From: a virus | Lineage: Duplodnaviria; Caudoviricetes | Direction: 5' to 3' (one strand) | IMG/VR virus record: IMGVR_UViG_3300047276_000505 | Span: 1-57,682 of that record | Length of the DNA stretch: 57,682 nt | Part shown: piece after piece, positions 1 through 57,682 of the stretch | Layout of the letters: each line of letters begins with the position of its first letter | Numbering within the stretch: position 1 is the stretch's first letter | Made by a program: the position numbers and the translations under genes | Notes under the pieces: model-generated | What the model was told of the DNA's origin: nothing | Seen by the model: only the letters and a program-made list of their open reading frames with translations | The model's database searches: none

Positions 1-1290
1 GGGTGGTGTGAGTTCATTGCCATGGTCAAGGATACGGATTGCCATGGAGAATGTGTCATTCAGTTCATAGAATCCAATGCGTGCATAGCCAACTTCTGAG
101 TCAGGACGAAGTAAATCTTGTGATTCAAGATACTTACGCAGCATTGTGAACAACGATGCAACAGGCATGTGTTCACGCAACCAACCAGCAAATGCATTTG
201 AGTTGGTACTGATGCTGCTTGTACGTACTTGACTCAGCCTGATGTAACGAAGTTCTTTGTAATAGGTCTGGTAATAATCAAGTGGACATTCAGGCCATAG
301 CCTGTTAATCCAGTCAATTGAATCAATGACATGGACAAAGGTTCTAAAGCCTTGAGTAATTGGTTTACGCTCAGTGTTATTGGGATTGTTGTATGCAAGA
401 GTGCAGCGATCAAGCTCTGCTTGTAGCAGCTTCTTGATTGCTGGCTTGGAAATGATGTGACTGATTCTTTCCAGTACACAAAACGTTGAGGATGCAAAGG
501 TAGGGTTCTTGTTAAACTCAAAAGCTCCATTGAGTAAGTTGTCAACGGTTAGACCTTGCTCTGCATCAAAACACTTGATCATTGCTGAAGGAATGTCAGC
601 TGCATCAAAGATGTTCTTGCAACGCATACGATCAAACAATCCACGGGAGTCAGACCATGTAGGCATGTTTTCCCGTAGGCTTGCTTCGTATGGACGGACG
701 CAATGCTCAATGATCTCGCGTCCTTTCTGACAGTAAAGGTTAAAGGCTTGCCATTGGTAGGCACGCCAACCACTGCCTTCACTTGATTCAATGTCACCCT
801 TGGTGATGTTCATTGAGTAAGTAAAGGTCTGGACACCACGAGCACCTTCGTGCTCGATGCACTTGTCTTTGCTGGTCCAGATGTGATAGGGCGCAGTCTT
901 AGCAGCAGCCGCTGTATTCTTGAATGCGTAGGCATGGCCATACACATACTCATCAGCTTGCTGCTTGGGAGGTAGCCATGCTGCGTACCACACTTGTTCG
1001 TAGTGATACAAGATGGCAATAACTTTGAGGCGAGCCTGCGGAGTTGCTACGTCCACAGGCGTGGTAAATACTCTGTAACGATTTGGTGCTAGCTGCTGGT
1101 TGATGTGATCAATCGCAGCTTGCTGATCTGATTCACGCACCACGTTATGTGGGATGAGGTGCGGAATGTTACCGAGTGGGTACTTAGCTTTCTTGGTAGT
1201 TGTGTTCTTAGTTTGCTTAGCCAACACCTTGAGTGTTGGGTCATAAGCAAGGAGTTCAGTTTGCAGGTTGGAGGGTAAAGCAAATTGCAT
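1..1290 (-). CDS. Large hypothetical early protein, runs off the left edge (at least 430 aa, MQFALPSNLQTELLAYDP...)
   Basis: ATG at 1290 just after the HNH-AP2 stop; frame read open by hand to position 1. It is missing from the ORF track because it has no stop in the window. Confidence 0.8.
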   Translation of the reverse strand, partial: MQFALPSNLQTELLAYDPTLKVLAKQTKNTTTKKAKYPLGNIPHLIPHNVVRESDQQAAIDHINQQLAPNRYRVFTTPVDVATPQARLKVIAILYHYEQVWYAAWLPPKQQADEYVYGHAYAFKNTAAAAKTAPYHIWTSKDKCIEHEGARGVQTFTYSMNITKGDIESSEGSGWRAYQWQAFNLYCQKGREIIEHCVRPYEASLRENMPTWSDSRGLFDRMRCKNIFDAADIPSAMIKCFDAEQGLTVDNLLNGAFEFNKNPTFASSTFCVLERISHIISKPAIKKLLQAELDRCTLAYNNPNNTERKPITQGFRTFVHVIDSIDWINRLWPECPLDYYQTYYKELRYIRLSQVRTSSISTNSNAFAGWLREHMPVASLFTMLRKYLESQDLLRPDSEVGYARIGFYELNDTFSMAIRILDHGNELTPP

Positions 1291-1292
1291 GA

Positions 1293-1835
1293 TTAGTTCT
1301 GAATTGAATTGATTTGATTGAGGCGAGCAAACTCACCAAAGTGTAGCGAAGCAGCTTGGTTGTAAGCCAAGGCTGCTTCTTCTTGTGTTGCGTACATACC
1401 AATGTGTTTGAATTGTTTATCAACACGAATGGATGCACGCCATCGACCAGTCGCTTTAATTAAACAAACACCTTTGTAAATGCTGCTTGTGTTTTTGCGA
1501 CCGTTGCGATTGTGAGAGTTTTGCAGTTTAGTGGCTAAACGCAAAGCTTTGTTGTTGTCTTTGTCATTGTGTACATGATCTACAAACATATTCCCTGGAT
1601 CAGAGCCATGTTGTAGTGCATACACAATGCGATGAGCCATGTAATCCACCGTTTTACCTTGATACTTCCAGCGAACACGCCAATAGTGATCCTTGGTACG
1701 TTGAACACCTGCAATAGAGTTAGCTTTGGTCCAAGCACTTGGCGCTTGAAGCCAGCGCAAACCACTAGGAGATGTTGAATCTAAATAAAACATCTGTTGC
1801 AAATAGTCAACAGGTGGAAGTGGCCTGGGCTTCAT
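1293..1835 (-). CDS. HNH endonuclease with C-terminal AP2 DNA-binding domain
   Basis: AHRIVYAL...VDHVHNDKDNNKALRLAT..QN HNH motif, then SIYKGV...WRASI...HIGMY..EEAALAYN AP2 motif; likely start MKPRPL. Confidence 0.9.
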   Translation of the reverse strand: MKPRPLPPVDYLQQMFYLDSTSPSGLRWLQAPSAWTKANSIAGVQRTKDHYWRVRWKYQGKTVDYMAHRIVYALQHGSDPGNMFVDHVHNDKDNNKALRLATKLQNSHNRNGRKNTSSIYKGVCLIKATGRWRASIRVDKQFKHIGMYATQEEAALAYNQAASLHFGEFARLNQINSIQN

Positions 1836-1862
1836 TGCATTGATTTGAGTAGGTAAATGGAA

Positions 1863-1890
1863 TGGGCAGTTTAACGTCATACCCAGGACG
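1863..1890 (-). ncRNA. H-type pseudoknot element, family C, copy 1
   Basis: CGUC-CUGGGUAU-GACG-UUAAAC-UGCCCA; loop UGGGUA pairs with the 3' UGCCCA; covaries with the copy at 4179-4206. Confidence 0.7.
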
Positions 1891-1895
1891 ATTGG

Positions 1896-2153
1896 TTAGT
1901 CTAGATCGAAGTCATCGCGTTCAACGAGTTCCCACTGAGGATCGAGCTGATTAAGATAGGCACAGAAGCCATCTTCATCAAGAGGGATTGGTTCCTCTGG
2001 ATCCAGTTCAACAGTTGTTGTACATAATGCAGGAGCCCATTCTTCAGGGTCGAGATGAGTTGCGTGATAAAGCAACCGCATTTCGTCAACAACTGCTGTA
2101 ACAGTGACATGGGTGTCAGTGAATAGGGTGTCTTCAATGGCTAAAACTGTCAT
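1896..2153 (-). CDS. Hypothetical acidic protein (85 aa)
   Basis: ORF tiles tightly with neighbouring minus-strand genes. Confidence 0.7.
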   Translation of the reverse strand: MTVLAIEDTLFTDTHVTVTAVVDEMRLLYHATHLDPEEWAPALCTTTVELDPEEPIPLDEDGFCAYLNQLDPQWELVERDDFDLD

Positions 2154-2155
2154 GG

Positions 2156-2338
2156 TTAGTTCTCAATGTAGGAATAGTTTGGTGTGTTGACGCAGCGGTA
2201 CTTCATCCACAGTTGAGCTGTGTGGTACTCGTTTTCAAATCGTGTTGTGTCCAACACGTTTGCACTTGCTCTGCGCCTTGCGCAGTCAGCAAGATTGATG
2301 CGGTCAAACAAGTTGATAGTGTCAATGAATGCAGCCAT
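2156..2338 (-). CDS. Hypothetical protein (60 aa)
   Basis: ORF follows a family B structure and an A/C-rich leader. Confidence 0.65.
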   Translation of the reverse strand: MAAFIDTINLFDRINLADCARRRASANVLDTTRFENEYHTAQLWMKYRCVNTPNYSYIEN

Positions 2339-2364
2339 GGTTTGAATTGATTTAGTGGACAGGA

Positions 2365-2394
2365 CCTGGGACTTACACCGTAAGGATGCCCAGG
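2365..2394 (-). ncRNA. Stem with CA/GUAAGU internal loop, family B, copy 1
   Basis: CCUGGG-CA-U-CC(UUAC)GG-U-GUAAGU-CCCAGG; four copies in the window. Confidence 0.7.
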
Positions 2395-2398
2395 ATCT

Positions 2399-2596
2399 TC
2401 AGATTATCTTAATGTTTGGAATGCTAACTCCTGTGCCAGGAATACTGAACGATCCCTTAACACCATTAGGGTTAGCATTGAGTGTGACTTGGAAAGGACC
2501 AAGCTTAATTGCTTTGGTATAAGATTTAACACCGTGTTCAGTGATGTTCACACCATGGATGGTGCGATCAAAACTAATGAGTGAACGCTTGGTCAC
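2399..2596 (-). CDS. Small protein resembling DUF4236
   Basis: KAIKLGPFQVTLN...SFSIPGTGVS motif. Confidence 0.55.
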   Translation of the reverse strand: MTKRSLISFDRTIHGVNITEHGVKSYTKAIKLGPFQVTLNANPNGVKGSFSIPGTGVSIPNIKII

Positions 2597-2799
2597 TTGA
2601 GATCCTCCGGCATGAGTGCTTTGTAATCGTCATCATCCATATTGGACATGACGAATTTCTCTCCATTGGGGGCAATGAAGCCCCCGATGAATCCCATGCC
2701 GAGACGATCGGATGTTTCCTTCATGCGAGCAACAAGTTGCATGGCTTGAAGTCTTTGCATATCCAGTGAGTCTGGTATGCGAGGAGTGTTGTCTTTCAT
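2593..2799 (-). CDS. Hypothetical protein (68 aa)
   Basis: ACTCAA-rich leader; 4-nt overlap with the next gene. Confidence 0.7.
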   Translation of the reverse strand: MKDNTPRIPDSLDMQRLQAMQLVARMKETSDRLGMGFIGGFIAPNGEKFVMSNMDDDDYKALMPEDLK

Positions 2800-2939
2800 T
2801 GAGATGAGTTGAGTAAGTGTGTTGAGTCTACCAGGGTAGTCAAGGGGTAAGGAAGGGAAGTAACAGAGAGCAACAGATAAGTATGTCTTATCTAATAAAA
2901 GGTTAGCTCCTGGTACTCCCTTCGGGGGGTGCAGGGGGG

Positions 2940-3215
2940 TTAGCTATGCATGGCTTGGTGTTCCCTCCATGCTGCACTATGCATTTCACTAAAAGTGATA
3001 GGAGGTTCACCCCCTTCGGAAGGAGTTGGGTCATAGTCGATCTCGTCTTCGAGCATGCCTATGACTTCCAGTACCACATCTGCGGTATGTGGAGTGAGAT
3101 GCTCGTCCATTTGATGGCGCTTACTCTCACGTTCTTGGATTGCTTTGAGGAGGTTCACCACCTCTTGCAGGTGGTGGTACTCATTCTTCTTCCAGTTGAT
3201 TTCAGGGTAGGTCAT
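2940..3215 (-). CDS. Hypothetical protein (start MTYPEINW)
   Basis: ATG at 3215 follows family B copy 2 and a CTCAACACAAACCA leader. Confidence 0.7.
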   Translation of the reverse strand: MTYPEINWKKNEYHHLQEVVNLLKAIQERESKRHQMDEHLTPHTADVVLEVIGMLEDEIDYDPTPSEGGEPPITFSEMHSAAWREHQAMHS

Positions 3216-3235
3216 TGGTTTGTGTTGAGGTGAAT

Positions 3236-3276
3236 CCTGGGACTTACACACCGTACTTACGTCGGTGATGCCCAGG
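3236..3276 (-). ncRNA. Family B structured element, copy 2
   Basis: CCUGGG-CA-U-CACCG(loop)CGGUG-U-GUAAGU-CCCAGG. Confidence 0.7.
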
Positions 3277-3328
3277 GTTGTATTGGCAAATTTGACGTGC
3301 CAATCAATACTACGGAAGTGTTATAGCG

Positions 3329-3571
3329 TTATGCGGACTTGGGTTCAGTCATGATCCAGCCGGTGTAGTTATCACTGCACCGTTCAACGCGTATCAATCC
3401 GTATTGCTCAAGTTTAGTTAAGGCGTTGAGGTATTGATCAAGCCTTGATACTTGAGTTGTACATCTTGGTACAAAGCATGGTGTCTTTCCATGCTTCTTC
3501 CTGTGACCCAGGAAGTAGGTGTAGAGGTTGCGTTGATTGATTGTGAGTGCTGGCAGCGTTGCTGTTGACAT
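3329..3571 (-). CDS. Small winged-HTH-like protein
   Basis: LTINQRNLYTYF...YLNALTKLEQYGLIRV resembles a LexA-N/wHTH pattern. Confidence 0.55.
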   Translation of the reverse strand: MSTATLPALTINQRNLYTYFLGHRKKHGKTPCFVPRCTTQVSRLDQYLNALTKLEQYGLIRVERCSDNYTGWIMTEPKSA

Positions 3572-3574
3572 GAC

Positions 3575-3943
3575 TTAGCAATAGTACGGACGGGACTCAG
3601 GGTACACAGTGGCGTACCTGTTGGCGAAACTTAGCTCGATGTTCGAGCTTGTTGTGGTGTCTCCAAGACTTGGCTGACCTTCGATCTCGTACTCTTCGAA
3701 GTACTGGATGTAGGTTTGGATCGCCTGCTTCTTGGAGAAGATGCAGTGGCTGAGGACCGGGTCACCTTGCTGGTACCACCATCCACCTTCCTCTGGACCG
3801 CCGTAGTTGAGCGTCGTTTGGTGGACGGTGATGACCGTTGGGTCTTCGTGTTCGAAGTACTTGTGCGTGTTGTAGGCGTTGACTGCGTAACGGACTTTGT
3901 AGGTTCTGGGGTAGAACTTACGGAGTTCTGAGATGTAAGACAT
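3575..3943 (-). CDS. Hypothetical phage protein with YGGPEEGGWWY motif
   Basis: 122-aa ORF carrying a YGGPEEGGWWY...RPYYC motif that I recall from phage hypothetical proteins. Confidence 0.75.
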   Translation of the reverse strand: MSYISELRKFYPRTYKVRYAVNAYNTHKYFEHEDPTVITVHQTTLNYGGPEEGGWWYQQGDPVLSHCIFSKKQAIQTYIQYFEEYEIEGQPSLGDTTTSSNIELSFANRYATVYPESRPYYC

Positions 3944-4024
3944 TGGAGTGCCTCCAGTAGTGTTGTGATCAGAATTGAGATGATTGTGATGATGACAATG
4001 ATGATGTCATCTTCATGCTTAGGC

Positions 4025-4156
4025 TTAGTCATCGTAAGTCTCCTGTTCAGGTGGGTTGAGTTCATATTGTTCACGCATGGCTTGCTCTTGTTCGTATGCC
4101 ATGTCAGCCATGGCATCAAGCAAGTCAGCGTTGTAGTTGGGATCGAGTTGAGTCAT
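4025..4156 (-). CDS. Small acidic protein (43 aa, MTQLDPNYNADLLDAM...)
   Basis: Translated by hand; directly follows family C copy 2; below the ORF-track cutoff. Confidence 0.6.
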   Translation of the reverse strand: MTQLDPNYNADLLDAMADMAYEQEQAMREQYELNPPEQETYDD

Positions 4157-4178
4157 GGTGAAATGTAAGTAAAAGGAT

Positions 4179-4206
4179 TGGGCAGTTTAAGGACATGCCC
4201 AGGTCC
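4179..4206 (-). ncRNA. H-type pseudoknot element, family C, copy 2
   Basis: GGAC-CUGGGCAU-GUCC-UUAAAC-UGCCCA. Confidence 0.7.
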
Positions 4207-4237
4207 AGTCGTAGTACTGATGTACTAGCGGCGGTAG

Positions 4238-4669
4238 TTAGATCTTTACGCCTCTCCAGGCCAGACCTTTGTGGATGTTGGAGATGGTGTGGTAACTGAC
4301 GCCAAACTTCTTGGCAATTGATTCGTAAGCTTGTTGCTTAGAACCAAATGCTTTCATAACCTTGGCATCAGACAATATCCATTTGATGTCACGGACTTTC
4401 TCCTTGGTCAGCTTGCAGTTACCAGGAGGACTAATCCTAGGCTTACCTTCGGGTTTAGTTGATAACTCCTGGTCCTTAACAGCCGTTACCTGTGGTGCTG
4501 GCTGTTGGTACAGGGGGAATCGGGGGGTAGTGTCAAATGTATTGCGGATAGGAAAACCAAGGGTTACGGATGCTCCGTCCTTGGTTACCGAAACGGTAAT
4601 CTTTCCATCGCGAGTGATGACACTGATGTGATCAGGGTTGTGAACGTCGAGCTGGCTGAGCGCTTCCAT
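4238..4669 (-). CDS. Protein with C-terminal HTH like that of HNH homing endonucleases, without an HNH core
   Basis: GNCKLTKEKVRDIK...IAKKFGVSYHTISNIHKGLAW. Confidence 0.7.
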   Translation of the reverse strand: MEALSQLDVHNPDHISVITRDGKITVSVTKDGASVTLGFPIRNTFDTTPRFPLYQQPAPQVTAVKDQELSTKPEGKPRISPPGNCKLTKEKVRDIKWILSDAKVMKAFGSKQQAYESIAKKFGVSYHTISNIHKGLAWRGVKI

Positions 4670-4779
4670 GGATCGTGTTGCGTTGAGTGCGTTGGATGCA
4701 GATGGAGAATAGCTGGTACAAACAAAGATGCAAGTACCAGTCGTAGTGGTTCAGGGAGTGAGGACACTATCGCTAGTGC

Positions 4780-4998
4780 TTAGTGTGGAAGGAAATCCGT
4801 ATCGCTGAGTAGCCGATGAACTGGCACGCAGTCTTCGGCGATCTCCTCCGGTGTGCAGCCGTCCCAGTCTTCGGTCTGGTTCTCGATCACCTCGCAGCCA
4901 ATGTCTTCGAGTTGATCGGTGAACTGAGACCAGGTACGGGCAGTGCCACAGACGTGGGCATAGCGCCCAGTGCGATCAGTAACCAGCGCTACGAACAT
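4780..4998 (-). CDS. Hypothetical protein (72 aa)
   Basis: AGGAG Shine-Dalgarno upstream; tiles with neighbours. Confidence 0.65.
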   Translation of the reverse strand: MFVALVTDRTGRYAHVCGTARTWSQFTDQLEDIGCEVIENQTEDWDGCTPEEIAEDCVPVHRLLSDTDFLPH

Positions 4999-5179
4999 TG
5001 GATTGCTCCTGGTTGGGAAGTTGGATGAGGTCTACGCCAACCATTGCAGAACCAGTGATGGTTGCAATGATGGCGATGAAGATTGCTTGCAAGACTTTGC
5101 TACACAGTGCTTCATGGTGTGTGCGGTAAGTATCTAAGGTGATGTACCTGTTCTTACCCATGGAGTAAAGGCGTTTCAT
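4976..5179 (-). CDS. Small membrane protein (start MKRLYSMG)
   Basis: Hydrophobic segment VLQAIFIAIIATITGSAMVGV; ACTCAA leader after family D copy 1. Confidence 0.6.
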   Translation of the reverse strand: MKRLYSMGKNRYITLDTYRTHHEALCSKVLQAIFIAIIATITGSAMVGVDLIQLPNQEQSNVRSAGY

Positions 5180-5207
5180 CTGAGTTGAGATGTTGAGTGA
5201 ACTGAGT

Positions 5208-5285
5208 GCAGGATGTTGAGTCCTGCAGTAAACCCACCGCACTATACGAATTCGTATCAACGGAAGGGTTAAGTGCAGGCTTCAG
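5208..5285 (-). ncRNA. Long hairpin with an alternative 3' helix, family D, copy 1
   Basis: UGAAGCCUGC-ACUUAA-CCC...GGG-UUUACU-GCAGGACUCAACAUCCUGC; second copy at 5735-5787. Confidence 0.65.
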
Positions 5286-5491
5286 TTCTGCTTAAAGTCT
5301 GCATTCTTGATGCAGTAGTATGTGTCGCCGAGGAAACCATCGACGTACACGAGGTTGTGGTTAGGTTGCTTGTGGCAATTGGCAACGTAGTGGCTGTTGA
5401 GTAGCTTCTGTCCAAAGACAGAGAGCAACAAGCCGATGCCAGTGCCCATGGTAAGAGCTAGCACAGAGTCAACCATGTGGTTCTTAGTCAT
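5282..5491 (-). CDS. Small membrane protein (69 aa)
   Basis: N-terminal TM segment VLALTMGTGIGLLLSVFG. Confidence 0.65.
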   Translation of the reverse strand: MTKNHMVDSVLALTMGTGIGLLLSVFGQKLLNSHYVANCHKQPNHNLVYVDGFLGDTYYCIKNADFKQN

Positions 5492-5493
5492 GA

Positions 5494-5709
5494 TCAGATG
5501 TTGTTCTTGGGAGTGATGATGAATGCCATGTCGTTAGGCATCATGAGTGCTGCTGCACGACAGCGGATGTCATGTAGCTTCTCAGTAGCCTTAGTCTTGG
5601 TTGCAGTATCAGTGACTGCCTTGGTGACTACACGAGCGGTAGTCTGGCTAGCACTGATGGCCCAAGGCATAAACTCACGCATGTTCTTGCGGAAGTTGAG
5701 AGCTGTCAT
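5494..5709 (-). CDS. Hypothetical protein (71 aa)
   Basis: ACTCATCTCAACACA leader after family D copy 2. Confidence 0.65.
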   Translation of the reverse strand: MTALNFRKNMREFMPWAISASQTTARVVTKAVTDTATKTKATEKLHDIRCRAAALMMPNDMAFIITPKNNI

Positions 5710-5734
5710 TGTGTTGAGATGAGTTGAATGGACG

Positions 5735-5787
5735 GCAGGATGTTGAGTCCTGCAGTAAAGGCCCGAAGGCCCTTAGAGCAGGAGTCA
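5735..5787 (-). ncRNA. Family D structured element, copy 2
   Basis: UGACUCCUGC-UCUAA-GGGCC(UUCG)GGCCU-UUACU-GCAGGACUCAACAUCCUGC, with a cUUCGg tetraloop. Confidence 0.65.
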
Positions 5788-5919
5788 TGCCTCAAGCTTG
5801 CAGATGTAGATGAGCAGCTGGTCAAGGATCTCGGTAAGATCCTGGTCGCCAGTGTCACCTACAACTTCGGCAAGCTTGGCGGCTGAGCCGTAGATCTTCT
5901 TGAGTTGATCGGGGTTCAT
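5785..5919 (-). CDS. Small protein (44 aa, MNPDQLKKIYG...)
   Basis: Translated by hand; ACTCAACAACTC leader; fills the gap between genes. Confidence 0.6.
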   Translation of the reverse strand: MNPDQLKKIYGSAAKLAEVVGDTGDQDLTEILDQLLIYICKLEA

Positions 5920-5930
5920 GAGTTGTTGAG

Positions 5931-6179
5931 TTAAAAGATAGTCCCAGCCAAGGTATCGAGATGCATGGTGGCAATGTACTGGTAATAATCAGACATCGCA
6001 GCCAGCAACTCTTTGGTACCACAAGGGATACCACCCATGATTGTCTGGGAGTAACGTTCGATCCAGTCTGGATCTCCCTTGTAGTCATCGACCTGGACTT
6101 GGTAGTGAAGCATGGTTGATTCACCGCCATGCCAGGTGATGCGTTCAGTTGCACCTTCGTATGGGTAGTAGCAGAGCAT
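5931..6179 (-). CDS. Hypothetical protein (82 aa)
   Basis: ACTCAATACA leader after family A copy 1. Confidence 0.65.
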   Translation of the reverse strand: MLCYYPYEGATERITWHGGESTMLHYQVQVDDYKGDPDWIERYSQTIMGGIPCGTKELLAAMSDYYQYIATMHLDTLAGTIF

Positions 6180-6192
6180 TGTATTGAGTTAA

Positions 6193-6261
6193 GCCACCCT
6201 CGGTGGGTGGCAATGACTGGACCAGGGTTTGCACCTGGTCACCCGCTTAGACGGATCAGTC
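6193..6261 (-). ncRNA. tRNA-like three-way junction plus 3' hairpin, family A, copy 1
   Basis: GACUG-A-UCCG(UCUAAG)CGGG-U-GACCAGG(UGCAAAC)CCUGGUC-CAGUC-AUU-GCCACCC/GGGUGGC. Confidence 0.75.
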
Positions 6262-6534
6262 TGTATACATGTCGTCATCACGGTCCTTCTCGCGAAGGTA
6301 CATGATGATGCCACGTATTTCATCCAAGGTTAAATAACCTGTGGGGTTAGATAATCCTGGGAACCAGGCTTCGTAGGTCGTTGGCTGACCTGGAGCAATA
6401 GTGCCCATCAGTCCGGAACCTTTCGGTCCGGTCACGATGGAGATGTTGAATCCAGCAACGGGATCAACATATTCCAGATGCCAACCACCAGTTACGCCTG
6501 GGTGTGGTACCCAACCAAAAGTCAGGTCGATCAT
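6256..6534 (-). CDS. Hypothetical protein (start MIDLTFGW)
   Basis: GGAG SD before ATG 6534; the longer ORF-track start reads through RNA structures. Confidence 0.65.
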   Translation of the reverse strand: MIDLTFGWVPHPGVTGGWHLEYVDPVAGFNISIVTGPKGSGLMGTIAPGQPTTYEAWFPGLSNPTGYLTLDEIRGIIMYLREKDRDDDMYTD

Positions 6535-6550
6535 GGATCTCTCCATAGGT

Positions 6551-6625
6551 GCGGTACCCATCTCCGCTGTGGGTAATACTGAGCCTGGGGTTTGCACCCA
6601 GGCATGCCGCTTTAACGGACTCAGT
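6551..6625 (-). ncRNA. tRNA-like junction plus 3' pseudoknot, family A, copy 2
   Basis: ACUGA-GU-CCG(UUAAAG)CGG-CAU-GCCUGGG(UGCAAAC)CCCAGGC-UCAGU-AUU-ACCCA(CAGCGGAGA)UGGGU-A-CCGC. Confidence 0.75.
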
Positions 6626-6701
6626 CGGTTACGTATCCGATTACGCAACTCACAATGAAAATCGTGATGAGTGCGACGGATTCGTAGGTAGTGAAGTGCA
6701 C
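6621..6701 (-). CDS. 26-aa hydrophobic peptide MHFTTYESVALITIFIVSCVIGYVTD
   Basis: AGGAG SD, GTG start, single TM helix; stop codon embedded in family A copy 2. Confidence 0.6.
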   Translation of the reverse strand: MHFTTYESVALITIFIVSCVIGYVTD

Positions 6702-6718
6702 AGGTAACTCCTGTGTGT

Positions 6719-6792
6719 GCGGTGCCTATCTCCGCTGTAGGCAATAACTGGGCAGGGGTTTGCACCCTGCCGCCCGCTTTAACGGATCAGTT
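6719..6792 (-). ncRNA. tRNA-like junction plus 3' pseudoknot, family A, copy 3
   Basis: AACUG-A-UCCG(UUAAAG)CGGG-C-GGCAGGG(UGCAAAC)CCCUGCC-CAGUU-AUU-GCCUA(CAGCGGAGA)UAGGC-A-CCGC. Confidence 0.75.
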
Positions 6793-7014
6793 GGTCTCCA
6801 GCATCTCGTCCACGTAGGACTTGATGACCTGGAGGTGTTCGGCAGTAAGTACCTGGCTGCGTCCGTGCTCAAGCAGGTCGAGGACCTGGAGCATGACGTT
6901 GTCGCCAGCTTCTTGCCGGGTTGGTACGCCACACATGTCGAAGATCTCCTCGTGTGACATCTCGGTGATGTCCACGCAGTCGATACGACGGACGGTGGCG
7001 ATGGTGTTGGTCAC
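6787..7014 (-). CDS. Hypothetical protein (75 aa)
   Basis: GGAG SD and GTG start after family B copy 3. Confidence 0.7.
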   Translation of the reverse strand: MTNTIATVRRIDCVDITEMSHEEIFDMCGVPTRQEAGDNVMLQVLDLLEHGRSQVLTAEHLQVIKSYVDEMLETN

Positions 7015-7031
7015 GGTGTTACTCCGGTGAG

Positions 7032-7065
7032 CTTGGACTTACGCTGCGGGATTGCAGCTGCCAAG
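7032..7065 (-). ncRNA. Family B structured element, copy 3
   Basis: CUUGG-CA-GCUGC(AAUCCC)GCAGC-GUAAGU-CCAAG. Confidence 0.65.
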
Positions 7066-7146
7066 ACCGTGACGTTGCGACGCTCCTGCTCGGAAACTGT
7101 TCTGTATGAACAAGTGGGGGGCGGGGAGCAGATCTTTCCCGTACGC

Positions 7147-7162
7147 GATACGAATTCGTATC
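7147..7162. promoter_or_regulatory. Perfect palindrome GATACGAATTCGTATC, candidate operator
   Basis: The 14-bp core recurs at 5244-5257. Confidence 0.45.
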
Positions 7163-7460
7163 AGGCAGGGATTTTGTGGATGGACACCGCCTTGTAACCT
7201 TCCTCGGTGGTCCAGATGCGCATGCTTAGCTTATGCTCACACATGTCACAGACCACCTGGAAGAGATACTGGGGTTGGCAGACTTGCCTGACTTCGCTAT
7301 AAATAAAGTCGGCTGAGCTAAACTCCTCGAGCAACTGATACGCCATCTCCACATAGCTGTGGAAAAGCTTGGCGTTACTCTCGGTCGGCCGCTCGCCTAC
7401 TTGACGCCGCCAGTCATGCTGCCAGCGCTGTCCCTTGGGGCTAACTTTGACTTGAGTCAT
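7161..7460 (-). CDS. Hypothetical protein (start MTQVKVSP)
   Basis: AGGAG SD 4 nt upstream of ATG 7460. Confidence 0.65.
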   Translation of the reverse strand: MTQVKVSPKGQRWQHDWRRQVGERPTESNAKLFHSYVEMAYQLLEEFSSADFIYSEVRQVCQPQYLFQVVCDMCEHKLSMRIWTTEEGYKAVSIHKIPA

Positions 7461-7718
7461 GGTTCTCCTGTAGGAATTGACTTGATTTGCCTGCGTTCTT
7501 CGGATGCGCAGCCCCCGCCCTTTCTTTTTTTCTATACGCAACTCGCGTCGCGTGGGGTGTTGGAGAAGCGTCAGGAAATTTTTTATCCTTTTTAGCCCCT
7601 ATAGGGGGCGGTCCTTGCAAAAAGTGTCATTCCCACAGGGGTTTTGCCCAAGAATTTAGACAAAAATGCCGGGGTTTATGGCCCCGGCTATCAACAAAGA
7701 TTCAATTAACGCCTTTAC
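7461..7718. other. Non-coding region between the divergent arms; possible genome terminus, packaging or control region
   Basis: G/C runs alternating with A/T tracts, no convincing gene, near the point where gene orientation switches. Confidence 0.35.
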
Positions 7719-7928
7719 TTATTGATTTGCTTCGTTAAAACGGGAAGAAGCTGCGTAAGCCTTGGCGTATTTCTCGTAATCCGGACGTTCTTCCGACAAT
7801 TTATCCCTGGCACCCGTAATAAAGGCCTTGACTTCAAAGTCTTCAGCCCCTGCTTTCTTCAAATCTTTAGCTGCGTCTGCAATAGCGTACAGAGCAGTGG
7901 CTTTTTCTAAGGCGTACTTGGGGTCCAT
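7719..7928 (-). CDS. Hypothetical protein (69 aa)
   Basis: Helical, natural-looking ORF. Confidence 0.6.
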   Translation of the reverse strand: MDPKYALEKATALYAIADAAKDLKKAGAEDFEVKAFITGARDKLSEERPDYEKYAKAYAASSRFNEANQ

Positions 7929-8048
7929 CGCGTTATTAACCCAAATGTCCAGCGATTCTTTTGGTAATAGTCTACTGTATTCACTTTTTCCCTAAGTTTC
8001 CCGCCTTAAAATACAAAGAACAAGAAATTCATAGCTAATAAGTACCCA

Positions 8049-10847
8049 ATGGCCCTGTCACCTGCCGATTTTGCTGCCTACAGCCGCGCCACTGGTACCC
8101 CATACCCAGAAGATCCGGAGGAAAGGGCTGCTTTAGCCCCGGCAGTTCGTGATTTTCGCGCTAATCAGCTCCGTCAACCGCAACAAGAGTCCCCATTGGC
8201 GGGAATTTTGGGTGCCGCAGCCCTGGGCTTAGGTGCATTAGGGGCTGGTGCGTTTGGTTACCGGGCATTACGCGGTCGTCAGGCGCCTACTCCCGTTGGA
8301 AAGCCTCGTGTTCCGCGTGAATCTGATCTTCGGGCCATATCTCAAGCACCCTTGGTCCGTCCTTCCAAGATTGCAGCACCTGAAACGGCAATTCCGCAGG
8401 CAACTGTAGATCTTACGACGATTCAACAGAGCGAAACGCCTGAAGTTGTCCTTCAACAGAACCAAAGCAACGATACGGGCCTAGATCAACAGGCTGCACG
8501 GGTAACAACCCAAGTAGATCAACGTGATATCGATTCAACTCGCGTAGGCTTTGGCTCACGTCAAGCTCGTTTGATGCAAGAGTTTGGCCAACTTGGTGCG
8601 CCGAGTACTAGTCTTGATGATCCTTCCGTTGCACAAAAACGTGCGGCCTATCAAGCACAGGAAGCTCTTGCTGTTCAAAAGAGTAAAGCTCCTCGTACGG
8701 CCAAAGTTCTTCAAACTCTTGGTCCTCAGTACGGATTAAGTCAAGAAGAAATTTTCCACCGCATTACCGCTTCAGCCAGCGATTATCGCCCTGGCTCCAT
8801 GACGCCGTTGAGTGAACTTGACATTGCTGCTTTACTTGATCCAACAGTTCCGACCAAAGCGGTTTCAGATCTCCTTGGCACTACCCTTGCAGTGCGTGGT
8901 GGCCGCGTTGGTCGGAATTTGGATTATGAAGTTATGGCCGAAGGCGCTGGCATGACGGAACGTGGTTCGGATGTTGAGATTGTCGGTGACACTGGCTCTG
9001 ATGCATATGCTTATAACCCAACGACTGGAAACTTTGAGCTTGACACCAATGCTGACTTAGAAGATCTCAACTTACGTGGCGGTCGTACTAGTGATTACGA
9101 CAATAATGCTGCTGATTATGGTGACGTAGAAGGTCCCGGTGGTTTTGTTTCAACACGAGGATTTAAAGAACGAACTAAAAGCGGTACGACCATTATTCCT
9201 GGTCTTGCCTCGGAAGCAGAAGGTATGGCACCAGGCTCTTTGCGGCAGGAGCGCATAGCTGATCGTGTTATTCCAGCACGCGAAACCGTAGAGGGAGATC
9301 CCGCTGCAGGTTGGACGTTTGATGAAGCAGGCAACGCGGTTCTTGTCGGTACAGGTAAGCGCCTGGTCGAAACACGAACCAATGTTGCAGGTAAGCCAAT
9401 CCGCGTCGTAGATACACGAACTGGTCGTGTGCGTGAACCAGGTTCCTACCAAGGGCGCATCGCTGTTGACGACCCAAGTTATGATCCAACCAGTGGTGGC
9501 AAGTACTCTGGACGTTTACAGCCGGCAACATCAGAAGTATCGCCTGTTATCAATACTCAACCCGTTGTTGAGTTTAAAACAGCTCAAGAACGTTTGATCC
9601 AGGATCCCAAAGGTCGCTGGTGGGTTGACGATTCAAAAACAAAAAAAGTTGGTGAATCGCAACTGCGTGGTCGCGTAGGAAGTGATCCAAACCTCAGGGA
9701 TATTTCCTTAGATCGTCGCGAAGTTAATGCAGTTCTTAGTAAAGCCATTGATCAATGGGATGTTATTAATGCCAGAGGGGAACTTGGACCCATTGATCGT
9801 CAACAACATTTAATTGACAGTCTTAACGGTTATCTTGTTACGCAAAAACGAATTTCTATCCCAATTCTTCAAAGAGATAAAAGTGGCCGTTTGCCTTCTG
9901 AAGCTTATAAGTTCATCAACGACATTACTCCTGGAACTAAAGAATCAAATGTTTATGGACGGCCTGCAAAGCTGAGCCAAAACAACTTGCCAATGATGGT
10001 GAGAAAAGGAGATAAAATTACTTTACTTGTTGATCCTGCTTATAAAAACATGAAGGCAGTACCACTGCCTGGTGTTACAAAGATCAGTGGTACTGGTGGA
10101 GTTTCGGCGCAGGAAGTTGACGCTGATACTTACGAGGGAGATATTTCGTTTTTCTCGCCAACTACTGAAACTGCCCCTCAGGTTGTACGCAACAGAAAGA
10201 CAGGAGAAGTTTTAAGCGCTTCTCAATCAGCGCAAAGCGCTATGGGACAACTCTCCACTGGTGAAATTGTTCCACAACAAGTAGCAGCACCTACTCTTCA
10301 ATTCCAAATTGGTTCTCCTTATTCGCAAAGAACTATTCAAAGAGCTGGTTCTACGTATGTTGCAACTGACTTTACTCCGTTAAATTACTTGCTTCCCGCT
10401 GGCGCCCCGCCAAGTGCCTCTACGACTTATGGCGGTTATTCTCCACGGAGACAATCAACTTCTTCCAATGTTGGAGTACAACTTGTCAATTTACGCAACG
10501 CTCTGGAAACGCCACAGGTTGGTGAAGGCATCAGCCAAATTCCAACGATCAATCAAGCCACTGGTCAACGCGTAGGCTTCTCCCCTGTTTCCAATATTCG
10601 TATTGGCTCATTTGCTCGGACGCAGAATCCATATACTGGAGCTGCCGCTGCTGCCATGGGTCCAGCAGGTCGCGTTTTAACAGGCGATTATCAATACCGC
10701 CCTGACCAGTTAACTATTGATGCTCCTGATTTACCCAATGCACCTGAAGTTTCTGAATACCGCCCTGGTTCGTCTAACGTAGAATCAATGATGCAGAGAA
10801 GCCTGGCTCAGGCTGGTCGTCGTGCAGCAAAACGTCGTAATCGCTAA
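8049..10847 (+). CDS. Large putative virion/internal protein (932 aa)
   Basis: Long ORF heading the late cluster; Gly/Ala hydrophobic segment near the N-terminus; TAAAAT at 8007. Confidence 0.7.
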   Translation: MALSPADFAAYSRATGTPYPEDPEERAALAPAVRDFRANQLRQPQQESPLAGILGAAALGLGALGAGAFGYRALRGRQAPTPVGKPRVPRESDLRAISQAPLVRPSKIAAPETAIPQATVDLTTIQQSETPEVVLQQNQSNDTGLDQQAARVTTQVDQRDIDSTRVGFGSRQARLMQEFGQLGAPSTSLDDPSVAQKRAAYQAQEALAVQKSKAPRTAKVLQTLGPQYGLSQEEIFHRITASASDYRPGSMTPLSELDIAALLDPTVPTKAVSDLLGTTLAVRGGRVGRNLDYEVMAEGAGMTERGSDVEIVGDTGSDAYAYNPTTGNFELDTNADLEDLNLRGGRTSDYDNNAADYGDVEGPGGFVSTRGFKERTKSGTTIIPGLASEAEGMAPGSLRQERIADRVIPARETVEGDPAAGWTFDEAGNAVLVGTGKRLVETRTNVAGKPIRVVDTRTGRVREPGSYQGRIAVDDPSYDPTSGGKYSGRLQPATSEVSPVINTQPVVEFKTAQERLIQDPKGRWWVDDSKTKKVGESQLRGRVGSDPNLRDISLDRREVNAVLSKAIDQWDVINARGELGPIDRQQHLIDSLNGYLVTQKRISIPILQRDKSGRLPSEAYKFINDITPGTKESNVYGRPAKLSQNNLPMMVRKGDKITLLVDPAYKNMKAVPLPGVTKISGTGGVSAQEVDADTYEGDISFFSPTTETAPQVVRNRKTGEVLSASQSAQSAMGQLSTGEIVPQQVAAPTLQFQIGSPYSQRTIQRAGSTYVATDFTPLNYLLPAGAPPSASTTYGGYSPRRQSTSSNVGVQLVNLRNALETPQVGEGISQIPTINQATGQRVGFSPVSNIRIGSFARTQNPYTGAAAAAMGPAGRVLTGDYQYRPDQLTIDAPDLPNAPEVSEYRPGSSNVESMMQRSLAQAGRRAAKRRNR

Positions 10848-10849
10848 TC

Positions 10850-11071
10850 ATGGCTGAAAAGAAAAAGAAAGACAAAAAGTGGATTCAAGGCATGGAGATG
10901 AAGGAAGGCGCCTTCACTGCCAAAGCCAAGCGCAAAGGGATTACCTCTGCTCAGCTCCAGGCAAATGTCCTTGCCAATCCTGATCAGTACGATGAAAAGA
11001 CCGTGAAACAAGCACGGCTTCGTAAGACGCTGGTAGGCTTAAAGAAGAAGAAAGACAGTAAGGAAAGCTAA
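10850..11071 (+). CDS. Small basic phage protein
   Basis: KKWIQ...KEGAFTAKAK...KQARL..TL, a motif I recall from small phage proteins. Confidence 0.75.
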   Translation: MAEKKKKDKKWIQGMEMKEGAFTAKAKRKGITSAQLQANVLANPDQYDEKTVKQARLRKTLVGLKKKKDSKES

Positions 11072-11604
11072 TGGCTAAAGACCATAGGCTTGAGTTAGAT
11101 CGTTATCTTGATTACGGTAAAGATCTTTTCGCCAAAAAGAAAAATCTTAACTTTGACGATCTGTTCTCTGTCAAAGCAAACAGTGGTGCCCCACCCTGGA
11201 ACCTCAACCGCTTTGATAGTACCGATTTACTTCGTCGGATTCAAACCAAGAAGTTGATTCAGAACCCAGGCCTTCAGCAAGTTGGCGAAGGCCCCACTGA
11301 AGTCTTCGCTGGTATCGGTCGCTTTGATCGCAACAAAGACTACGACTTCATGAATGGTCGAGCCAAGACAAACCAGCGTCCAGAAGAACAACCAGGTTTT
11401 AATACCACCTGGGGCGAGTTCTACTCCCTCAGCCCAACCATGGATCCTGGTAAAAGAATCAGCAACCCAATGCCTCGTGCGAAGAACCCAGATCCCAAGG
11501 GCTACATCATGGCGCAGATGGAGCAAAAAGTTGAGAACGAAGCGGAGGATAAAAAATCAGTTGCCCAGCTTCTTTCTGACGATAAAGAAGACGATAAAGA
11601 CTAA
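11071..11604 (+). CDS. Hypothetical protein (177 aa)
   Basis: TAATG coupling to the previous gene. Confidence 0.75.
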   Translation: MAKDHRLELDRYLDYGKDLFAKKKNLNFDDLFSVKANSGAPPWNLNRFDSTDLLRRIQTKKLIQNPGLQQVGEGPTEVFAGIGRFDRNKDYDFMNGRAKTNQRPEEQPGFNTTWGEFYSLSPTMDPGKRISNPMPRAKNPDPKGYIMAQMEQKVENEAEDKKSVAQLLSDDKEDDKD

Positions 11605-11634
11605 CAATTTATAATGAGTAAAAAGGATATGTAG

Positions 11635-12156
11635 ATGGCAGCGCTAGCGGGACGTTGGTTAAGTCAAAACCTAGGACCTGTACTTAAGTCGGTACTTCCC
11701 GGCAGTGCGTTAAGTGCAGGTTTTGGTTTGCTGGCTGGCGGCCCAAAAGAAGCTCTTGTGTATGGAGCTAGTGATGTTGTAGGTGCACTGCCTTTAACCC
11801 TATTGGGACGTTATGGTGCTCGCAATATAAAAAACGAAAGTCTGCGCAAAGCAATCGAAGGTGGCGCAAATATTGCCGGTTCAATTGGTGGAACTATGCT
11901 TGGCGCTTCAGTTCTTCAAGGAGGTCAACCTCAGCAAATTGCACAGCAAGTCGAACAACGCTCTGTTGTCAATGATTTGCCTTTAGCGGCACAGGAAGTT
12001 GACCTCTCCCCTGGAACCCAATATCAAATAAAAGGTCTACCAAGTTCTCAACCATTTGAGGAACTTTTAAGTCAAATACCGCGCAATAATTGGATGCAGT
12101 ATTTAGATCCTGCAGACCAAGCAATGCTTCAGGGCGCTCTTAACCCGAGGCTGTGA
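11635..12156 (+). CDS. Gly/Ala-rich putative internal virion or membrane-active protein
   Basis: Glycine-zipper-like helices; N-terminal LAGRW. Confidence 0.7.
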   Translation: MAALAGRWLSQNLGPVLKSVLPGSALSAGFGLLAGGPKEALVYGASDVVGALPLTLLGRYGARNIKNESLRKAIEGGANIAGSIGGTMLGASVLQGGQPQQIAQQVEQRSVVNDLPLAAQEVDLSPGTQYQIKGLPSSQPFEELLSQIPRNNWMQYLDPADQAMLQGALNPRL

Positions 12157-12157
12157 T

Positions 12158-13084
12158 ATGTTTCAGAATTTCTTGAATGAATTAACGACGGGTGCGCGTA
12201 AAAGCGCAGAGGCCAGTCGTCAGGCTTACTTAAAAGGTGAGTACAACCCAAGCATTCTCAAGGACATCCCAGGGCTCCGTGGTGAATACCACCGCAACCT
12301 TAAGTCCTTAGGAGTGTCGATGCAGGAGACGCCTACTCAAGCAGTGGGCGCCTTCGGCGCAAGGTTGTTAACTGACATCACAAACGACGGCACCCGTGGT
12401 ATTTATTGGCGTTACAACCACCCCTTGGCGATCATGGGTGCAGGGGCAGAGGCGGCCATTGGTAAAGAAGCATACCGTGCATTAGGCCCAACCAAGACAG
12501 GCTTGATTGGCGCAACAATTGCCGTTCCAACCACTGCATTGGCTGGCGCTTACGACATTACCAATGTTGGTGAAATGTTTAGGCCAAAGGGTTTCTCCCA
12601 GGCCTATGCAGAAGAAGGTTCTGAGGATCGTAGGGAGACTTCTCAACCAGCTAGTGAGTTATTTGAGCGTTTCTTCTTGGGACGTACGGGACGCCCCTTA
12701 AAGTATGAAACCGCTAAGGAAGACATCCCCTCCTTGACGCCTGAACGCTACGGGAACTATCTTCAGAACTACTACCAAGACAAGGGCTTCCTTGGCATTG
12801 TCAAAGCAACTCCAGAAAATTTACAAGGTGTTCCAGAAGCTCGTGTCCTTGGTTATCCAGTCACTATTCCTTCTGTTACTACTGCTGTTGGTGGAATCGT
12901 GGGTGCTGGTGCCGCTATTAGAACAGCACCGTTAGTGAAGAATGCGTTCCGACGTGGGATTGCAGGTGCAGCTGGTGGCGCCGCAGCAGGAGCAATGTTG
13001 GGTAACTTAGCCAATACAGTTCTTGCCGCAAAGCCTGTAGAGAACCAGTTGCCAACTACTGCTCAGTATGAAATGATGCAGTGA
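12158..13084 (+). CDS. Putative internal virion protein (308 aa)
   Basis: C-terminal glycine-zipper segments. Confidence 0.7.
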   Translation: MFQNFLNELTTGARKSAEASRQAYLKGEYNPSILKDIPGLRGEYHRNLKSLGVSMQETPTQAVGAFGARLLTDITNDGTRGIYWRYNHPLAIMGAGAEAAIGKEAYRALGPTKTGLIGATIAVPTTALAGAYDITNVGEMFRPKGFSQAYAEEGSEDRRETSQPASELFERFFLGRTGRPLKYETAKEDIPSLTPERYGNYLQNYYQDKGFLGIVKATPENLQGVPEARVLGYPVTIPSVTTAVGGIVGAGAAIRTAPLVKNAFRRGIAGAAGGAAAGAMLGNLANTVLAAKPVENQLPTTAQYEMMQ

Positions 13085-13116
13085 TAGAATTTATCTTATA
13101 AAAGACTTATTCATAA

Positions 13117-14031
13117 ATGACGCCGCAAGAATTAGCCGCTATGCAGGCGGGCTTAGATCCACGAGCTTACTATCAGGATCCGTATGCAGCTGCGCGTGCT
13201 GGTCAAGTGGATCCTGAAACACTGCCGCCCCGTGGAGCAACTCCTATTGTTCCTAAAGGTCCTCGTCCTACAGGTCAGGAACAACTCCAAAACTTCATGA
13301 GCCGCGCAGGCCAAGCAGCAAGCGCCATTCCTAGTCAAATTGGACAGCAATACGCACAGTTAAAACAGCGCTTTCCACAAGCTGGTGGTTATGGTCGTAC
13401 TGCACTTGGAGTTGCAGCAGCCGTTCCCGCCCTTGGCGCTTCTTATCAGGAACTGCAAGAAGGTCGTCCTTTAGGTGCAGTTGCCGCCCTTGCTCCCGCA
13501 GGTTTATCGGTCCTTGGCTCTCGTTTAATTGGTAAAGGTCCTATCGGAACTGCAGTTGGCGTTGGTTTAATGGGCCTTGGCGCCGTTCTCCCCGGTGCTG
13601 CAGCCCAAGGTGCGGAGTCTGTGCGTCAAGACGTGACCGGCAAACCAACCAAAGGCAAAGAGGGTGAGTTCTCTACCCAAATGGCAATGGCCCAGCAGAT
13701 GGGTGAACTAGGCGCCACTCAGTACCGTACCAATATGGGCACTTATACCAGTGCCATGAAAGATCTGTCGAAGTTCTATTCAGATCAAAGTTATTATGAC
13801 CTTCAGCGCAATGTTCCCATCATCGAAAAGATGAAGAACTCTGAGCTGACTCGTCAGCAAGCTTTAATGAACACTCAGGGTCAGCTCCAAGGCATGCTCG
13901 GTGTTCTTGCTACCGGCGGTGCTCTGGCACAAGGCGCACAAGCTAATACTGCTGGTCTGATTGGTACTGCACTGACCGCTGCTCCTTACGCAGGTTCTGT
14001 GCTGCAGGCTCCTCAAATTCGCTTCGGTTGA
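13117..14031 (+). CDS. Putative internal virion/ejection protein (304 aa)
   Basis: Gly/Ala hydrophobic segments and Gln-rich helices. Confidence 0.7.
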   Translation: MTPQELAAMQAGLDPRAYYQDPYAAARAGQVDPETLPPRGATPIVPKGPRPTGQEQLQNFMSRAGQAASAIPSQIGQQYAQLKQRFPQAGGYGRTALGVAAAVPALGASYQELQEGRPLGAVAALAPAGLSVLGSRLIGKGPIGTAVGVGLMGLGAVLPGAAAQGAESVRQDVTGKPTKGKEGEFSTQMAMAQQMGELGATQYRTNMGTYTSAMKDLSKFYSDQSYYDLQRNVPIIEKMKNSELTRQQALMNTQGQLQGMLGVLATGGALAQGAQANTAGLIGTALTAAPYAGSVLQAPQIRFG

Positions 14032-14579
14032 TTGATATGGCCCCCTTCAAAACCCCATTTAACCTGTCAGAGGTTAATTATTCGATGCCAGGCATTAAAC
14101 CCCTGGAACTAAATGCCAATACGTCTGGCTTGGCTGTTGGTCAGGGTTTTGCTTTAGGGACCGAACCTCAACTTGCCGGTCGTTATGCTGGTCTTGCAGA
14201 AGAAGCAACGACAACCAAGAAGAAGAGCCCAATCGATAAAACAAAAGAAACTATCGAGGCGATGGGCATTGATCCCAACTCCAGCATGGGCAGCCTTTTC
14301 GCTATGAATCTTCTCCAGAAGTACGAAGAGCAAGATAGCGATAAATTCAAAGAAGAAGCTGAATACTTCTTTGACTTAATGCAACGGAATGCTGATCGCG
14401 CTCAACAGCGTGGTGAGCGTTCTACCTTAATTGCAGGTCTCGTTGATCTTCCCAATAAGATTCAACAGGCTCAGGATCGTCAATACGCCTTCTTCCCGGA
14501 GCAACTTGAAGCGATTCGCGCCAGCATTAGCCGACCTCAATTCTTTGGCAACGCAGGAATTTCTCAATACCTTAAGTAA
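14028..14579 (+). CDS. Hypothetical late protein (likely start MAPFK)
   Basis: ORF in the cluster; contains LAGRY. Confidence 0.7.
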   Translation: MIDMAPFKTPFNLSEVNYSMPGIKPLELNANTSGLAVGQGFALGTEPQLAGRYAGLAEEATTTKKKSPIDKTKETIEAMGIDPNSSMGSLFAMNLLQKYEEQDSDKFKEEAEYFFDLMQRNADRAQQRGERSTLIAGLVDLPNKIQQAQDRQYAFFPEQLEAIRASISRPQFFGNAGISQYLK

Positions 14580-14600
14580 AATAATTAAAAAGAGGTAGTT

Positions 14601-15044
14601 ATGAGTATTTTTGATAACCCATCTTTTGGTGTTGATACTGCAGGCGCCTTCGGTGGTGTTGGCGGTGCCTTAGGAAAAGATCCTTTTGGCGGGTTTGGCG
14701 GTTTAAACGTCGGTAATTTTACGGGTGCTACACCCAGCTATGGGGGAGGCGGTGGCTTTGGTGGGTTTGCTCAATTTGCTCCACTCCTCGCTGGCCGCTT
14801 TGGTTCCATGCTGATGGGTAATGCGAATACCGCTCAGTCAGCACAAAACGCCATGGGCACTTCCATTGGTATGTTTGATGTCAACCAGGGCGTTACTGCA
14901 GCCAATCGTCGTCAATCTATTTATGACGAGATGATGGCTCCTATTTACGCTTCTCGTGTCAAGATGAATCCTGAGTATCGTCGTGGTCAGGTTCGTGACA
15001 TGATGTTAAGCAATTGGAGCCCAACATCTGCTCTCCTGGCTTAA
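14601..15044 (+). CDS. Gly/Phe-rich late protein
   Basis: GAGG SD, TAAAAT upstream; contains LAGRF. Confidence 0.7.
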   Translation: MSIFDNPSFGVDTAGAFGGVGGALGKDPFGGFGGLNVGNFTGATPSYGGGGGFGGFAQFAPLLAGRFGSMLMGNANTAQSAQNAMGTSIGMFDVNQGVTAANRRQSIYDEMMAPIYASRVKMNPEYRRGQVRDMMLSNWSPTSALLA

Positions 15045-15088
15045 ATCCAGACGGGTTAAAATAACAGAAGAAGTAGCCGCCGGTAGAA

Positions 15089-15724
15089 ATGGCTTTTAAT
15101 TTTGGCAGTTTTGGTGGAGGCGTAATATCGGGCGCAGGCGCCGGATCTGCCTTTGGTCCAATTGGTGCTGGTATTGGCGCTGTACTTGGGGGTGCCTCTA
15201 GTCTTTTTGGTGGCGGGGGCAGTGGTGGTACTCAGTTCCTTCCTTCGGAACTGATGCAACGTTACATGGACATTGGTTTGGCGGAAGTCAAACCTCCAAA
15301 GTGGCAAAAGAAGTTAGATAGGCAAGAGTTCCAAAACCTTGTTCGGTATGGAGACCGTGGCGCTGCGGAAGACATGTTCCGTGGTCTTGCTGAGCTTTAT
15401 CCAACTGAAAAACTCTACGCAAAAAAACTAAAGAAAAGTCTTAACAAGCCAGTCGATTTAACTTCTACAGGTTGGGACACCGCTAATCGTATTTACGAAA
15501 ATGCTGGCCTTAGTTTTACGGATGATCAATTCCGTAGCATGGCTAATGAGGCTCAACGTGCTGGCGTAAGGGGCTCCGCTCAGTTTGGTGATTTCATTAA
15601 ACAAAACTTAATGGCTCAAGGCAAAATCTTGACACCTTATCAGCAAGCTCTTGCCCCTATCTTTGGTACACCAAGGCGTACGGAAGAGGGAACTTATACT
15701 AATGATTACATGTGGAGTCGTTAA
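15089..15724 (+). CDS. Pilot/ejection-like protein with N-terminal glycine zipper
   Basis: GAGAGSAFGPIGAGIGAVLGG. Confidence 0.7.
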   Translation: MAFNFGSFGGGVISGAGAGSAFGPIGAGIGAVLGGASSLFGGGGSGGTQFLPSELMQRYMDIGLAEVKPPKWQKKLDRQEFQNLVRYGDRGAAEDMFRGLAELYPTEKLYAKKLKKSLNKPVDLTSTGWDTANRIYENAGLSFTDDQFRSMANEAQRAGVRGSAQFGDFIKQNLMAQGKILTPYQQALAPIFGTPRRTEEGTYTNDYMWSR

Positions 15725-15727
15725 ATC

Positions 15728-16390
15728 ATGGCTAATAAAAAGAAAAAACAAGATCCCAAACAAAGCGCTCAACAGCTTTTAAAGAGCTTTGGCTCAAGAA
15801 TTGGTGGGAAAGAAGTTAAAACATTTGAAACACAGTTTCCCAATAAACCCCTTAAAAGCGTTACTAAGTACGCAAAGAAAGAAAAAGGTGTCAAGCTTGG
15901 TCCTAATGCCAAGAAGTACATAAACAGCAAAAAACCTATTGTTCCTGGTGATCTTGATAAAAGCGGTGGCGGTAACGCAAACGACCAATCTGGCGGCGGC
16001 ATTTTTGATGTCGTCGCAGGGCATGAAATAGATGTAGCCAACATCTACGCAGATGCTGATAAATACATTGCGGATGCCGAAGTTCGTGGTATTGATATCA
16101 GCTCTGGTCGCGCCCTGGAAGGCACTAAGTACGCTGCCGACAAGGAATCAGAATGGCGTCAGGCAGTAGCCAATATTGAAGTTAAAGGTCGCCTTGATCT
16201 CCAGCCCATCATCAATGCTGGTCTTGAGAAAGTCGCTGGCATTGAAGCACAAGCTCAACGTGACGTGGCTGACATCACTGGTAAGTACGATGTGGAAGGC
16301 ATTCGCGTCCGTGGCGAAGCTGATAAGCAAATCGGTGGCATGCAGCTTGCGGGCAACATGTATAACCTGATTAACGCTGCCTTCGGTTAA
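15728..16390 (+). CDS. Hypothetical late protein with basic N-terminus and helical repeats
   Basis: 220-aa ORF with repeated KY[AI]AD. Confidence 0.7.
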   Translation: MANKKKKQDPKQSAQQLLKSFGSRIGGKEVKTFETQFPNKPLKSVTKYAKKEKGVKLGPNAKKYINSKKPIVPGDLDKSGGGNANDQSGGGIFDVVAGHEIDVANIYADADKYIADAEVRGIDISSGRALEGTKYAADKESEWRQAVANIEVKGRLDLQPIINAGLEKVAGIEAQAQRDVADITGKYDVEGIRVRGEADKQIGGMQLAGNMYNLINAAFG

Positions 16391-16425
16391 TACTCTTAGA
16401 ATAAGGACATTAATAGCGGAAAACC

Positions 16426-16590
16426 ATGACTACTTCGAGTTCTCCTACTGATTATTTTGATATCAGTAAGTTCCAGCAACTGCTTGATAAACTTGAGGCT
16501 TCCAAGGGTCGTCAAAAGCGTCAAGAGTCCCTGGAAAACCGCCGCGATCAATTCGCCGCTGGTATTGCCAACGTGATGAGCAACTTCTGA
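16426..16590 (+). CDS. Small protein (54 aa, MTTSSSPTDYFDISKFQQ...)
   Basis: Translated by hand; TAGAAT at 16397; shares D[YW]FD[IL]xK[FY]xQ with the next gene. Confidence 0.7.
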   Translation: MTTSSSPTDYFDISKFQQLLDKLEASKGRQKRQESLENRRDQFAAGIANVMSNF

Positions 16591-16607
16591 TTTAGGTATA
16601 CTGAACA

Positions 16608-16865
16608 ATGACTTCAAGTCTCCCCAGCGTACCAGCTGGTCAAACAGATGTCGATGACTGGTTTGACCTAGATAAGTACAAACAGGCAGCCGAGGTTGCT
16701 TACGGTTTCTCCAAGCAAAAAATGGAAGAAGCCGGTTTACAAGAACGTGAGACGATTGGTAAAGGTGCCACAGAACAAAGAACCTCTGCTGAACAAGCGC
16801 AACGCTTTAAAGAAGGCGACGAGGCCCGCGACTACAACCAGGCCCAACGAGCTTATCGATATTGA
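16608..16865 (+). CDS. Small helical protein (85 aa)
   Basis: TATACT upstream; motif shared with the previous gene. Confidence 0.7.
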   Translation: MTSSLPSVPAGQTDVDDWFDLDKYKQAAEVAYGFSKQKMEEAGLQERETIGKGATEQRTSAEQAQRFKEGDEARDYNQAQRAYRY

Positions 16866-17355
16866 GTTATTCGACCAATGGGTCGATAACTTAACATCCG
16901 CTGAGCAAGAGTCGTTCACGCAATTTGCTGCCGATAATTTTTCGGTTATTGAGTCCTACCTCTACGCCAGGTTTCTTGGTTACAGAGGCAGCATTATTCC
17001 GTGTGAGCAGTGGGTAAAGTCTCACTATCCAAAGCCTGATCACCGCAAAAAACTCCTCTATGAAATTGAGGAGATGCAGGAGGATATTCGGAAGTTACGG
17101 GATGACGTAGATAACGGCATTGTGAAACGGGATGCTGGTGTCGCACGAATCGCTGGCATGCAGAAGGAACTACGTGGGACGATTGCCCAGGTCGAAGCTG
17201 CTACTGGCAGTCGTGATCGCAAGGGCTTACTGATGGCTGGTGCAGACCGCGCCATTCGTGAGTTGATGGCCATCTTTAAAGATGACCCCATTGAGCTTCC
17301 ATTGGAGGAGGCATCAATGAGTGTGTGGGCTAAAATGCAATTTGAAGAAAGTTAA
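16696..17355 (+). CDS. Helical protein, possible terminase small subunit (start uncertain)
   Basis: Coiled-coil protein just upstream of TerL; the natural-looking part starts at NELIDIELFDQW. Confidence 0.5.
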   Translation: MLTVSPSKKWKKPVYKNVRRLVKVPQNKEPLLNKRNALKKATRPATTTRPNELIDIELFDQWVDNLTSAEQESFTQFAADNFSVIESYLYARFLGYRGSIIPCEQWVKSHYPKPDHRKKLLYEIEEMQEDIRKLRDDVDNGIVKRDAGVARIAGMQKELRGTIAQVEAATGSRDRKGLLMAGADRAIRELMAIFKDDPIELPLEEASMSVWAKMQFEES

Positions 17356-17373
17356 GTTGAATTAAATTAAGTA

Positions 17374-17682
17374 ATGAACCCTTCACCTCAAGCACAATCA
17401 GCGCCAGATGCACGACTTGCCGGCGGCATGATCAATATTGTTCAGCAGCTGCAAAAGAATCGTTTTTCTGGTTCTCGTCAATTACAAGGCGCACCAATCG
17501 GTGGAGAGTCGCAGCAAGGAGCAGAAGTTCTAAACGCCCTCCGCAATAATCGCCCTGATGTCCAAAAACAAGATGCCACCTCAACTCCTCGCCCACTTCA
17601 AGGGAAAGGAGAACAAGAACAAGGACGGCAGCGAAATGTCGGACAAAGACAAGCGCAAAGCGGCTCTCGACAAGGCGCGTAA
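17374..17682 (+). CDS. Hypothetical Gln-rich protein
   Basis: ORF whose 3' part overlaps the next small gene. Confidence 0.55.
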   Translation: MNPSPQAQSAPDARLAGGMINIVQQLQKNRFSGSRQLQGAPIGGESQQGAEVLNALRNNRPDVQKQDATSTPRPLQGKGEQEQGRQRNVGQRQAQSGSRQGA

Positions 17683-17710
17683 ATATCAAGAACAAAAGAA
17701 AAAGAAGTAG
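17558..17710 (+). CDS. Small basic protein (50 aa, MSKNKMPPQLLAHFK...)
   Basis: Translated by hand; Lys-rich; in a different frame from 17374..17682. Confidence 0.55.
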   Translation: MSKNKMPPQLLAHFKGKENKNKDGSEMSDKDKRKAALDKARKYQEQKKKK

Positions 17711-17743
17711 GTTAGTATTCATTAATAGTGAATACTAAACATT

Positions 17744-19270
17744 GTGCCTGCATATCAGCATCTTGCCTACCGACGTAATGCGCGAGCGGCTGCACGCAGG
17801 CAACAGATTCGTCCACCAAAGAACCTGGAGACTCTTCAACAAGCCAGGGATGACTTTGGTTTCTTTTGTGATTATGTAGCAGATAAACCACCGGCCGAGC
17901 ATCACAAAGAATGGCACCGGCACTTTGTAACAAAAGAGGATAGTAATTGCCTCCTTAAGATTGCTGGACCCAACATCGATCTACTTGCACCACGGGGTTC
18001 GGCTAAAAGCACGATCCTTGGCCTGTTTACGGCGTGGGCTATTGGTGTACACACCATGGCCAAGAAGCCACTGCAGATTCTTTACTTGTCGTACACGGTT
18101 GATATTGCACGTTCTAAGTCTGCAACCATCAAACGAATCATTGAAAGCAAGCGATACCAAGAAGTCTTTCCTACCGTACGTCTTCTGAAAAACGTCACGA
18201 GTAATGAGTACTGGTCGATTGATCACAAGTTTGCTGGCATCGACACCACCGGTGAAGAACAATTCACACTCTGCGCCGCTGGTCTTAAAGGTTCGGTGAC
18301 CTCCAAGCGTTCTCACCTGGTCATCATTGATGACGCCATCAAATCCGCAGCGGACATCTCCAACCCTGACATTCGTAAACAGATGCAGGACAACTGGAAT
18401 GCTGTGATTGCACCCACCATGTTTGAAGGTGGTCGTGCCATTTGCCTTGGGACCCGTTTCCGTCATGACGACATTCATTCCACGACTTTCAACCCACAGA
18501 ACAACTGGATGCAGATTGTTCTCTCCGCCATCCTGAACGATCCCAAAACCGGAGAGGAAAAGTCGTATTGGCCGGAGATGTGGTCTCTGGACTACCTGCG
18601 GGAAAAGAAACGGCAGGCGCCGATTGCCTTCTCGTTCCAGTACATGAATCAGATCGTCAGACAGAACGAGCTGTCCCTGGCGCCAGAGCTAATTGTTAAG
18701 GCGGAGATCGCTACGGAATTTGATGCGCTTGGTGTGGGTGTGGACCTGTCGGCGGGCACGAAGGAGAAGAATGACTACACGGTGATGGTTCTGGGGGGAA
18801 GAATCGGAGATCAAGTGCACATCATTGATTACCGCCGTCTGCGCGTCATGGGCAACCTGGAAAAACTGGACGCCCTCAAGGAACTTCTGAATGATTGGTC
18901 AATCCTTGGCAAGGATGACAACGGTAATTACTTCCCAACTTACTCAACGTGTGACATCTGGAGTGAGGCGGTTCAGTACCAGGCATCATTGGAAGCTGAC
19001 TTCAAGCGTGTTTGTTTGAATAACGAAAGCCTTTACAACCTGATTTGGCATCCCGTCAAAGGTTTCCGTTCTGACAAGTTGGCACGCTTCCGTGGAATTA
19101 TGGGCATGTTCGAGGATCGCAAGATTATCTTTAATCGGTTCCGTAACTTCACGGCTATGTTTGAGGAATTAACTAACTTTGGTGTCAGTAGTCACGATGA
19201 CTGCGTAGACGCTTTGGTTTGGTTGGTGACCGGTCTGGCAAGAAAAGGTCAGCTCCAAATTGATTACTGA
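17744..19270 (+). CDS. terL: Terminase large subunit
   Basis: Walker A APRGSAKST, Walker B VIIDD, coupling motif LGTR, nuclease GVDLS...NDYT and HDDCVDA. Confidence 0.95.
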   Translation: MPAYQHLAYRRNARAAARRQQIRPPKNLETLQQARDDFGFFCDYVADKPPAEHHKEWHRHFVTKEDSNCLLKIAGPNIDLLAPRGSAKSTILGLFTAWAIGVHTMAKKPLQILYLSYTVDIARSKSATIKRIIESKRYQEVFPTVRLLKNVTSNEYWSIDHKFAGIDTTGEEQFTLCAAGLKGSVTSKRSHLVIIDDAIKSAADISNPDIRKQMQDNWNAVIAPTMFEGGRAICLGTRFRHDDIHSTTFNPQNNWMQIVLSAILNDPKTGEEKSYWPEMWSLDYLREKKRQAPIAFSFQYMNQIVRQNELSLAPELIVKAEIATEFDALGVGVDLSAGTKEKNDYTVMVLGGRIGDQVHIIDYRRLRVMGNLEKLDALKELLNDWSILGKDDNGNYFPTYSTCDIWSEAVQYQASLEADFKRVCLNNESLYNLIWHPVKGFRSDKLARFRGIMGMFEDRKIIFNRFRNFTAMFEELTNFGVSSHDDCVDALVWLVTGLARKGQLQIDY

Positions 19271-19302
19271 TTTTAGAATTAGAAGAAAAGTAATTCAGAT
19301 TC

Positions 19303-19596
19303 GTGGGTCCGGAATACATAGCCATTGGCTTAACAGCCATTATTTCCGCAATTACTGGCGGGGGTTGGGCTGCTAACCGATTACTTGACCGTCAACGCGA
19401 ACGCATCCAACAAGCGTTTGATTACACCGGATCCCAAAAACGGAGGATTGACCTTTTGGAAGATCAAATTAATCGCATGCCAATGGAGTATGTACTTAAG
19501 GTTGACTTCCTAAGGGAGATCCAAGAAATGCACAATAATTTTCGCGAAATAAATAATAAGCTTGATAAGCTAATGGAAAAGATTTTGTCCAAATGA
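19303..19596 (+). CDS. TM plus coiled-coil small protein
   Basis: N-terminal TM IAIGLTAIISAITGGGW followed by a coiled coil. Confidence 0.7.
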   Translation: MGPEYIAIGLTAIISAITGGGWAANRLLDRQRERIQQAFDYTGSQKRRIDLLEDQINRMPMEYVLKVDFLREIQEMHNNFREINNKLDKLMEKILSK

Positions 19597-19775
19597 CCTA
19601 CGTCGTTGAAGTACAAGAAGACGAGAACGGAGATCAGTTCATCGTCTTACCAGACGAAGTAATCGAAGACCTTGGCTGGTTAGAAGGCGATCTACTTAAC
19701 TGGGACGTACGTGGTGAAGGCATCATCCTTTCCAAAGTAAACGATCCGTCTGGCTACGAAGTTATAGAAGACTAA
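19593..19775 (+). CDS. AbrB/MazE-like small DNA-binding protein
   Basis: FIVLPDEVIEDLGWLEGDLLNW swapped-hairpin motif. Confidence 0.7.
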   Translation: MTYVVEVQEDENGDQFIVLPDEVIEDLGWLEGDLLNWDVRGEGIILSKVNDPSGYEVIED

Positions 19776-19799
19776 AATAAAAAGATCAAGGAAGAGGGC

Positions 19800-20018
19800 A
19801 TGGAACTAGCGGGACGTTATTTTGGTACTGGTTTTGATTCGGCACCGATCATGATTATGATGCCAGTAGAGCCAGAGCAAGAAATGTCAACGAAGCCCTT
19901 TGAGACAATGGGCGGCGTAACATCTCCCCGTGTGCCTTCCCCTCTGAAAGCATATGAGTACATGGCGGCCCGTAGGCCTCCAGGCAAATTCTCAACGGCA
20001 CCAAAACAAAAGCGTTAA
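19800..20018 (+). CDS. Hypothetical protein (72 aa) starting MELAGRY
   Basis: TAAAAT at 19773 and purine-rich SD. Confidence 0.6.
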   Translation: MELAGRYFGTGFDSAPIMIMMPVEPEQEMSTKPFETMGGVTSPRVPSPLKAYEYMAARRPPGKFSTAPKQKR

Positions 20019-20059
20019 AGGATAGCGCAGTAAAATAGAAAGATTGCAGTAAGCCAAAG

Positions 20060-20401
20060 ATGACAGTTCGTTATTACGGAGAACAAAACGTACCGGGTGC
20101 ACCTGGCCAAACTTTTTTGGCTGGTAATCCAAGTTTTGATATTAATCGTCGCCAAGGAGCCTTGGGTGGCCGTTCTGGCGAACAACTTAAGCGTCTTTAT
20201 GAGGGCGGTACCCAACAGAATCAGCAGTTAAACGAAGAGTTACGTCTTCGTAATCTTCTTCCAGGCGTTCAATTACCTATGTCCATGGGTGGCATGCAGC
20301 CAATGGGTAATGCAGGCGCATTTGTCGATAACGCTCAAATGTTTATGGGGCCTCAGTTTGGTCAAATGCCAGTGGGTTTCCAGAACAAGTTTGTTTCCTG
20401 A
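20060..20401 (+). CDS. Hypothetical Gly/Gln/Met-rich protein
   Basis: TAAAAT at 20031. Confidence 0.65.
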   Translation: MTVRYYGEQNVPGAPGQTFLAGNPSFDINRRQGALGGRSGEQLKRLYEGGTQQNQQLNEELRLRNLLPGVQLPMSMGGMQPMGNAGAFVDNAQMFMGPQFGQMPVGFQNKFVS

Positions 20402-20437
20402 AAACTGCTACCATTAAAGAAAAAGAGGAAATAGTTA

Positions 20438-22726
20438 ATGGCCGACGCCAAAGCCAGGCTTCAAGAAATCATCAACGCTTATCTTGATAAAGATAGCAAT
20501 ATTGTTGTTGATACTGGCATTGTGGCGGCTCACATCGCCCAGATGAAACTTTTTGGTATTCGTCAGGGCGTTGAGTTTTTCCCCGGTCAAGATAACTTCG
20601 GTGCACAGCGCAAAGATTTTATCGACCGGGTGTTGAAGTACAACCGGATGGATACGCGCCTGGATTCCATCTGGGAGTATTTCCTTTGTGATGGCCAGGG
20701 CCTTTTCTACATCCGCCCAACCAAAGCAAACTATCGCCTCTATTACTTCCGTCAACATGAGTACCGTGCGTACTACAACGTTGATGGAGAACTGGATGAA
20801 GTGGTGATTATCTACAGTTATAAGGTCAAGCGTGGAAACGGTTTTGGCGATCAAATTAATACTACTAACCTGACCGGCAACCAAAGTACTTACAACCCTG
20901 GGGCAAAGCGTTATATCCGTCTATCGATCAAAGCAAACGAAATCGAAGAAACCCATTCAGAATCCGAACTGACGTTCGACATGCCGACGTATTCCATCAC
21001 TGGTAATACCAAACAACTCAAGAATTCTCTGGGCTTCATTCCTTGTGTTGAGATTCTCAATAATCCACAAGGTTTCTCGTCCGAGGGTGTTGGTGAGTTT
21101 GATTCCATGGCGAATCACATTGTCACCCATGACGACTTAATGCGAACTATTCGCAAGAACATCACATTCTTCGGTAACCCAACGCTGCTTTCCTCCAGGC
21201 CCAAGACCGATCTGATTGAGTCCGGTGGCGATGGCATGGTCCAGCGTCCATCAATTGCAGCAAACTCTGGTTTTGCCAGCCCATCACCGATGAGTCGGTC
21301 GATGTTTAAGGCCGATCCTGTTAGCCGTGGTGTTGACGGTCAACTTCGTGTTCCACGCGTTATCGCAAACCTGGAGCCAAACGACCGTGTTGGTTACATC
21401 GTTCCTGATGCAATTACTGGTGACCAGAATGCTTTTGCCCGGCAGTACCGCGAGGAAATTCGTACTGCTCTTGGCGGTGTGGATGAGCTGTCGATTTCTG
21501 CTGGTGTTACTGCAACTGAATACAAATCCCTATTTGGGCGCGTCGCTGCGACATCTAAGAAAAAAGCAAATGCCATTTATACCCACGGCATCTGTAGGTG
21601 CCTTGAGTTAATTATTTATCAGGAAGAACAACTCTTCCGTTCCACACTTGCAGCTGCAGCTGGAATTGAGAAGCCAGTGCCTCTGCCTCCTGGTGCACCA
21701 CCGGATGCTGAGCAAGGTTATCAGGATGCTCTTCAGGCTTATAACGACCAGCTCAAAAAGCTTATGATGGCTTTAATTGAGACCCAGATGATTCCACCTG
21801 GGGTTACTGGTCTCATTCCTGATGGTGATGTCACCGTTCAGTGGCGTTGGTTAGGTCCTGTTTATGAGGACTCAACCCAAGACGTGCTCAACAACTCAAT
21901 TGTTGTAAGAAATTTGCAAGAGTTAGGTGTTGATAGCATTGAAGCACTGAAATACCTCTTCCCGTCTAAGACGGATGAGGAACGGGCCTCGATGCTCTCG
22001 GGGTTCCCGTTCAGGATGGTGAACGAATTACAGGGTGCATACTCTCAGTTCGCTCGCCTTGTGGGGGGAATGATGCAAACTCCCCACCCGCAGGCACCGG
22101 ATCTACCGATGGCTGCGGATCCAAGATTGGATTTAACTCCATATCTGTATCGCACCTTAGAAGCTCTACAAAAGGAGATGAGTTATGCAGGACGCTACCG
22201 TCCAATCGATCCCACAGACGAGCCAAGTTCCGGCAGCGGTGGCTCCCAGCAGCTACGTGGCACCGGCACCCAGCAGCTACCAAGCAGCTCCGGCCCCACA
22301 GGCAGCTCCAGTGGCGTATCAAGTGGGTACGAGTTACCCCCAAGCCGTTCCGCAGGCGGCCCCCAGCTACCAATCCGCCCCTACTCAGTACGCCCCCCAA
22401 TCCCAGTCGGAGGCTCCGAGCAGCCCATGGGAATCGGCGTTCAACAAGGTGGTGAACCTGCTGAGCAGTCCAGTTCAATCCCCGTTCCAGGGTCAACAAT
22501 CTCCGACGACTCAGTACAGTCCAGCCAACTACGGTCTGGCCAGCGGCCAACCTACGCAACAATCGGCTCCGCAGACCTGGCAAGCCAACCAGACATTCTC
22601 GCCCAACTCTTCCCCAACCTCCTCCAATCTATCCTTGGAGCAGGTGTCGGAACTCCTGGGGTGGAGCCCGGAAAGCCAGTACGTGGTAAGCGCGTACGGT
22701 CTGGAAGCACCCGCAATCCTAAATAA
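20438..22726 (+). CDS. Portal protein with a long low-complexity C-terminal tail
   Basis: Position between TerL and scaffold/MCP; size; motifs GFIPCVEI.N.P...G.GEF and V.WRW.GP. Confidence 0.8.
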   Translation: MADAKARLQEIINAYLDKDSNIVVDTGIVAAHIAQMKLFGIRQGVEFFPGQDNFGAQRKDFIDRVLKYNRMDTRLDSIWEYFLCDGQGLFYIRPTKANYRLYYFRQHEYRAYYNVDGELDEVVIIYSYKVKRGNGFGDQINTTNLTGNQSTYNPGAKRYIRLSIKANEIEETHSESELTFDMPTYSITGNTKQLKNSLGFIPCVEILNNPQGFSSEGVGEFDSMANHIVTHDDLMRTIRKNITFFGNPTLLSSRPKTDLIESGGDGMVQRPSIAANSGFASPSPMSRSMFKADPVSRGVDGQLRVPRVIANLEPNDRVGYIVPDAITGDQNAFARQYREEIRTALGGVDELSISAGVTATEYKSLFGRVAATSKKKANAIYTHGICRCLELIIYQEEQLFRSTLAAAAGIEKPVPLPPGAPPDAEQGYQDALQAYNDQLKKLMMALIETQMIPPGVTGLIPDGDVTVQWRWLGPVYEDSTQDVLNNSIVVRNLQELGVDSIEALKYLFPSKTDEERASMLSGFPFRMVNELQGAYSQFARLVGGMMQTPHPQAPDLPMAADPRLDLTPYLYRTLEALQKEMSYAGRYRPIDPTDEPSSGSGGSQQLRGTGTQQLPSSSGPTGSSSGVSSGYELPPSRSAGGPQLPIRPYSVRPPIPVGGSEQPMGIGVQQGGEPAEQSSSIPVPGSTISDDSVQSSQLRSGQRPTYATIGSADLASQPDILAQLFPNLLQSILGAGVGTPGVEPGKPVRGKRVRSGSTRNPK

Positions 22727-23150
22727 CTATGCTCTCCAACTGGAGAACATGCTGGATAGCGCTGTCACCTGGGGCACTGAAGCCAAGGGTCTGATCGAAC
22801 AGTACGCTGAGTTCGCTGTGAACGAGCGTCAGGAGAACCAGGCTTACAACGAGATCCTGACCAATCCTGACATCCTGAGCGATTACACGCTGCAGTTCTT
22901 TGGCCCCGAAGGTCCGTACCCTGTGTACGAAAACGAGCAGGAACTGGTGACCCCTGGTTACCCGACCCAGCAAGTGGATCCGAACGCCAACTACATGCCG
23001 GCTCCTCCTTCCGCTGCTGCCCCTCAGCAGCCCGAGAACTTCTGGGGTACCTTCAAACAACAGATGGATTACGATCCTTCGCAAGCATGGCGGATTCTGA
23101 ACCAGGCTCAGCCTCAGGTTGTTGCTAACAAACTATTTGTGATGGAGTGA
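22185..23150 (+). CDS. Putative capsid scaffolding protein
   Basis: AGGAG SD; Pro/Gln/Ala-rich and acidic; lies before the MCP. Confidence 0.7.
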   Translation: MQDATVQSIPQTSQVPAAVAPSSYVAPAPSSYQAAPAPQAAPVAYQVGTSYPQAVPQAAPSYQSAPTQYAPQSQSEAPSSPWESAFNKVVNLLSSPVQSPFQGQQSPTTQYSPANYGLASGQPTQQSAPQTWQANQTFSPNSSPTSSNLSLEQVSELLGWSPESQYVVSAYGLEAPAILNNYALQLENMLDSAVTWGTEAKGLIEQYAEFAVNERQENQAYNEILTNPDILSDYTLQFFGPEGPYPVYENEQELVTPGYPTQQVDPNANYMPAPPSAAAPQQPENFWGTFKQQMDYDPSQAWRILNQAQPQVVANKLFVME

Positions 23151-23154
23151 TGCC

Positions 23155-23754
23155 ATGCGTGGCGCTCTTAAATATGGTGTGCCAATTGCTGCTGGTTTAG
23201 GACTGGCGGCTTATGGTGCTCAACAAGGAGCTACGCCAGGAGAAGCTGCACTGATGGGTGGCGGTGCCGCCCTCGGTGGTGCAGCAGGTCTTCTTGGTGC
23301 TCGCGCACTTGCTGGTAAGTACAACCCTGCGTTGATTGCAGCAGCACAAAAAAGCGTAACCGGTCTTGGCAACAAGATTGGTGACGTTGCCCGCGATTTA
23401 CCTGAAAAAGGTTTACGTCGTGCAGCTGCTAATGTCGCAGCTGATGTTACTTCTGCAGTTGATACTCGCCTTTTTGGTGATCCCAACGCTGGTATTTCTG
23501 CGGCGATTCCTTTCCCAACCCAAGGCGTCCAACGTAATATTGGCAAAGGCATTGCTGCTGGCTTAGTACCAGCTTCTGCTTTAGCTGCTGGTATTGGTGG
23601 TGCTGCGGCTGCCCAAATTCCAGGTGCACTTGGCGTTCCAGGATTTGCGCCTCAACCGATTGACTTAGGTACGGATCTTATTGATCCCGAATCCTATGGT
23701 TCCAGCAACTCTTTGGGTGCTCGTTACAAGGCCCCAACTATGCAGTACGTGTAA
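23155..23754 (+). CDS. Ala/Gly-rich putative membrane-active virion protein
   Basis: Glycine-zipper helices; contains LAGKY. Confidence 0.7.
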   Translation: MRGALKYGVPIAAGLGLAAYGAQQGATPGEAALMGGGAALGGAAGLLGARALAGKYNPALIAAAQKSVTGLGNKIGDVARDLPEKGLRRAAANVAADVTSAVDTRLFGDPNAGISAAIPFPTQGVQRNIGKGIAAGLVPASALAAGIGGAAAAQIPGALGVPGFAPQPIDLGTDLIDPESYGSSNSLGARYKAPTMQYV

Positions 23755-23852
23755 CTTTTAAGTTCACTACCTGCTAAAATTTGTGTTAGATAAGACGTAA
23801 ATGTCTTTATCTTTCACCCGATAAAAACATCGACACTGGAGGATAAACCAAG

Positions 23853-23864
23853 GTGTTTATTGAT
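23853..23864 (+). CDS. Major capsid protein, exon 1 (MFID)
   Basis: GGAGG SD at 23838-23842, GTG TTT ATT GAT; in-frame TAG two codons into the intron; joins in frame to exon 2. Confidence 0.85.
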
Positions 23865-24689
23865 AGCTAGTTCAGATCCTGGTAGGTATAACCTTTCAAG
23901 ATTTGGTAAATAGCTCCGTGGTTGCAGTCAAACTTTTCCGCAATCTTTCGATAAGAAAGTCCTGCTTCTTTTAAAGCTTTGATCTGAGCCACATCCTCCG
24001 AAGAAAATTTTCTCAAAGATTTCTTCGGTGCTCCTTTACTGGCAAAGCCATTGTTTTTATAACAACCGCTCTTCCAGGCTCTTGTTAAATTCTCTTGTTT
24101 GGTAACGATCTCAAGATTGTCAAGTCGATTATTCCTCTTGTCGTTATCTTTGTGATCAACTTGCAGGGAAAAGTTACTGGTTCCGTGAGAACGCAGATCT
24201 AATCCCAAAAAAGCAACAGCCATCAAGACATGAAGATGAAAACGCTTTCTCTTCCCATCGACAAGAACTGAAACACGGTCATAAACACTGGTCGAACGAA
24301 TTGGGATCTCTTGAAAATATTCTTGGTTATCGGGATCAAGTTGTTTTTCAAAAGCTTTTCCTTCTTCTGTTAAGTAAAGATTACCAAATCCAGGGACAAG
24401 TTTTGGATCCATGTTGTTCATGAACAGCTTTCCAAAGCGTAACATACCTCAACTGAACGCTCAACGTTGTCACCCCACCGAGCAATCGATGGGTGCAAAC
24501 CGGATGAATTCAGGGAAGCCCTAACGTAAAGACGAGGGTAATCCTGAGCCAAGCCAATCAAGTCGTGATTGGAAGGTGCAGAGACTACTGGGTGTAACAC
24601 GATCTTGTTACGTAATACCAGATTTAGCGTCCGGCATCCCACAGGGATGAAGAGATAGTCCACCCCTCTAAGAAACTAGAGACCAGGAG
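23865..24689 (+). ncRNA. Group I self-splicing intron (IC3-like)
   Basis: Exon ends in U and intron ends in G; core elements AATTCAGGGAA (P), AATCCTGAGC (Q), GTGCAGAGACT (R), AAGAGATAGTCC (S); IGS CGTTGTCA at 24465-24472 pairs with both exons. Confidence 0.92.
23867..24445 (-). CDS. Intron-encoded HNH homing endonuclease with C-terminal HTH, antisense to the intron
   Basis: HVLMAVAFL...VDHKDNDKRNNRLDNLEIVTKQEN; SYRKIAEKFDCNHGAIYQI. Confidence 0.9.
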   Translation of the reverse strand: MLRFGKLFMNNMDPKLVPGFGNLYLTEEGKAFEKQLDPDNQEYFQEIPIRSTSVYDRVSVLVDGKRKRFHLHVLMAVAFLGLDLRSHGTSNFSLQVDHKDNDKRNNRLDNLEIVTKQENLTRAWKSGCYKNNGFASKGAPKKSLRKFSSEDVAQIKALKEAGLSYRKIAEKFDCNHGAIYQILKGYTYQDLN

Positions 24690-25841
24690 AACGACTTTCC
24701 AAAGATTCTGGGTGCGGAACTTTACCGTCCTCACCCTGCTTACATTGCTGAAATGGCAGTGGAGCCTGTGGTGGTCCACGACTTCACCCGTCAGCCTGGT
24801 CAAACCGTTCAGTTAGACCGCTATAAGTTCTGGGGTACCCCTGGTACTAAGGACAGCCGTGAGCGCGTGTCCGACCAGACCATCGGTACGGCCAACAGCC
24901 GTAACATCACCAAGGAGAAAGTCCTGGTGGTGCTTAAGGAGTACACCGGTCCTGCGGATCCGGGCGACCCCACCCAGCCTTCGACCTTTAAGATCGCTCG
25001 TGAAACTCTGATTACCGCCCAGCGCCTGCTGCTGGACACCGGTAACCTGAACATGTTCCACCAGTCGATCGGCAGCCTGACCCTGCTCGACGACTATCGC
25101 CGTTGGCGTGACCGCGTCTTCATTGACGAACTTGCCAAAGCAGAAGCTAATGGTGCTGCTGGCACTACCCAAGGCGGCTACTACTTCGCTGGTGGCAAGA
25201 CCAAGGATTCCTCTGGTCGCGTGTCCTACACCACCACTGAGTACGGCAACGAAGTTCAGCAGTTCCAGGTTCGTACCGACCTGCTGACCGTTGTTAAGGA
25301 TCTGCGTAAGCGCAACGTGCCGACCTTCGCTGATGGTCTGTATCGCTGCATCTGCGATCCTACTTTCATGATGCACCTGCGTCGTGATCCTGACTTCCGT
25401 GAGATCGCTCGCTACAGCGGCAACCCTGGCCAAGGCATGTACATGGGCAACCCCATGATGCCTAACAACGCCAGCTTCTACATGGGTCCCCAAGCTGGTC
25501 AGGGTTACTTCCTGGCTGGTGAGCCCGTGATGCCTACTGGCGTCCAGTTTGAAGGCGTGAAGTTCTTCGAGTCGACCAACTTCCCGGTCAAGAACGTGAC
25601 CGCCTCCTTCGACGGTGGTTCCACCTACGCTTCCAAGGAAGTGGCTCAGGGTTACTTCTTCGGTCCTCAGTCCGTTGGCGTGGGTATCGGCGGTCCTAAC
25701 GCGCAGGTGCTCATCAACAACAACGATGACTTCAGCCGCTTCATCATCCTGATCTGGCAACTGTACGCTGGTTTCGAGATCCTGAACAAGGACTTCGTGA
25801 CCACCGCCTTCAGCTTCGTCCAGGACGACGGCACCGTCTGA
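24690..25841 (+). CDS. Major capsid protein, exon 2 (spliced product about 387 aa)
   Basis: NDFPKILGAELYRPHPAYIAEM continues into the 362-aa ORF; strong codon bias; follows portal and scaffold. Confidence 0.85.
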   Translation, partial: NDFPKILGAELYRPHPAYIAEMAVEPVVVHDFTRQPGQTVQLDRYKFWGTPGTKDSRERVSDQTIGTANSRNITKEKVLVVLKEYTGPADPGDPTQPSTFKIARETLITAQRLLLDTGNLNMFHQSIGSLTLLDDYRRWRDRVFIDELAKAEANGAAGTTQGGYYFAGGKTKDSSGRVSYTTTEYGNEVQQFQVRTDLLTVVKDLRKRNVPTFADGLYRCICDPTFMMHLRRDPDFREIARYSGNPGQGMYMGNPMMPNNASFYMGPQAGQGYFLAGEPVMPTGVQFEGVKFFESTNFPVKNVTASFDGGSTYASKEVAQGYFFGPQSVGVGIGGPNAQVLINNNDDFSRFIILIWQLYAGFEILNKDFVTTAFSFVQDDGTV

Positions 25842-25877
25842 TAATCAACCATAAATCCACAACATAGGAAAAGATAA

Positions 25878-26669
25878 ATGACCTATTTGTCCGCTAAAAA
25901 AATCTATCCAGGTAACTGGGCAGAGCCTCTGAACGGTTGGTACAAGAACATCGATAACGATGGTAATGGTACCAATGATGGTTCCAAGGGTGGCCCCACT
26001 TCGGTGCTGGCCGTCCCTGGTTATCGCTACTTCCAGCAGCGTGGTTATGTCCCTGTGACTACCACCTCTGGTGCAGGTGCAGTTGCTTCCGGCAGCGTGA
26101 TCGTTCCTTCCCCTTATCGGAATGACGATACCCGTACCGACATCACCGGCATGGTGATCTCTGGTAACAGCACCCTGCCTGCTTATGTGTATCGCGCCGC
26201 TGTTTCCGTGGCCTCTGGTTGGGGTGACGGTCGTGTTGCTTCCGGTATCTACGCTGCTACCGGCAACGTGATCACCTTCGGTCCTGGCCTGACCTCCACC
26301 GGTACCGCTGGTGAGGCTGTGGCCCAAGCCAACCTGACCTCCACCACTGCTGGTGCACAAGGCGGCGAAATCTTCTTTGCTGGTGGTTCTGCTGCTTACA
26401 GCGCCAACGCTCTTCTCACCGCTACCGGCGCCGCAGGTGTTGGTGTGGATAAGGTGTACAAAGTGGTGACTGCTGCCACTACCTACACCGTGCAGGCCCG
26501 TGGTTCGCAGACCGCTACCTCCACTTCCGGTGGCTGGTACATCTCCAACGATGACTCCAACGCTGGCCGCACTGGTTACTTCGTAGTTGAAGTGTGCTAC
26601 ATCCAACCTGATGAAGCACCTGGCTACGAGGATATCGACGGCTACCTGCTTGGTCGCACCGTCAGCTGA
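25878..26669 (+). CDS. Abundant structural protein (capsid decoration or tail)
   Basis: Directly after the MCP with the same strong codon bias; beta-rich. Confidence 0.65.
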   Translation: MTYLSAKKIYPGNWAEPLNGWYKNIDNDGNGTNDGSKGGPTSVLAVPGYRYFQQRGYVPVTTTSGAGAVASGSVIVPSPYRNDDTRTDITGMVISGNSTLPAYVYRAAVSVASGWGDGRVASGIYAATGNVITFGPGLTSTGTAGEAVAQANLTSTTAGAQGGEIFFAGGSAAYSANALLTATGAAGVGVDKVYKVVTAATTYTVQARGSQTATSTSGGWYISNDDSNAGRTGYFVVEVCYIQPDEAPGYEDIDGYLLGRTVS

Positions 26670-26704
26670 TTGAGTTAAACTAGGACCAGTAAATAACTGG
26701 TCCT

Positions 26705-27133
26705 ATGACAACTCTTCCAGCGATGCTTTTTCAGCATAAAAAAACTGGGGCTCGTGTCAAAGTTGTAAGTGAATGGGATAACGGCGATTGGTTCATGGTC
26801 GAAGATCAGGACGGTCGCCTTTTCACCGTTTATAAAAACGAGATCGAGCCCGACGAAGCGGCAACCAAAAAGGTTCAGACCCTTCAGGTAAAAGATAAAG
26901 CAGCAAAGGAAGAGCCTCGTACTTTCCCCCCGGACAACCGTTTAAATATCAATGGCGCTACCGCCCAAATGATCGCTGATCATATTAAGGGTATCGGATT
27001 GAAAACAGCCCGTGAGATTAAAGATCTTCAGATGTCCTTATCGGGTGAAAGGTTCAACAATCTCGAACAGTTAAGGCAAATTAAGCGTGTTGATTGGGAT
27101 GCTGTTCTTGCCGCTGATCTTATTCGCGTCTGA
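26705..27133 (+). CDS. Helix-hairpin-helix (ComEA-like) domain protein
   Basis: RLNINGATAQMIADHIKGIGLKTAREI...FNNLEQLRQI. Confidence 0.8.
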   Translation: MTTLPAMLFQHKKTGARVKVVSEWDNGDWFMVEDQDGRLFTVYKNEIEPDEAATKKVQTLQVKDKAAKEEPRTFPPDNRLNINGATAQMIADHIKGIGLKTAREIKDLQMSLSGERFNNLEQLRQIKRVDWDAVLAADLIRV

Positions 27134-27151
27134 TACACTCATCTCCTCCTC

Positions 27152-27177
27152 AAGCCCCTGGGAAACCGGGGGTTTTT
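27152..27177 (+). terminator. Rho-independent terminator
   Basis: GCCCCTGG-GAAA-CCGGGGGT followed by TTTT. Confidence 0.8.
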
Positions 27178-27203
27178 CAGTCTTAAAATAAAAAGAAAAA
27201 GAT

Positions 27204-27899
27204 ATGGCTACGGGTCCAGCTCTATACCTAGGCAAAGTCGGAACCACAGGAACATCCACTGGTCCACACGCTCACTGGGAAGTCATGAAGGACGGGAAGC
27301 GTTTTGCGCTTTCTCAGGCACGTAGTGATATTGGTCAGTATCTCCAGTTCAAGAAGCCTGGCGCTACTATTTGGGAAAACCTTTACTCCAGGCAAGGGGA
27401 TGGCTTTGCATTAAACCCAAATGCAGCCCTCACCAGTCCCATGGGAATGAGGACACATCCGGTTCATGGTGACCAGCGTATGCACGGTGGCGAAGACTAT
27501 GGTCTTCCAGAAGGAACTCAACTGCGTTTCCTTGGCCCTGGTTCCGTTGCGACTTATTCCAATCGCGGTGGTGCAGGCAATGTTTCCAGCCTTCGCACCG
27601 GTCCTTACGAACTCCAGACGTTCCATTTGAGCGAGCTTCCAGGGTCTTCAACAACCCGTGGAAAATACCCGGAAAAAGAAGAGGCAACCACAACGGAAGA
27701 AAGTCAGACAAGCTCAACTTCGTTTGATGATTTGTTGAATAGTTATTTAGAGAGACAGGCTATTGATCAGTTTGCACAGCAAATGTTCCAACCCAAGTCT
27801 TCTCGACTTTCTCAATTTGCTCAGTTACTGAATATGTTCCCTACGGAAGCAATGTATAACCCTCTGGTAGATGCGCCAAGACAGCAGCAGCAAGGCTGA
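27204..27899 (+). CDS. M23 family peptidase, circularly permuted
   Basis: GTSTGPHAHWEV at the N-terminus precedes TSPMGMRTHPV...MHGGED. Confidence 0.85.
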   Translation: MATGPALYLGKVGTTGTSTGPHAHWEVMKDGKRFALSQARSDIGQYLQFKKPGATIWENLYSRQGDGFALNPNAALTSPMGMRTHPVHGDQRMHGGEDYGLPEGTQLRFLGPGSVATYSNRGGAGNVSSLRTGPYELQTFHLSELPGSSTTRGKYPEKEEATTTEESQTSSTSFDDLLNSYLERQAIDQFAQQMFQPKSSRLSQFAQLLNMFPTEAMYNPLVDAPRQQQQG

Positions 27900-27941
27900 T
27901 AATTCAGTTCCTTTATAATGAAAAACATACGGAAATAAGCG

Positions 27942-28403
27942 GTGCAGTTATCCGACTTTGATAAAAGTAGGGTCCGGTATCACCTGGGCTACTTCACGGT
28001 TTCCGTGCCAGCGGGCGACTACAGTCGTCTTGAGGAAGCAATGAATACGGTCCCAGATTCGTACTTCTACGACAAGATTGCTATTCAAATTGGCCGTTGT
28101 GATACCGCCGAGAAAAAGACAGAAGTTGCGACTTCTCCTTCCACTCGGTTAGAAAGCATCGCTGGCGACGTGGATCGTACGATCCGCTCCAGTAACGCTA
28201 AAGAAGCGTTAAAGGTTTGGGACGAGGTTTACCTCTACGAAACCAACCGTTTAGCCGGCATCCTTTACGTTCCAAACTACAAGGATCCGTTCCAGGCCAG
28301 GTACCGTTACGAACGCTCTGGTGCTGAATTCATCCAGGCATTGCCTGGTCCCGCCGACACCGCTGTTGGTTCTCGTCTTTATCTACATCAGGTTTGGAGG
28401 TAA
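27942..28403 (+). CDS. Putative head-tail adaptor/structural protein
   Basis: 153 aa, helical, in the structural cluster. Confidence 0.5.
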   Translation: MQLSDFDKSRVRYHLGYFTVSVPAGDYSRLEEAMNTVPDSYFYDKIAIQIGRCDTAEKKTEVATSPSTRLESIAGDVDRTIRSSNAKEALKVWDEVYLYETNRLAGILYVPNYKDPFQARYRYERSGAEFIQALPGPADTAVGSRLYLHQVWR

Positions 28404-29227
28404 TTATGGCTGACATTTTCCCGCGTCCTTTTGGTAATCCCTTTGGTGGGATTCTTGGGAATGAATTAGCTTATATGGGAAGAGTTCTGAGCCAAGGACG
28501 AATTCCTTATGCCGCTCCCCCTTCTACGTTGAAGCCACAACAAACAGCCCAAGAAACTGGGATGTATGGCCGGTACGTTCCTGGTGCACAACAGAGCCCC
28601 ATCCAAAAACCACTTGGTGGTGCCCCTGAAGAACGTGCACTTGCCGCTGAAAAGTCTCGGGTTGCTCAGCTGACTGCTCAAGATCCAGAACTGAAACGTT
28701 ACGAAGAAGCAAGTAAGAAGGCCAAGACGCAAGAGGAAATGAATGCCGCTCGGGATATCGGGATGGCAATCTGGGCACGCTCCAATCCAAAACTTGCTGC
28801 GAAAGTAAAGCCTGGTCAGTCTGGTTACGAAGTAATCCAGAACGAAATTAACGCTGGACAAATGGGTCCAGTATTGGATCTTCCTTTTGACAGCACTAAG
28901 CCATTCAGCCCAACTCCAATTCCTCCTGAGCAGCGCTCTGTTACTTACGAAGGTGTCCGTCCTGTATCCCTGGGCGACGTAACCCCAATTACTGGTGGAG
29001 GCTTCCCAACTCAACAGTACGCCGCCTTTGATCGTTTCCGTCAAGCCATTGCCCCCGGTCCCAACTTCCAAGGTTCTCCCCTTGGCACCGCGTCGCCATT
29101 AGTCGGCAATCTTTCTTACACCGGCTCAGTGACGCCGATTGGTACCGCAGTAGAGGAAGGTGATTTCCGTTCTGCAAAAGCCCAGCAGCTTGCAGAAGCA
29201 TTCAAGAAAGCCCGATTCTCTAGCTGA
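28394..29227 (+). CDS. Hypothetical late protein (likely start MADIF after GGAGG)
   Basis: ORF with SD. Confidence 0.7.
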   Translation: MEVIMADIFPRPFGNPFGGILGNELAYMGRVLSQGRIPYAAPPSTLKPQQTAQETGMYGRYVPGAQQSPIQKPLGGAPEERALAAEKSRVAQLTAQDPELKRYEEASKKAKTQEEMNAARDIGMAIWARSNPKLAAKVKPGQSGYEVIQNEINAGQMGPVLDLPFDSTKPFSPTPIPPEQRSVTYEGVRPVSLGDVTPITGGGFPTQQYAAFDRFRQAIAPGPNFQGSPLGTASPLVGNLSYTGSVTPIGTAVEEGDFRSAKAQQLAEAFKKARFSS

Positions 29228-29237
29228 TTGAAGTACA

Positions 29238-29264
29238 TTGGCATTGCTCAGCATGTAAGTCCAA
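29238..29264 (+). ncRNA. Family B structured element, copy 4 (late region)
   Basis: UUGG-CA-U-UGC(UCA)GCA-U-GUAAGU-CCAA. Confidence 0.55.
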
Positions 29265-29319
29265 CCAACTGGATACGAATCTTCTGATTCACGGAGGCCA
29301 GTGTTGTTGCTTTAGAACC

Positions 29320-29436
29320 ATGATTCTTTGTCCTAATTTCGTCAAACGCCTGACCACTAAACTCAGTTTGGTTGTTGCATTACAAACTGTCTTTACTCCT
29401 GGTCTCCGTGCAGAGTCGAATTGGGTAGGAGAATAA
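29320..29436 (+). CDS. 38-aa peptide resembling a signal peptide
   Basis: MILCPNFVKRLTTKLSLVVALQTVFTPGLRA-ESNWVGE. Confidence 0.45.
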   Translation: MILCPNFVKRLTTKLSLVVALQTVFTPGLRAESNWVGE

Positions 29437-29449
29437 CGAAGTAAACGCC

Positions 29450-30103
29450 ATGGCTACACCGCGAGTTGGTACTCTTTCTTCAGCTGATCGGATGGCAATC
29501 TTTGATGCCGCCCGCAAGCTAAAGCTGGATCCTTATGAATTTGGTGGATTTCTCTCCCTGGAATCAGGTCCAAATATGGATCCAAACATCCGTGGTGGTG
29601 CCGGCGGTAATTACTACGGCATGATTCAATTTGGTCCTTCTGAACAAAAGAAGTACCTGGATTCTTCTCGCATGGGTCAATACACCCGTGCCGAGCAAGT
29701 ACCTAAAGCCGTTCAATTTTTGCTTGATCGAGGTTTCAAGCCCGGTCAGATGGGAATTGATCGTGCTTATGCAACCGTCTTAGGTGGTAACCCGAATGTT
29801 TCTTTGACAGCCAAAGATTCTTTTGGTACTTCTGTAGCAGGTGCTTTGCCACGTTTCAAAAAAGGTGGTGATCTGTACGCCAACGCCCAACGTGTTTTGG
29901 GTGATCTCCCTTCTGGTTTTGGCGCACCGCCGGCAGATGTTGCAGCCAAACAACCACAAAAGAAACAAGAGCTTGCAGGTCAAGATCCAGCGTTGCTAAT
30001 GATTGCTCAGCAGTTGTTTGCACCACTGGTTAAACCAGCCGCCTCTAGTCCCATGAACAAGCTTACGAACTTTATGCAGCTCTTTGGAGCCATGGGACAA
30101 TAG
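29450..30103 (+). CDS. Lysozyme-fold / lytic transglycosylase-like protein
   Basis: LSLESG catalytic-Glu motif and YYGMIQFG. Confidence 0.7.
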   Translation: MATPRVGTLSSADRMAIFDAARKLKLDPYEFGGFLSLESGPNMDPNIRGGAGGNYYGMIQFGPSEQKKYLDSSRMGQYTRAEQVPKAVQFLLDRGFKPGQMGIDRAYATVLGGNPNVSLTAKDSFGTSVAGALPRFKKGGDLYANAQRVLGDLPSGFGAPPADVAAKQPQKKQELAGQDPALLMIAQQLFAPLVKPAASSPMNKLTNFMQLFGAMGQ

Positions 30104-30135
30104 CTTATAATGACTATTAAATAGGAAGCAGTAAA

Positions 30136-30909
30136 GTGTCATCTACAGCCACTAATAAGCAGCCACTGTTAGTTGACCGTCCCCTGGTGGATACGGTCCG
30201 AGTGACGACTCAGACGGTTGGTACGCCCACCACTCTGTTTGTGCAGGGTGGCCAGGCTCCTTCCGTCCTGGTGGACATGGATGCTGCCCTGGAAGAAGAC
30301 AACAATAATGGCGGCGTTATTGATTCCATCTCTATTGTTCGCAACGATTACTATCGTGATGCGGACTATGTTATTTCCAGCGGTACTTCTGGTACTGTTA
30401 TTTCACTGACCAGTGGTCAGGTTGTGTTGGTCTTTGATACTGGCGTTGTTACAACCCCGGCGGCTAGTGGTTTTGGTTACTACACCTACACTGGTACAAC
30501 CACGCTGACCGGTGTTAATACCAAGCTTTTATATTCTGGCGGTACCTCCAGCGGCTTTGCTTACAACGGTGTGAACTACGGCTACCAGCCGGAAGTTACT
30601 TTTGTGTTTTACCACACCCGTGGCACTACCCAACCCATTCCCGCATCGGGCGACTACCGGGTTCTGTTTGCCAAACAAGTCCCTGCCAACACCCAGCGTG
30701 TTGATTGTTCCGACGTAATGCCTGAATTGGCAGCTCCTACTGTGTCTGCTGGCAACACCACTGGTCTTGGTAACGGTACTCCTCTTCGCAACCGTGGTAT
30801 TTACCTTGAGCGTGGTGACCGTATTTATGTGGGTGTCTACGCAGACGGCGTGAACTCCTCTGGTTACACCGCAGGTGCTCACATCATTGCTCAAGGCGGG
30901 TTCTTCTGA
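30136..30909 (+). CDS. Structural (tail) protein
   Basis: Thr/Gly/Val beta-rich, late cluster. Confidence 0.6.
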   Translation: MSSTATNKQPLLVDRPLVDTVRVTTQTVGTPTTLFVQGGQAPSVLVDMDAALEEDNNNGGVIDSISIVRNDYYRDADYVISSGTSGTVISLTSGQVVLVFDTGVVTTPAASGFGYYTYTGTTTLTGVNTKLLYSGGTSSGFAYNGVNYGYQPEVTFVFYHTRGTTQPIPASGDYRVLFAKQVPANTQRVDCSDVMPELAAPTVSAGNTTGLGNGTPLRNRGIYLERGDRIYVGVYADGVNSSGYTAGAHIIAQGGFF

Positions 30910-30911
30910 TC

Positions 30912-32441
30912 ATGGCCAAAAGGAGCAGTAACTCCTTTGGTAATTTCAGTCAAACACCTTTCATCGAACCGGCGGGCGTCAAGCCAATTACGACTGAATT
31001 CTCCAAAGGTTCAGTTCCAGATTCTGTTTATAGTGCAAACCGTGAGTCGGCTTGGTCTCGCTGGAGGCGTGGCTTTGAAATAGCCTGCGCGACGTTTTAC
31101 GACAATAACTACACTTATCCATTTCAGTATCAAATCCCGGTACCTTCTGGTACTCCCAGTTCCGTTGCAAACCCTTCACCCATTATTTCTGGAACGTTTG
31201 TTGGGTTTCCAACCACAAACAAAGAAATGGGAATGCACTGGGCTGGCTGGCGTTACGCCGGGTCCATGCGTAGCGATAATTTAACAGATCCAAGTTCTGG
31301 CAAAAAGCTTTACATCGAATCCATTACAGAAGACGCCACAAATTGGTACGTCAAACTAGCGGGGAACTGGAGCGCAAGCAATCCACTTCCACCGCCTTTT
31401 TATGTTGCTGTTCCAGGCATCCCAGGCGGTCTTAAGCCACTTAACAGCGAAACCCTGGAAGACCGCATTATTACTCCAGGTGGTGCCATTATTGACCGTG
31501 ATTCAATTGATCCTACAACTCAAAAAAGATACGGCTATATCCAAGCCGTCTTGGTCGATACAAACCCATTTACTGGAGTTTTGACTGTTCGCAAAGCAGG
31601 CTCAGTTCAAACAACTCCAGATAAAGAGTATTTCACACCGTCTCCCCAATCTTTTGCCGTTGGACGTTACTTAATTACCGGCGCTCGCTTCTGTTGTTCA
31701 TGTCAAGATTTCACGCATCGTGACTATGCATTTATGCGTGATATTTCCAAACCCACAAGAAAACGTTATCCCAGAAGCAGCGCGGCTTCCATAAAACCTG
31801 GACGATCAGAAGTAACAAAACTCAATGGGATCTTGGATAACAGCGCCATGACAAGTGCAGCTGTTAATCGAAAAATAGAAGTCTATGCCCCAGAGGGCTT
31901 TGAATTACCTCCTACAGTGGCAAAAACCATTGTTGATCCCAATGCAGGACGCGATGATCCTGGAGTCTTTAGAGATTTTGGAGCCACTTACCTCAGGAGC
32001 AAAGGAGATCCTGCTATTCCTGGATCTGCGGCTGAAGGCATGGTTTCCTACGAGGATTACAGCTCCTCTCAAGGAGTTATCACATCATTAACGGACAACT
32101 GGGAACCGTTACTTGATGAGATGCGTTACTGCAAACATATTTACGCTCTTAAATTTGCCGACAAAACATTTCCGCCTGAACCTTCTGATTTTCCCGTGCA
32201 AGAAGGGAGCATGGCTGATTGGGAACAAAAGTTAGTTGATGAAACGGAGAGTGAACAAGTTTCATTAAAAGCTTCTCTTGTCAATCGTTTTGCTTTGTCT
32301 CAAATGGATGTTCCTCCTTACAACTGTCAAGGACCAATGATGATGCCGATGATGCAAAAACTGTTTAATATCCCTACAGACTTTGTCTTGATGCAAGGCT
32401 TTACGATGTTTGATAAGGATGGAAAACCTTACAAACCTTAA
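30912..32441 (+). CDS. Protein with a split SWIM-type zinc finger
   Basis: FCCSCQDF ... YCKHIYAL. Confidence 0.7.
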   Translation: MAKRSSNSFGNFSQTPFIEPAGVKPITTEFSKGSVPDSVYSANRESAWSRWRRGFEIACATFYDNNYTYPFQYQIPVPSGTPSSVANPSPIISGTFVGFPTTNKEMGMHWAGWRYAGSMRSDNLTDPSSGKKLYIESITEDATNWYVKLAGNWSASNPLPPPFYVAVPGIPGGLKPLNSETLEDRIITPGGAIIDRDSIDPTTQKRYGYIQAVLVDTNPFTGVLTVRKAGSVQTTPDKEYFTPSPQSFAVGRYLITGARFCCSCQDFTHRDYAFMRDISKPTRKRYPRSSAASIKPGRSEVTKLNGILDNSAMTSAAVNRKIEVYAPEGFELPPTVAKTIVDPNAGRDDPGVFRDFGATYLRSKGDPAIPGSAAEGMVSYEDYSSSQGVITSLTDNWEPLLDEMRYCKHIYALKFADKTFPPEPSDFPVQEGSMADWEQKLVDETESEQVSLKASLVNRFALSQMDVPPYNCQGPMMMPMMQKLFNIPTDFVLMQGFTMFDKDGKPYKP

Positions 32442-32551
32442 CAATCATGTATACTTATATTAAGTCTCACGAGACTTATTAAGGAATCCTTTACCCGTTG
32501 CCAGCTGGTGCCACCGCTGTATATGGTGCCGGTATCCAGCTCATCTCAGTT

Positions 32552-32974
32552 ATGACTCACCAGCCGCCTCTGGATCAGCGGATTGTAGATGAGTATTTCC
32601 GCCTGGTCCTCAACCGTAAAACTAAAGACATTGCTTGGCTCTATGGCATGATTGCCACCTATGGCCTTAAGCCTGAAGAGCTTTCCACCTTCGATTGGGG
32701 ACCAGAGGACTCCGTCCTGGTACCACAAAAGAAACGTCCCGTTCGCCCGCTGCACCCTCAGTGGGTTCCGCTTTTTGGTCTCAAAGAAAAGCAGCCCCGC
32801 GTAATGCAGAGCTGCTGGGATACCCTTTGCTCTCGTCTGTACGAAGCCATGGCATACCAGGACTTTCAGCTGAACATCACTGATTTAATCCTGGCCCATC
32901 GCCTTCGGAAGGACTGCTATCGGTCCCTCAAGAAGCCATCGGCATCATCCCTTGCTTTTGCAGGTGCTTCCTGA
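32552..32974 (+). CDS. Truncated tyrosine-recombinase-fold protein
   Basis: WLYGMIATYGLKPEEL and RPVRPLHPQWV resemble cyanobacterial integrase box I. Confidence 0.55.
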   Translation: MTHQPPLDQRIVDEYFRLVLNRKTKDIAWLYGMIATYGLKPEELSTFDWGPEDSVLVPQKKRPVRPLHPQWVPLFGLKEKQPRVMQSCWDTLCSRLYEAMAYQDFQLNITDLILAHRLRKDCYRSLKKPSASSLAFAGAS

Positions 32975-33146
32975 CGGACTTGGTGTTCCAGCGGTAGCCG
33001 TCACGGGAGAGGCAACCAGGGAACGCTGCGAAGTGCGGACCAAGCTTGAGGGTGCCATCATCGCGGTACTTGAATAGAGTCTTGCGGTCAATGCCCAAGA
33101 TCTCTTCTGCCTTTTGAACGGACACCCATCCGTTGGTGGTGGTCAT
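32928..33146 (-). CDS. Excisionase/MerR-like HTH protein
   Basis: WVSVQKAEEILGIDRKTLFKYRDDGTLKLGPHF. Confidence 0.7.
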   Translation of the reverse strand: MTTTNGWVSVQKAEEILGIDRKTLFKYRDDGTLKLGPHFAAFPGCLSRDGYRWNTKSVRKHLQKQGMMPMAS

Positions 33147-33283
33147 GGCGCGGAATAACGCGTGCCTCAATACCATATCCGGTGTCAAGTGCCTGTCAAT
33201 ACCCTTAAGGAAACTTTCATCTCTTTAGTTTGTTCGAGTAAATGTGTGTTGAATTTAGAATGAATTAACGGCAATTGAAGAGC

Positions 33284-33622
33284 ATGTTTTGCAACGAGCA
33301 CGAGCCCCTCGCCCTGCTAGTTGAAATCACGCCCAAACTTGCAAAGAAAAAATTTAGAGAAAGCATATACGAAGCTTGGCATTACAAATGCGGTTATTGC
33401 GGAGATTCCGCCACAAGCCTGGATCACATTGTACCCAGGTTTAAGTCCGGTTCCTCTAACCGCCACAACTTACTTCCTTGTTGCAGGCGTTGTAACGCCC
33501 ACAAAGGATCAGAGGAAATGAAAAGCTGGTACCAAAAACAAACCTTCTTTTCTTCCGAAACCCTTGGTAAGATTGAAGCCTGGGTCAAACAAGAATCAAC
33601 GTTTATTTTTGGTGAGTGCTGA
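33284..33622 (+). CDS. HNH endonuclease (McrA-like)
   Basis: CGYCG...SLDHIVP...NLLPCCRRCNAHK. Confidence 0.9.
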   Translation: MFCNEHEPLALLVEITPKLAKKKFRESIYEAWHYKCGYCGDSATSLDHIVPRFKSGSSNRHNLLPCCRRCNAHKGSEEMKSWYQKQTFFSSETLGKIEAWVKQESTFIFGEC

Positions 33623-36345
33623 TGGGTACCTTTGCGAATTATGTTGATACTTACAGTGACCTAGGAAATGCGTTTGCTGGCGCAGAGCGAGCTAACGGTT
33701 TGTATGTTGACAATAATTCAGACTTACTTGCTCAATGGGAAAGCAATAAAGATAAGCCAAAATTTAGGGAAAAATATCCAACCAAAGGTTCTTACGGCGC
33801 CTGGCATTACGACACCTACGGGAGGAACGAAGGTCGTGAGATGTTTTACCACACGATGGTAAAAGATCCAGGAATAGGTACTGTGTATTGGGATCGTTAC
33901 GTTGATAACAACTCAGCCGTAAACAAGGCTTGGCGTGATGCCGGCCAACCAGACAAAGCTTCCTTTGGAGAAAGATACTGGAATCGAACAGGCAGAGCAA
34001 ATGGCGACCTAGTTCCCACTCGTGTTCAGGGCATGGAGGGCTGGGGCCAAGCCCACTGGGAGACGTATGGAAAAAATGAAGATCGAATTTTAGAAGGAGC
34101 TAAGATTTCCGTCGACAACAATGGCAACGCTTACTTATCGGGAAAGAATTTAATTGGTTCACAAGCACTGAATAGGTATAACAACGTTATTAATACTTTT
34201 AATAATGCTAAAGAAGGAACATATAAACAAATAGTAGAAGGACTTGGAAATCAACTAAACTCTGTTCAGCTTCAAGACCTGCTTGACTACAACGGTGAAG
34301 AAGCTTTGTCAGCTTCTTACCAAAAGAAATTAACTCCTTGGGATTCAAGTAAGGGCGCTCAACCATTAACCGGTGGTTTTGATGCCAGTTATTACCGTTC
34401 TTTTACTCCAGGTGGGCAACAAGCTGAAGAACAGTGGGACGCGGCACAATCAGGGATAAGCATAGGAGGTATCTCGATTCCAGACCTGGATATAGTTGGA
34501 CGCTTTAGTCCTGATACGTATATGCATTGGCATTACACGACTCAGGGCAAGGCAGCTGGATACCGAGGAAATGAAGCTCAATACGCGTCGCTTTCCGATG
34601 AATATCAAGAGTATTTAACTGATGCCGAGTACGAACTTTATCGCGATAAAGTCCTTGGCGGTGGAGATGAAACTATTCTTGGCAAAAAAGTAAGCACTGA
34701 ATTAACAGCAAAAGAACAGCAAGTTCAACAGCAATTTGGTTCACTGACAACTGATTCTCTCAAGAAAGCTGCAGATGAACTTGTCAAAGCTAAACAACAA
34801 GAGCGCGACTTAGATTTCTACCGAAATCTTGAGGGTTTTGATGAAGTTCTTACAATCAACGAAACAATTGCAAACTCACTCCTGGGAGATAGCGGCATTG
34901 GTGGTATTCTTGGCTTCGTCACAAATCCGGTCAAAGCTCAAGAAAGTCTTGAGAAAAGTCTTGCCAGTGCAACGGGCATTCCAACTTTTAATGGCGTCAC
35001 CTATAACTGGCAGAAGTGGTTTGATGAGCAGCTCGCTGGTAATTACGAAAAAGGTATTACGGTAGCAGATCCTCTTGATCCAAATAAAACATATCAATTG
35101 ACGGGTGATTTTGCTAAACGTTACATTGATGAATACTTGAAGCCTCGTTTTGATAGTTCCAAGTCGATGAGTGAATTTATTTCAACATTGGAGTTGCAGC
35201 AACAAGATAAAAACGTTTTTGATGTTCAAACAGCTTTAACAAAGCTAAAAGACATTGCTGAAATCAGAGCACAAGCTTATTTGGACGATGTGTATTCCAA
35301 GGACCCGCTTAATTTCAACGCTGATTTCTACATGAATCCATCCGGCAACTTTGAAACGGATGATCCCAAAATTGCCAAGTACAATGAGCAACGAGATCAA
35401 GTTGCTGCTGATTGGGAAACCGCAAAGCGTAATGGCTCAAGTGTTGTCCCAGGTACCAATTGGACCTGGGATCAATGGGCATACCATTACGGCCTAGATG
35501 TTAATGATAAAAATCAATTTGCTCAACTTCATTATCAAGTACTTGGTTCATCCAAAGGATTTGATCCTGCTCGTGATGTTTTAACATTGAAGGACGCCAC
35601 TGATTACATCAGCACAAAGATTCTTCCTGAGATTGCAGCCAAGGATATTGACTTGGCAGACGTTCAGTTCTTGCAGTTTGTAACACCTGAGGAATTTGCC
35701 GACAGTGTTATTGAAGGTGTCAGCCCTGAAACAAACAAGGCTGAATGGGACAAGATGCTTGGTACGCTTGGAATTGCCGGCGAAGGAATGGGTATTGATG
35801 AAGTTAAGCAATATATTGCTGATCAATTCCGCACTGGTAACGCCATCAATATTCGTCAGTCGATTAAATATCTCAATGAAAAGGGAAAGACCCCAACACA
35901 AAAGGAACTGGGTGTTGAGTACATCCAACGAGAAAGTGATGCTGCTCCATCCACGTCTCCTTACGCCACCACCCTCTACAAGATCTTTAAGAACGCTGGA
36001 TACCAGGGGAGCGAAGATGACTTCTACGGCAGTTTCATGACTGATGTAGACAAGGGTGAAATGCAACTCCTGGAGCAAGGGGCATCTGAGAAAGGCTTAC
36101 AACTGGGAGGTGCTTACGCAGGGCTAACCAGTGATGATCCGTTCCAGGCACTTAGCTCGATGACAGGACTATTTGGTGATACCAGTTCAACTACCAAAAC
36201 ATCTACTGATAGTACCAAGACTGGTTCTGTATCCTCCGGATCCAGTTATTTTAAACTGTTAGATGACGAAGAAGAACCAACAAAATCCAAGAGTGCTGAA
36301 AAGATTCTTGGTGAATTTACTTCCCTGTTTAAAGGGTTTACTTGA
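33622..36345 (+). CDS. Large virion-associated protein with YVDxxSD...HY..G..EGR repeats
   Basis: About 907 aa; TGATG coupling; several repeat units. Confidence 0.7.
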   Translation: MGTFANYVDTYSDLGNAFAGAERANGLYVDNNSDLLAQWESNKDKPKFREKYPTKGSYGAWHYDTYGRNEGREMFYHTMVKDPGIGTVYWDRYVDNNSAVNKAWRDAGQPDKASFGERYWNRTGRANGDLVPTRVQGMEGWGQAHWETYGKNEDRILEGAKISVDNNGNAYLSGKNLIGSQALNRYNNVINTFNNAKEGTYKQIVEGLGNQLNSVQLQDLLDYNGEEALSASYQKKLTPWDSSKGAQPLTGGFDASYYRSFTPGGQQAEEQWDAAQSGISIGGISIPDLDIVGRFSPDTYMHWHYTTQGKAAGYRGNEAQYASLSDEYQEYLTDAEYELYRDKVLGGGDETILGKKVSTELTAKEQQVQQQFGSLTTDSLKKAADELVKAKQQERDLDFYRNLEGFDEVLTINETIANSLLGDSGIGGILGFVTNPVKAQESLEKSLASATGIPTFNGVTYNWQKWFDEQLAGNYEKGITVADPLDPNKTYQLTGDFAKRYIDEYLKPRFDSSKSMSEFISTLELQQQDKNVFDVQTALTKLKDIAEIRAQAYLDDVYSKDPLNFNADFYMNPSGNFETDDPKIAKYNEQRDQVAADWETAKRNGSSVVPGTNWTWDQWAYHYGLDVNDKNQFAQLHYQVLGSSKGFDPARDVLTLKDATDYISTKILPEIAAKDIDLADVQFLQFVTPEEFADSVIEGVSPETNKAEWDKMLGTLGIAGEGMGIDEVKQYIADQFRTGNAINIRQSIKYLNEKGKTPTQKELGVEYIQRESDAAPSTSPYATTLYKIFKNAGYQGSEDDFYGSFMTDVDKGEMQLLEQGASEKGLQLGGAYAGLTSDDPFQALSSMTGLFGDTSSTTKTSTDSTKTGSVSSGSSYFKLLDDEEEPTKSKSAEKILGEFTSLFKGFT

Positions 36346-36617
36346 TGGCTGAGAAACACCGTAAAGCTGCTGGTGCAGCCAAGATTGCTAAAGACAAGAT
36401 GGCTTGTAACAAGCCAAGGCGCGATGTTCAAGGCGGCAAGAAATCTGTCGTAAAAGCTTGTGAGAATGGAGAAGAAAAGATCGTGCGCTTTGGTGATGCC
36501 AATATGGAAATCAAACGCGACGACCCTGAGCGCCGCAAGAATTTCCGTGCCCGCCATAATTGTGACGAACCTAAAAGTAAGCTTACGGCTGGGTACTGGT
36601 CCTGTAAAGCCTGGTAA
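36345..36617 (+). CDS. Small basic phage protein
   Basis: VRFGD...RRKNFRARHNCD...AGYWSC motif that I recall from phage proteins. Confidence 0.8.
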   Translation: MAEKHRKAAGAAKIAKDKMACNKPRRDVQGGKKSVVKACENGEEKIVRFGDANMEIKRDDPERRKNFRARHNCDEPKSKLTAGYWSCKAW

Positions 36618-36643
36618 ATTATATGAGCTGATTCCTTACCAGT

Positions 36644-36766
36644 ATGGCAAAACCCAAGTCCAGCACCATTCAAATTGAGTCCAAGCCCAAGAAGACACGT
36701 CAAGGTGACGGGAAACATTCCCGTCCTAACCACGGACGTAAGTTGTCCCGTGGTCAAGGCAAGTAA
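36644..36766 (+). CDS. 40-aa basic protein (KKTRQG...RGQGK)
   Basis: Translated by hand; motif that I recall from cyanophage small proteins. Confidence 0.7.
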   Translation: MAKPKSSTIQIESKPKKTRQGDGKHSRPNHGRKLSRGQGK

Positions 36767-36803
36767 AAGTTATGTATATTGAGGGTAATAAATAGTTACC
36801 CTC

Positions 36804-37469
36804 ATGTCGGATCTTTCGCATGCGATTAACCTGATTCGTAAATACGAAGGGTTCAACGAAAAGGCATACCCGGATCCGACCACAGGTGGAGAACCTTATA
36901 CCATTGGGTTCGGAACTCAGTTCTACCCCGATGGTTCTCCCGTCAAAAGAGGCCAGTGCTGCACCAAGGAAAAGGCACTGGAATACCTTTTTCACGAAGT
37001 TTCAATCATTGACACCCAGCTGGTCAAACTGAACCTGGGGCTTGATACACACATGCGTCAGGCCTTGATTTCATTCATTCATTCCGTTGGTTGGGATCCT
37101 TTTCTGTACAGCAGCGTGATCGACAACATCGAGCACGAAGACTTCTGTGCTGCCACTGGAGAAATCGGTCGGTGGATCTTTGACCAAAACCACAACGTCA
37201 TCGGTACTCTTGTGGACCGCAGGCGAGAGGAGATCAGCCTGTTTTTGAACGAGATCAACGCAAATCCCTGGTCGTCTACACAAGTTCTTCTGACTGCTTT
37301 CCGTAATTACACTGCTGCCCCCCACCAAGTCAGAGCCATCCGTGCATTGGAAGAAAGCATTAATCCTTACGTCCTTTCAAAATTTGCCAACGACTTTGAC
37401 ATCGACGAAGATCCATGGTCGACTTACGACACAGACGACATCGATTTGCTGTTTAGCAGCTACCATTAG
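36804..37469 (+). CDS. Phage lysozyme (GH24)
   Basis: IRKYEG...AYPD...PYTIGFG (E-D-T triad); LVDRRREE. Confidence 0.9.
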   Translation: MSDLSHAINLIRKYEGFNEKAYPDPTTGGEPYTIGFGTQFYPDGSPVKRGQCCTKEKALEYLFHEVSIIDTQLVKLNLGLDTHMRQALISFIHSVGWDPFLYSSVIDNIEHEDFCAATGEIGRWIFDQNHNVIGTLVDRRREEISLFLNEINANPWSSTQVLLTAFRNYTAAPHQVRAIRALEESINPYVLSKFANDFDIDEDPWSTYDTDDIDLLFSSYH

Positions 37470-37487
37470 AATAATTGCTATGAATCG

Positions 37488-37796
37488 ATGCAAAGTGGCA
37501 TGGAGCGATCGGTAGAACCACGAGAGTTTGAACTGCCACTTGAGCTGCAATTCGCCATGCGGAAAGCAGAACTTCAGGCCCAAGAGATGACGTGGGAAGA
37601 ACTGTATTCGGCTCTTTTGAATCTCTATCACCAACGTTTGATGGAATGGCACGCCATCAAAGACATCATGGCTGGTGAGAACATTGAGTTGGATATGGAC
37701 TGGCCAACTGATCTTGAATTAGCAGAACTCGCCGCCGCCTGTATTCAAGGCGACGACGAGGACGATGACGAAGAAGAAGATTTTCAGCCGTTCTGA
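37488..37796 (+). CDS. nblA: NblA-like phycobilisome degradation protein with an acidic tail
   Basis: ELPLELQFAMRKAELQAQEMTWEELYSALLNLYHQ matches the NblA pattern LxLEQQF...MS.EQ...L..LY.Q. Confidence 0.65.
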   Translation: MQSGMERSVEPREFELPLELQFAMRKAELQAQEMTWEELYSALLNLYHQRLMEWHAIKDIMAGENIELDMDWPTDLELAELAAACIQGDDEDDDEEEDFQPF

Positions 37797-38278
37797 GCTT
37801 CGTCAAGTTGGATTAGACGGTCCAGATACCACTGGGCCTTTTTTAATGATTCAATTCCACCTTTGTGACGCTCACGCCAAAGATACTTGGCGATATTGCC
37901 CTTGAGATAACCACGGAATTCTTCAAGGGTTTGCTGAGCTTCAATTCCTTCAATACACTCGATTGCACCATCGGTGTAGTGAGGCGGATGGTTAACTTGA
38001 TCCTCTTGGATCACAGGACGCTCTTCTTTCGTGGCCCAGGGAACAGGACAGACTCCACCTGGGCACTCACTAACTTCGTCTATCGGCTCAAACCACGACG
38101 TTGGGCTGACAGAATCCTCTCTTCCTCGTCCGGTTCCTCCAGTTCCAAAACTAAGGACCGGGGCTTCGGAGAAGCTCCCATTGCCAATCCCTCTTCCATC
38201 GAAGGAATCAATCCGGTCACCCCCGGACGCTTCATCCCCTCCAAGAATAACGGGTTCCGTTCGAGTCCTTGTTCGCAT
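37784..38278 (-). CDS. DUF3310 domain protein (start uncertain)
   Basis: DQVNHPPHYT...IECI...GNIAKYLWR...KGGIESLKKAQWYL. Confidence 0.85.
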   Translation of the reverse strand: MRTRTRTEPVILGGDEASGGDRIDSFDGRGIGNGSFSEAPVLSFGTGGTGRGREDSVSPTSWFEPIDEVSECPGGVCPVPWATKEERPVIQEDQVNHPPHYTDGAIECIEGIEAQQTLEEFRGYLKGNIAKYLWRERHKGGIESLKKAQWYLDRLIQLDEAQNG

Positions 38279-38424
38279 GCAACTAAGCCCCTGTTGTACA
38301 TGTCATACAAGGGTACATCATTTTCTTCGTTATCGAGAGGTTGACCGAAGTCTTCTTCGTCAAGACACCGACACATAACCTCGTCTTGCACGAATGCATC
38401 TAAGAATGCAGCGGCATGATTCAT
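38080..38424 (-). CDS. Hypothetical acidic protein
   Basis: 114-aa ORF overlapping the 5' part of the DUF3310 ORF. Confidence 0.6.
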   Translation of the reverse strand: MNHAAAFLDAFVQDEVMCRCLDEEDFGQPLDNEENDVPLYDMYNRGLVACEQGLERNPLFLEGMKRPGVTGLIPSMEEGLAMGASPKPRSLVLELEEPDEEERILSAQRRGLSR

Positions 38425-38464
38425 GATATTAGGGCTTTTGATTCACTCCTTTTACAATGATACT

Positions 38465-38890
38465 ATGGCAAGATTCTATAACCCACGGCAAGGAGAGGAA
38501 CGTCGTCCGATTGAGGTCGGGTACGATCCCACTACCGATGCTGGTACATCTGGAGCAGAAGTTTCAGACCTCAGGCCAGAGCAGGCGTATGACACTGACT
38601 TGCGTCGCCTTCCTGCTGATGAACGGCCAGAAGCCGAGTCTTTAAACGACAATCAGAATCGTGTTGCCAAATTTATGCGTGCCGCCAGGAGTGCCGGCGC
38701 ATACAAGCAACGCGCCTCAATCGATGAGCCTATGATTCGTGGTCGTACACCACGGGTGCCTGCATCGATTAACGGTGTTGCATTACCAACCAGAGGAGAT
38801 TCCGGTGGACGGTCAGGGGCTATTGGCTATGCCGACAAACCCCGACCTCTCTCCGGTAAGTCTTACAGTTACCTGGATTCCTTCGGTTGA
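38465..38890 (+). CDS. Hypothetical protein (start MARFYNP)
   Basis: TACAAT at 38453. Confidence 0.65.
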   Translation: MARFYNPRQGEERRPIEVGYDPTTDAGTSGAEVSDLRPEQAYDTDLRRLPADERPEAESLNDNQNRVAKFMRAARSAGAYKQRASIDEPMIRGRTPRVPASINGVALPTRGDSGGRSGAIGYADKPRPLSGKSYSYLDSFG

Positions 38891-39478
38891 TTAAACCTGG
38901 GAGAACACGACATTATTTGGTTGATCTTGATACTTACCTTTGCGGTCTTGGTAAGTTACATGACACGGATTGCCGCGATAGAAGAGGAGTTGCGTAATCC
39001 CTTCATTGGCATAGATCCGATTGAAAAGCCCAGTGCAGTTGCTGATCTCTAGGGTCAGGTAACCTTCCCAGCCACTTTCAGCAGGGGTAATGTTCACCAA
39101 GATACCTGAGCGTGCGTAGGTGGATTTACCTACAGCAACGACAGTGACATCTCTGGGGAGCTTCAGACGTTCTTGCGCTACACCAAGGCAATAGCCGTAC
39201 GGAGGAAGCAAGAAGTATTGACCACGTTCATCCTCCAGAAGATCGGCAGGCTTCAGGATGTCAGGATCAAAATCTTTTGGGTCACAATCGCCAGCCTGAA
39301 CCTTACCAAAAATCAGGCATTGTTTAGGAGATAAACGGATGTCATAGCCGTAGGAACTTAAGCCATAGCTCAGTAACTTGCGACCGTCTTCTTTGCTGAC
39401 CAGATGATCGACAAAGGGTTCGATCATTTCCTCGTTTTCAGCCAGATGTTTGATTTCCCAGTCGGCAAGAACGCTCAT
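38891..39478 (-). CDS. dcd: dCTP deaminase
   Basis: SYGLSSYGYDIRL, GKSTYARSG, TPAESGWEGYLTLEISN, YQDRKGKYQ. Confidence 0.95.
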   Translation of the reverse strand: MSVLADWEIKHLAENEEMIEPFVDHLVSKEDGRKLLSYGLSSYGYDIRLSPKQCLIFGKVQAGDCDPKDFDPDILKPADLLEDERGQYFLLPPYGYCLGVAQERLKLPRDVTVVAVGKSTYARSGILVNITPAESGWEGYLTLEISNCTGLFNRIYANEGITQLLFYRGNPCHVTYQDRKGKYQDQPNNVVFSQV

Positions 39479-39511
39479 GGTCCCCTGTAATCGTTCTTCA
39501 GTATACGGAAC

Positions 39512-40108
39512 TTAAACGAGAATATGCCCGCGTTCCGTGTAAATATCCACGAATCTTTCGATGGCATCATCCGAACGATCCGTAGGTGGCAAGTAGACAA
39601 TTAAAGAGGTGCACGTACGCTGCATCTTTTCTCCTTGACTTGTAATCCGCCTTAGGACAGGCGCAGAGCGAAGGATGCAAACAGGAAAGCTAAAGATCTT
39701 TGGTTCGTATCGAATCATGTCAGGGCAGTTGCTAAAGTACAAACCCTGCTTAATCTCTTTCGCCAACCAGGCGTGGTAGAGCTTACGAAACCACACGGCA
39801 TGAGATGACGTAAGTGACGGAGAAGAAGCCCGTGTCATTTTCCATCGCTCGTTCTTCTTGTCCCAGAAGTATGCACCCGCTGGTGGAAACAGGTAAACAT
39901 TTCCGTACCACTGCTGGGCGTTCAATCCATCATCCGATGGTGTGAAAAAGTTAGGAGCCTGAACGTAGCTATTGGCCTTTTTGCTGCTGGCCACGTCCAA
40001 CTCAATACCATCCATTAGCTCGTTAGCGGCAACAATCAGATCTGAGTTCGTGATTAACTCAACGTCTTCGTTGCGGGCAGAAATGGAGCGAACGCCTTTT
40101 TCGTTCAT
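39512..40108 (-). CDS. Phage N6-adenine methyltransferase-like protein with an altered catalytic motif
   Basis: IELDVAS...AN...FFT..DDGL..QWYGNVYLFPPAG, where NPPY is expected. Confidence 0.65.
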   Translation of the reverse strand: MNEKGVRSISARNEDVELITNSDLIVAANELMDGIELDVASSKKANSYVQAPNFFTPSDDGLNAQQWYGNVYLFPPAGAYFWDKKNERWKMTRASSPSLTSSHAVWFRKLYHAWLAKEIKQGLYFSNCPDMIRYEPKIFSFPVCILRSAPVLRRITSQGEKMQRTCTSLIVYLPPTDRSDDAIERFVDIYTERGHILV

Positions 40109-40491
40109 TTGCCAGAAACCTGGTTGTAGTCAATTTCTATATAGCGAATGCCATCTTTATCATTGATGACATACCCTGCTTTTTCCACAGGGTCGATCTT
40201 CTGAGCAGCTGAGAGGATACGTCTGAATGTCTCCGCTAGATCACCGTCGTTCTGACGTTCGCAATCTTCCTGTGCAGCGTGGATTTCCTTGAGGGTCCAG
40301 AAGAACATTGACCTTTCTTTGTTGTCAGGCTGGAACACCATGACGCCAGGACCTTCGATCTCCCACATCTTGCAGTACTGTTCACCCATGTCACCAAGAA
40401 TCAACTTAATGGTGGCATCAAGCATCTTTGCTTTTGTTTCGTCCAGCTCTGGACCGATCACAGAAGCGATCAATTTTTCACGTCGTTGCAT
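40105..40491 (-). CDS. Hypothetical protein (128 aa)
   Basis: Coupled ORF in a minus-strand operon. Confidence 0.7.
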   Translation of the reverse strand: MQRREKLIASVIGPELDETKAKMLDATIKLILGDMGEQYCKMWEIEGPGVMVFQPDNKERSMFFWTLKEIHAAQEDCERQNDGDLAETFRRILSAAQKIDPVEKAGYVINDKDGIRYIEIDYNQVSGK

Positions 40492-40946
40492 TTCTCGATC
40501 AGTCCTTGGCGCAGTAGGGATTCAAGCAATTTGTCAGTAGGTTGGTACAAGACAACTAATTTGCCAAGCACACCACGTTTTTTGACAAGCTTCCCGTTTT
40601 CATCACGTACTTTATCAAATTCTCCAGAGCGTATCAGATATTCAGCCACGCACCGTAGCCGACGCTTCAAAGGGAGTTCTGCTTGCGGAAATTTGCCGCA
40701 GATGGTATCGGGCTGTAGATCCTGGAAAGCGAGACGCAATCTGTTGGCAAGAGTCATACCAGAGTTAACGTCTTCTTCTTCATAGTTTTTTAAATTTTCC
40801 AGGTAGCGCCTGAGGCAGCCATCATCAAAAGAGCCTTCGGGAGGCAAGAACATTACTACTTGATTTACAAGGGATTCAGGCAACAACTGAACGTGGTTCT
40901 CAATCGTTACGGAATCAATGTCAACATTGCGAAATCGATGGGCCAT
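40470..40946 (-). CDS. Hypothetical protein (158 aa)
   Basis: Coupled ORF. Confidence 0.7.
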   Translation of the reverse strand: MAHRFRNVDIDSVTIENHVQLLPESLVNQVVMFLPPEGSFDDGCLRRYLENLKNYEEEDVNSGMTLANRLRLAFQDLQPDTICGKFPQAELPLKRRLRCVAEYLIRSGEFDKVRDENGKLVKKRGVLGKLVVLYQPTDKLLESLLRQGLIEKCNDVKN

Positions 40947-41368
40947 TATTCTAAAAAGCCCCGCTCAGCTTTATACATATTTGAGGTTCGGTCTCCTTTG
41001 CCTCTCAGGTCAGCTGATTCCAGTTTTTTGGCCTTAGAGAACGATTGAACCAGTTGGTTCCAGGGAATCCTGAGCATTGCCTTACGTCCAGGATCAGGGG
41101 AGACGTTGACGAAATGAATGCCCTCCACCCAGCCCTTCTCGGGGGTTCGTTTGCCGATTGCAATCCAGTTGCGAATCGTCTGGTCCGATACCCCAAGCCT
41201 GCGTCCACACTCCTCAGTGGTGATGTACTCATCTGCGTACGCCTCAGGGTTTAAGGCGTCGGTTTCACCTGTGGAATAGCGGCTGTGCCACATGGAACTT
41301 AAGACGTTTCGTATCCCCTTAAGTTCAAAGGCAACATCCTCTAAACCTTTACGCAATCCGTATTTCAT
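40946..41368 (-). CDS. HTH DNA-binding protein (excisionase-like)
   Basis: YITTEECGRRLGVSDQTIRNWI. Confidence 0.75.
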   Translation of the reverse strand: MKYGLRKGLEDVAFELKGIRNVLSSMWHSRYSTGETDALNPEAYADEYITTEECGRRLGVSDQTIRNWIAIGKRTPEKGWVEGIHFVNVSPDPGRKAMLRIPWNQLVQSFSKAKKLESADLRGKGDRTSNMYKAERGFLE

Positions 41369-41422
41369 GTCAGCAAACCTTTTGCGTAGATGCTAGTGTA
41401 TGGGCAAATCTTTTGCACCGTT

Positions 41423-41788
41423 ATGGAAGAGCAAATTCCTTCCAGTACTCCACCTCAGGCTATTGAACCGCCTGCAATTCCCCCTGGTATTACCCCAGAA
41501 ATGCTTGAGGCCATGAAGGCCCGCGCTCGGGAAGAAGCAGTGCGAATGACTTTGCTTCAGCAGCAGCAACAACAACAGGTGGCACAAGAGGAAGTTCCTG
41601 TGGCACCTCGTATGCCAATGCCGAGTTTTGCTCCACCCCAACCTCAGGTTGTTTACCTGCGCCGCAACCTGACGGTGGCGGAGTTAATTGTGGTGTTTGC
41701 TATCTCCTGTGGCCTTGTTGTAGGCATCCAGGGAGCCTGGAATTTTGCGTCTAACCATCTGCCGCGCATCGAAATTAAGGCCCGGTAG
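41423..41788 (+). CDS. Pro/Gln-rich membrane protein (start MEEQIP)
   Basis: C-terminal TM LIVVFAISCGLVVGI. Confidence 0.65.
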   Translation: MEEQIPSSTPPQAIEPPAIPPGITPEMLEAMKARAREEAVRMTLLQQQQQQQVAQEEVPVAPRMPMPSFAPPQPQVVYLRRNLTVAELIVVFAISCGLVVGIQGAWNFASNHLPRIEIKAR

Positions 41789-41841
41789 GTTAAACACACT
41801 GCGACTATAATTCATTTTATGGGGTTTTTGTGATTTAATAG

Positions 41842-44226
41842 GTGGCCAACAGAAGGATATCCGAGCTTCAAGAGATGGCCGGCATCAATCTGGCTGATGC
41901 CGACCTTCTGACGGTTGTTGATGTTGGTGAAGTTGACCCCGCGCTTAAAAATAAGAAGCTGACAATCTCTGGTACCAAGGCGTACCTAAATATCTACTAT
42001 CTTCCGCGCACTGGCGGAACGATTAGTGGTTCTCTGCAAGTCGACGATAACCTTACGGTTTTAGATCAGGTCACTACCTCTGGCCTTAATGTCACTTTTG
42101 TTGTTAACGCTGGGAGCTTAAATGTTTCCGGCAATACCAATATCAGCGGTACCTTAAGCGGGACGACTATTACAGGTACCAATATCAATGCAACCAATAT
42201 CAATTCAGTAAACTTCGCGACCACTGGTTTTAGTGCGGCGTCGATTACTGGTGTTTCCGGTACGTTTACTTCACGGGTATCTGGACAAACCGTTACCGGT
42301 ATCACGGGTTCCTTTACACAACTCTTTGCTGTTAGTGGAGACATCTCTGATCGCCTACAGGCAGGCACAGTTACTGGTGCCTTTGGTGCCTTTGGAACCA
42401 TCACTGGTGCCACTGGGATCTACACCCTTTTATCTGGTGTAACGGTCACAGGCACAACTGCTAATTTCACCACTGGTAACTTCCAAGTTCTTAACGCTGG
42501 TAGCCACACAATTACCGGTAACTTAACTGTTACAGGTGATTTGATTGTCCGTGGATCGGGCTACTTCAGTTCCGGTATCCAAGTCACGGGTACACTCAGT
42601 GGCACCACGATTACTGGATCGAACGCACAATTTACGAACGTCACCGGATCAACTGTTGTCGGAACAACGCGTGTCTCTGGTGCCATTGTTACGGGTGACG
42701 CTGGCCAGTTCTCTACTGTTACTGGTAATACTGCTGGTTTTACAACAGTTACCGGTCAAACCGTTACAGGCGTAAGCGGTGTATTTACAACGTTAAACGC
42801 TGTTACCGCCATCTTCACTACGGGCATTGTCCGTCAGAACATCACTGTCACTGGTAACGCGATCGTTAATAGTGATCTGTTTGTTTTCGGTTCTGGTTAT
42901 TTCAGTTCTGGAATTTCAGTCACGGGTCGGGTCAGTGGTGTTCAAATTACCGGTACAGCAGGCGCGTTTACTTCCGTCACTGGCACTACATTTACAGGAA
43001 CTTTTGTTAACGCAGTTAGTGGCGTCTTTACCACCCAGGTTTCGGGTCTAAATATTACAGGTGAGTACGCACGATTCCTTAGTGCAGAAGCCTCCGTTAT
43101 TACTGGCGTTAATGTCATCGGTACCACCAGTGTTTCTGGTGGTACCGTCTCTGGTAATGCCGGTGTCTTTGGGACTGTAACAGGCAATACCGCAAACTTT
43201 ACTACGGTTACTGGTGGCACCGTTACAGGAACAACTGCAAACTTTGTCAGTGGGGTCTTTACAACTCAAGTATCAGGTCGAACAATAACCGGTGTAACGG
43301 CTCAGTTCACCACCGGTATCTTTAATACCCTTGTTGCGTCATCTCATACAGTTACCGGTAATCTTGTTGTCTCGGGCAATTTAATTGCACAAGGTTCTGG
43401 TTTCTTTAGCTCCGGCGTTCAAGTCACCGGAACCCTTAGTGGAACGACTATTACCGGGGCGGCGGTTCAGGCGACAACATTAACCGGTGTAACCATTGTT
43501 GGTACTACATCTGTTTCAGGTGCAACCGTTACAGGTAACGCTGGCCAATTCACAACCGTGACAGGTGGTGTTGTCCAAGCAACAACAGGTGTTTTTGGTA
43601 CGGTTTCTGGCACACAGTTTGTCGCAGGTGGAGCAACCTTTGTTATTGGTTCTGGAAACGTTCGTCCTTACGGATTGTTCTCCTTTCCGTCTACCGTTGG
43701 GACATCTGGCTTTGTTCTGGCAACGGATGCAGCCGGTGCAACGTACTGGGCTGCTGCAGCCACTGCCTATACCGGCGGTAATTTCTCTATCTACAGCGGA
43801 AACCTTTTAGTTTCTGGCTCTGGATTCTTTAGTTCAGGCATCCAGGTTACTGGTGCAATCAGTGGACAAACATTTACTGGTGGTATCGTTCAAGCTACTA
43901 ATATCACAGGTGTCAATATTGTTGGCACGACTCAAGTTTCTGGAGCGACAGTTACAGGGAACCTGGGCCAATTCATAACACTGACTGGCGGCACCGCTGG
44001 TTTCACTACGATCACGGGAACTACGGTCACAGGAACCACTGCCAACTTTGTCACTGTTTCTGGCACTACGATCACAGGTAACACTGCTAAGTTCACAAAT
44101 ATCACTGGTGTAACTCTTGCAATCACCACCCCCTCTGGCTCTACCCCGGCTATTGTTTGCTCTGGCGTGGTATCAGGTAGTACGACAGGTTTTGTAATTC
44201 AAGGTCCACTGATTATCCTTCCTTAA
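41842..44226 (+). CDS. Thr/Gly-rich repetitive tail fibre
   Basis: N-terminal ANRRISEL; four GSG[YF]FSSG[IV] units; dense TG repeats. Confidence 0.8.
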   Translation: MANRRISELQEMAGINLADADLLTVVDVGEVDPALKNKKLTISGTKAYLNIYYLPRTGGTISGSLQVDDNLTVLDQVTTSGLNVTFVVNAGSLNVSGNTNISGTLSGTTITGTNINATNINSVNFATTGFSAASITGVSGTFTSRVSGQTVTGITGSFTQLFAVSGDISDRLQAGTVTGAFGAFGTITGATGIYTLLSGVTVTGTTANFTTGNFQVLNAGSHTITGNLTVTGDLIVRGSGYFSSGIQVTGTLSGTTITGSNAQFTNVTGSTVVGTTRVSGAIVTGDAGQFSTVTGNTAGFTTVTGQTVTGVSGVFTTLNAVTAIFTTGIVRQNITVTGNAIVNSDLFVFGSGYFSSGISVTGRVSGVQITGTAGAFTSVTGTTFTGTFVNAVSGVFTTQVSGLNITGEYARFLSAEASVITGVNVIGTTSVSGGTVSGNAGVFGTVTGNTANFTTVTGGTVTGTTANFVSGVFTTQVSGRTITGVTAQFTTGIFNTLVASSHTVTGNLVVSGNLIAQGSGFFSSGVQVTGTLSGTTITGAAVQATTLTGVTIVGTTSVSGATVTGNAGQFTTVTGGVVQATTGVFGTVSGTQFVAGGATFVIGSGNVRPYGLFSFPSTVGTSGFVLATDAAGATYWAAAATAYTGGNFSIYSGNLLVSGSGFFSSGIQVTGAISGQTFTGGIVQATNITGVNIVGTTQVSGATVTGNLGQFITLTGGTAGFTTITGTTVTGTTANFVTVSGTTITGNTAKFTNITGVTLAITTPSGSTPAIVCSGVVSGSTTGFVIQGPLIILP

Positions 44227-44263
44227 TTCCTTCGGTTAAAATAAGGAAAAAGTATCAGAAGAA

Positions 44264-45316
44264 ATGTCGTACGGCACTATAAAAGTTGACACCATCACTT
44301 TTACAGATGGTGGGGTAGACAAGAGCGTGTCGGTGTCTGGTCTGACGCAAAACCCGACAATTACAGGCAATCTTACTGTTACCGGCACCGCAACGGCTGC
44401 AGCGCTGATCCCGAGTGGCAGCAGCGTTCCCACGAATGGGGTTTATCTACCTTCCGCAAACAACGTAGCCATCAGCACGGGTGGCACGGGGAGGTTGTTT
44501 GTTAACAGCACTGGTCAAGTTGGCATTGGAGACACCCCCACAGCTCGTTTAGATGTCCGCGGTCTTGTAAAGATCGGAAACTATCCCGGAGTTTCTTCGA
44601 GTACTTTTCAGGGGCTTGTAATTCAGAACGGTATTGACAGCTCGTCCACGGAATCACTAAGCATCATTGATTCGCAAAACAACCTGGGCACGACAGACGC
44701 ATCTATTTTTCTGCAGCACGGCACCGATGGCGGAAGTTATGTTTCTCTATCAACAACACCTGCAGGCAGTCGATCAACCGACAGGAGACAAGAACGCCTC
44801 CGCATCACATCGGACGGGAAGCTGCTGGTGGGGACGAGTAGTGCAATTACGACAACAAATGCTCTAACTGCAAAGCTGCAGTCCGCTGGCAATAACGTTT
44901 TTGATACAGGAATCTCAACATCTCTATTCACTGCCGACACCAATCCAGCAGTTTTGCAGCTTGTAAAATCACGCAATGCAACAACTGGTAGTCACACTGT
45001 TGTTCAGAGCGGCGACGGCCTAGGTCGCATTGCTTTTGGTGGTTCAGATGGTGCTGATTTTAAACCCGCTGCATGGATCGAAGGGCGGGTAGACGGCACC
45101 CCCGGCGCTAACACGATGCCGGGCATACTTGTCTTCAGCACGACCAGTACGACGCCAGGAGCCAGCCCGACGGAGCGGATGAGGATCAAGAACAATGGAA
45201 TCATCAATTTCTCCAACGTCCCGACCTACGCCGATAACACGGCGGCAACAACTGGCGGTCTTGTTGTCGGAGATGTTTATCGCACCAGCACTGGCCAGTT
45301 AATGATCCGCTACTAA
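44264..45316 (+). CDS. Tail fibre / receptor-binding protein
   Basis: ERLRITSDGKLLVGT and ERMRIKNNG fibre repeats. Confidence 0.8.
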   Translation: MSYGTIKVDTITFTDGGVDKSVSVSGLTQNPTITGNLTVTGTATAAALIPSGSSVPTNGVYLPSANNVAISTGGTGRLFVNSTGQVGIGDTPTARLDVRGLVKIGNYPGVSSSTFQGLVIQNGIDSSSTESLSIIDSQNNLGTTDASIFLQHGTDGGSYVSLSTTPAGSRSTDRRQERLRITSDGKLLVGTSSAITTTNALTAKLQSAGNNVFDTGISTSLFTADTNPAVLQLVKSRNATTGSHTVVQSGDGLGRIAFGGSDGADFKPAAWIEGRVDGTPGANTMPGILVFSTTSTTPGASPTERMRIKNNGIINFSNVPTYADNTAATTGGLVVGDVYRTSTGQLMIRY

Positions 45317-45334
45317 GTCAGTAGTCCTACTCAC

Positions 45335-45378
45335 TACTTGCTCGGTACTTGCTCGGTACTTGCTCGGTACTTGCTCGG
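45335..45378. repeat. Four tandem copies of TACTTGCTCGG flanked by the inverted repeat CTACTCAC/GTGAGTAG
   Basis: Read directly from the sequence. Confidence 0.9.
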
Positions 45379-45410
45379 TGAGTAGTCACCTTCACAATTG
45401 CTCTCAAAAA

Positions 45411-45436
45411 GAAAGCCCCTTTACGGGGCCTTTTTT
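45411..45436. terminator. Bidirectional terminator
   Basis: A-tract, GCCCC-TTTAC-GGGGC, T-tract, between convergent genes. Confidence 0.7.
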
Positions 45437-46193
45437 ATTTGCCAATAGAAGATAAGGTCCTAATTAACCAGTTTTTCTGGTAACTTTTGACTTTCCTTGG
45501 CGCACCATCAACGTATTGAATACGAGTAGGGGGCTCTTGTTGAAATTCTTTGCGATATTCGTTTGCGATTGCTTTTCCAATGGCACTAGATCTGTTTCGC
45601 GTCAGCCGTTCTTGGTACACCTCCAGATACGCATCGCTGATTGTCATCTCCTCATCACCTGGAGGAAGAAGAAAATCAGAATTGACACGCATAGCATTAT
45701 TGCGTGCTAAATCAGAGAACAAAATTTTATCGCGATCATCAAAGCAGCCAAGCTCTTTAATAAAGTCAGCCGACTCTTTCAGTAGATTTAGTACGTTGGT
45801 ACCAGATATTTGTGGCTGCGGGGTCTGAGGTTCTGGTTTTTGTTGTGATTGACGCTCTAATTCTTGCAATAACCAACCGTCCATCCAAACAGCGAAGGAG
45901 GGACTGACCCAACGGGCAAGGTCAACAGCAACTCGTGGGTGAATCCAGGTCTCGCCTCCATCTGCACCTCCTGTCCGGGACTCTATCAAAGCGTGGACCG
46001 AAATTCGGGCTTCGGTTGAAAGGGCCTCCAAATACTCGGCAGCTCGGTCGGACTCGCGGTACTTGGTCCATCGTTTACCATTAGCCTTGCACATGGCAGT
46101 TGCGTTGACGTAGCCGTCGATACTGCGCCGTGCGATGGGCGTGTCATTCCAGGTGCGGACGACCAATGCGTCCTTCGGTGCTAAGCTATCCAT
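45435..46193 (-). CDS. KilA-N domain protein
   Basis: DGYVNATAMCKANGKRW...TWIHPRVAVDLARWVSPSFAVW. Confidence 0.92.
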   Translation of the reverse strand: MDSLAPKDALVVRTWNDTPIARRSIDGYVNATAMCKANGKRWTKYRESDRAAEYLEALSTEARISVHALIESRTGGADGGETWIHPRVAVDLARWVSPSFAVWMDGWLLQELERQSQQKPEPQTPQPQISGTNVLNLLKESADFIKELGCFDDRDKILFSDLARNNAMRVNSDFLLPPGDEEMTISDAYLEVYQERLTRNRSSAIGKAIANEYRKEFQQEPPTRIQYVDGAPRKVKSYQKNWLIRTLSSIGK

Positions 46194-46300
46194 GTTTGGT
46201 GTGCAGGGCGGGGTAACAGCCGCCCTTTTTCATGGTATCAGGTCACAGATGGACTTGGTAGCCTAGGTACTGTAGTATAGACGCCAACTCAACTCAGCTC

Positions 46301-47155
46301 ATGACAAAGACCCTTGCTACCCTTTGGGATGCCTTTCTGGAAGAGCGTTCCATTTCTTTGTGCCCGACAAGCCTTACCTCTGATTACCGGCAGGTTGGTA
46401 AATGGCTACGTCGTTGTCCTGTTCAAGACATCAACGAAGCACGCAAAATCATGATTTGGGTACTTGGTGAGAAGCCGGTACTTTCTTCAAGACGTGTGGC
46501 CATGTACACAAAAACGATGTTTCGTTGGGCAGCACAAGAAGATGTTGGGTATCTGGAAAAGAATCCTTTGGCAAGTTTTAAGATGCCAAAAGCTCCACAA
46601 AAAGATGAAGAAATTATTGTTATACCGCGTGCTGAAGTTGGATTAGTACTTGCAGCCTTGGAGGCAAAACGAACTTACCGAAATGTCAACTGGGCTTGGT
46701 ACACAGAGTTTATGCTTCAAACTGCTATGCGTACAGGCGAAGTACGAGCACTGCGTTGGGACGATATCAAAGATAATAAAATCCTGGTACATTCCAACTG
46801 GACATTGACGCACGGCCTAAAAGACAGCACTAAAACAAACAAGAAACGGTGGGTACCGCTTAACAATAAGTGTCAGGAAATCCTAACAAAACTTCCGCAA
46901 AATGAAGAATACGTTTTCCCTTGGGACCGCCTTGCGTTTCAGAGTTATTTCAGAAAAAAGCTAACACCTCTCCACAATGTACAGTTAATTTCGCATTTAT
47001 ATCGTCCATATGATTGTCGACATACAGCCATTAGTCGATGGATTGAAGCAGGTATTCCTGTGCCACAAGTCGCCTCATGGGCTGGAAATACTTCAGAAAT
47101 TATTTTCAAGCATTACTGCAACAGCACCAAAGAATATGAGATGCCAGAGTTGTAG
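46301..47155 (+). CDS. Tyrosine recombinase/integrase
   Basis: TAMRTGE, TKT, YDCRHT, AGN...KHY catalytic residues. Confidence 0.9.
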   Translation: MTKTLATLWDAFLEERSISLCPTSLTSDYRQVGKWLRRCPVQDINEARKIMIWVLGEKPVLSSRRVAMYTKTMFRWAAQEDVGYLEKNPLASFKMPKAPQKDEEIIVIPRAEVGLVLAALEAKRTYRNVNWAWYTEFMLQTAMRTGEVRALRWDDIKDNKILVHSNWTLTHGLKDSTKTNKKRWVPLNNKCQEILTKLPQNEEYVFPWDRLAFQSYFRKKLTPLHNVQLISHLYRPYDCRHTAISRWIEAGIPVPQVASWAGNTSEIIFKHYCNSTKEYEMPEL

Positions 47156-47174
47156 AATATAGAAAAACTAGATC

Positions 47175-47492
47175 ATGTCTGACACCTACACTTGGGGCAT
47201 TGCTAACCTTGAACGCCATCTTTCTGATGGTATTGTTTACACTGTTCACTGGACTCTGTCCGCAGAACGTAACGTTGGTGATAACACCTATAACGCTGGT
47301 GCTTACGGCTCCTTAGGCCTTGCCGCTCCAGAAGGAAACGTTATTCCTTACGAGGATTTAACTCCTGAAATCGTCATTGGTTGGACGCAAGACGCCCTGG
47401 GTGAAGAAAAGGTTGGCGAAATGGAAGCAGCTTTGTCTGCAGCCCTGGACCAACAAGAAAATCCCACCGATGCATCTGGTGTGCCTTGGTAA
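47175..47492 (+). CDS. Tail-fibre-associated small protein
   Basis: YTWGIANLER...VYTVHW...IPYEDLT...GVPW, a family I recall following fibre genes. Confidence 0.75.
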   Translation: MSDTYTWGIANLERHLSDGIVYTVHWTLSAERNVGDNTYNAGAYGSLGLAAPEGNVIPYEDLTPEIVIGWTQDALGEEKVGEMEAALSAALDQQENPTDASGVPW

Positions 47493-47526
47493 TTTTTGTT
47501 ATACTTTTTGAAGTTATTGTTTCGTT

Positions 47527-47700
47527 ATGGCTTGCAAAAAGGCTGACCTAATCAGCGCTATCAATTCATTTGGTTCGGCTCGTGCTACTGGTGATCTCAA
47601 TCTCATTAATTATGCTGGTCGGTTGATTGGTGAATTGATTGATAGCCTTGAGTTTGCACCAGAAGAGTCAGAAGAAGCTGCAGAAGAAGCCGCTGAGTGA
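47527..47700 (+). CDS. Small protein (57 aa, MACKKADLISAINSF...)
   Basis: Translated by hand; TATACT upstream. Confidence 0.65.
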   Translation: MACKKADLISAINSFGSARATGDLNLINYAGRLIGELIDSLEFAPEESEEAAEEAAE

Positions 47701-47742
47701 AAAATAGACCTGGCCTAGAGTTGTACTAACGACTCTGGGTCG

Positions 47743-48855
47743 ATGTCTATAAAACTTACGGATGCTGCCAAGTTCTTCAAAGAAGAACAACACCAGATCG
47801 ACGCATGGAATTGGCTCCAGGGCACTCTCTCCGCAGAGACCCTGGAGACTTTTGCGTTTAAGTACCGTGCCGCAGCAAAAGAAGATCCCAAAACAATCAA
47901 CACTTGGGACGGTGTGCACGCTGCTGCAAAGAAAGCGGGGGCTAAATTTCCTGAATGCGTTTGTGCACAATGGGCACTTGAGTCAGGCTGGGGTAAACAT
48001 TTTTCTGGTACCTGGAACGCATTCGGCCTGAAGGGAAGTGGTAGCGCTGTTAGTACCAAGGAGTTTGTCAACGGTCAGTGGATTACAATCACGGCAAGTT
48101 TCATTGATTTTCCTGACTTAGAGACCTGCATTGTCTACTTGGTTGACCGCTGGTACAAAGACTTTGGTAAATACAAAGGTGTTAACCGTGCAACCAGTAG
48201 GAATGAATGTTGTCAACTGTTGGTGAAGGAAGGATACGCTACAGATCCTGACTATAGTACAAAATTAATACAGATCCTTGACCGGCAACTTGGTACGCCA
48301 GGTACTTCAGTCCCAGCAACTGACACCAAAAAGATCCTTAATGTACCTTATGAGTACCAGTTGGATAACCAGTCAGGCACTGGATACCGCGAATGTTTCT
48401 CGTCGACATGTGCCATGATCGCACGCTATTACGGCAAGGTTAAGAGCGACGATGAGTACAACAAGATCCGTGCTAAGTACGGAGACACAACCAGTAAGGA
48501 TGCTCAGTTAACGGCACTGCGTAGCCTAGGACTTGTGGCCAGGTTTATTACCAACGGCAATGCTGCGTTATTGGAAAACGAGATCCGTAACAACAGGCCT
48601 GTAGCCGTTGGTTGGTTACATAAGGGCACCGTCTCTTATCCAACTGGTGGTGGCCATTGGACTTGCTGCATTGGTTTCACGCCAGATTCGTTTGTCTTCA
48701 ACGACCCGAATGGGGAAGCCGACATGATTAACGGTGGTTACGTCAGCAATAGCTCCAAGTCAGGTGCAGGTGTAAAGTACAGCCGTAAAAATTGGCTTAG
48801 GCGCTGGGAGTGCGACGGCAAGAATACAGGATGGGCAATCCTTGTGACGAAATGA
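47743..48855 (+). CDS. Modular endolysin: glucosaminidase (GH73-like) plus C39-like peptidase
   Basis: AQWALESGWG, NAFGLK, GYATDPDY; then QLDN...ECFSSTCAM, GGGHW, FNDP. Confidence 0.85.
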   Translation: MSIKLTDAAKFFKEEQHQIDAWNWLQGTLSAETLETFAFKYRAAAKEDPKTINTWDGVHAAAKKAGAKFPECVCAQWALESGWGKHFSGTWNAFGLKGSGSAVSTKEFVNGQWITITASFIDFPDLETCIVYLVDRWYKDFGKYKGVNRATSRNECCQLLVKEGYATDPDYSTKLIQILDRQLGTPGTSVPATDTKKILNVPYEYQLDNQSGTGYRECFSSTCAMIARYYGKVKSDDEYNKIRAKYGDTTSKDAQLTALRSLGLVARFITNGNAALLENEIRNNRPVAVGWLHKGTVSYPTGGGHWTCCIGFTPDSFVFNDPNGEADMINGGYVSNSSKSGAGVKYSRKNWLRRWECDGKNTGWAILVTK

Positions 48856-49013
48856 AATGCAAGAAAGATCCGCACATCCGCGTCAACATGTGCTGGGAAG
48901 TAAATGGCGAAAAAAAGTGCGTCACTCTACATAAGAACAACGCATTTGCAACTCGTGATTGGGTAGAAGAACAGGGTGGAACAGTGTGGTGGTTTGTTCC
49001 CTTACAAGATTAA
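48852..49013 (+). CDS. Small protein (53 aa)
   Basis: ATGA coupling to the endolysin. Confidence 0.6.
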   Translation: MKCKKDPHIRVNMCWEVNGEKKCVTLHKNNAFATRDWVEEQGGTVWWFVPLQD

Positions 49014-49201
49014 GTTTTTGTGTAGTTTGATCTTGCATTTTTCAAAGTTTTAATGGCTTCTTCTTTGGTTTTAAAATAGCCCAGTTGCTTTGTGGCAAGT
49101 TTGGCTTTCCATCGTTTGCGACAATTCATATAAAAATAACACCCTTTTGGTTGTTGAACTCTTTTTTGTTTTCTTACATTTTCAGCAAAAGTTAATATTT
49201 G
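49010..49201 (-). pseudogene. Remnant of an HNH-AP2 endonuclease C-terminus
   Basis: QILTFAENVRK...KGCYF...RWKAKL..KQLGYFKTKEEA, preceded by an in-frame TGA; AT-rich. Confidence 0.6.
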
Positions 49202-49278
49202 TCATTCCATGAAAAAACACCTCCAACACAATAGCGCGTTTGAGGTGTTCGCTGTGGTTCCAAACTTTGCCTGATTGA

Positions 49279-49443
49279 TCAGCGCTGCTTGGCGCGACCG
49301 ATCACAAGTCCTGCGATCTCGATCAACTTGTAGAGCTTACCCACAAGATTATCGTCTTTAGGCGTGGGAGTTAAAGCGCAAATGGCAGATGCTGCGGCAT
49401 GAATAGCCAGAGCAACTTCGAGATACTGGTTAAGGTGTTCCAT
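49279..49443 (-). CDS. Small holin-like membrane protein
   Basis: MEHLNQYLEVALAIHAAASAICALTPTPKDDNLVGKLYKLIEIAGLVIGRAKQR, with a TPTPKDD motif. Confidence 0.65.
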   Translation of the reverse strand: MEHLNQYLEVALAIHAAASAICALTPTPKDDNLVGKLYKLIEIAGLVIGRAKQR

Positions 49444-49698
49444 GGGCATATTCCCGTTTCTTGTATTCTAACGGTCAAATATATTTTCTTCTTGCACTGA
49501 GAAGAAATCTTCCCAATCTTTTTCGGTAGCTTCTGTAATATTTGGACTTTTGTATTTGCTTTCTTCCTTTGTTTTCTTTTGATTGTCTTCAGACATCGTA
49601 AATACGGCAGCAAGGAGCACTTGGATTCTTTTTACAATAACGCTCCCAAGCCACAGTAGGCGTGCTTTGTTTTTTAAACAAAGACAAGAAAGTTTTAA

Positions 49699-50616
49699 TC
49701 ATGGTCTATTCGTCAATGGAATAAACAGATCCGGGAATCGATCATCAGGGTGATGTTGTGCGATCCAGGCGTCTTTCCATTCTGACAGTGTATGGTCGTG
49801 AATTGTCTCCAAGTATCCTTCTCCAAACTCAAGCAGGAAGTAATCATTGGCAACATCGACGCCACTGCCCGACTGTTCACCGATCAACCATTCAGAGCCA
49901 TCTAGAACTGTGACAGTAACGCCAGAGGTGATTTCACAAAGAGTTTGAGTAAAACCATTGGGCCTACCTGGCTCGTTGGAAATAATCGTGTCGACTGTAA
50001 CAGGTGAGTCAACCGTTACAGTTGTAACAGGATCAACTGTTGTGTCCTGGAGATAAAGCGTAAAGTCTTCCAGTGCCAAGTACAGCTCGGACTGAACAAA
50101 CTCAACAACAACGCCAACGGAATAATCAAGGCGTTCATTACGTGTAGATGACACACAAAGTAAGTAGCTTCCCTCTGGTAGTGGGTAGTAACGGTCGTCA
50201 CCACGATCCAGGCGAATCCTGTCGTATGTATTGTATAAATCCGACTGGGTACTCATGACAGTATCCAGATACGGAATATAAATTTCTCCCGTAGTTAAGC
50301 TTCTTCCTTCCGTAATGGAGTCGGCTTGGAAAATAGCCCGTCCGTTAATTGGCGTGATATTTAGATCATAAACAGAGGTTTGAATGTAGTTAGGCCTTGG
50401 GCCACCTTTGGCGACAATAATCCAGGCTGGACGAATTAAGTTGATTTGAAACCAATGGTTATAGGTGCCACCGCCATAACCATTCAATTCAACCTGGTTA
50501 ACAGGGCCAAGAGTACCTGTTAAATAACGCAGAGCAAGATCACCAAAGGTACCAAGGACCAATGGATTTTCTTTTGAACGTTGACGTTGATTGATTTGGT
50601 TTGAAACCCTAGACAC
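49699..50616 (-). CDS. Hypothetical beta-rich protein (305 aa)
   Basis: Long ORF. Confidence 0.7.
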   Translation of the reverse strand: MSRVSNQINQRQRSKENPLVLGTFGDLALRYLTGTLGPVNQVELNGYGGGTYNHWFQINLIRPAWIIVAKGGPRPNYIQTSVYDLNITPINGRAIFQADSITEGRSLTTGEIYIPYLDTVMSTQSDLYNTYDRIRLDRGDDRYYPLPEGSYLLCVSSTRNERLDYSVGVVVEFVQSELYLALEDFTLYLQDTTVDPVTTVTVDSPVTVDTIISNEPGRPNGFTQTLCEITSGVTVTVLDGSEWLIGEQSGSGVDVANDYFLLEFGEGYLETIHDHTLSEWKDAWIAQHHPDDRFPDLFIPLTNRP

Positions 50617-50636
50617 TTCTACCCAACAATCCCTAT

Positions 50637-51290
50637 TTATTCATTGTACTCGGGGCGAGCTTTGACAAATTCAGGGTTGGCAATAGGGTTCTTGTGGGTT
50701 TTACGCACAATAGTTTCGATTACATCTTGCTTCAATCCTTGGCTATACAACATCAGTTTTTCAGCTTGGAACTGAAGTTCGCAAGGAACAATTGTCTGTG
50801 GTGGATAGTTCCTGTTAAAGCTGGAAACCATGTGCAGTGGATTGCAACACCGCTTGTTCCCGCACAGACGTGTCACGACCATGGTGCCAACATCACCCCA
50901 AGCACACTGGTATATAGCCTTGTGCATGTTGACGTTCTCCGACTTCTGTTTGCTGTACTCAGATCGGTAGGACGGAAGGCAAACACGTTTAGGTGTCGTC
51001 CTGATGTCCCAGCATTCATCAGGGAAAGTGACGTTGACCTGTGCCCAGAGCTTGGCGTACTTGTGTTTGTAGTCGGCATGCAAATAGTTGATGTCAAATC
51101 CACAGACGTTACTGAGGATCTTCTTTGCACACTCGTAGCACCAATGGTGGGTGGAGTCACGGATGACGTGGTTATGGGGGCATGGGAACCCCCGGTAATA
51201 ACCAAGGTCGTTGAGCTTTGCTTCCGGTAGTTTCTCAATGCCGTCAACGTGCCGGAACTGAGCTGGTACCGAGTCGATCAGATTGGCCAT
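50637..51290 (-). CDS. Cys-rich protein with a zinc-binding-loop HNH-like domain (start MANLIDSVP)
   Basis: CPHNH..CYEC; DECW...TRLCGNKRCCNPLHM. Confidence 0.7.
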   Translation of the reverse strand: MANLIDSVPAQFRHVDGIEKLPEAKLNDLGYYRGFPCPHNHVIRDSTHHWCYECAKKILSNVCGFDINYLHADYKHKYAKLWAQVNVTFPDECWDIRTTPKRVCLPSYRSEYSKQKSENVNMHKAIYQCAWGDVGTMVVTRLCGNKRCCNPLHMVSSFNRNYPPQTIVPCELQFQAEKLMLYSQGLKQDVIETIVRKTHKNPIANPEFVKARPEYNE

Positions 51291-51291
51291 A

Positions 51292-51678
51292 TCAAGAATC
51301 AAGCGGTTCGAGTTTGAAGTCGTAATACCAGTCTGTTTTGCGACGGTTGCGACGACTGGGTTGTTTACGGTCTTTGCGTTGTTCCAGGACCATCTCGCCG
51401 GGCTTTTCATCCTTTGGTGATTCGGGCCGCAGCACATCCGCGTTTCCTGGGTCTTCGCCAGTACGTAAGTAGTACACGAGACGGTGGGCGTGGTACCTCG
51501 TGCCCTTAATGGACACAACGTAATAACGGCGGTGGTGCTCCAGGAACCCTGCCATCTCACCAGCAGCGTGATGCCCGTTGGTCTCAACCCACTCCAAACC
51601 ACTGGGATGGTCGTCTGAAAGCTTGAGTTTTTTTTCCAGCTCTGGCAGCGGAGGCATGGGTTTGTACTGACGTGCCAT
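51292..51678 (-). CDS. Degenerate HNH-related protein, paralogous to the N-terminus of 1293..1835
   Basis: PSGLEW...AG...YHAHRLVYYL...DPG; the HNH DH motif is lost. Confidence 0.65.
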   Translation of the reverse strand: MARQYKPMPPLPELEKKLKLSDDHPSGLEWVETNGHHAAGEMAGFLEHHRRYYVVSIKGTRYHAHRLVYYLRTGEDPGNADVLRPESPKDEKPGEMVLEQRKDRKQPSRRNRRKTDWYYDFKLEPLDS

Positions 51679-51947
51679 GGAATTCAGGTGGAAATGTGTA
51701 CTATACCACGGGTTTAGGGCGGACTTTTGGGACTTTACTTTATTTCTATTCCTTTATTAGTCCAAATGACACTTTGAAGGAAAGTGTAATGTCTCACTCT
51801 GAGTCTCAACCTAAGAAATTACACTTTCATCCATAGTGTTATTTAGGCCATAGAGGGTTTAGAAACCCACTAAAGCACTGTTTTTTGCACTAAAGTCCGA
51901 CTCCAGCCCACCTCACCTAAGTCTTGAACTGAGACTAAGTCCCCATG

Positions 51948-51976
51948 AAAAAGCCCCCTGGTTTGACAGGAGGCTC
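51948..51976 (-). terminator. Rho-independent terminator after the glycosyltransferase
   Basis: AAAAAGCCCCCTG-GTTTGA-CAGGAGGCT on the plus strand. Confidence 0.6.
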
Positions 51977-52005
51977 GTTCCCCATGCGGATCGTCCGACC
52001 AGAGC

Positions 52006-53268
52006 TTAGACAGTTGCCAGTTCTTTGGCTGCTTTCTTCGCCTTTCCTTTCTTTTTCTTCGGCTCCACCAGTACTTCAGGCTCGGGAGGGTTCAATGCCT
52101 CTTGGAACACCCCATCAAATTGAGCAGCGACCGTATCCCAGTTGAACTGGTCGTCAGTCACGCGGATGTAGCACAGCTCTGCAACGGCATCCAGCTTGTC
52201 GCGGTCCTCGTAAAGCTCGGTGAGAATTTCTGCAAGGTGGGCGTCGGAGGGACAGGGCATCTCCCGTGCGTAGTTGGTATCCACGTCAACGTGGTCGCAG
52301 CGGATCAGGCGTCCATAGCCCTCAAAGATTTCCTTGCAGGAGGTATGGTCAGGCACCACTTGGGCCACACGACAGGCTGCGTGCTCGAAGTTCACCAGTC
52401 CCCAGCCTTCCCCTTTACAGGTATTGACACCCACATCGACCGCTTGGTAGATAGTCTCCAGCATGTCCACAGGTACGGACGGCGGTCCTGGATTAGGAGA
52501 GGTCATGATCAGCCGACCGTCTGCTTCCAGTCCACGCTTAGCCATCTCCTTCCCAAAGACCGGCATCACATCCCAGCCCTGATCCTTAGTCCCCATATGG
52601 AGGTAGAGCTGAGCATCCGGCTTGTCCTTGGCGAACTCAGCAAAGGCACTGATCGTGATGTCGATCCGTTTGCGGAACTGGTTCCTATTTCCGTTGAACA
52701 CAATGAATGAGTCTTCTTTGAGACCCAGCTTCTTACGTGCCTCCAGCTTGTCGCCAGGCTTGAATTGACCTGCCGTCACGCCATGGGGAACAACATGCAC
52801 AGGCTTCTGGATACCACCCCGAATGAATTCGTGTGCACCAAATTCCGTATACGAGACAATCCCATCCCAGTTGTTGGCGGTATCAGCCAGGCTTCCGATC
52901 CACCCATAGGAGTCCATTGGCATGTAGCCCACAAACTTAAAGAGTCCCTGCTGGTGCAGATCAGCAATCTGACCGTACTGAGCATTGATGATCCAGCAGT
53001 CATTAATCGTGAACACCACGTCAGGACGTTCACGCTCTACGATTTCGCGGATGCGTTCCTCACCGAAGGGCGCCTGTTGGAACCGGTTGGATGCTGGGTA
53101 CATCTTGAAGCGTTGCTGCATGGGATCCGGGTCCCCATACCAGTTGCAGCCCAGCACCACAACTTCATACTTATCTTTCAGTCTTTCAATGACGTTGTGG
53201 GTAACGCGTGCAAAACCAGTGGTTGCAACAATGTCACCAACCCATAAAAGCTTTGGTTTTTTGTCCAC
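52006..53268 (-). CDS. Glycosyltransferase, GT4/GT-B fold
   Basis: TGFARV, PHGV, NRNQFRKRID, GEGWGLVNFEHAAC (EX7E). Confidence 0.9.
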   Translation of the reverse strand: MDKKPKLLWVGDIVATTGFARVTHNVIERLKDKYEVVVLGCNWYGDPDPMQQRFKMYPASNRFQQAPFGEERIREIVERERPDVVFTINDCWIINAQYGQIADLHQQGLFKFVGYMPMDSYGWIGSLADTANNWDGIVSYTEFGAHEFIRGGIQKPVHVVPHGVTAGQFKPGDKLEARKKLGLKEDSFIVFNGNRNQFRKRIDITISAFAEFAKDKPDAQLYLHMGTKDQGWDVMPVFGKEMAKRGLEADGRLIMTSPNPGPPSVPVDMLETIYQAVDVGVNTCKGEGWGLVNFEHAACRVAQVVPDHTSCKEIFEGYGRLIRCDHVDVDTNYAREMPCPSDAHLAEILTELYEDRDKLDAVAELCYIRVTDDQFNWDTVAAQFDGVFQEALNPPEPEVLVEPKKKKGKAKKAAKELATV

Positions 53269-53353
53269 AGTAAATCGAATTATTCTCGATTAACTATACA
53301 CAAACCAAAGGGTTTAACGACAGTAGACTGAGTAAATATAGAAGTAGTAATCA

Positions 53354-54220
53354 ATGCTTGCGGGTAAGTACGACGAATTGCTGCAAGAGTCTTTAGAGGG
53401 TATTGGCGGTGGCGCCATGGCTGGCGTTGGTTTACTGGGAGGAAATGTCCCCTTATCTCAAGTAGGTATTCAAACTCTTGCTGCAATGGCAGGCGGCGTT
53501 GGTGTCGGAATGTTGGGAACAAGACTTGGCGCAGCCCTTGGAAAACGATTACACCCTCAAGCCTTGAAAAATCAAGCAGGGCCAATTGCGACCTTTGGTA
53601 GAGGCGCGGGACAAAAAACTTTGATCAGTGGACCCGCCGAGATAATGCGTTATGGAAAAGGCCAGATTAAGCAGGAATTACGTGAACAAACAACTTCTCA
53701 GTTGATGGATCAAGCTTTGCAGAATCCACAAGCTTTTGCAAATAAATACGGTGTAGATGCTGAAATGTTTAAAAAGTATCAAAGCTCGGTCTCGATGGCC
53801 GGACAAGGAAGAGCTTTAATGGAAACACTAGAGCGCATACCTCCAGAAGCGAAAAAAGAAATGGCGGGCAATGTTCGCGAATTAATGAATCAAGGTTTTA
53901 ATCAAGTCGAAAACCTTATTAATACACAAGCCGCTTTGCGAATGGATGACAACCTTGCAAAAATGGCAATGTTACAAAAAGGAAAAGTCTTGCCCGGTAC
54001 CAATATTGATCTTGGTAGCGCTTTTGAGAGCTTGTTAAAAGATCCGCAGGTAATTACAGGAGAGCATGTTGGACGTGCAGTGGGCCGATTTATTGGCGAT
54101 GAAATAGGTATTATCGGAGGATTAACAGCCGGAGGAGCCTTGGCTGGGGCCGTGGGAATAAAAAATGATAAGGACAAAAAAATTGAAGAGTTAGAGCGTC
54201 AACTTGGAAGGAGTTACTGA
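53354..54220 (+). CDS. Gly-rich putative membrane-active protein, oriented against its neighbours
   Basis: Glycine-zipper segments at both ends; starts MLAGKY. Confidence 0.7.
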   Translation: MLAGKYDELLQESLEGIGGGAMAGVGLLGGNVPLSQVGIQTLAAMAGGVGVGMLGTRLGAALGKRLHPQALKNQAGPIATFGRGAGQKTLISGPAEIMRYGKGQIKQELREQTTSQLMDQALQNPQAFANKYGVDAEMFKKYQSSVSMAGQGRALMETLERIPPEAKKEMAGNVRELMNQGFNQVENLINTQAALRMDDNLAKMAMLQKGKVLPGTNIDLGSAFESLLKDPQVITGEHVGRAVGRFIGDEIGIIGGLTAGGALAGAVGIKNDKDKKIEELERQLGRSY

Positions 54221-54553
54221 TCGCAACAACTCTTTCTCCTCCGTAGTTTTGGCTTTCAGTTTTGTCTGGAGGAACTGAGCAGCCTTATGCGTATTTGTTG
54301 TATCCCCGCAGGTATAGAGGTCGATGGCGGCATAGCCCAACTCCGGCCAAGTGTGGATACTGGCGTGGGATTCAGCTAAGAGTGCAAGCAACGTCACACC
54401 CTGTGGCTGAAACTTCTCACCAAAGATCCGGAGGATGGTTGCATTCGACATGCGTAATGCAGTTTCCAGGTACTCCGAGAGCAGGTCGTAGTTGTCCAAG
54501 ATTTCTGCATCGCAGTCGTACAGATCCAGGATCATGTGGCGCCCATTAGACAT
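54191..54553 (-). CDS. speD: S-adenosylmethionine decarboxylase proenzyme
   Basis: GRHMILDLYDC, FQPQGVT, LAESHASIHTWPE, DLYTCG. Confidence 0.93.
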   Translation of the reverse strand: MSNGRHMILDLYDCDAEILDNYDLLSEYLETALRMSNATILRIFGEKFQPQGVTLLALLAESHASIHTWPELGYAAIDLYTCGDTTNTHKAAQFLQTKLKAKTTEEKELLRSVTPSKLTL

Positions 54554-57185
54554 CTTGAATTGTTAGTTCATCCTCCATTTTCGCATCAACATCGGCCTGT
54601 AGTGTCATCCCATAAAACTCTTTGTATGTTTCCTTATCAGCCGACACTTCCACAATGGACGGCCAACCCTCGTACTTAGGATCTGACTCCCGTACCGCCA
54701 GGTTCACGATCCGCATGCCCTTAGTATTGCGAACTGCATAGGCGTTGATCTTGAGCTGGTGCTTACAGATATCAATTAGTAACGGCTCGAAGCGGTTACG
54801 CGACATGATGCCCACGTTGCATTGACGGCAGAACTCCGCATAGCTCGCGTACAACCACTTGTCCTTATTGGCATAGATATAGGACGAACCCATCGGTGCG
54901 TTCTTCGTAAAGCCAATGGCCGAGCTGATACCTGGATCAAACACGATCTTATGTTCCATCCAATCCAGCAGTGGGTTGGAACGCAGAGTTTGCATGCGCT
55001 CGTACTTCTGGAAGAACTTCACCTTCTTGGCGGTTTCCATCAGGTAGTCACGCATTTCTTCCTCCGTCATGTCTAACAGCCAGTTCACCAGACCCGGCAG
55101 CAGCGGAGCAAAGACACCTTGCGGCTCACCTTTGGAATTGAACTTGATCAACTCCTTTTGTTCATTCGGCCCGCCCGTAAACGGACGGTCGAAAGGAATA
55201 GTGAGACGACGACGGGCCAAACCAGAGGTGTAGTCGGTGGACTGGATTGCCTCGTTGGCAGTAATCATCACCATGCCGTGGTACTGGAATGGATCCAATG
55301 CCTCGCCCTGATACTTGCGTTCACTACGGATCCAGTCATTACCAGTGATGGCTTTCAGACGAGAGACCGATCCACCCCAACGATCTGCATCCTGGAACAA
55401 CAGAAGCTTTTTACCCATGTAGGCCGCTGCTTCAAAGCGGTTCTTCTCCATGTTCTCAAAGTCCGTGGAGTAGGTGTTGCTCTTACCTACCAGTGCCACA
55501 GCCAAGTTGGCGTAGGTGGATTTACCTGACTTACCTGGACCCACAATCTCCACAAACTTTTGAATTTCGTAGCGCCCCAGCAGTGACGCCCGAAGCCAAG
55601 CACGCAGCACCTGAGTACGTTCCCAGCTGTCATGTTGCGTGTGCTTCAGCCACTTCACAATTTCTTCACAGGTGGCAGCAGGGTTGTAGGCATAAGGCAT
55701 CTGCTGCAGCATGTGCAGTTCCCGGTTGAAGGGAAGCAGCTCTTTTGTCTCCACATTCAACACACCGTTGGTGAAGAGCAGGAGATCGGTCCCGTCATAC
55801 CATTCGTCAAACGCCAGGACGGACTGCAGCTGGCTGTAGACATCATTCATCAGATTACTGGTGAACCCACTGGGCAGGTAGTCACCCAACATCCGTAACT
55901 TATGGCGAATATCACCGAGCGCCTCAATCTTGGTCAGAGGAGACCAGAGGCCAGCCGATTCTTTAGCGTACATAAAGAATTGACCGTGCGGCTGGCTGAA
56001 CAGCAGGTTCCCCTTATACTCCTGCAGAAGTACATCGGTTATGTCACCAGATGAAGGGTTACGCGAGCGTTGGTCTTTGCCTTCTTTCTTTCCTCGCCTG
56101 GAGCCCAGCGTACGGGAAGGGGTCTGATCAACAGCAAACTCTGCAACTTCTTCAACAGCTTCAAGGGGCATGGCAAGATCCTGTTCTAATTCAGCCAGTA
56201 TTTGCGACACATGTTCAAGTGTCTCATCATCAATATTCAGAGCACGGGAATTATCCGGGGGAGGATTCCAGCCATGCTCCTTCGCAATGTGAATAAGGGA
56301 GCCGATACCACGGCCACCGTCTTTTGAGAAGGAACGCCAACGCCTGTGGCACTCACCTTCCCGATATTTTTCTGATTGTTTGGACCAGTTATCCCAGTCT
56401 TCCAGCAAGGAATCATCCAAGCTGTGCATGGTCTGGCCAATGGTGATCCAGATGTCGTAGTCGTCGGCAGCATCCGAGGGCAGTGCCCACATTGCTTCGA
56501 CGGCTAGTTTCATGTCCCGCTCAAGCGAGACTTGCGATTGGACAACAAAACCAGGACCAACAATCCTGGTGCACTCCTTAGCCGGAGTCCCTTGTCGGAC
56601 ATTCTTATTGATGATGGCATTGAGTAGCCAGTCCGGCAGTTCAGGCAGTTCAGTCGCCCATTCAAAACCCTGGTCTTCTGCAGTGAAGTAACCGTCAGTC
56701 TCAGGGTGTAGTCCCATGAGAACGCCCTGGTGTTTTTTCCAGAGGATCTCCAGTTTTTCTTTATCTTCTTCTGCGTGCCAGGTGTACTTATTACGAGCAA
56801 AGTGCTTGTGTTTCTCCCGGCTCAACCGATACAATTTTCGTTCACGACCAATCTTTCCGCTCTGAATCGTTAGTGTTGGCGGCAGTGCTTCCTGAAGCGG
56901 AAGCCCAGAGATTTCCTCCAGAAGCTTGTAGACGCTTGGGCCATCGACATCAACCCATACCAATCCGTAGGGCAGATTGTAGACAGGGCCGCCAAGGAGT
57001 CCAATAGCACGACATTCACCGGTTGCAATCTCCTCTTCGACTTCTTTAACGCTGAATGGTTTGTTCTGCCAACCACTGACATACGGATCTTTCTTGGCGC
57101 CCAACGGAGTCAGAGGCCAGTCAAGAGGGATGTAACCCAGGTTGATTTCACCTGGTTTTAACGCCTGTTGATTACGACTGGTCAT
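54546..57185 (-). CDS. Primase-helicase (prim-pol, PriCT-2, D5-like SF3 helicase)
   Basis: WVDVDG; DYDIWITIG...WDNWSKQSEKY...W.SF; GPGKSGKST; LKAITGND; ITANE. Confidence 0.92.
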   Translation of the reverse strand: MTSRNQQALKPGEINLGYIPLDWPLTPLGAKKDPYVSGWQNKPFSVKEVEEEIATGECRAIGLLGGPVYNLPYGLVWVDVDGPSVYKLLEEISGLPLQEALPPTLTIQSGKIGRERKLYRLSREKHKHFARNKYTWHAEEDKEKLEILWKKHQGVLMGLHPETDGYFTAEDQGFEWATELPELPDWLLNAIINKNVRQGTPAKECTRIVGPGFVVQSQVSLERDMKLAVEAMWALPSDAADDYDIWITIGQTMHSLDDSLLEDWDNWSKQSEKYREGECHRRWRSFSKDGGRGIGSLIHIAKEHGWNPPPDNSRALNIDDETLEHVSQILAELEQDLAMPLEAVEEVAEFAVDQTPSRTLGSRRGKKEGKDQRSRNPSSGDITDVLLQEYKGNLLFSQPHGQFFMYAKESAGLWSPLTKIEALGDIRHKLRMLGDYLPSGFTSNLMNDVYSQLQSVLAFDEWYDGTDLLLFTNGVLNVETKELLPFNRELHMLQQMPYAYNPAATCEEIVKWLKHTQHDSWERTQVLRAWLRASLLGRYEIQKFVEIVGPGKSGKSTYANLAVALVGKSNTYSTDFENMEKNRFEAAAYMGKKLLLFQDADRWGGSVSRLKAITGNDWIRSERKYQGEALDPFQYHGMVMITANEAIQSTDYTSGLARRRLTIPFDRPFTGGPNEQKELIKFNSKGEPQGVFAPLLPGLVNWLLDMTEEEMRDYLMETAKKVKFFQKYERMQTLRSNPLLDWMEHKIVFDPGISSAIGFTKNAPMGSSYIYANKDKWLYASYAEFCRQCNVGIMSRNRFEPLLIDICKHQLKINAYAVRNTKGMRIVNLAVRESDPKYEGWPSIVEVSADKETYKEFYGMTLQADVDAKMEDELTIQDV

Positions 57186-57370
57186 GCTGTTTCTTGTTCC
57201 TTGACTTCTACTTTAAAGTTTCGATCAGCAAAAGAGCCCTCCTTCAAAAGGTTGTAGGCATGGAGGTGCATTGTAGACGGAAGGACAAAAAGATCCCCAT
57301 CAACCGCACTATCCATGCGGCATGAAAGGGTCTGCATCCATTCGCCTACGCCAATAACGTAGGTGCTCAT
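57182..57370 (-). CDS. Hypothetical protein (62 aa)
   Basis: ATGA coupling to the primase. Confidence 0.65.
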   Translation of the reverse strand: MSTYVIGVGEWMQTLSCRMDSAVDGDLFVLPSTMHLHAYNLLKEGSFADRNFKVEVKEQETA

Positions 57371-57454
57371 GGGGCTTGTTTGCTGTTCCTTTATCCTAGA
57401 CGGAGTAAACCAATGACACTGCTAAGGGATCTTTAATTTTTGGGTCTTATAAGA

Positions 57455-57682
57455 CTAATGCTGTTGGCATTCAAGCTGGCCAGGCCAAGTACGGTTGCCT
57501 TTGGCTAGATTTTCTTTTTTGGTTAAAATTTGTAAATTATTTTCTACGTGCAGACCACACATATATTTGTTTTGTAATGGGTATATGTGATCCACTTCAT
57601 GCAATACACCTGTAATCTTGGTCAGTTTATGTGCGTTCACATATATCTCTTTTATTTTTTGCATGTTTGCCCACAAAGGAAT
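57455..57682 (-). CDS. HNH endonuclease, probably 5'-truncated by the window edge
   Basis: [10 protein letters not shown]...[20 protein letters not shown]. Confidence 0.85.

Follow-up and report, generated by a model that had tools for sequence, protein, structure and literature searches.

A tRNA-elbow-like RNA fold between early genes of a freshwater cyanophage and its relatives in other cyanophage lineages

The closest described counterparts of the motif analyzed here are the t-elements, tRNA-like folds that lie in longer transcripts and border functional RNAs. They include those of plant mitochondria and mascRNA at the 3' end of MALAT1. RNase P and tRNase Z also accept minimal substrates that consist of the acceptor and T arms, namely minihelices and micro-pre-tRNAs. 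In the early mRNA of phage T7, RNase III sites punctuate the message, with the presumed role of dividing the polycistron into pieces that end in stabilising structures. PeSLs are promoter-stem-loop mobile regulatory cassettes between the early genes of T4-type phages. The t-elements of Haloferax are described as cut by RNase P and RNase Z (PMC6546412). The non-tRNA substrates of RNase P named in PMC11143913 are the C4 RNA of phages P1 and P7, phage M3 RNA, operon mRNAs and the tRNA-like ends of plant viruses.

The DNA studied here is the 57,682-nt record IMGVR_UViG_3300047276_000505, a cyanophage sequence that was analyzed as a whole and is referred to as the window. A first-pass annotation had reported three copies of an anticodon-less tRNA-like junction on its minus strand, each with the UGA stop of the upstream gene in the 5' strand of the first stem (P1) and each followed by AUU and then a hairpin or a pseudoknot. 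The copies were found exactly where they had been placed, and so were the stop codons and the downstream elements. A pattern search and a covariance model search of the window gave no further copies. The features are as follows.

6787-7014, minus strand: ORF ending at the UGA of copy A (6789-6787).
6746-6792, minus strand: copy A; P1 6792-6788/6750-6746, J12 6787-6786, P2 6785-6774, J23 6773-6772, P3 6771-6765/6757-6751, T-loop UGCAAAC 6764-6758; 76.1 bits (cmsearch).
6743-6745, minus strand: tail of copy A, AUU, a discriminator-like A followed by UU.
6719-6742, minus strand: pseudoknot after copy A; S1 is GCCU/AGGC, and the loop GCGG pairs with downstream CCGC.
6699-6718, minus strand: small hairpin holding a Shine-Dalgarno sequence and a start codon (ACAGGAGUUACCUGUG), the GUG of the next ORF.
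6621-6701, minus strand: 26-aa ORF ending at the UGA of copy B (6623-6621).
6578-6625, minus strand: copy B, a variant with GU and CAU linkers; P1 6625-6621/6582-6578, P2 6618-6607, T-loop 6596-6590; 61.3 bits (cmsearch).
6551-6577, minus strand: AUU (6577-6575) and pseudoknot (6574-6551) after copy B.
6256-6534, minus strand: 92-aa ORF, with AUG at 6534, ending at the UGA of copy C (6258-6256).
6215-6261, minus strand: copy C; P1 6261-6257/6219-6215, P2 6254-6243, T-loop 6233-6227; 76.2 bits (cmsearch).
6193-6214, minus strand: AUU (6214-6212) and 7-bp hairpin GCCACCC-ACCGA-GGGUGGC (6211-6193) after copy C.
5931-6179, minus strand: 82-aa ORF, with its AUG 13 nt past the hairpin of copy C.

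The three copies shared one layout, consisting of a 5-bp P1, a P2 hairpin of the form CCG-UYWAAG-CGG, and a 7-bp P3 capped by UGCAAAC. In all the aligned copies, P3 ran into the 3' strand of P1 without a linker. The stems differed between the copies of one genome, indicating that these are not recent duplicates.

The pattern CCGTNNAAGCGG-N8-12-TGCAAAC matched three times in the window and not at all in 100 shuffled versions. With the covariance model, the next match in the window after the three copies scored only 11.1 bits (E 0.43). In 113 distinct copies from other phages, the stems were paired in 97.3% of the cells, compared with 77.4% after shuffling. Changes on both sides were seen in all five pairs of P1 and in six of the seven of P3, and, in 78 selected rows, in all three pairs of P2. 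This bore out the earlier claim that the stems vary with compensation. G·U or U·G filled 170 cells, a number that includes 113 for the invariant U·G of P2, and A·C or C·A only six. This excess showed that the motif is an RNA on the gene strand.

Minimum-energy folding of single sequences gave the junction for copy C only (z -4.34). In copies A and B the 3' strand of P2 paired instead with the downstream CCGC (z about -1.2), and this alternative GCGG/CCGC pairing did not covary.

P1 and P3, both of which covary, form a coaxial acceptor-like/T-arm-like stack of about 12 bp with a continuous 3' strand. The first-pass annotation had given the stack as 12 bp in all three copies. This held in the window, where 7 and 5 bp join without a linker, but the family as a whole had 11-12 bp. 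Of 113 copies, 74 had 12 standard pairs in P1 and P3 together, 29 had 11 and 10 had 10, and the outermost P1 pair was non-standard in 27. The P1 helix ended at that point, an extra pair being possible in 20 of 113 copies against 24.4 expected.

The loop of P3 was examined in the cmsearch alignment. Position 1 was U, position 4 was A or G, and position 5 was A in all 129 copies, while positions 6 and 7 were variable. The loop was closed by G-C in 111 of 113 copies. In sequence, this is the signature of the T-loop of a tRNA-like processing element, in which U1 and A5 make up the reverse-Hoogsteen pair. Position 2 was G, not U, in most copies. Copies with U there were missed by covariance model R1 and were located by a separate structural scan. 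Diverged copies with tRNA-type T-loops (UUCGAUU, UUCAAUG and UUCAACU) kept U1, R4 and A5; the scan demands these three bases, so the signature is partly built in for the copies that it located.

Two bases of the P2 loop changed together with positions 2 and 3 of the T-loop, through few independent events, much like the D-loop/T-loop partners G18·Ψ55 and G19-C56 of tRNA. The last base of the P2 loop and T-loop position 3 (the 19-56-like contact) were G/C in 129 cases, and A/U in the two true copies with U at that position; in alignment A4 the counts were GC 73, AU 2 and other 1. The penultimate base and T-loop position 2 (the 18-55-like contact) were A/G 118, G/U 8, C/G 5 and A/U 1, and those in alignment A4 included GU 8, CG 4 and AU 1. 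The motif is thus well supported, as read from these alignments, as a tRNA-elbow mimic, in which the acceptor arm, the T arm and the elbow would be imitated between early genes of a freshwater cyanophage.

The first-pass annotation could not assign the fold to a named family, and this still holds: no family in Rfam 15 matched it in covariance-model searches. The whole window at the gathering thresholds gave only a group I intron elsewhere. The region 5800-7200 gave no match at E values up to 10, tRNA included. Four other motif-bearing loci gave only an adjoining glutamine-II riboswitch.

A canonical tRNA was rejected, because ARAGORN found no gene in the window or in five motif loci, and only a 12-nt hairpin stands between the acceptor-like and T-like stems. 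Phage two-piece tmRNAs are described as adjoining glutamine riboswitches (PMC9004378), which prompted the idea of a tmRNA. ARAGORN found neither one-piece nor two-piece tmRNA in the same sequences, Rfam gave no match, and the third P1 pair was C-G in 76 of 113 copies rather than the G3·U70 of tmRNA. Hammerhead and k-turn readings of CUGAU were ruled out by eye, and also had no Rfam match.

No description of the motif was found in the literature searched, and PMC9692554 contained nothing on the capsid leader of P-SSP7. Fremin et al. 2023 (PMC10690425) report 8,495 unnamed candidate RNAs predicted from IMG/VR, and the motif may already be among them.

At least 114 IMG/VR contigs carried the three-way junction, as did phage S-EIVl and the model phage P-SSP7. 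It is an undescribed RNA family common to several unrelated cyanophage lineages, and one that is large, cleanly covarying and unannotated. In contigs of cellular genomes, no real copy was seen among the 120 matches to the strict pattern that were examined; the pairing of P3 in these was chance-like (0-6 of 7, mode 2-3).

The motif had been taken as punctuation of the early operon. It does lie between early genes in the window, but in T7-like cyanopodoviruses copies were seen in the early region as well as just before the capsid gene, P-SSP7 having its single copy between the glutamine riboswitch and the major capsid gene. Nor did it punctuate a whole operon. One to four neighbouring intergenic gaps carried it at each locus, and the remaining gaps of the same operon had other hairpins instead. 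The tRNA-mimic interpretation was partly supported, holding for the covarying anticodon-less fold, the T-loop signature and the elbow covariation, and not for early-operon specificity or a constant 12 bp.

Like the t-elements, the motif has an acceptor/T-arm stack and a T-loop without a decoding function. It differs from them in lying inside phage polycistronic mRNA, with the upstream stop in the acceptor-like stem. The two stems have 5 and 7 bp where a tRNA has 7 and 5, the D, anticodon and variable arms give way to a single hairpin of 3 bp with a loop of 6 nt, and the position equivalent to 55 is usually G. Cleavage, described for the t-elements of Haloferax, is proposed for the motif.

With the minimal substrates of RNase P and tRNase Z it shares a coaxial stack of about 12 bp, a 7-nt T-loop cap and an unpaired discriminator-like base that follows. 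On the other hand, it occurs in nature as a widespread, conserved family, has an extra hairpin that would form the elbow, encodes no CCA, and is followed by an NUU tail.

The tRNA-like domain of tmRNA likewise keeps the acceptor and T arms, while its D region is reduced and its anticodon arm is missing, and it has a short frame with a stop nearby. The motif has no pseudoknot ring, tag frame, resume codon or G3·U70, and is internal to an mRNA. Compared with the RNase III sites of T7, which are also structures between early phage genes, it is a tRNA mimic and not a long irregular hairpin, and the presumed enzyme differs too.

The tail after P1 was AUU in 98 copies, CUU in 10, UUU in 2, GUU in 2 and ACU in 1 (n=113), so that NUU was present in 112 of 113. 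A helix followed it directly in 102 of 117 distinct downstream contexts, as a hairpin in 60 and as a pseudoknot in 42. In the pseudoknots, S2 was paired in 98.1% of the cells with compensation at three of its four pairs, and the outer pair of S1 was G-C in 28 and A-U in 14 (n=42). The element after copies A and B thus has the loop pairing with 3' sequence, and the covariation, of an H-type pseudoknot, although a loop 3 of 1 nt would be unusual in a coaxial fold of this type.

A promoter of Syn5 RNA polymerase resembles the GGGCACC in the pseudoknot. A Syn5-type promoter was dropped, because neither S-EIVl-like phages nor the window had a T7-type RNA polymerase in a search with a positive control. 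Syn5 itself has no motif, and the element covaries as a pseudoknot. The occurrence of the motif in phages both with and without such a polymerase points to a host factor acting after transcription.

We interpreted the motif, tentatively and with somewhat less than even confidence, as a "t-element"-like processing and stabilising signal, with a cut near AUU that would be made by RNase Z or else by RNase E or RNase P. Each copy would be a cis-acting module of the phage mRNA, its first part shaped like the upper half of a tRNA. P1 would serve as the acceptor-like stem, stacked on P3 as a T arm with a true T-loop, and the P2 hairpin would take the role of the D arm and touch the T-loop to form the elbow. 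The cut, in or next to the NUU tail, would then come from a host enzyme that takes the elbow as its reference point in measuring tRNAs.

The likeliest enzyme would be RNase Z, with a cut behind the discriminator-like A; RNase E in AUU and RNase P on the 5' side would be alternatives. A cut by RNase P at the 5' base of P1 would strip the upstream stop codon, which makes a cut on the 3' side the more sensible model. For RNase E, the single-stranded AUU is short, at just 3 nt. The signature given for the cyanobacterial enzyme in PMC8682795, A at -3 and U at +2, is one that the AUU tail fits poorly.

The cut would give the upstream mRNA a protective tRNA-like 3' end. It would also leave the hairpin or pseudoknot near the 5' end of the downstream mRNA, where it may shield against 5'-end-dependent decay. 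Several observations count against processing: the G at T-loop position 2, the non-standard outer P1 pair, the restriction to one to four gaps, the loss of P1 and P2 when copies A and B are folded as single sequences, and the dispensability of the motif, which was absent from Syn5 and P-SCSP1a though their relatives have copies. None of the sequencing runs known to contain the stretch is listed as RNA, and four runs, two of them possibly RNA and two from the study with the best-covering run, gave short contigs over 6716-6893 and 7189-7600 or nothing.

The position of the stop codon could add a translational step to this processing model. All 138 contexts had a stop codon whose first base lay 10 to 3 nt upstream of P2. 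Outside the podoviruses, a stop in P1 or J12 closed the longest upstream frame in 91 of 115 contexts, and in 17 of 23 podovirus-type contexts the stop was in the P2 loop. Because of these positions, a terminating ribosome would have to melt the fold, and processing would be coupled to translation of the upstream frame.

In an extended form of this proposal, the mimic would be a ribosome-gated cut site. Its folding, and with it cleavage by the host enzymes that process tRNA 3' or 5' ends, would require that the upstream frame be free of terminating ribosomes, so that the processing and stability of the mRNA would depend on translation. The podovirus frame with its stop in the motif is a short ORF controlled by a glutamine-II riboswitch. 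In P-SSP7-type phages, where the riboswitch turns this ORF on, the nitrogen status of the cell would decide, by way of the mimic, what becomes of the capsid mRNA. We consider this extended form unlikely. One S-EIVl copy keeps its UGA though, by sequence reading, no ORF ends there, which suggested that the UGA may be a structural or inherited feature and not a gate.

The same positions of the stops agree with a structural spacer that is never cut and organizes translation. The ribosome would melt it, and its refolding would bring the stop close to the next start or insulate the next ribosome binding site, so coupling or uncoupling the neighbouring genes. The next start codon was 35-44 nt past P1 in the window. 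Pseudoknot-type modules were followed by a small hairpin with the Shine-Dalgarno sequence and the start codon, the stem of which changed along with the start codon (CAUGGAG..CCAUG and CACGGAG..CCGUG). The podovirus frame under the riboswitch also fits such a spacer. However, a spacer has no need of a T-loop, an elbow contact or a stack fixed at 11-12 bp, the next start in podoviruses is about 120 nt away, and the S-EIVl copy has no ORF ending inside it. A spacer was judged unlikely.

Comparison with the closest relative (contig L092, about 95% identical in the flanks) bears on another explanation, in which the motif is a PeSL-like evolutionary linker. Unrelated cyanophages would swap small gene cassettes by homologous recombination at the motif, and an RNA function would be secondary. 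The window has an extra segment, 6588-6264, bounded by copies B and C, and about 400 nt beyond the hairpin of copy C are unrelated. The ORF after copy C stands behind different motif variants in other contigs. The copies mark the borders of swapped gene cassettes. The patchy occurrence among relatives, and loops that are near-identical across four phage lineages, are expected from a linker as well.

Like the PeSLs, the motif forms short conserved modules between small early genes at mosaic breakpoints, but no sigma-70-like promoter was found in 5000-8200, and its conserved part is a covarying RNA structure. Recombination requires identity of sequence, not structure, and the stems diverge with compensation and with G·U far in excess of A·C, which argues for selection on the RNA. 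Recent duplication is also at odds with the differing stems within one genome. A linker as the main reason for the motif was regarded as rather improbable. In the processing reading, the conserved module could double as a homology patch for the exchange of cassettes between phages.

A role in trans was judged more improbable still. The motif, in the mRNA or as a released RNA of about 50 nt, would divert, as a decoy or sponge, a host factor that recognises the elbow and acceptor arm of tRNA. This factor would be an enzyme that processes or modifies tRNA, a defence nuclease aimed at tRNA, or the E site of the ribosome. The stack, T-loop and elbow contact all resemble tRNA and would suit a decoy. 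So would the presence of up to four copies per locus, and the occurrence in unrelated phages, for all of which the nearest named relatives are phages of Synechococcus or Prochlorococcus. On the other hand, without an anticodon arm the motif offers nothing to anticodon nucleases, which are thus no candidates. Its strict position from stop to next start, always on the gene strand, looks cis-acting, and P-SSP7 has one copy only.

A ligand-sensing aptamer, for which the hairpin or pseudoknot would be the expression platform, was considered very improbable. A three-way junction with a loop-loop contact upstream of start codons, in tandem copies, does resemble a riboswitch. However, the J23 strand was variable (GU, GA, GC, GG, UU or CAU), unlike a ligand pocket, and no conserved alternative pairing of P1 with the downstream element was found in the aligned copies, nor covariation in the GCGG/CCGC alternative. 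The genes downstream of the copies were unrelated to each other.

A weak intrinsic terminator or attenuator in P3, a GC-rich 7-bp hairpin followed by CAGUUAUU, is hardly credible, as the terminator scan flagged no copy and placed the canonical one of the same operon, with its U run, at 7688-7668 on the minus strand, the motif occurs with both host and phage RNA polymerases, and P1, P2, the T-loop signature and the elbow covariation would all be superfluous.

If the processing function holds, phages of the main picocyanobacteria of oceans and lakes would exploit the tRNA-maturation machinery of the host to cut and stabilise their messages, by a portable signal that crosses phage lineages. A ribosome-gated cut site, if true, would amount to a version, in bacteria and phages, of the tRNA punctuation known from mitochondria, with a translational gate added. 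The occurrence of the motif in the model phage P-SSP7 makes it directly testable. Even without such a function, the 5+7 stack with its 12-nt hairpin would be a natural minimal model of the tRNA elbow, and its place at the sites of cassette exchange bears on the evolution of cyanophage early regions.

The first-pass annotation had placed three tRNA-like three-way junctions of one common layout on the minus strand, and all three were present in the window as described. Each consists of an acceptor-like stem (P1), a small D-arm-like hairpin (P2) and a T-arm-like stem with a T-loop (P3), connected by the linkers J12 and J23.

Copies of the motif in the window
Copy A, minus strand: P1 of 5 bp, 6792-6788 with 6750-6746; J12 AU, J23 GC; pseudoknot after AUU
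Copy B, minus strand: P1 of 5 bp, 6625-6621 with 6582-6578; J12 GU, J23 CAU; pseudoknot after AUU
Copy C, minus strand: P1 of 5 bp, 6261-6257 with 6219-6215; J12 AU, J23 GU; hairpin after AUU

In every copy, P2 was CCG-UYWAAG-CGG, and the 7-bp P3 was capped by UGCAAAC and continuous with the 3' strand of P1. The UGA stops assigned to the 5' strands of P1 were indeed those of ORFs 6787-7014, 6621-6701 and 6256-6534, and the AUU followed by a pseudoknot (A and B) or hairpin (C) was likewise borne out. The next start lay 44 (A), 43 (B) and 35 nt (C) downstream of P1. The P2-plus-loop pattern matched three times in the window and never in 100 shuffles. In the proposed check with a covariance model (R1), copy C scored 76.2 bits, copy A 76.1 and copy B 61.3, followed by 11.1 bits for the best remaining match; the total was exactly three copies in 57.7 kb. 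Of the three, only copy C formed the junction when folded as a single sequence (z -4.34). The minimum-energy nested fold of A and of B instead joined the 3' strand of P2 to the CCGC of the pseudoknot, an alternative pairing that showed no covariation.

No named family could be assigned, as the annotation had said. At gathering thresholds, the only Rfam 15 match in the whole window was a group I intron at 24440-24682; region 5800-7200 gave zero matches at E up to 10, and four other motif-bearing loci gave nothing for the motif. ARAGORN predicted zero genes, and tRNA or tmRNA identity was ruled out together with any known ribozyme or riboswitch.

The motif is a large family absent from Rfam 15. 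Synechococcus phage S-EIVl, the only GenBank phage related at the DNA level to the window (an IMG/VR virus record estimated at 73% completeness), carried two copies in its complete genome. The same pattern matched in at least 118 IMG/VR viral contigs. These, the window and S-EIVl together gave at least 152 matches, at least 148 of them with six or more of the seven P3 pairs. Among the 120 matches listed from prokaryote genomes, one per species, there was no real copy, and P3 pairing was chance-like. With a limit of E 0.05, covariance search around the first matches gave 174 hits, which came from 100 sources. Our own structural scan returned 182 (134 distinct), and none on reversed control sequence. 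No description of the motif was found in the literature searched; the supplementary tables of the IMG/VR survey by Fremin et al. 2023 (PMC10690425) may include it as an unnamed entry.

The claim of compensated stems held in an alignment of 113 distinct copies, with both-sided changes in all five P1 pairs and six of the seven P3 pairs. Standard pairing occupied 97.3% of cells, compared with 77.4% after shuffling and 48% when the 3' partners were slid by one column. Because the search pattern had fixed P2, its variation was assessed on diverged copies, in an alignment of 78 selected rows, made up of 35 variants, 40 canonical copies drawn at random and the three copies of the window. All three inner P2 pairs were compensated there: CG 68 and UA 4 at the first, CG 62, AU 6 and GC 4 at the second, GC 72 and CG 2 at the third.

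G·U or U·G filled 170 cells, including the 113 of a fixed U·G topping P2, and A·C or C·A filled 6. The molecule under selection is therefore the gene-strand RNA. The two junction strands are linked: J12 was AU in the 93 copies with a dinucleotide J23 (mostly GU; G-initial in 88) and GU in the 20 copies with a J23 of CAU or CGU. The proposed 12-bp stack of P1 on P3 stood in part, with 12 standard pairs in 74 of the 113 copies, 11 in 29 and 10 in 10. One further pair occurred 20 times against 24.4 expected, so there was no excess extension. At one locus (L020, 671-721) the stack was split 6+6, as judged by eye.

The T-loop signature of tRNA comprises U54, R57, A58, free 59-60 and the pair G53-C61. 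Among 129 distinct copies aligned by the covariance search, position 1 of the loop was always U, position 4 was A in 127 and G in 2, and position 5 was always A; positions 6-7 varied. The closing pair was G-C in 111 of 113. The T-loop claim was therefore upheld. Lower-scoring copies had UGCGAGU (P-SSP7), UGUGAGU, UUUGAUG, UUCAAUG and the tRNA-type UUCGAUU, and the structural scan added UUCAACU, UUCAAUU and UUCAACG.

With P2 taken as 3 bp and a 6-nt loop U-N-N-A-x-y, x and y were compared with T-loop positions 2 and 3 in 141 distinct scan matches, the control giving 12 matches. For y and position 3 (19-56-like), G/C was found in 129. For x and position 2 (18-55-like), the counts were A/G 118, G/U 8, C/G 5 and A/U 1. 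The only true copies with U at position 3 (L042, 6446-6500; L102, 13554-13608) both had A at y. With U at position 2, x was G in all convincing copies except one (L090), where A gave A-U. In the 78-row alignment, y-3 was GC 73, AU 2 and other 1, and x-2 was GU 8, CG 4, AU 1 and other (A·G) 63. The exceptions to the 18-55 rule were two copies with an atypical P2 region, L028 6156-6209 (minus) and L079 1067-1123 (plus); their T arm was of the tRNA type (GG.AGGG-UUCGACU-CCCU.CC) and their tail was AUU. The two contacts mirror G19-C56 and G18·Ψ55 of tRNA. This loop covariation, with its few independent events, is good but not conclusive evidence for an elbow contact. The motif thus appears to imitate the upper half of tRNA, elbow included.

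The three-nucleotide tail after P1 was AUU in 98 of 113 copies, CUU in 10, UUU in 2, GUU in 2 and ACU in 1. Among 117 distinct downstream contexts, a helix started immediately 3' of it in 60 as a simple hairpin and in 42 as a pseudoknot-like fold; the remaining 15 had other structures, mostly a longer podovirus leader. The second pseudoknot stem was paired in 98.1% of cells, with three of its four pairs compensated (GCGG/CCGC, GUGG/CCAC, GCAG/CUGC), and the outer pair of the first stem was G-C in 28 and A-U in 14. This pseudoknot is real. After pseudoknot-type modules at many loci, including window positions 6699-6718 and 6534-6550 (minus), a small hairpin held the Shine-Dalgarno GGAG and the start codon, and its 5' arm varied with the start codon (CAUGGAG..CCAUG, CACGGAG..CCGUG, ACAGGAG..CCUGUG).

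A stop codon began 10 to 3 nt upstream of P2 in all 138 distinct contexts. Its frame was the longest upstream-open frame in 97 (median 69.5 codons, versus 16.5 for other frames). The longest frame ended in P1 or J12 in 91 of 115 non-podovirus contexts, and at the UAA of the P2 loop in 17 of 23 podovirus-type contexts. Change of UGA to UAA was matched by C-to-U on the 3' strand. Such placement would also suit a translational spacer that is left uncut; one S-EIVl copy, which kept UGA without any ORF ending there, sits less easily with it.

The motif could alternatively be a recombination linker. Compared with its closest relative (L092, flanks about 95% identical), the window had an extra stretch (6588-6264) that began within copy B, ended within copy C and included the 92-aa ORF. 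About 400 nt 3' of the copy C hairpin were unrelated before similarity resumed, and the 82-aa ORF after copy C lay downstream of other motif variants in other contigs. These borders fit a linker; the compensated pairs and the bias towards G·U are features of a selected RNA.

The window phage carries integrase, NblA, terminase and primase-polymerase genes, and is S-EIVl-like and possibly temperate. Other features were as follows.

Other features of the window
1296-1880, minus: HNH-AP2 homing-endonuclease-like ORF inside the small-gene operon
1849-1896 and 4165-4212: 48-nt direct repeat, 79% identity, further down the leftward operon
5198-5232 and 5725-5759, minus: second intergenic repeat of the same leftward operon, 89% identity between copies; UUUACU then hairpin GCAGGA-CUCAACA-UCCUGC, about 30 nt ahead of the next AUG
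5775-5764: GGCC-UUCG-GGCC hairpin preceding repeat copy 5725-5759
7668-7688, minus: canonical intrinsic terminator, GCCGGGG-CCAUAAA-CCCCGGC then AUUUUUG, between ORF 7719-7928 and the three-motif operon
24440-24682, plus: group I intron, matching the RF00028 model over its full length at 90.9 bits; ORF 24753-25838 lies a short way downstream
33275-33619, plus: second HNH ORF
37488-37793, plus: NblA-like phycobilisome degradation protein
46301-47152, plus: tyrosine integrase

A search with a positive control found no T7-type RNA polymerase in the window or S-EIVl, and no sigma-70-like promoter site was found within 5000-8200, so the motif is not a promoter of that kind. In T7-like cyanopodoviruses of the P-SSP7 type, the motif lay between psbA and the capsid gene gp10, directly downstream of a glutamine-II riboswitch and its short ORF; the P-SSP7 copy (20629-20682, 29.8 bits) had a compensated P2 (CGG/CCG). 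The riboswitch (RF01704) scored 48.1 bits at L123 1413-1466 (P-SSP7) and 52.1 bits at L018 304-368. The ORF that it precedes spans 17-20 codons, contains a YRGV.Y motif and terminates at the UAA of the P2 loop, ahead of the capsid gene. In one Syn5 relative, whose capsid protein was 84% identical, the tRNA-like motif likewise preceded the capsid gene. In phages related to Prochlorococcus phage P-SCSP1, with about 63% identity in the RNA polymerase, it was part of the early region and lay 5' of the polymerase gene; it was not found in Syn5 or P-SCSP1a. Loci held one to four copies, in successive gaps.

A decoy acting in trans, a less likely rival, would draw on the same tRNA resemblance, to be set beside the location of the motif at upstream stop codons. 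A riboswitch, less likely still, would fit the position ahead of start codons; Rfam had no match to the motif. The motif is very probably not a terminator: a terminator scan flagged none of the three copies, the canonical terminator lying elsewhere, at 7688-7668.

RNase Z, RNase P and the CCA-adding enzyme measure tRNA from the elbow along about 12 bp, and RNase Z in Bacillus is favoured by U residues after the discriminator-like base. Our tentative reading, held with rather less than even confidence, is that the motif is a cutting and mRNA-stabilising signal for such tRNA-measuring enzymes. These enzymes could bind the fold, and a cut, for which RNase Z is the likeliest candidate, would fall at the discriminator-like base and U residues of the tail. 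RNase P was ranked lower because a 5'-side cut would remove the upstream stop codon. RNase E is an alternative cutter: its cyanobacterial signature is described as single-stranded RNA with A at -3 and U at +2 (PMC8682795), and the host enzyme is reported to be induced by P-SSP7 (PMC9692554), although the AUU spans just 3 nt.

We classed the motif with tRNA-like elements embedded in transcripts. Haloferax t-elements are described as cleaved by RNase P and RNase Z (PMC6546412), and non-tRNA substrates of RNase P are reported (PMC11143913). Unlike such elements, the motif has a stack split 5+7, a hairpin substituting for the D arm, a stop codon in the acceptor-like stem and a spread over several cyanophage lineages. 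Cleavage of the motif would leave the upstream mRNA with a stabilising tRNA-like 3' end, and the downstream mRNA with a stabilising helix 0-2 nt from its 5' end. The motif occurs under both host and phage polymerases and in unrelated phages that share a host group, which points to a role after transcription, exercised by way of a host factor.

Follow-up and report, generated by a model that had tools for sequence, protein, structure and literature searches.

Related Group I Introns

[quoted passage not shown] 2013, PMC3706429). This is a group I-type intron of ~820 bp. Exon 1 ends in U and the intron ends in G, and a related intron that lacks the endonuclease is present in sister phages. All of these properties resemble those of the locus described here. 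The differences are that the LittleE open reading frame is LAGLIDADG-like according to the text of the report and HNH according to a figure legend, that the host is an actinobacterium, and that RT-PCR and N-terminal sequencing have demonstrated splicing in LittleE, while for the present intron we infer it. The earlier note on this DNA had implied that the arrangement of a capsid-gene intron with an opposing endonuclease gene is unusual; in view of what is printed on LittleE, it is less so.

Other phage group I introns carry genes for HNH nicking endonucleases. They share with the present intron helices at the P7.1/P7.2 position, and the open reading frame found here matches I-HmuI (1U3E). In contrast, those introns interrupt a DNA-metabolism gene and encode the endonuclease on the sense strand, in the P6–P7 or other loops, whereas the present endonuclease gene occupies the P1 loop in antisense orientation, within a structural gene. 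Protein identity is low. At the nucleotide level, the ribozyme core is most similar to small introns of Vibrio phage terminase genes and to introns of Klebsiella/Escherichia jumbo phages (75% of the core with 72%–77% identity, including the extra hairpin). None of these introns carries an endonuclease gene; several of them occur in one gene, and they are found in other host genes. A published subgroup assignment was not found for them.

The cyanobacterial tRNA-Leu(UAA) introns of subgroup IC3 share the R and P7 words, a P2 and a compact core with the present intron, but have no hairpin between P7 and the P3 3′ strand (P3′), are located at a tRNA anticodon loop site and carry no endonuclease. 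In group I introns of nuclear rDNA that carry a His-Cys box endonuclease gene in antisense (e.g. PMC9548176), the endonuclease is likewise encoded opposite the ribozyme strand. These introns differ in being eukaryotic, in the endonuclease family, and in using RNA polymerase II signals and spliceosomal introns for expression.

Capsid Gene and Intron Boundaries

The window (the whole stretch of 57,682 nucleotides that was analysed) is from an S-EIV1-like freshwater cyanophage whose lineage is widespread. Very probably it carries a mobile group I intron after codon 4 of an HK97-fold capsid gene. The features of the capsid gene are as follows.

23839..23843, + strand: Shine-Dalgarno GGAGG of the capsid gene (read from the sequence)
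23853..23864, + strand: coding part of exon 1, GTG TTT ATT GAT (M F I D), joined directly to exon 2 in S-EIV1
23865..24689, + strand: group I intron, 825 nt (Rfam RF00028; ends set by intron-less alleles)
23868..23870, + strand: in-frame TAG within the intron; unspliced translation would stop after MFIDS
24690..25841, + strand: exon 2 of the major capsid gene, 383 codons and stop (translation; phrog_1357 match)

The 5′ splice site follows U23864 and the last base of the intron is G24689. An intron-less form of the allele, GTG TTY ATT GAT/AAY GAY (the slash marks the insertion site), is unbroken at the exact site in S-EIV1, a cultured relative, as well as in 59 of the 80 viral contigs that are related. 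The earlier note had read an 825-nt insert after codon 4, ending in G, and had predicted the junction ATTGAT/AACGAC; the coordinates are confirmed and the same join is found uninterrupted in these genomes. Exon 2 opens with AAC GAC TTT CCA at 24690, in frame with ATG 24753, and the predicted spliced product is a 387-aa capsid protein. An in-frame stop is present in all 73 distinct introns (codon 2 of the intron in 68, codon 7 in five).

The exon 2 product matches the phrog_1357 major head protein (E-value = 7.5e-17). A phmmer search of the PDB sequences with the capsid protein gave no meaningful match, and a fold search was therefore used. The fold was modelled on an intron-less homologue, L004, whose exon 2 is 100% identical by tblastn. 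The AF2 model (pLDDT 79.5) has phage capsids as its best Foldseek matches (E-value = 3e-12), with HK97 itself among those listed. A terminase gene and a portal-like gene are located upstream. On this evidence, the predicted product qualifies as an HK97-fold major capsid protein.

The open reading frame list places the capsid start at ATG 24753 (24753..25841, 362 aa), and the capsid proteins in public databases also begin here, at residue 26 of the full-length protein. The public gene calls are thus 25 aa short, as had been anticipated. These calls are what favours a reading without splicing of the insert, in which translation of the capsid protein begins at ATG 24753 (MAVEP) and the HNH gene is free-standing, with the upstream GTG and the ribozyme-like sequence as relics next to it. 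This reading is extremely improbable. The intron-less homologues do not start at MAVEP but translate as MFID(N/T)DFPKILGAELYRPHPAYI..EMAVEP; the 25 residues upstream of MAVEP are in frame and conserved in all 59 intron-less contigs, are kept in capsid homologues of 22%–52% identity, and form N-terminal helices of the HK97-like fold in the L004 model. The exon 1 N-terminus is retained even in distant capsid homologues. No Shine-Dalgarno sequence precedes ATG 24753 in the sequence, whereas GGAGGAT is kept 5′ of the GTG start in both the intron-less and the intron-bearing relatives listed. In addition, the ribozyme helices covary (see below), and relics would not keep covariation.

Ribozyme Structure

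With the Rfam models, positions 24440–24682 match RF00028 with 90.9 bits (gathering cut-off 50; E-value = 4.9e-22), the sole Rfam match in the window; three relatives score 90.5–93.7 bits. At the level of sequence, 23865–24689 is confirmed as a group I intron. Pairing and covariation of the helices were assessed over 62 distinct intron sequences. The elements, all on the + strand, are listed below.

23861..23867: P1 5′ strand, UGAU/AGC; pairs with GUUGUCA at 24466–24472, 7 of 7 pairs standard in 62/62
23870..23875: P1 extension 5′ strand, GUUCAG; pairs with 24453–24458, paired in 62/62
24453..24458: P1 extension 3′ strand, CUGAAC (from the pairing alignment)
24465..24472: internal guide sequence CGTTGTCA (= CGUUGUCA); 24466–24472 in P1, 24465–24468 in P10
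24474..24493: P2 hairpin (GCAA loop); five pairs show compensatory changes
24500..24506: P3 5′ strand; pairs with 24628–24634, paired in 62/62
24510..24547: P4–P5 domain (Rfam alignment); paired in 62/62, almost invariant
24548..24577: P6/P6a; double changes at 24558–24568 and 24559–24567
24581..24587: P7 5′ strand with bulged A24582; pairs with 24656–24661, paired in 62/62
24588..24621: extra hairpin between P7 and P3′ (P7.1-type position), an insertion relative to the Rfam consensus
24635..24649: P8; double changes at 24637–24647 and 24640–24644
24666..24681: P9 with GAAA/GAGA-type loop; double change at 24669–24678

P1, the P1 extension, P10, P3, P4, P5, P6, P6a, P7 and P9 have standard pairs throughout the 62 sequences, and compensatory double changes are found in P1, the P1 extension, P2, P3, P6a, P7, P8, P9 and the P7.1-type hairpin. 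The P1 pair 23861–24472 is U-A in 47 sequences and C-G in 15, a compensatory swap between exon and guide. The P3 pair 24504–24630 is A-U in 47 and G-C in 15. P7 shows one U-A to C-G change, and the P1 extension shows double changes at three pairs (G-C/A-U, U-A/C-G, C-G/U-A). P2 has an internal C.A mismatch in 35 of the 62 sequences.

The guide sequence at 24465–24472, the wobble U23864.G24469 at the splice site and the P10 pairing of 24465–24468 with exon 2 AACG hold as the earlier note described them, the wobble and every P10 pair being present in 62/62. [quoted passage not shown] AGC/GCU (23865–23867 with 24459–24461) was rejected as the main P1 continuation; the contiguous 7-bp P1 pairs in 62/62. 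The loop closed by the P1 extension, given as about 580 nt, is 577 nt (23876–24452). Rfam's own alignment of P1 misses the true long-range P1 and marks non-standard pairs.

P1 would form only 12 nt from the capsid start codon. A pairing of the Shine-Dalgarno sequence with 24446–24452 was considered and dropped (4 bp only, in a region missing from the endonuclease-less forms).

Subgroup

The intron had been called IC3-like. An IC3 intron of the cyanobacterial and plastid tRNA-Leu class, perhaps acquired from the cyanobacterial host, would be in keeping with several properties of the core: the 16-mer AATCCTGAGCCAAGCC (24540–24555) is found in many cyanobacterial tRNA-Leu introns, which also have GGAAGGTGCAGAGAC and AGAGTCC-type P7 strands, and P2 is present with no P5abc extension. 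The proposed match of the P, Q, R and S elements to the tRNA-Leu introns stands as far as these common R and P7 words, but blastn similarity to the tRNA-Leu introns is confined to core positions 62–141 (P4–P6). In contrast, the Klebsiella and Vibrio phage introns align over positions 52–236, extra hairpin included. In the tRNA-Leu introns that were fetched (L223, L235, L272, L207 and others) P7 leads directly into P3′ without a hairpin.

The P7–P3′ hairpin of the present intron is 34–37 nt and forms in each of the 62 distinct sequences. Its GUAAUA internal loop is conserved, as is a GUA after the inner helix. Its helices swap as units (CUGG/CCAG vs GGCG/CGCC; GUAAC/GUUAC vs GAAUG/CAUUC). By sequence, the intron is closest to those that interrupt terminase and DNA polymerase genes of phages. 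With this covarying hairpin, and with phage introns as the nearest relatives, the IC3 label is not supported by the sequence comparison, and membership in the tRNA-Leu class is quite unlikely.

P7.1 and P7.2 are a criterion for assignment to subgroup IA (PMC3428280 and PMC3984707). The element at that position here is one composite hairpin and not two in tandem, and P2 is present, the comparison being with the wording of the criterion in PMC3428280; the subgroup may be IA2, IA3 or another.

Evidence from RNA Libraries

Joins were sought in Logan contigs of four metatranscriptome runs from three studies, all unstranded. Contigs joining 23864/24690 are present in 4/4 runs. The exon 1 side is only 29 letters in three of the four joints. 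Contig depth, which is not a measure of expression, is greater for exon 2 than for the intron in two runs (X3 and X4) and is flat in X1. The joins fit splicing but are not proof of it, because intron-less phages, whose alleles are common (59/80), or DNA in the libraries could supply them.

The Antisense Endonuclease Gene

The P1 loop holds an open reading frame on the strand opposite to the ribozyme.

23867..24445, − strand: HNH homing endonuclease gene, 192 aa as listed (Pfam HNH_3, phrog_59, 1U3E)

The 3′ end of the gene, with the last codons and the stop, overlaps with the P1 5′ strand. The conserved part begins near ATG 24412; the first 11 codons are not conserved and the start codon is uncertain. 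The amino acid sequence matches Pfam HNH_3 with 39.8 bits (cut-off 24.8), in agreement with the HNH gene that had been proposed on the opposite strand of this loop. It also matches phrog_59 (E-value = 1.5e-27) and, distantly, I-HmuI (1U3E, E-value = 1.5e-4). By these matches the open reading frame qualifies as a putative I-HmuI-like HNH endonuclease. What the enzyme does, where it acts and its mode, nicking or cutting, are predictions drawn only from the distant I-HmuI match.

A minus-strand open reading frame of at least 170 aa is intact in 100/100 endonuclease-bearing copies, and the D-H...N...N residues are invariant in 58 distinct proteins. The median dN/dS is 0.098 over 295 pairs. Thus, purifying selection on the open reading frame is strong, and the protein matters.

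The endonuclease gene is the only convincing minus-strand gene in the + strand block 8049–38890. A scan of 23600–25000 yielded no terminator and a single internal promoter-like site, which is not above the level in shuffled sequences; neither a sigma-70-like promoter nor an intrinsic terminator was found for the gene in this region. A tblastn search of the phage collection with the endonuclease gave a single weak match of 33% identity. A search of 5.8 billion proteins gave 97 endonuclease clusters at 54% identity or more, with the next drop to 36%. As far as seen, the family is confined to this capsid-gene intron.

Distribution and Mobility

The intron is carried by 22 of 82 capsid rows, and the nearest capsid relatives of the window (L003–L005, 97% identical) are without it. 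In total, 73 distinct intron sequences were collected. The site has three states: empty, intron with endonuclease, and intron without endonuclease, the last including mini-introns of 268–277 nt, one of which (276 nt) is contained in L012:1800–2130. On the capsid gene tree, presence of the intron needs 13 changes, at least 10 of which are forced by the starred branches.

One pair shows the relationship of the intron with its flanks. L047, which has the intron, and L053, which does not, differ upstream at 39 sites within −13 to −165 and at 0 sites from −166 to −600; downstream, 13 of 600 sites differ. With the same 73 rows, the intron needs five changes on a tree of the upstream 250 positions vs nine on the capsid-body tree. 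As read from these comparisons, the intron and its upstream flank move together, which is co-conversion. Upstream variants linked to the intron are C at −17, G at −13 and T at −7. The tree changes (at least 13), together with the upstream co-conversion, indicate that the intron is actively mobile. The patchy distribution of the intron could also come from ordinary recombination among co-infecting phages, with no action of the endonuclease.

The intron may also splice while the main present role of the antisense endonuclease is something other than homing, i.e. damage to the capsid genes of rivals or antisense tuning of capsid expression. The strong purifying selection on the open reading frame and its position as the lone convincing minus-strand gene of its block agree with such a role, and interference of a phage intron endonuclease with a competitor is in print (PMC11620839). 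On the other side, co-conversion tracts and a patchy distribution are what homing predicts, and the persisting endonuclease-less introns and empty alleles resemble a selfish cycle. Nothing in the data separates a non-homing role from plain homing, and we regard the former as rather unlikely.

Proposed Splicing and Homing

The preferred reading, a mobile intron that splices and homes, would proceed as follows. In the + strand late transcript, exon 1 UGAU and the first intron bases would pair with GUUGUCA 600 nt downstream, P1 thereby spanning the 577-nt loop. By group I chemistry, guanosine would attack after U23864, P10 (AACG/CGUU) would position exon 2, and ligation would take place after G24689. 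The ligated product, GTG TTT ATT GAT AAC GAC..., would be translated to the 387-aa capsid protein; unspliced RNA would yield MFIDS and a stop only.

The P1 loop is the antisense of the gene for the I-HmuI-like HNH endonuclease, with a predicted C-terminal helix-turn-helix. This gene has to be transcribed from the minus strand, opposing the whole structural operon. During co-infection the enzyme would nick or cut intron-less capsid alleles, and repair would copy the intron with roughly 165–285 nt of upstream flank into the recipient. The intron-less, endonuclease-bearing and endonuclease-less alleles would be stages of the homing cycle. Natural variants of the insertion site, such as CTTGAT, ATCGAT, AAT, ACC and ACT, could be resistant alleles. 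The upstream bias of the co-conversion predicts that the incision is on the exon 1 side.

Significance

LittleE already provides a case of a capsid-gene intron whose endonuclease is encoded on the bottom strand, and the present intron is a well-supported further example. The literature that was searched describes no intron for S-EIV1-like phages or for a structural gene of any cyanophage. As far as these searches reach, the capsid intron is the first in this setting.

The gene that holds the endonuclease gene in antisense is among those that phages transcribe most heavily, which raises the question of how the endonuclease is expressed. The endonuclease gene might be more than a passenger: it might be transcribed in opposition to the late capsid mRNA, with its RNA or protein coupling capsid production to intron status, or it might serve as a weapon in co-infection, disabling the capsid genes of competitors that lack the intron. 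We give this little weight; if true, either role would explain the strong purifying selection on the open reading frame across a widespread cyanophage lineage. The collected introns allow the homing cycle to be studied in natural sequences, with co-conversion tracts visible. The capsid annotation of a widespread freshwater cyanophage lineage is corrected, and 25 N-terminal residues are restored.

The capsid gene and its intron

The IMG/VR virus record (57.7 kb, with a completeness estimate of 73%) carries a major capsid gene that is interrupted after its fourth codon by a group I intron. The arrangement is as follows:

23839-23864, + strand: GGAGG, 9 bases, then GTG TTT ATT GAT (exon 1)
23865-24689, + strand: intron insert of 825 nt, last base G
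from 24690, + strand: exon 2, AAC GAC TTT CCA, in frame with the ORF mechanically listed from ATG 24753
23867-24445, - strand: endonuclease ORF of 192 aa, from the ORF listing

The group I intron model of Rfam matches positions 24440-24682 on the + strand with 90.9 bits (gathering score 50; E-value = 4.9e-22), and this is the sole Rfam match within the window. The coordinates and layout proposed in an earlier note, and the agreement with a group I covariance model that it anticipated, are thus borne out by the sequence, the Rfam score and the minus-strand ORF. Taken together, these three properties show a real intron, not a coincidental resemblance.

An AT-rich inverted repeat (AGATAAGAC...GTCTTTATCT) occupies positions 23789-23814 in the gap that separates the preceding gene from the start of the capsid gene; Synechococcus phage S-EIVl has one like it. 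A terminator scan made no call here; the repeat could terminate the transcript of the upstream gene or that of the antisense endonuclease.

Identity of the host gene

The gene that carries the intron is the major capsid gene. For exon 2 there is a match to the "major head protein" family phrog_1357 (E-value = 7.5e-17). An AlphaFold2 model was made on the intron-less homologue L004, in which exon 2 is 100% identical by tblastn, with an alignment of 34 sequences (mean pLDDT 79.5, pTM 0.77). A Foldseek search of the PDB with this model gives phage capsid proteins as best matches, cyanophage P-SCSP1u (E-value = 3e-12) followed by Pan3 and GP4; HK97 is among the matches listed. Residues 1-28 of the model, which include the 25 dropped by gene callers, form N-terminal helices. 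Two genes lie upstream:

17744-19270: large terminase
20438-22726: portal-like virion protein, phrog_20475

The portal-like ORF and the next long + strand ORF (22185-23150) share about 540 nt, and the residues S, G, P and Q abound in both overlapping parts.

The splice junction

S-EIVl is the single megablast match in the phage collection (83% identity), and the alignment begins at position 24692, two bases within the proposed exon 2. The S-EIVl sequence reads GTG TTC ATT GAT ACC GAC TTT CCT unbroken, at the start of a 383-aa ORF (MFIDTDFPKILGAELYRPHPAYICEMAVEP...). When viral contigs were scanned with the capsid protein, 596 of 599 candidate stretches proved to be relatives, and the best 80 of these were used. 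GTG TTY MTY GAY is directly joined to AAY/ACY GAY TTY CC in 59 of these 80; in the remaining 21 the intron 3′ end, ...GACCAGGAG, precedes exon 2, with six of the 21 cut by a contig end. The position of the predicted junction, ATTGAT/AACGAC as first proposed, is therefore fixed by alignment with intron-less relatives.

Distant homologues (22%-52% identity to the query) start within a few residues of the N-terminus encoded by exon 1 and keep the motif D..FP.LLG..L.P.P.Y.A. Several database proteins start exactly at residue 26, which is the 25-aa truncation by gene callers that had been predicted.

In the S-EIVl GenBank record (KJ410740.1, 60784-62010; positions 2912-4138 of the fetched sequence L001) no full capsid gene is annotated. 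Annotated at the locus are AHV82227.1, a "hypothetical protein" on the minus strand, and AHV82228.1, a C-terminal fragment on the + strand; the true capsid homologue is the 383-aa + strand ORF at L001 2987-4138. The same spurious mirror ORF is found in the window at 24813-25760 (- strand).

Ribozyme structure and covariation

A search of viral contigs with a 20-base core motif yielded 119 additional loci. Intron copies with both flanks, from both searches and including the window, number 112, with some contigs present twice; they represent 73 distinct introns. A comparison limited to the flanks plus the first 30 nt and last 250 nt leaves 62 distinct sequences. There are two lineages, clade 1, which includes the window intron, and clade 2, with exon 1 ATG TTY ATC GAT. 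The helices behave as follows in the 62 sequences:

P1, UGAU/AGC with GUUGUCA: paired in 62/62
P1 extension, GUUCAG with CUGAAC: paired in 62/62, double changes at three pairs; closes a 577-nt loop
P10, AACG with CGUU: paired in 62/62
P2, P3, P6a, P7, P8, P9: at least one double change in each
P4, P5: invariant or almost so
24588-24621, + strand, hairpin separating P7 from P3′: inserted with respect to the Rfam consensus; folds in 62/62, with helices swapped

At the outermost exon-guide pair of P1, 47 sequences have U-A and 15 have C-G, so that a coding exon and the intron have changed in compensation. The earlier note had instead paired AGC with GCU (24459-24461); since the third pair of this helix is kept in only 45/62 sequences, a contiguous 7-bp P1 is preferred.

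Two contigs (L060 and L148) have clade 1 exon flanks and the clade 2 version of the P7-P3′ hairpin, which suggests recombination between the intron lineages. Five other viral contigs (L112, L120, L130, L187, L128) share the 20-base P5/P4′/P6 word in a different group I-like core. This core differs in the P1-P2 region, the element after P7 and the 3′ flank, and these introns are thus presumably in another gene.

Subgroup

The intron had been called IC3-like on the basis of its likeness to tRNA-Leu introns. The likeness is real, as a 16-base R-element word and the P7 strands are common to many cyanobacterial tRNA-Leu(UAA) introns, but it is confined by blastn to positions 62-141 of the capsid-intron core, and in the tRNA-Leu introns P7 leads straight to P3′ with no hairpin between them. 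Core positions 52-236, extra hairpin included, instead display 72%-77% identity to introns of Klebsiella/Escherichia jumbo phages and to introns in the terminase genes of Vibrio phages. On these sequence comparisons the IC3 label is rejected. Helices at the P7.1/P7.2 position mark subgroup IA (PMC3428280; PMC3984707); the capsid intron, which has one composite hairpin there, not two in tandem, and in which P2 is present, is at most a candidate for that subgroup.

In Vibrio phages vB_VpaM_R16F (L322 712-3202) and 1.193.O (L323 1362-3635) the terminase large-subunit genes are annotated as 4-5 short pieces about 230 nt apart, and two gaps per gene match the capsid-intron core. Several small group I introns that lack an endonuclease gene thus appear to interrupt these genes. 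The 16-base word also occurs in group I introns within tRNA genes of the gammaproteobacterium Luteimonas aestuarii (L254) and of archaeon and Omnitrophota genome contigs (L209, L248); the L. aestuarii intron has an insert after P7 that resembles that of the window intron.

The antisense endonuclease gene

The minus-strand ORF matches Pfam HNH_3 (39.8 bits, cut-off 24.8), phrog_59, and the solved nicking endonuclease I-HmuI (1U3E; E-value = 1.5e-4); helix-turn-helix Pfam matches are weaker and under their cut-offs. It occupies the P1 loop and runs with its last codons and stop into the P1 5′ strand, where the palindrome CTAG (23867-23870) gives TAG on either strand. It is the only convincing minus-strand gene within the + strand block 8049-38890. 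No promoter or terminator for it was found in a scan of 23600-25000.

A minus-strand frame of at least 170 aa is open in all 100 endonuclease-bearing copies (82 clade 1, 18 clade 2). These encode 58 distinct proteins, among which the catalytic residues are invariant and the C-terminal helix-turn-helix is conserved. Comparison of 295 pairs drawn from the 46 distinct coding sequences of modal length gives a median dN/dS of 0.098 (the frame-setting anchor motif is present in 95/100 copies). The family is isolated, with 97 clusters at 54% identity or more and the next match only at 36%. Because the first 11 listed codons are not conserved, the start is probably ATG 24412 or ATG 24421.

Intron mobility

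On a capsid gene body tree (82 rows, 22 with the intron) 13 intron changes are needed, and well-supported branches force at least 10 of these. The nearest capsid relatives of the window (L003-L005, 97% identical) are without the intron, and it is present in contigs L046/L047 and absent from L053/L054. Endonuclease-less introns of 268-277 nt (12 copies, 10 distinct) are found in both clades. They keep the last codons of the endonuclease ORF, which suggests that they are deletion derivatives.

The junction ATTGAT/AACGA is present in all 16 fully flanked intron-bearing alleles of the first set (15 contigs and the window) and in 29/60 intron-less alleles; the other 31 vary (CTTGAT, ATCGAT, AAT, ACC, ACT) in the P1/P10 and likely recognition region. 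In near-identical pairs of unlike intron status, the differences cluster just upstream of the insertion site. Thus L047 and L053 display 39 differences at -13 to -165, none at -166 to -600, and 13 in the 600 nt downstream. For the same 73 rows, a tree built from the upstream 250 nt needs five intron changes and the capsid-body tree nine. As judged from these alleles, the distribution and the upstream-biased differences are the signature of homing in which co-conversion favours the exon 1 side.

Translation and RNA data

Every one of the 73 distinct introns has an in-frame stop, at intron codon 2 in 68 cases and at codon 7 in five. On unspliced RNA, ribosomes would halt after MFIDS. A review by Hausner et al. 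(PMC3984707) describes such stops as common and as a presumed safeguard of ribozyme folding. Since only 12 nt separate the capsid start codon from the 5′ splice site, the P1 5′ strand would lie beneath an initiating ribosome.

Up to 26% of sampled words are present in metatranscriptome runs. A joint of 23864 to 24690, skipping exactly 825 nt, is found in contigs of four runs (three studies), and intron-carrying contigs are also present. The joined contig from one run (X1) matches the window allele exactly over 29 exon 1 letters, a length equal to an assembly overlap only; this spelling occurs in none of 59 intron-less contigs. The joints are compatible with splicing and are not proof of it, because DNA may be present in the libraries and alleles without the intron are common in DNA.

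Relation to known introns

The capsid gene of mycobacteriophage LittleE carries a group I-type intron of ~820 bp with a bottom-strand endonuclease frame; splicing occurs in vivo, and sister phages have a related intron with no endonuclease (Pope et al. 2013, PMC3706429). The window intron is similar in its host gene, its length (825 nt), its opposite-strand endonuclease and its endonuclease-less relatives. The rarity that the earlier note claimed for this arrangement was thus overstated. The same paper cites a capsid-gene intron in lactococcal phage Tuc2009 and cyanophage psbA introns. In cyanophage Pf-WMP3 the DNA polymerase gene has an intron with the HNH nickase I-PfoP3I (PMC3428280), and nuclear rDNA introns include known cases of endonuclease genes in antisense orientation (PMC9548176). 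The words "antisense", "opposite" and "capsid" are absent from a review of bacterial introns (PMC3984707). A literature search, with the S-EIV1 genome paper and supplements beyond its reach, turned up no account of an intron either among S-EIV1-like phages or within a structural gene of any cyanophage.

The capsid-gene intron is real and well supported, and it adds a further example of a kind of element already known. Its value lies in a corrected capsid annotation and in an unusually rich natural allele series.
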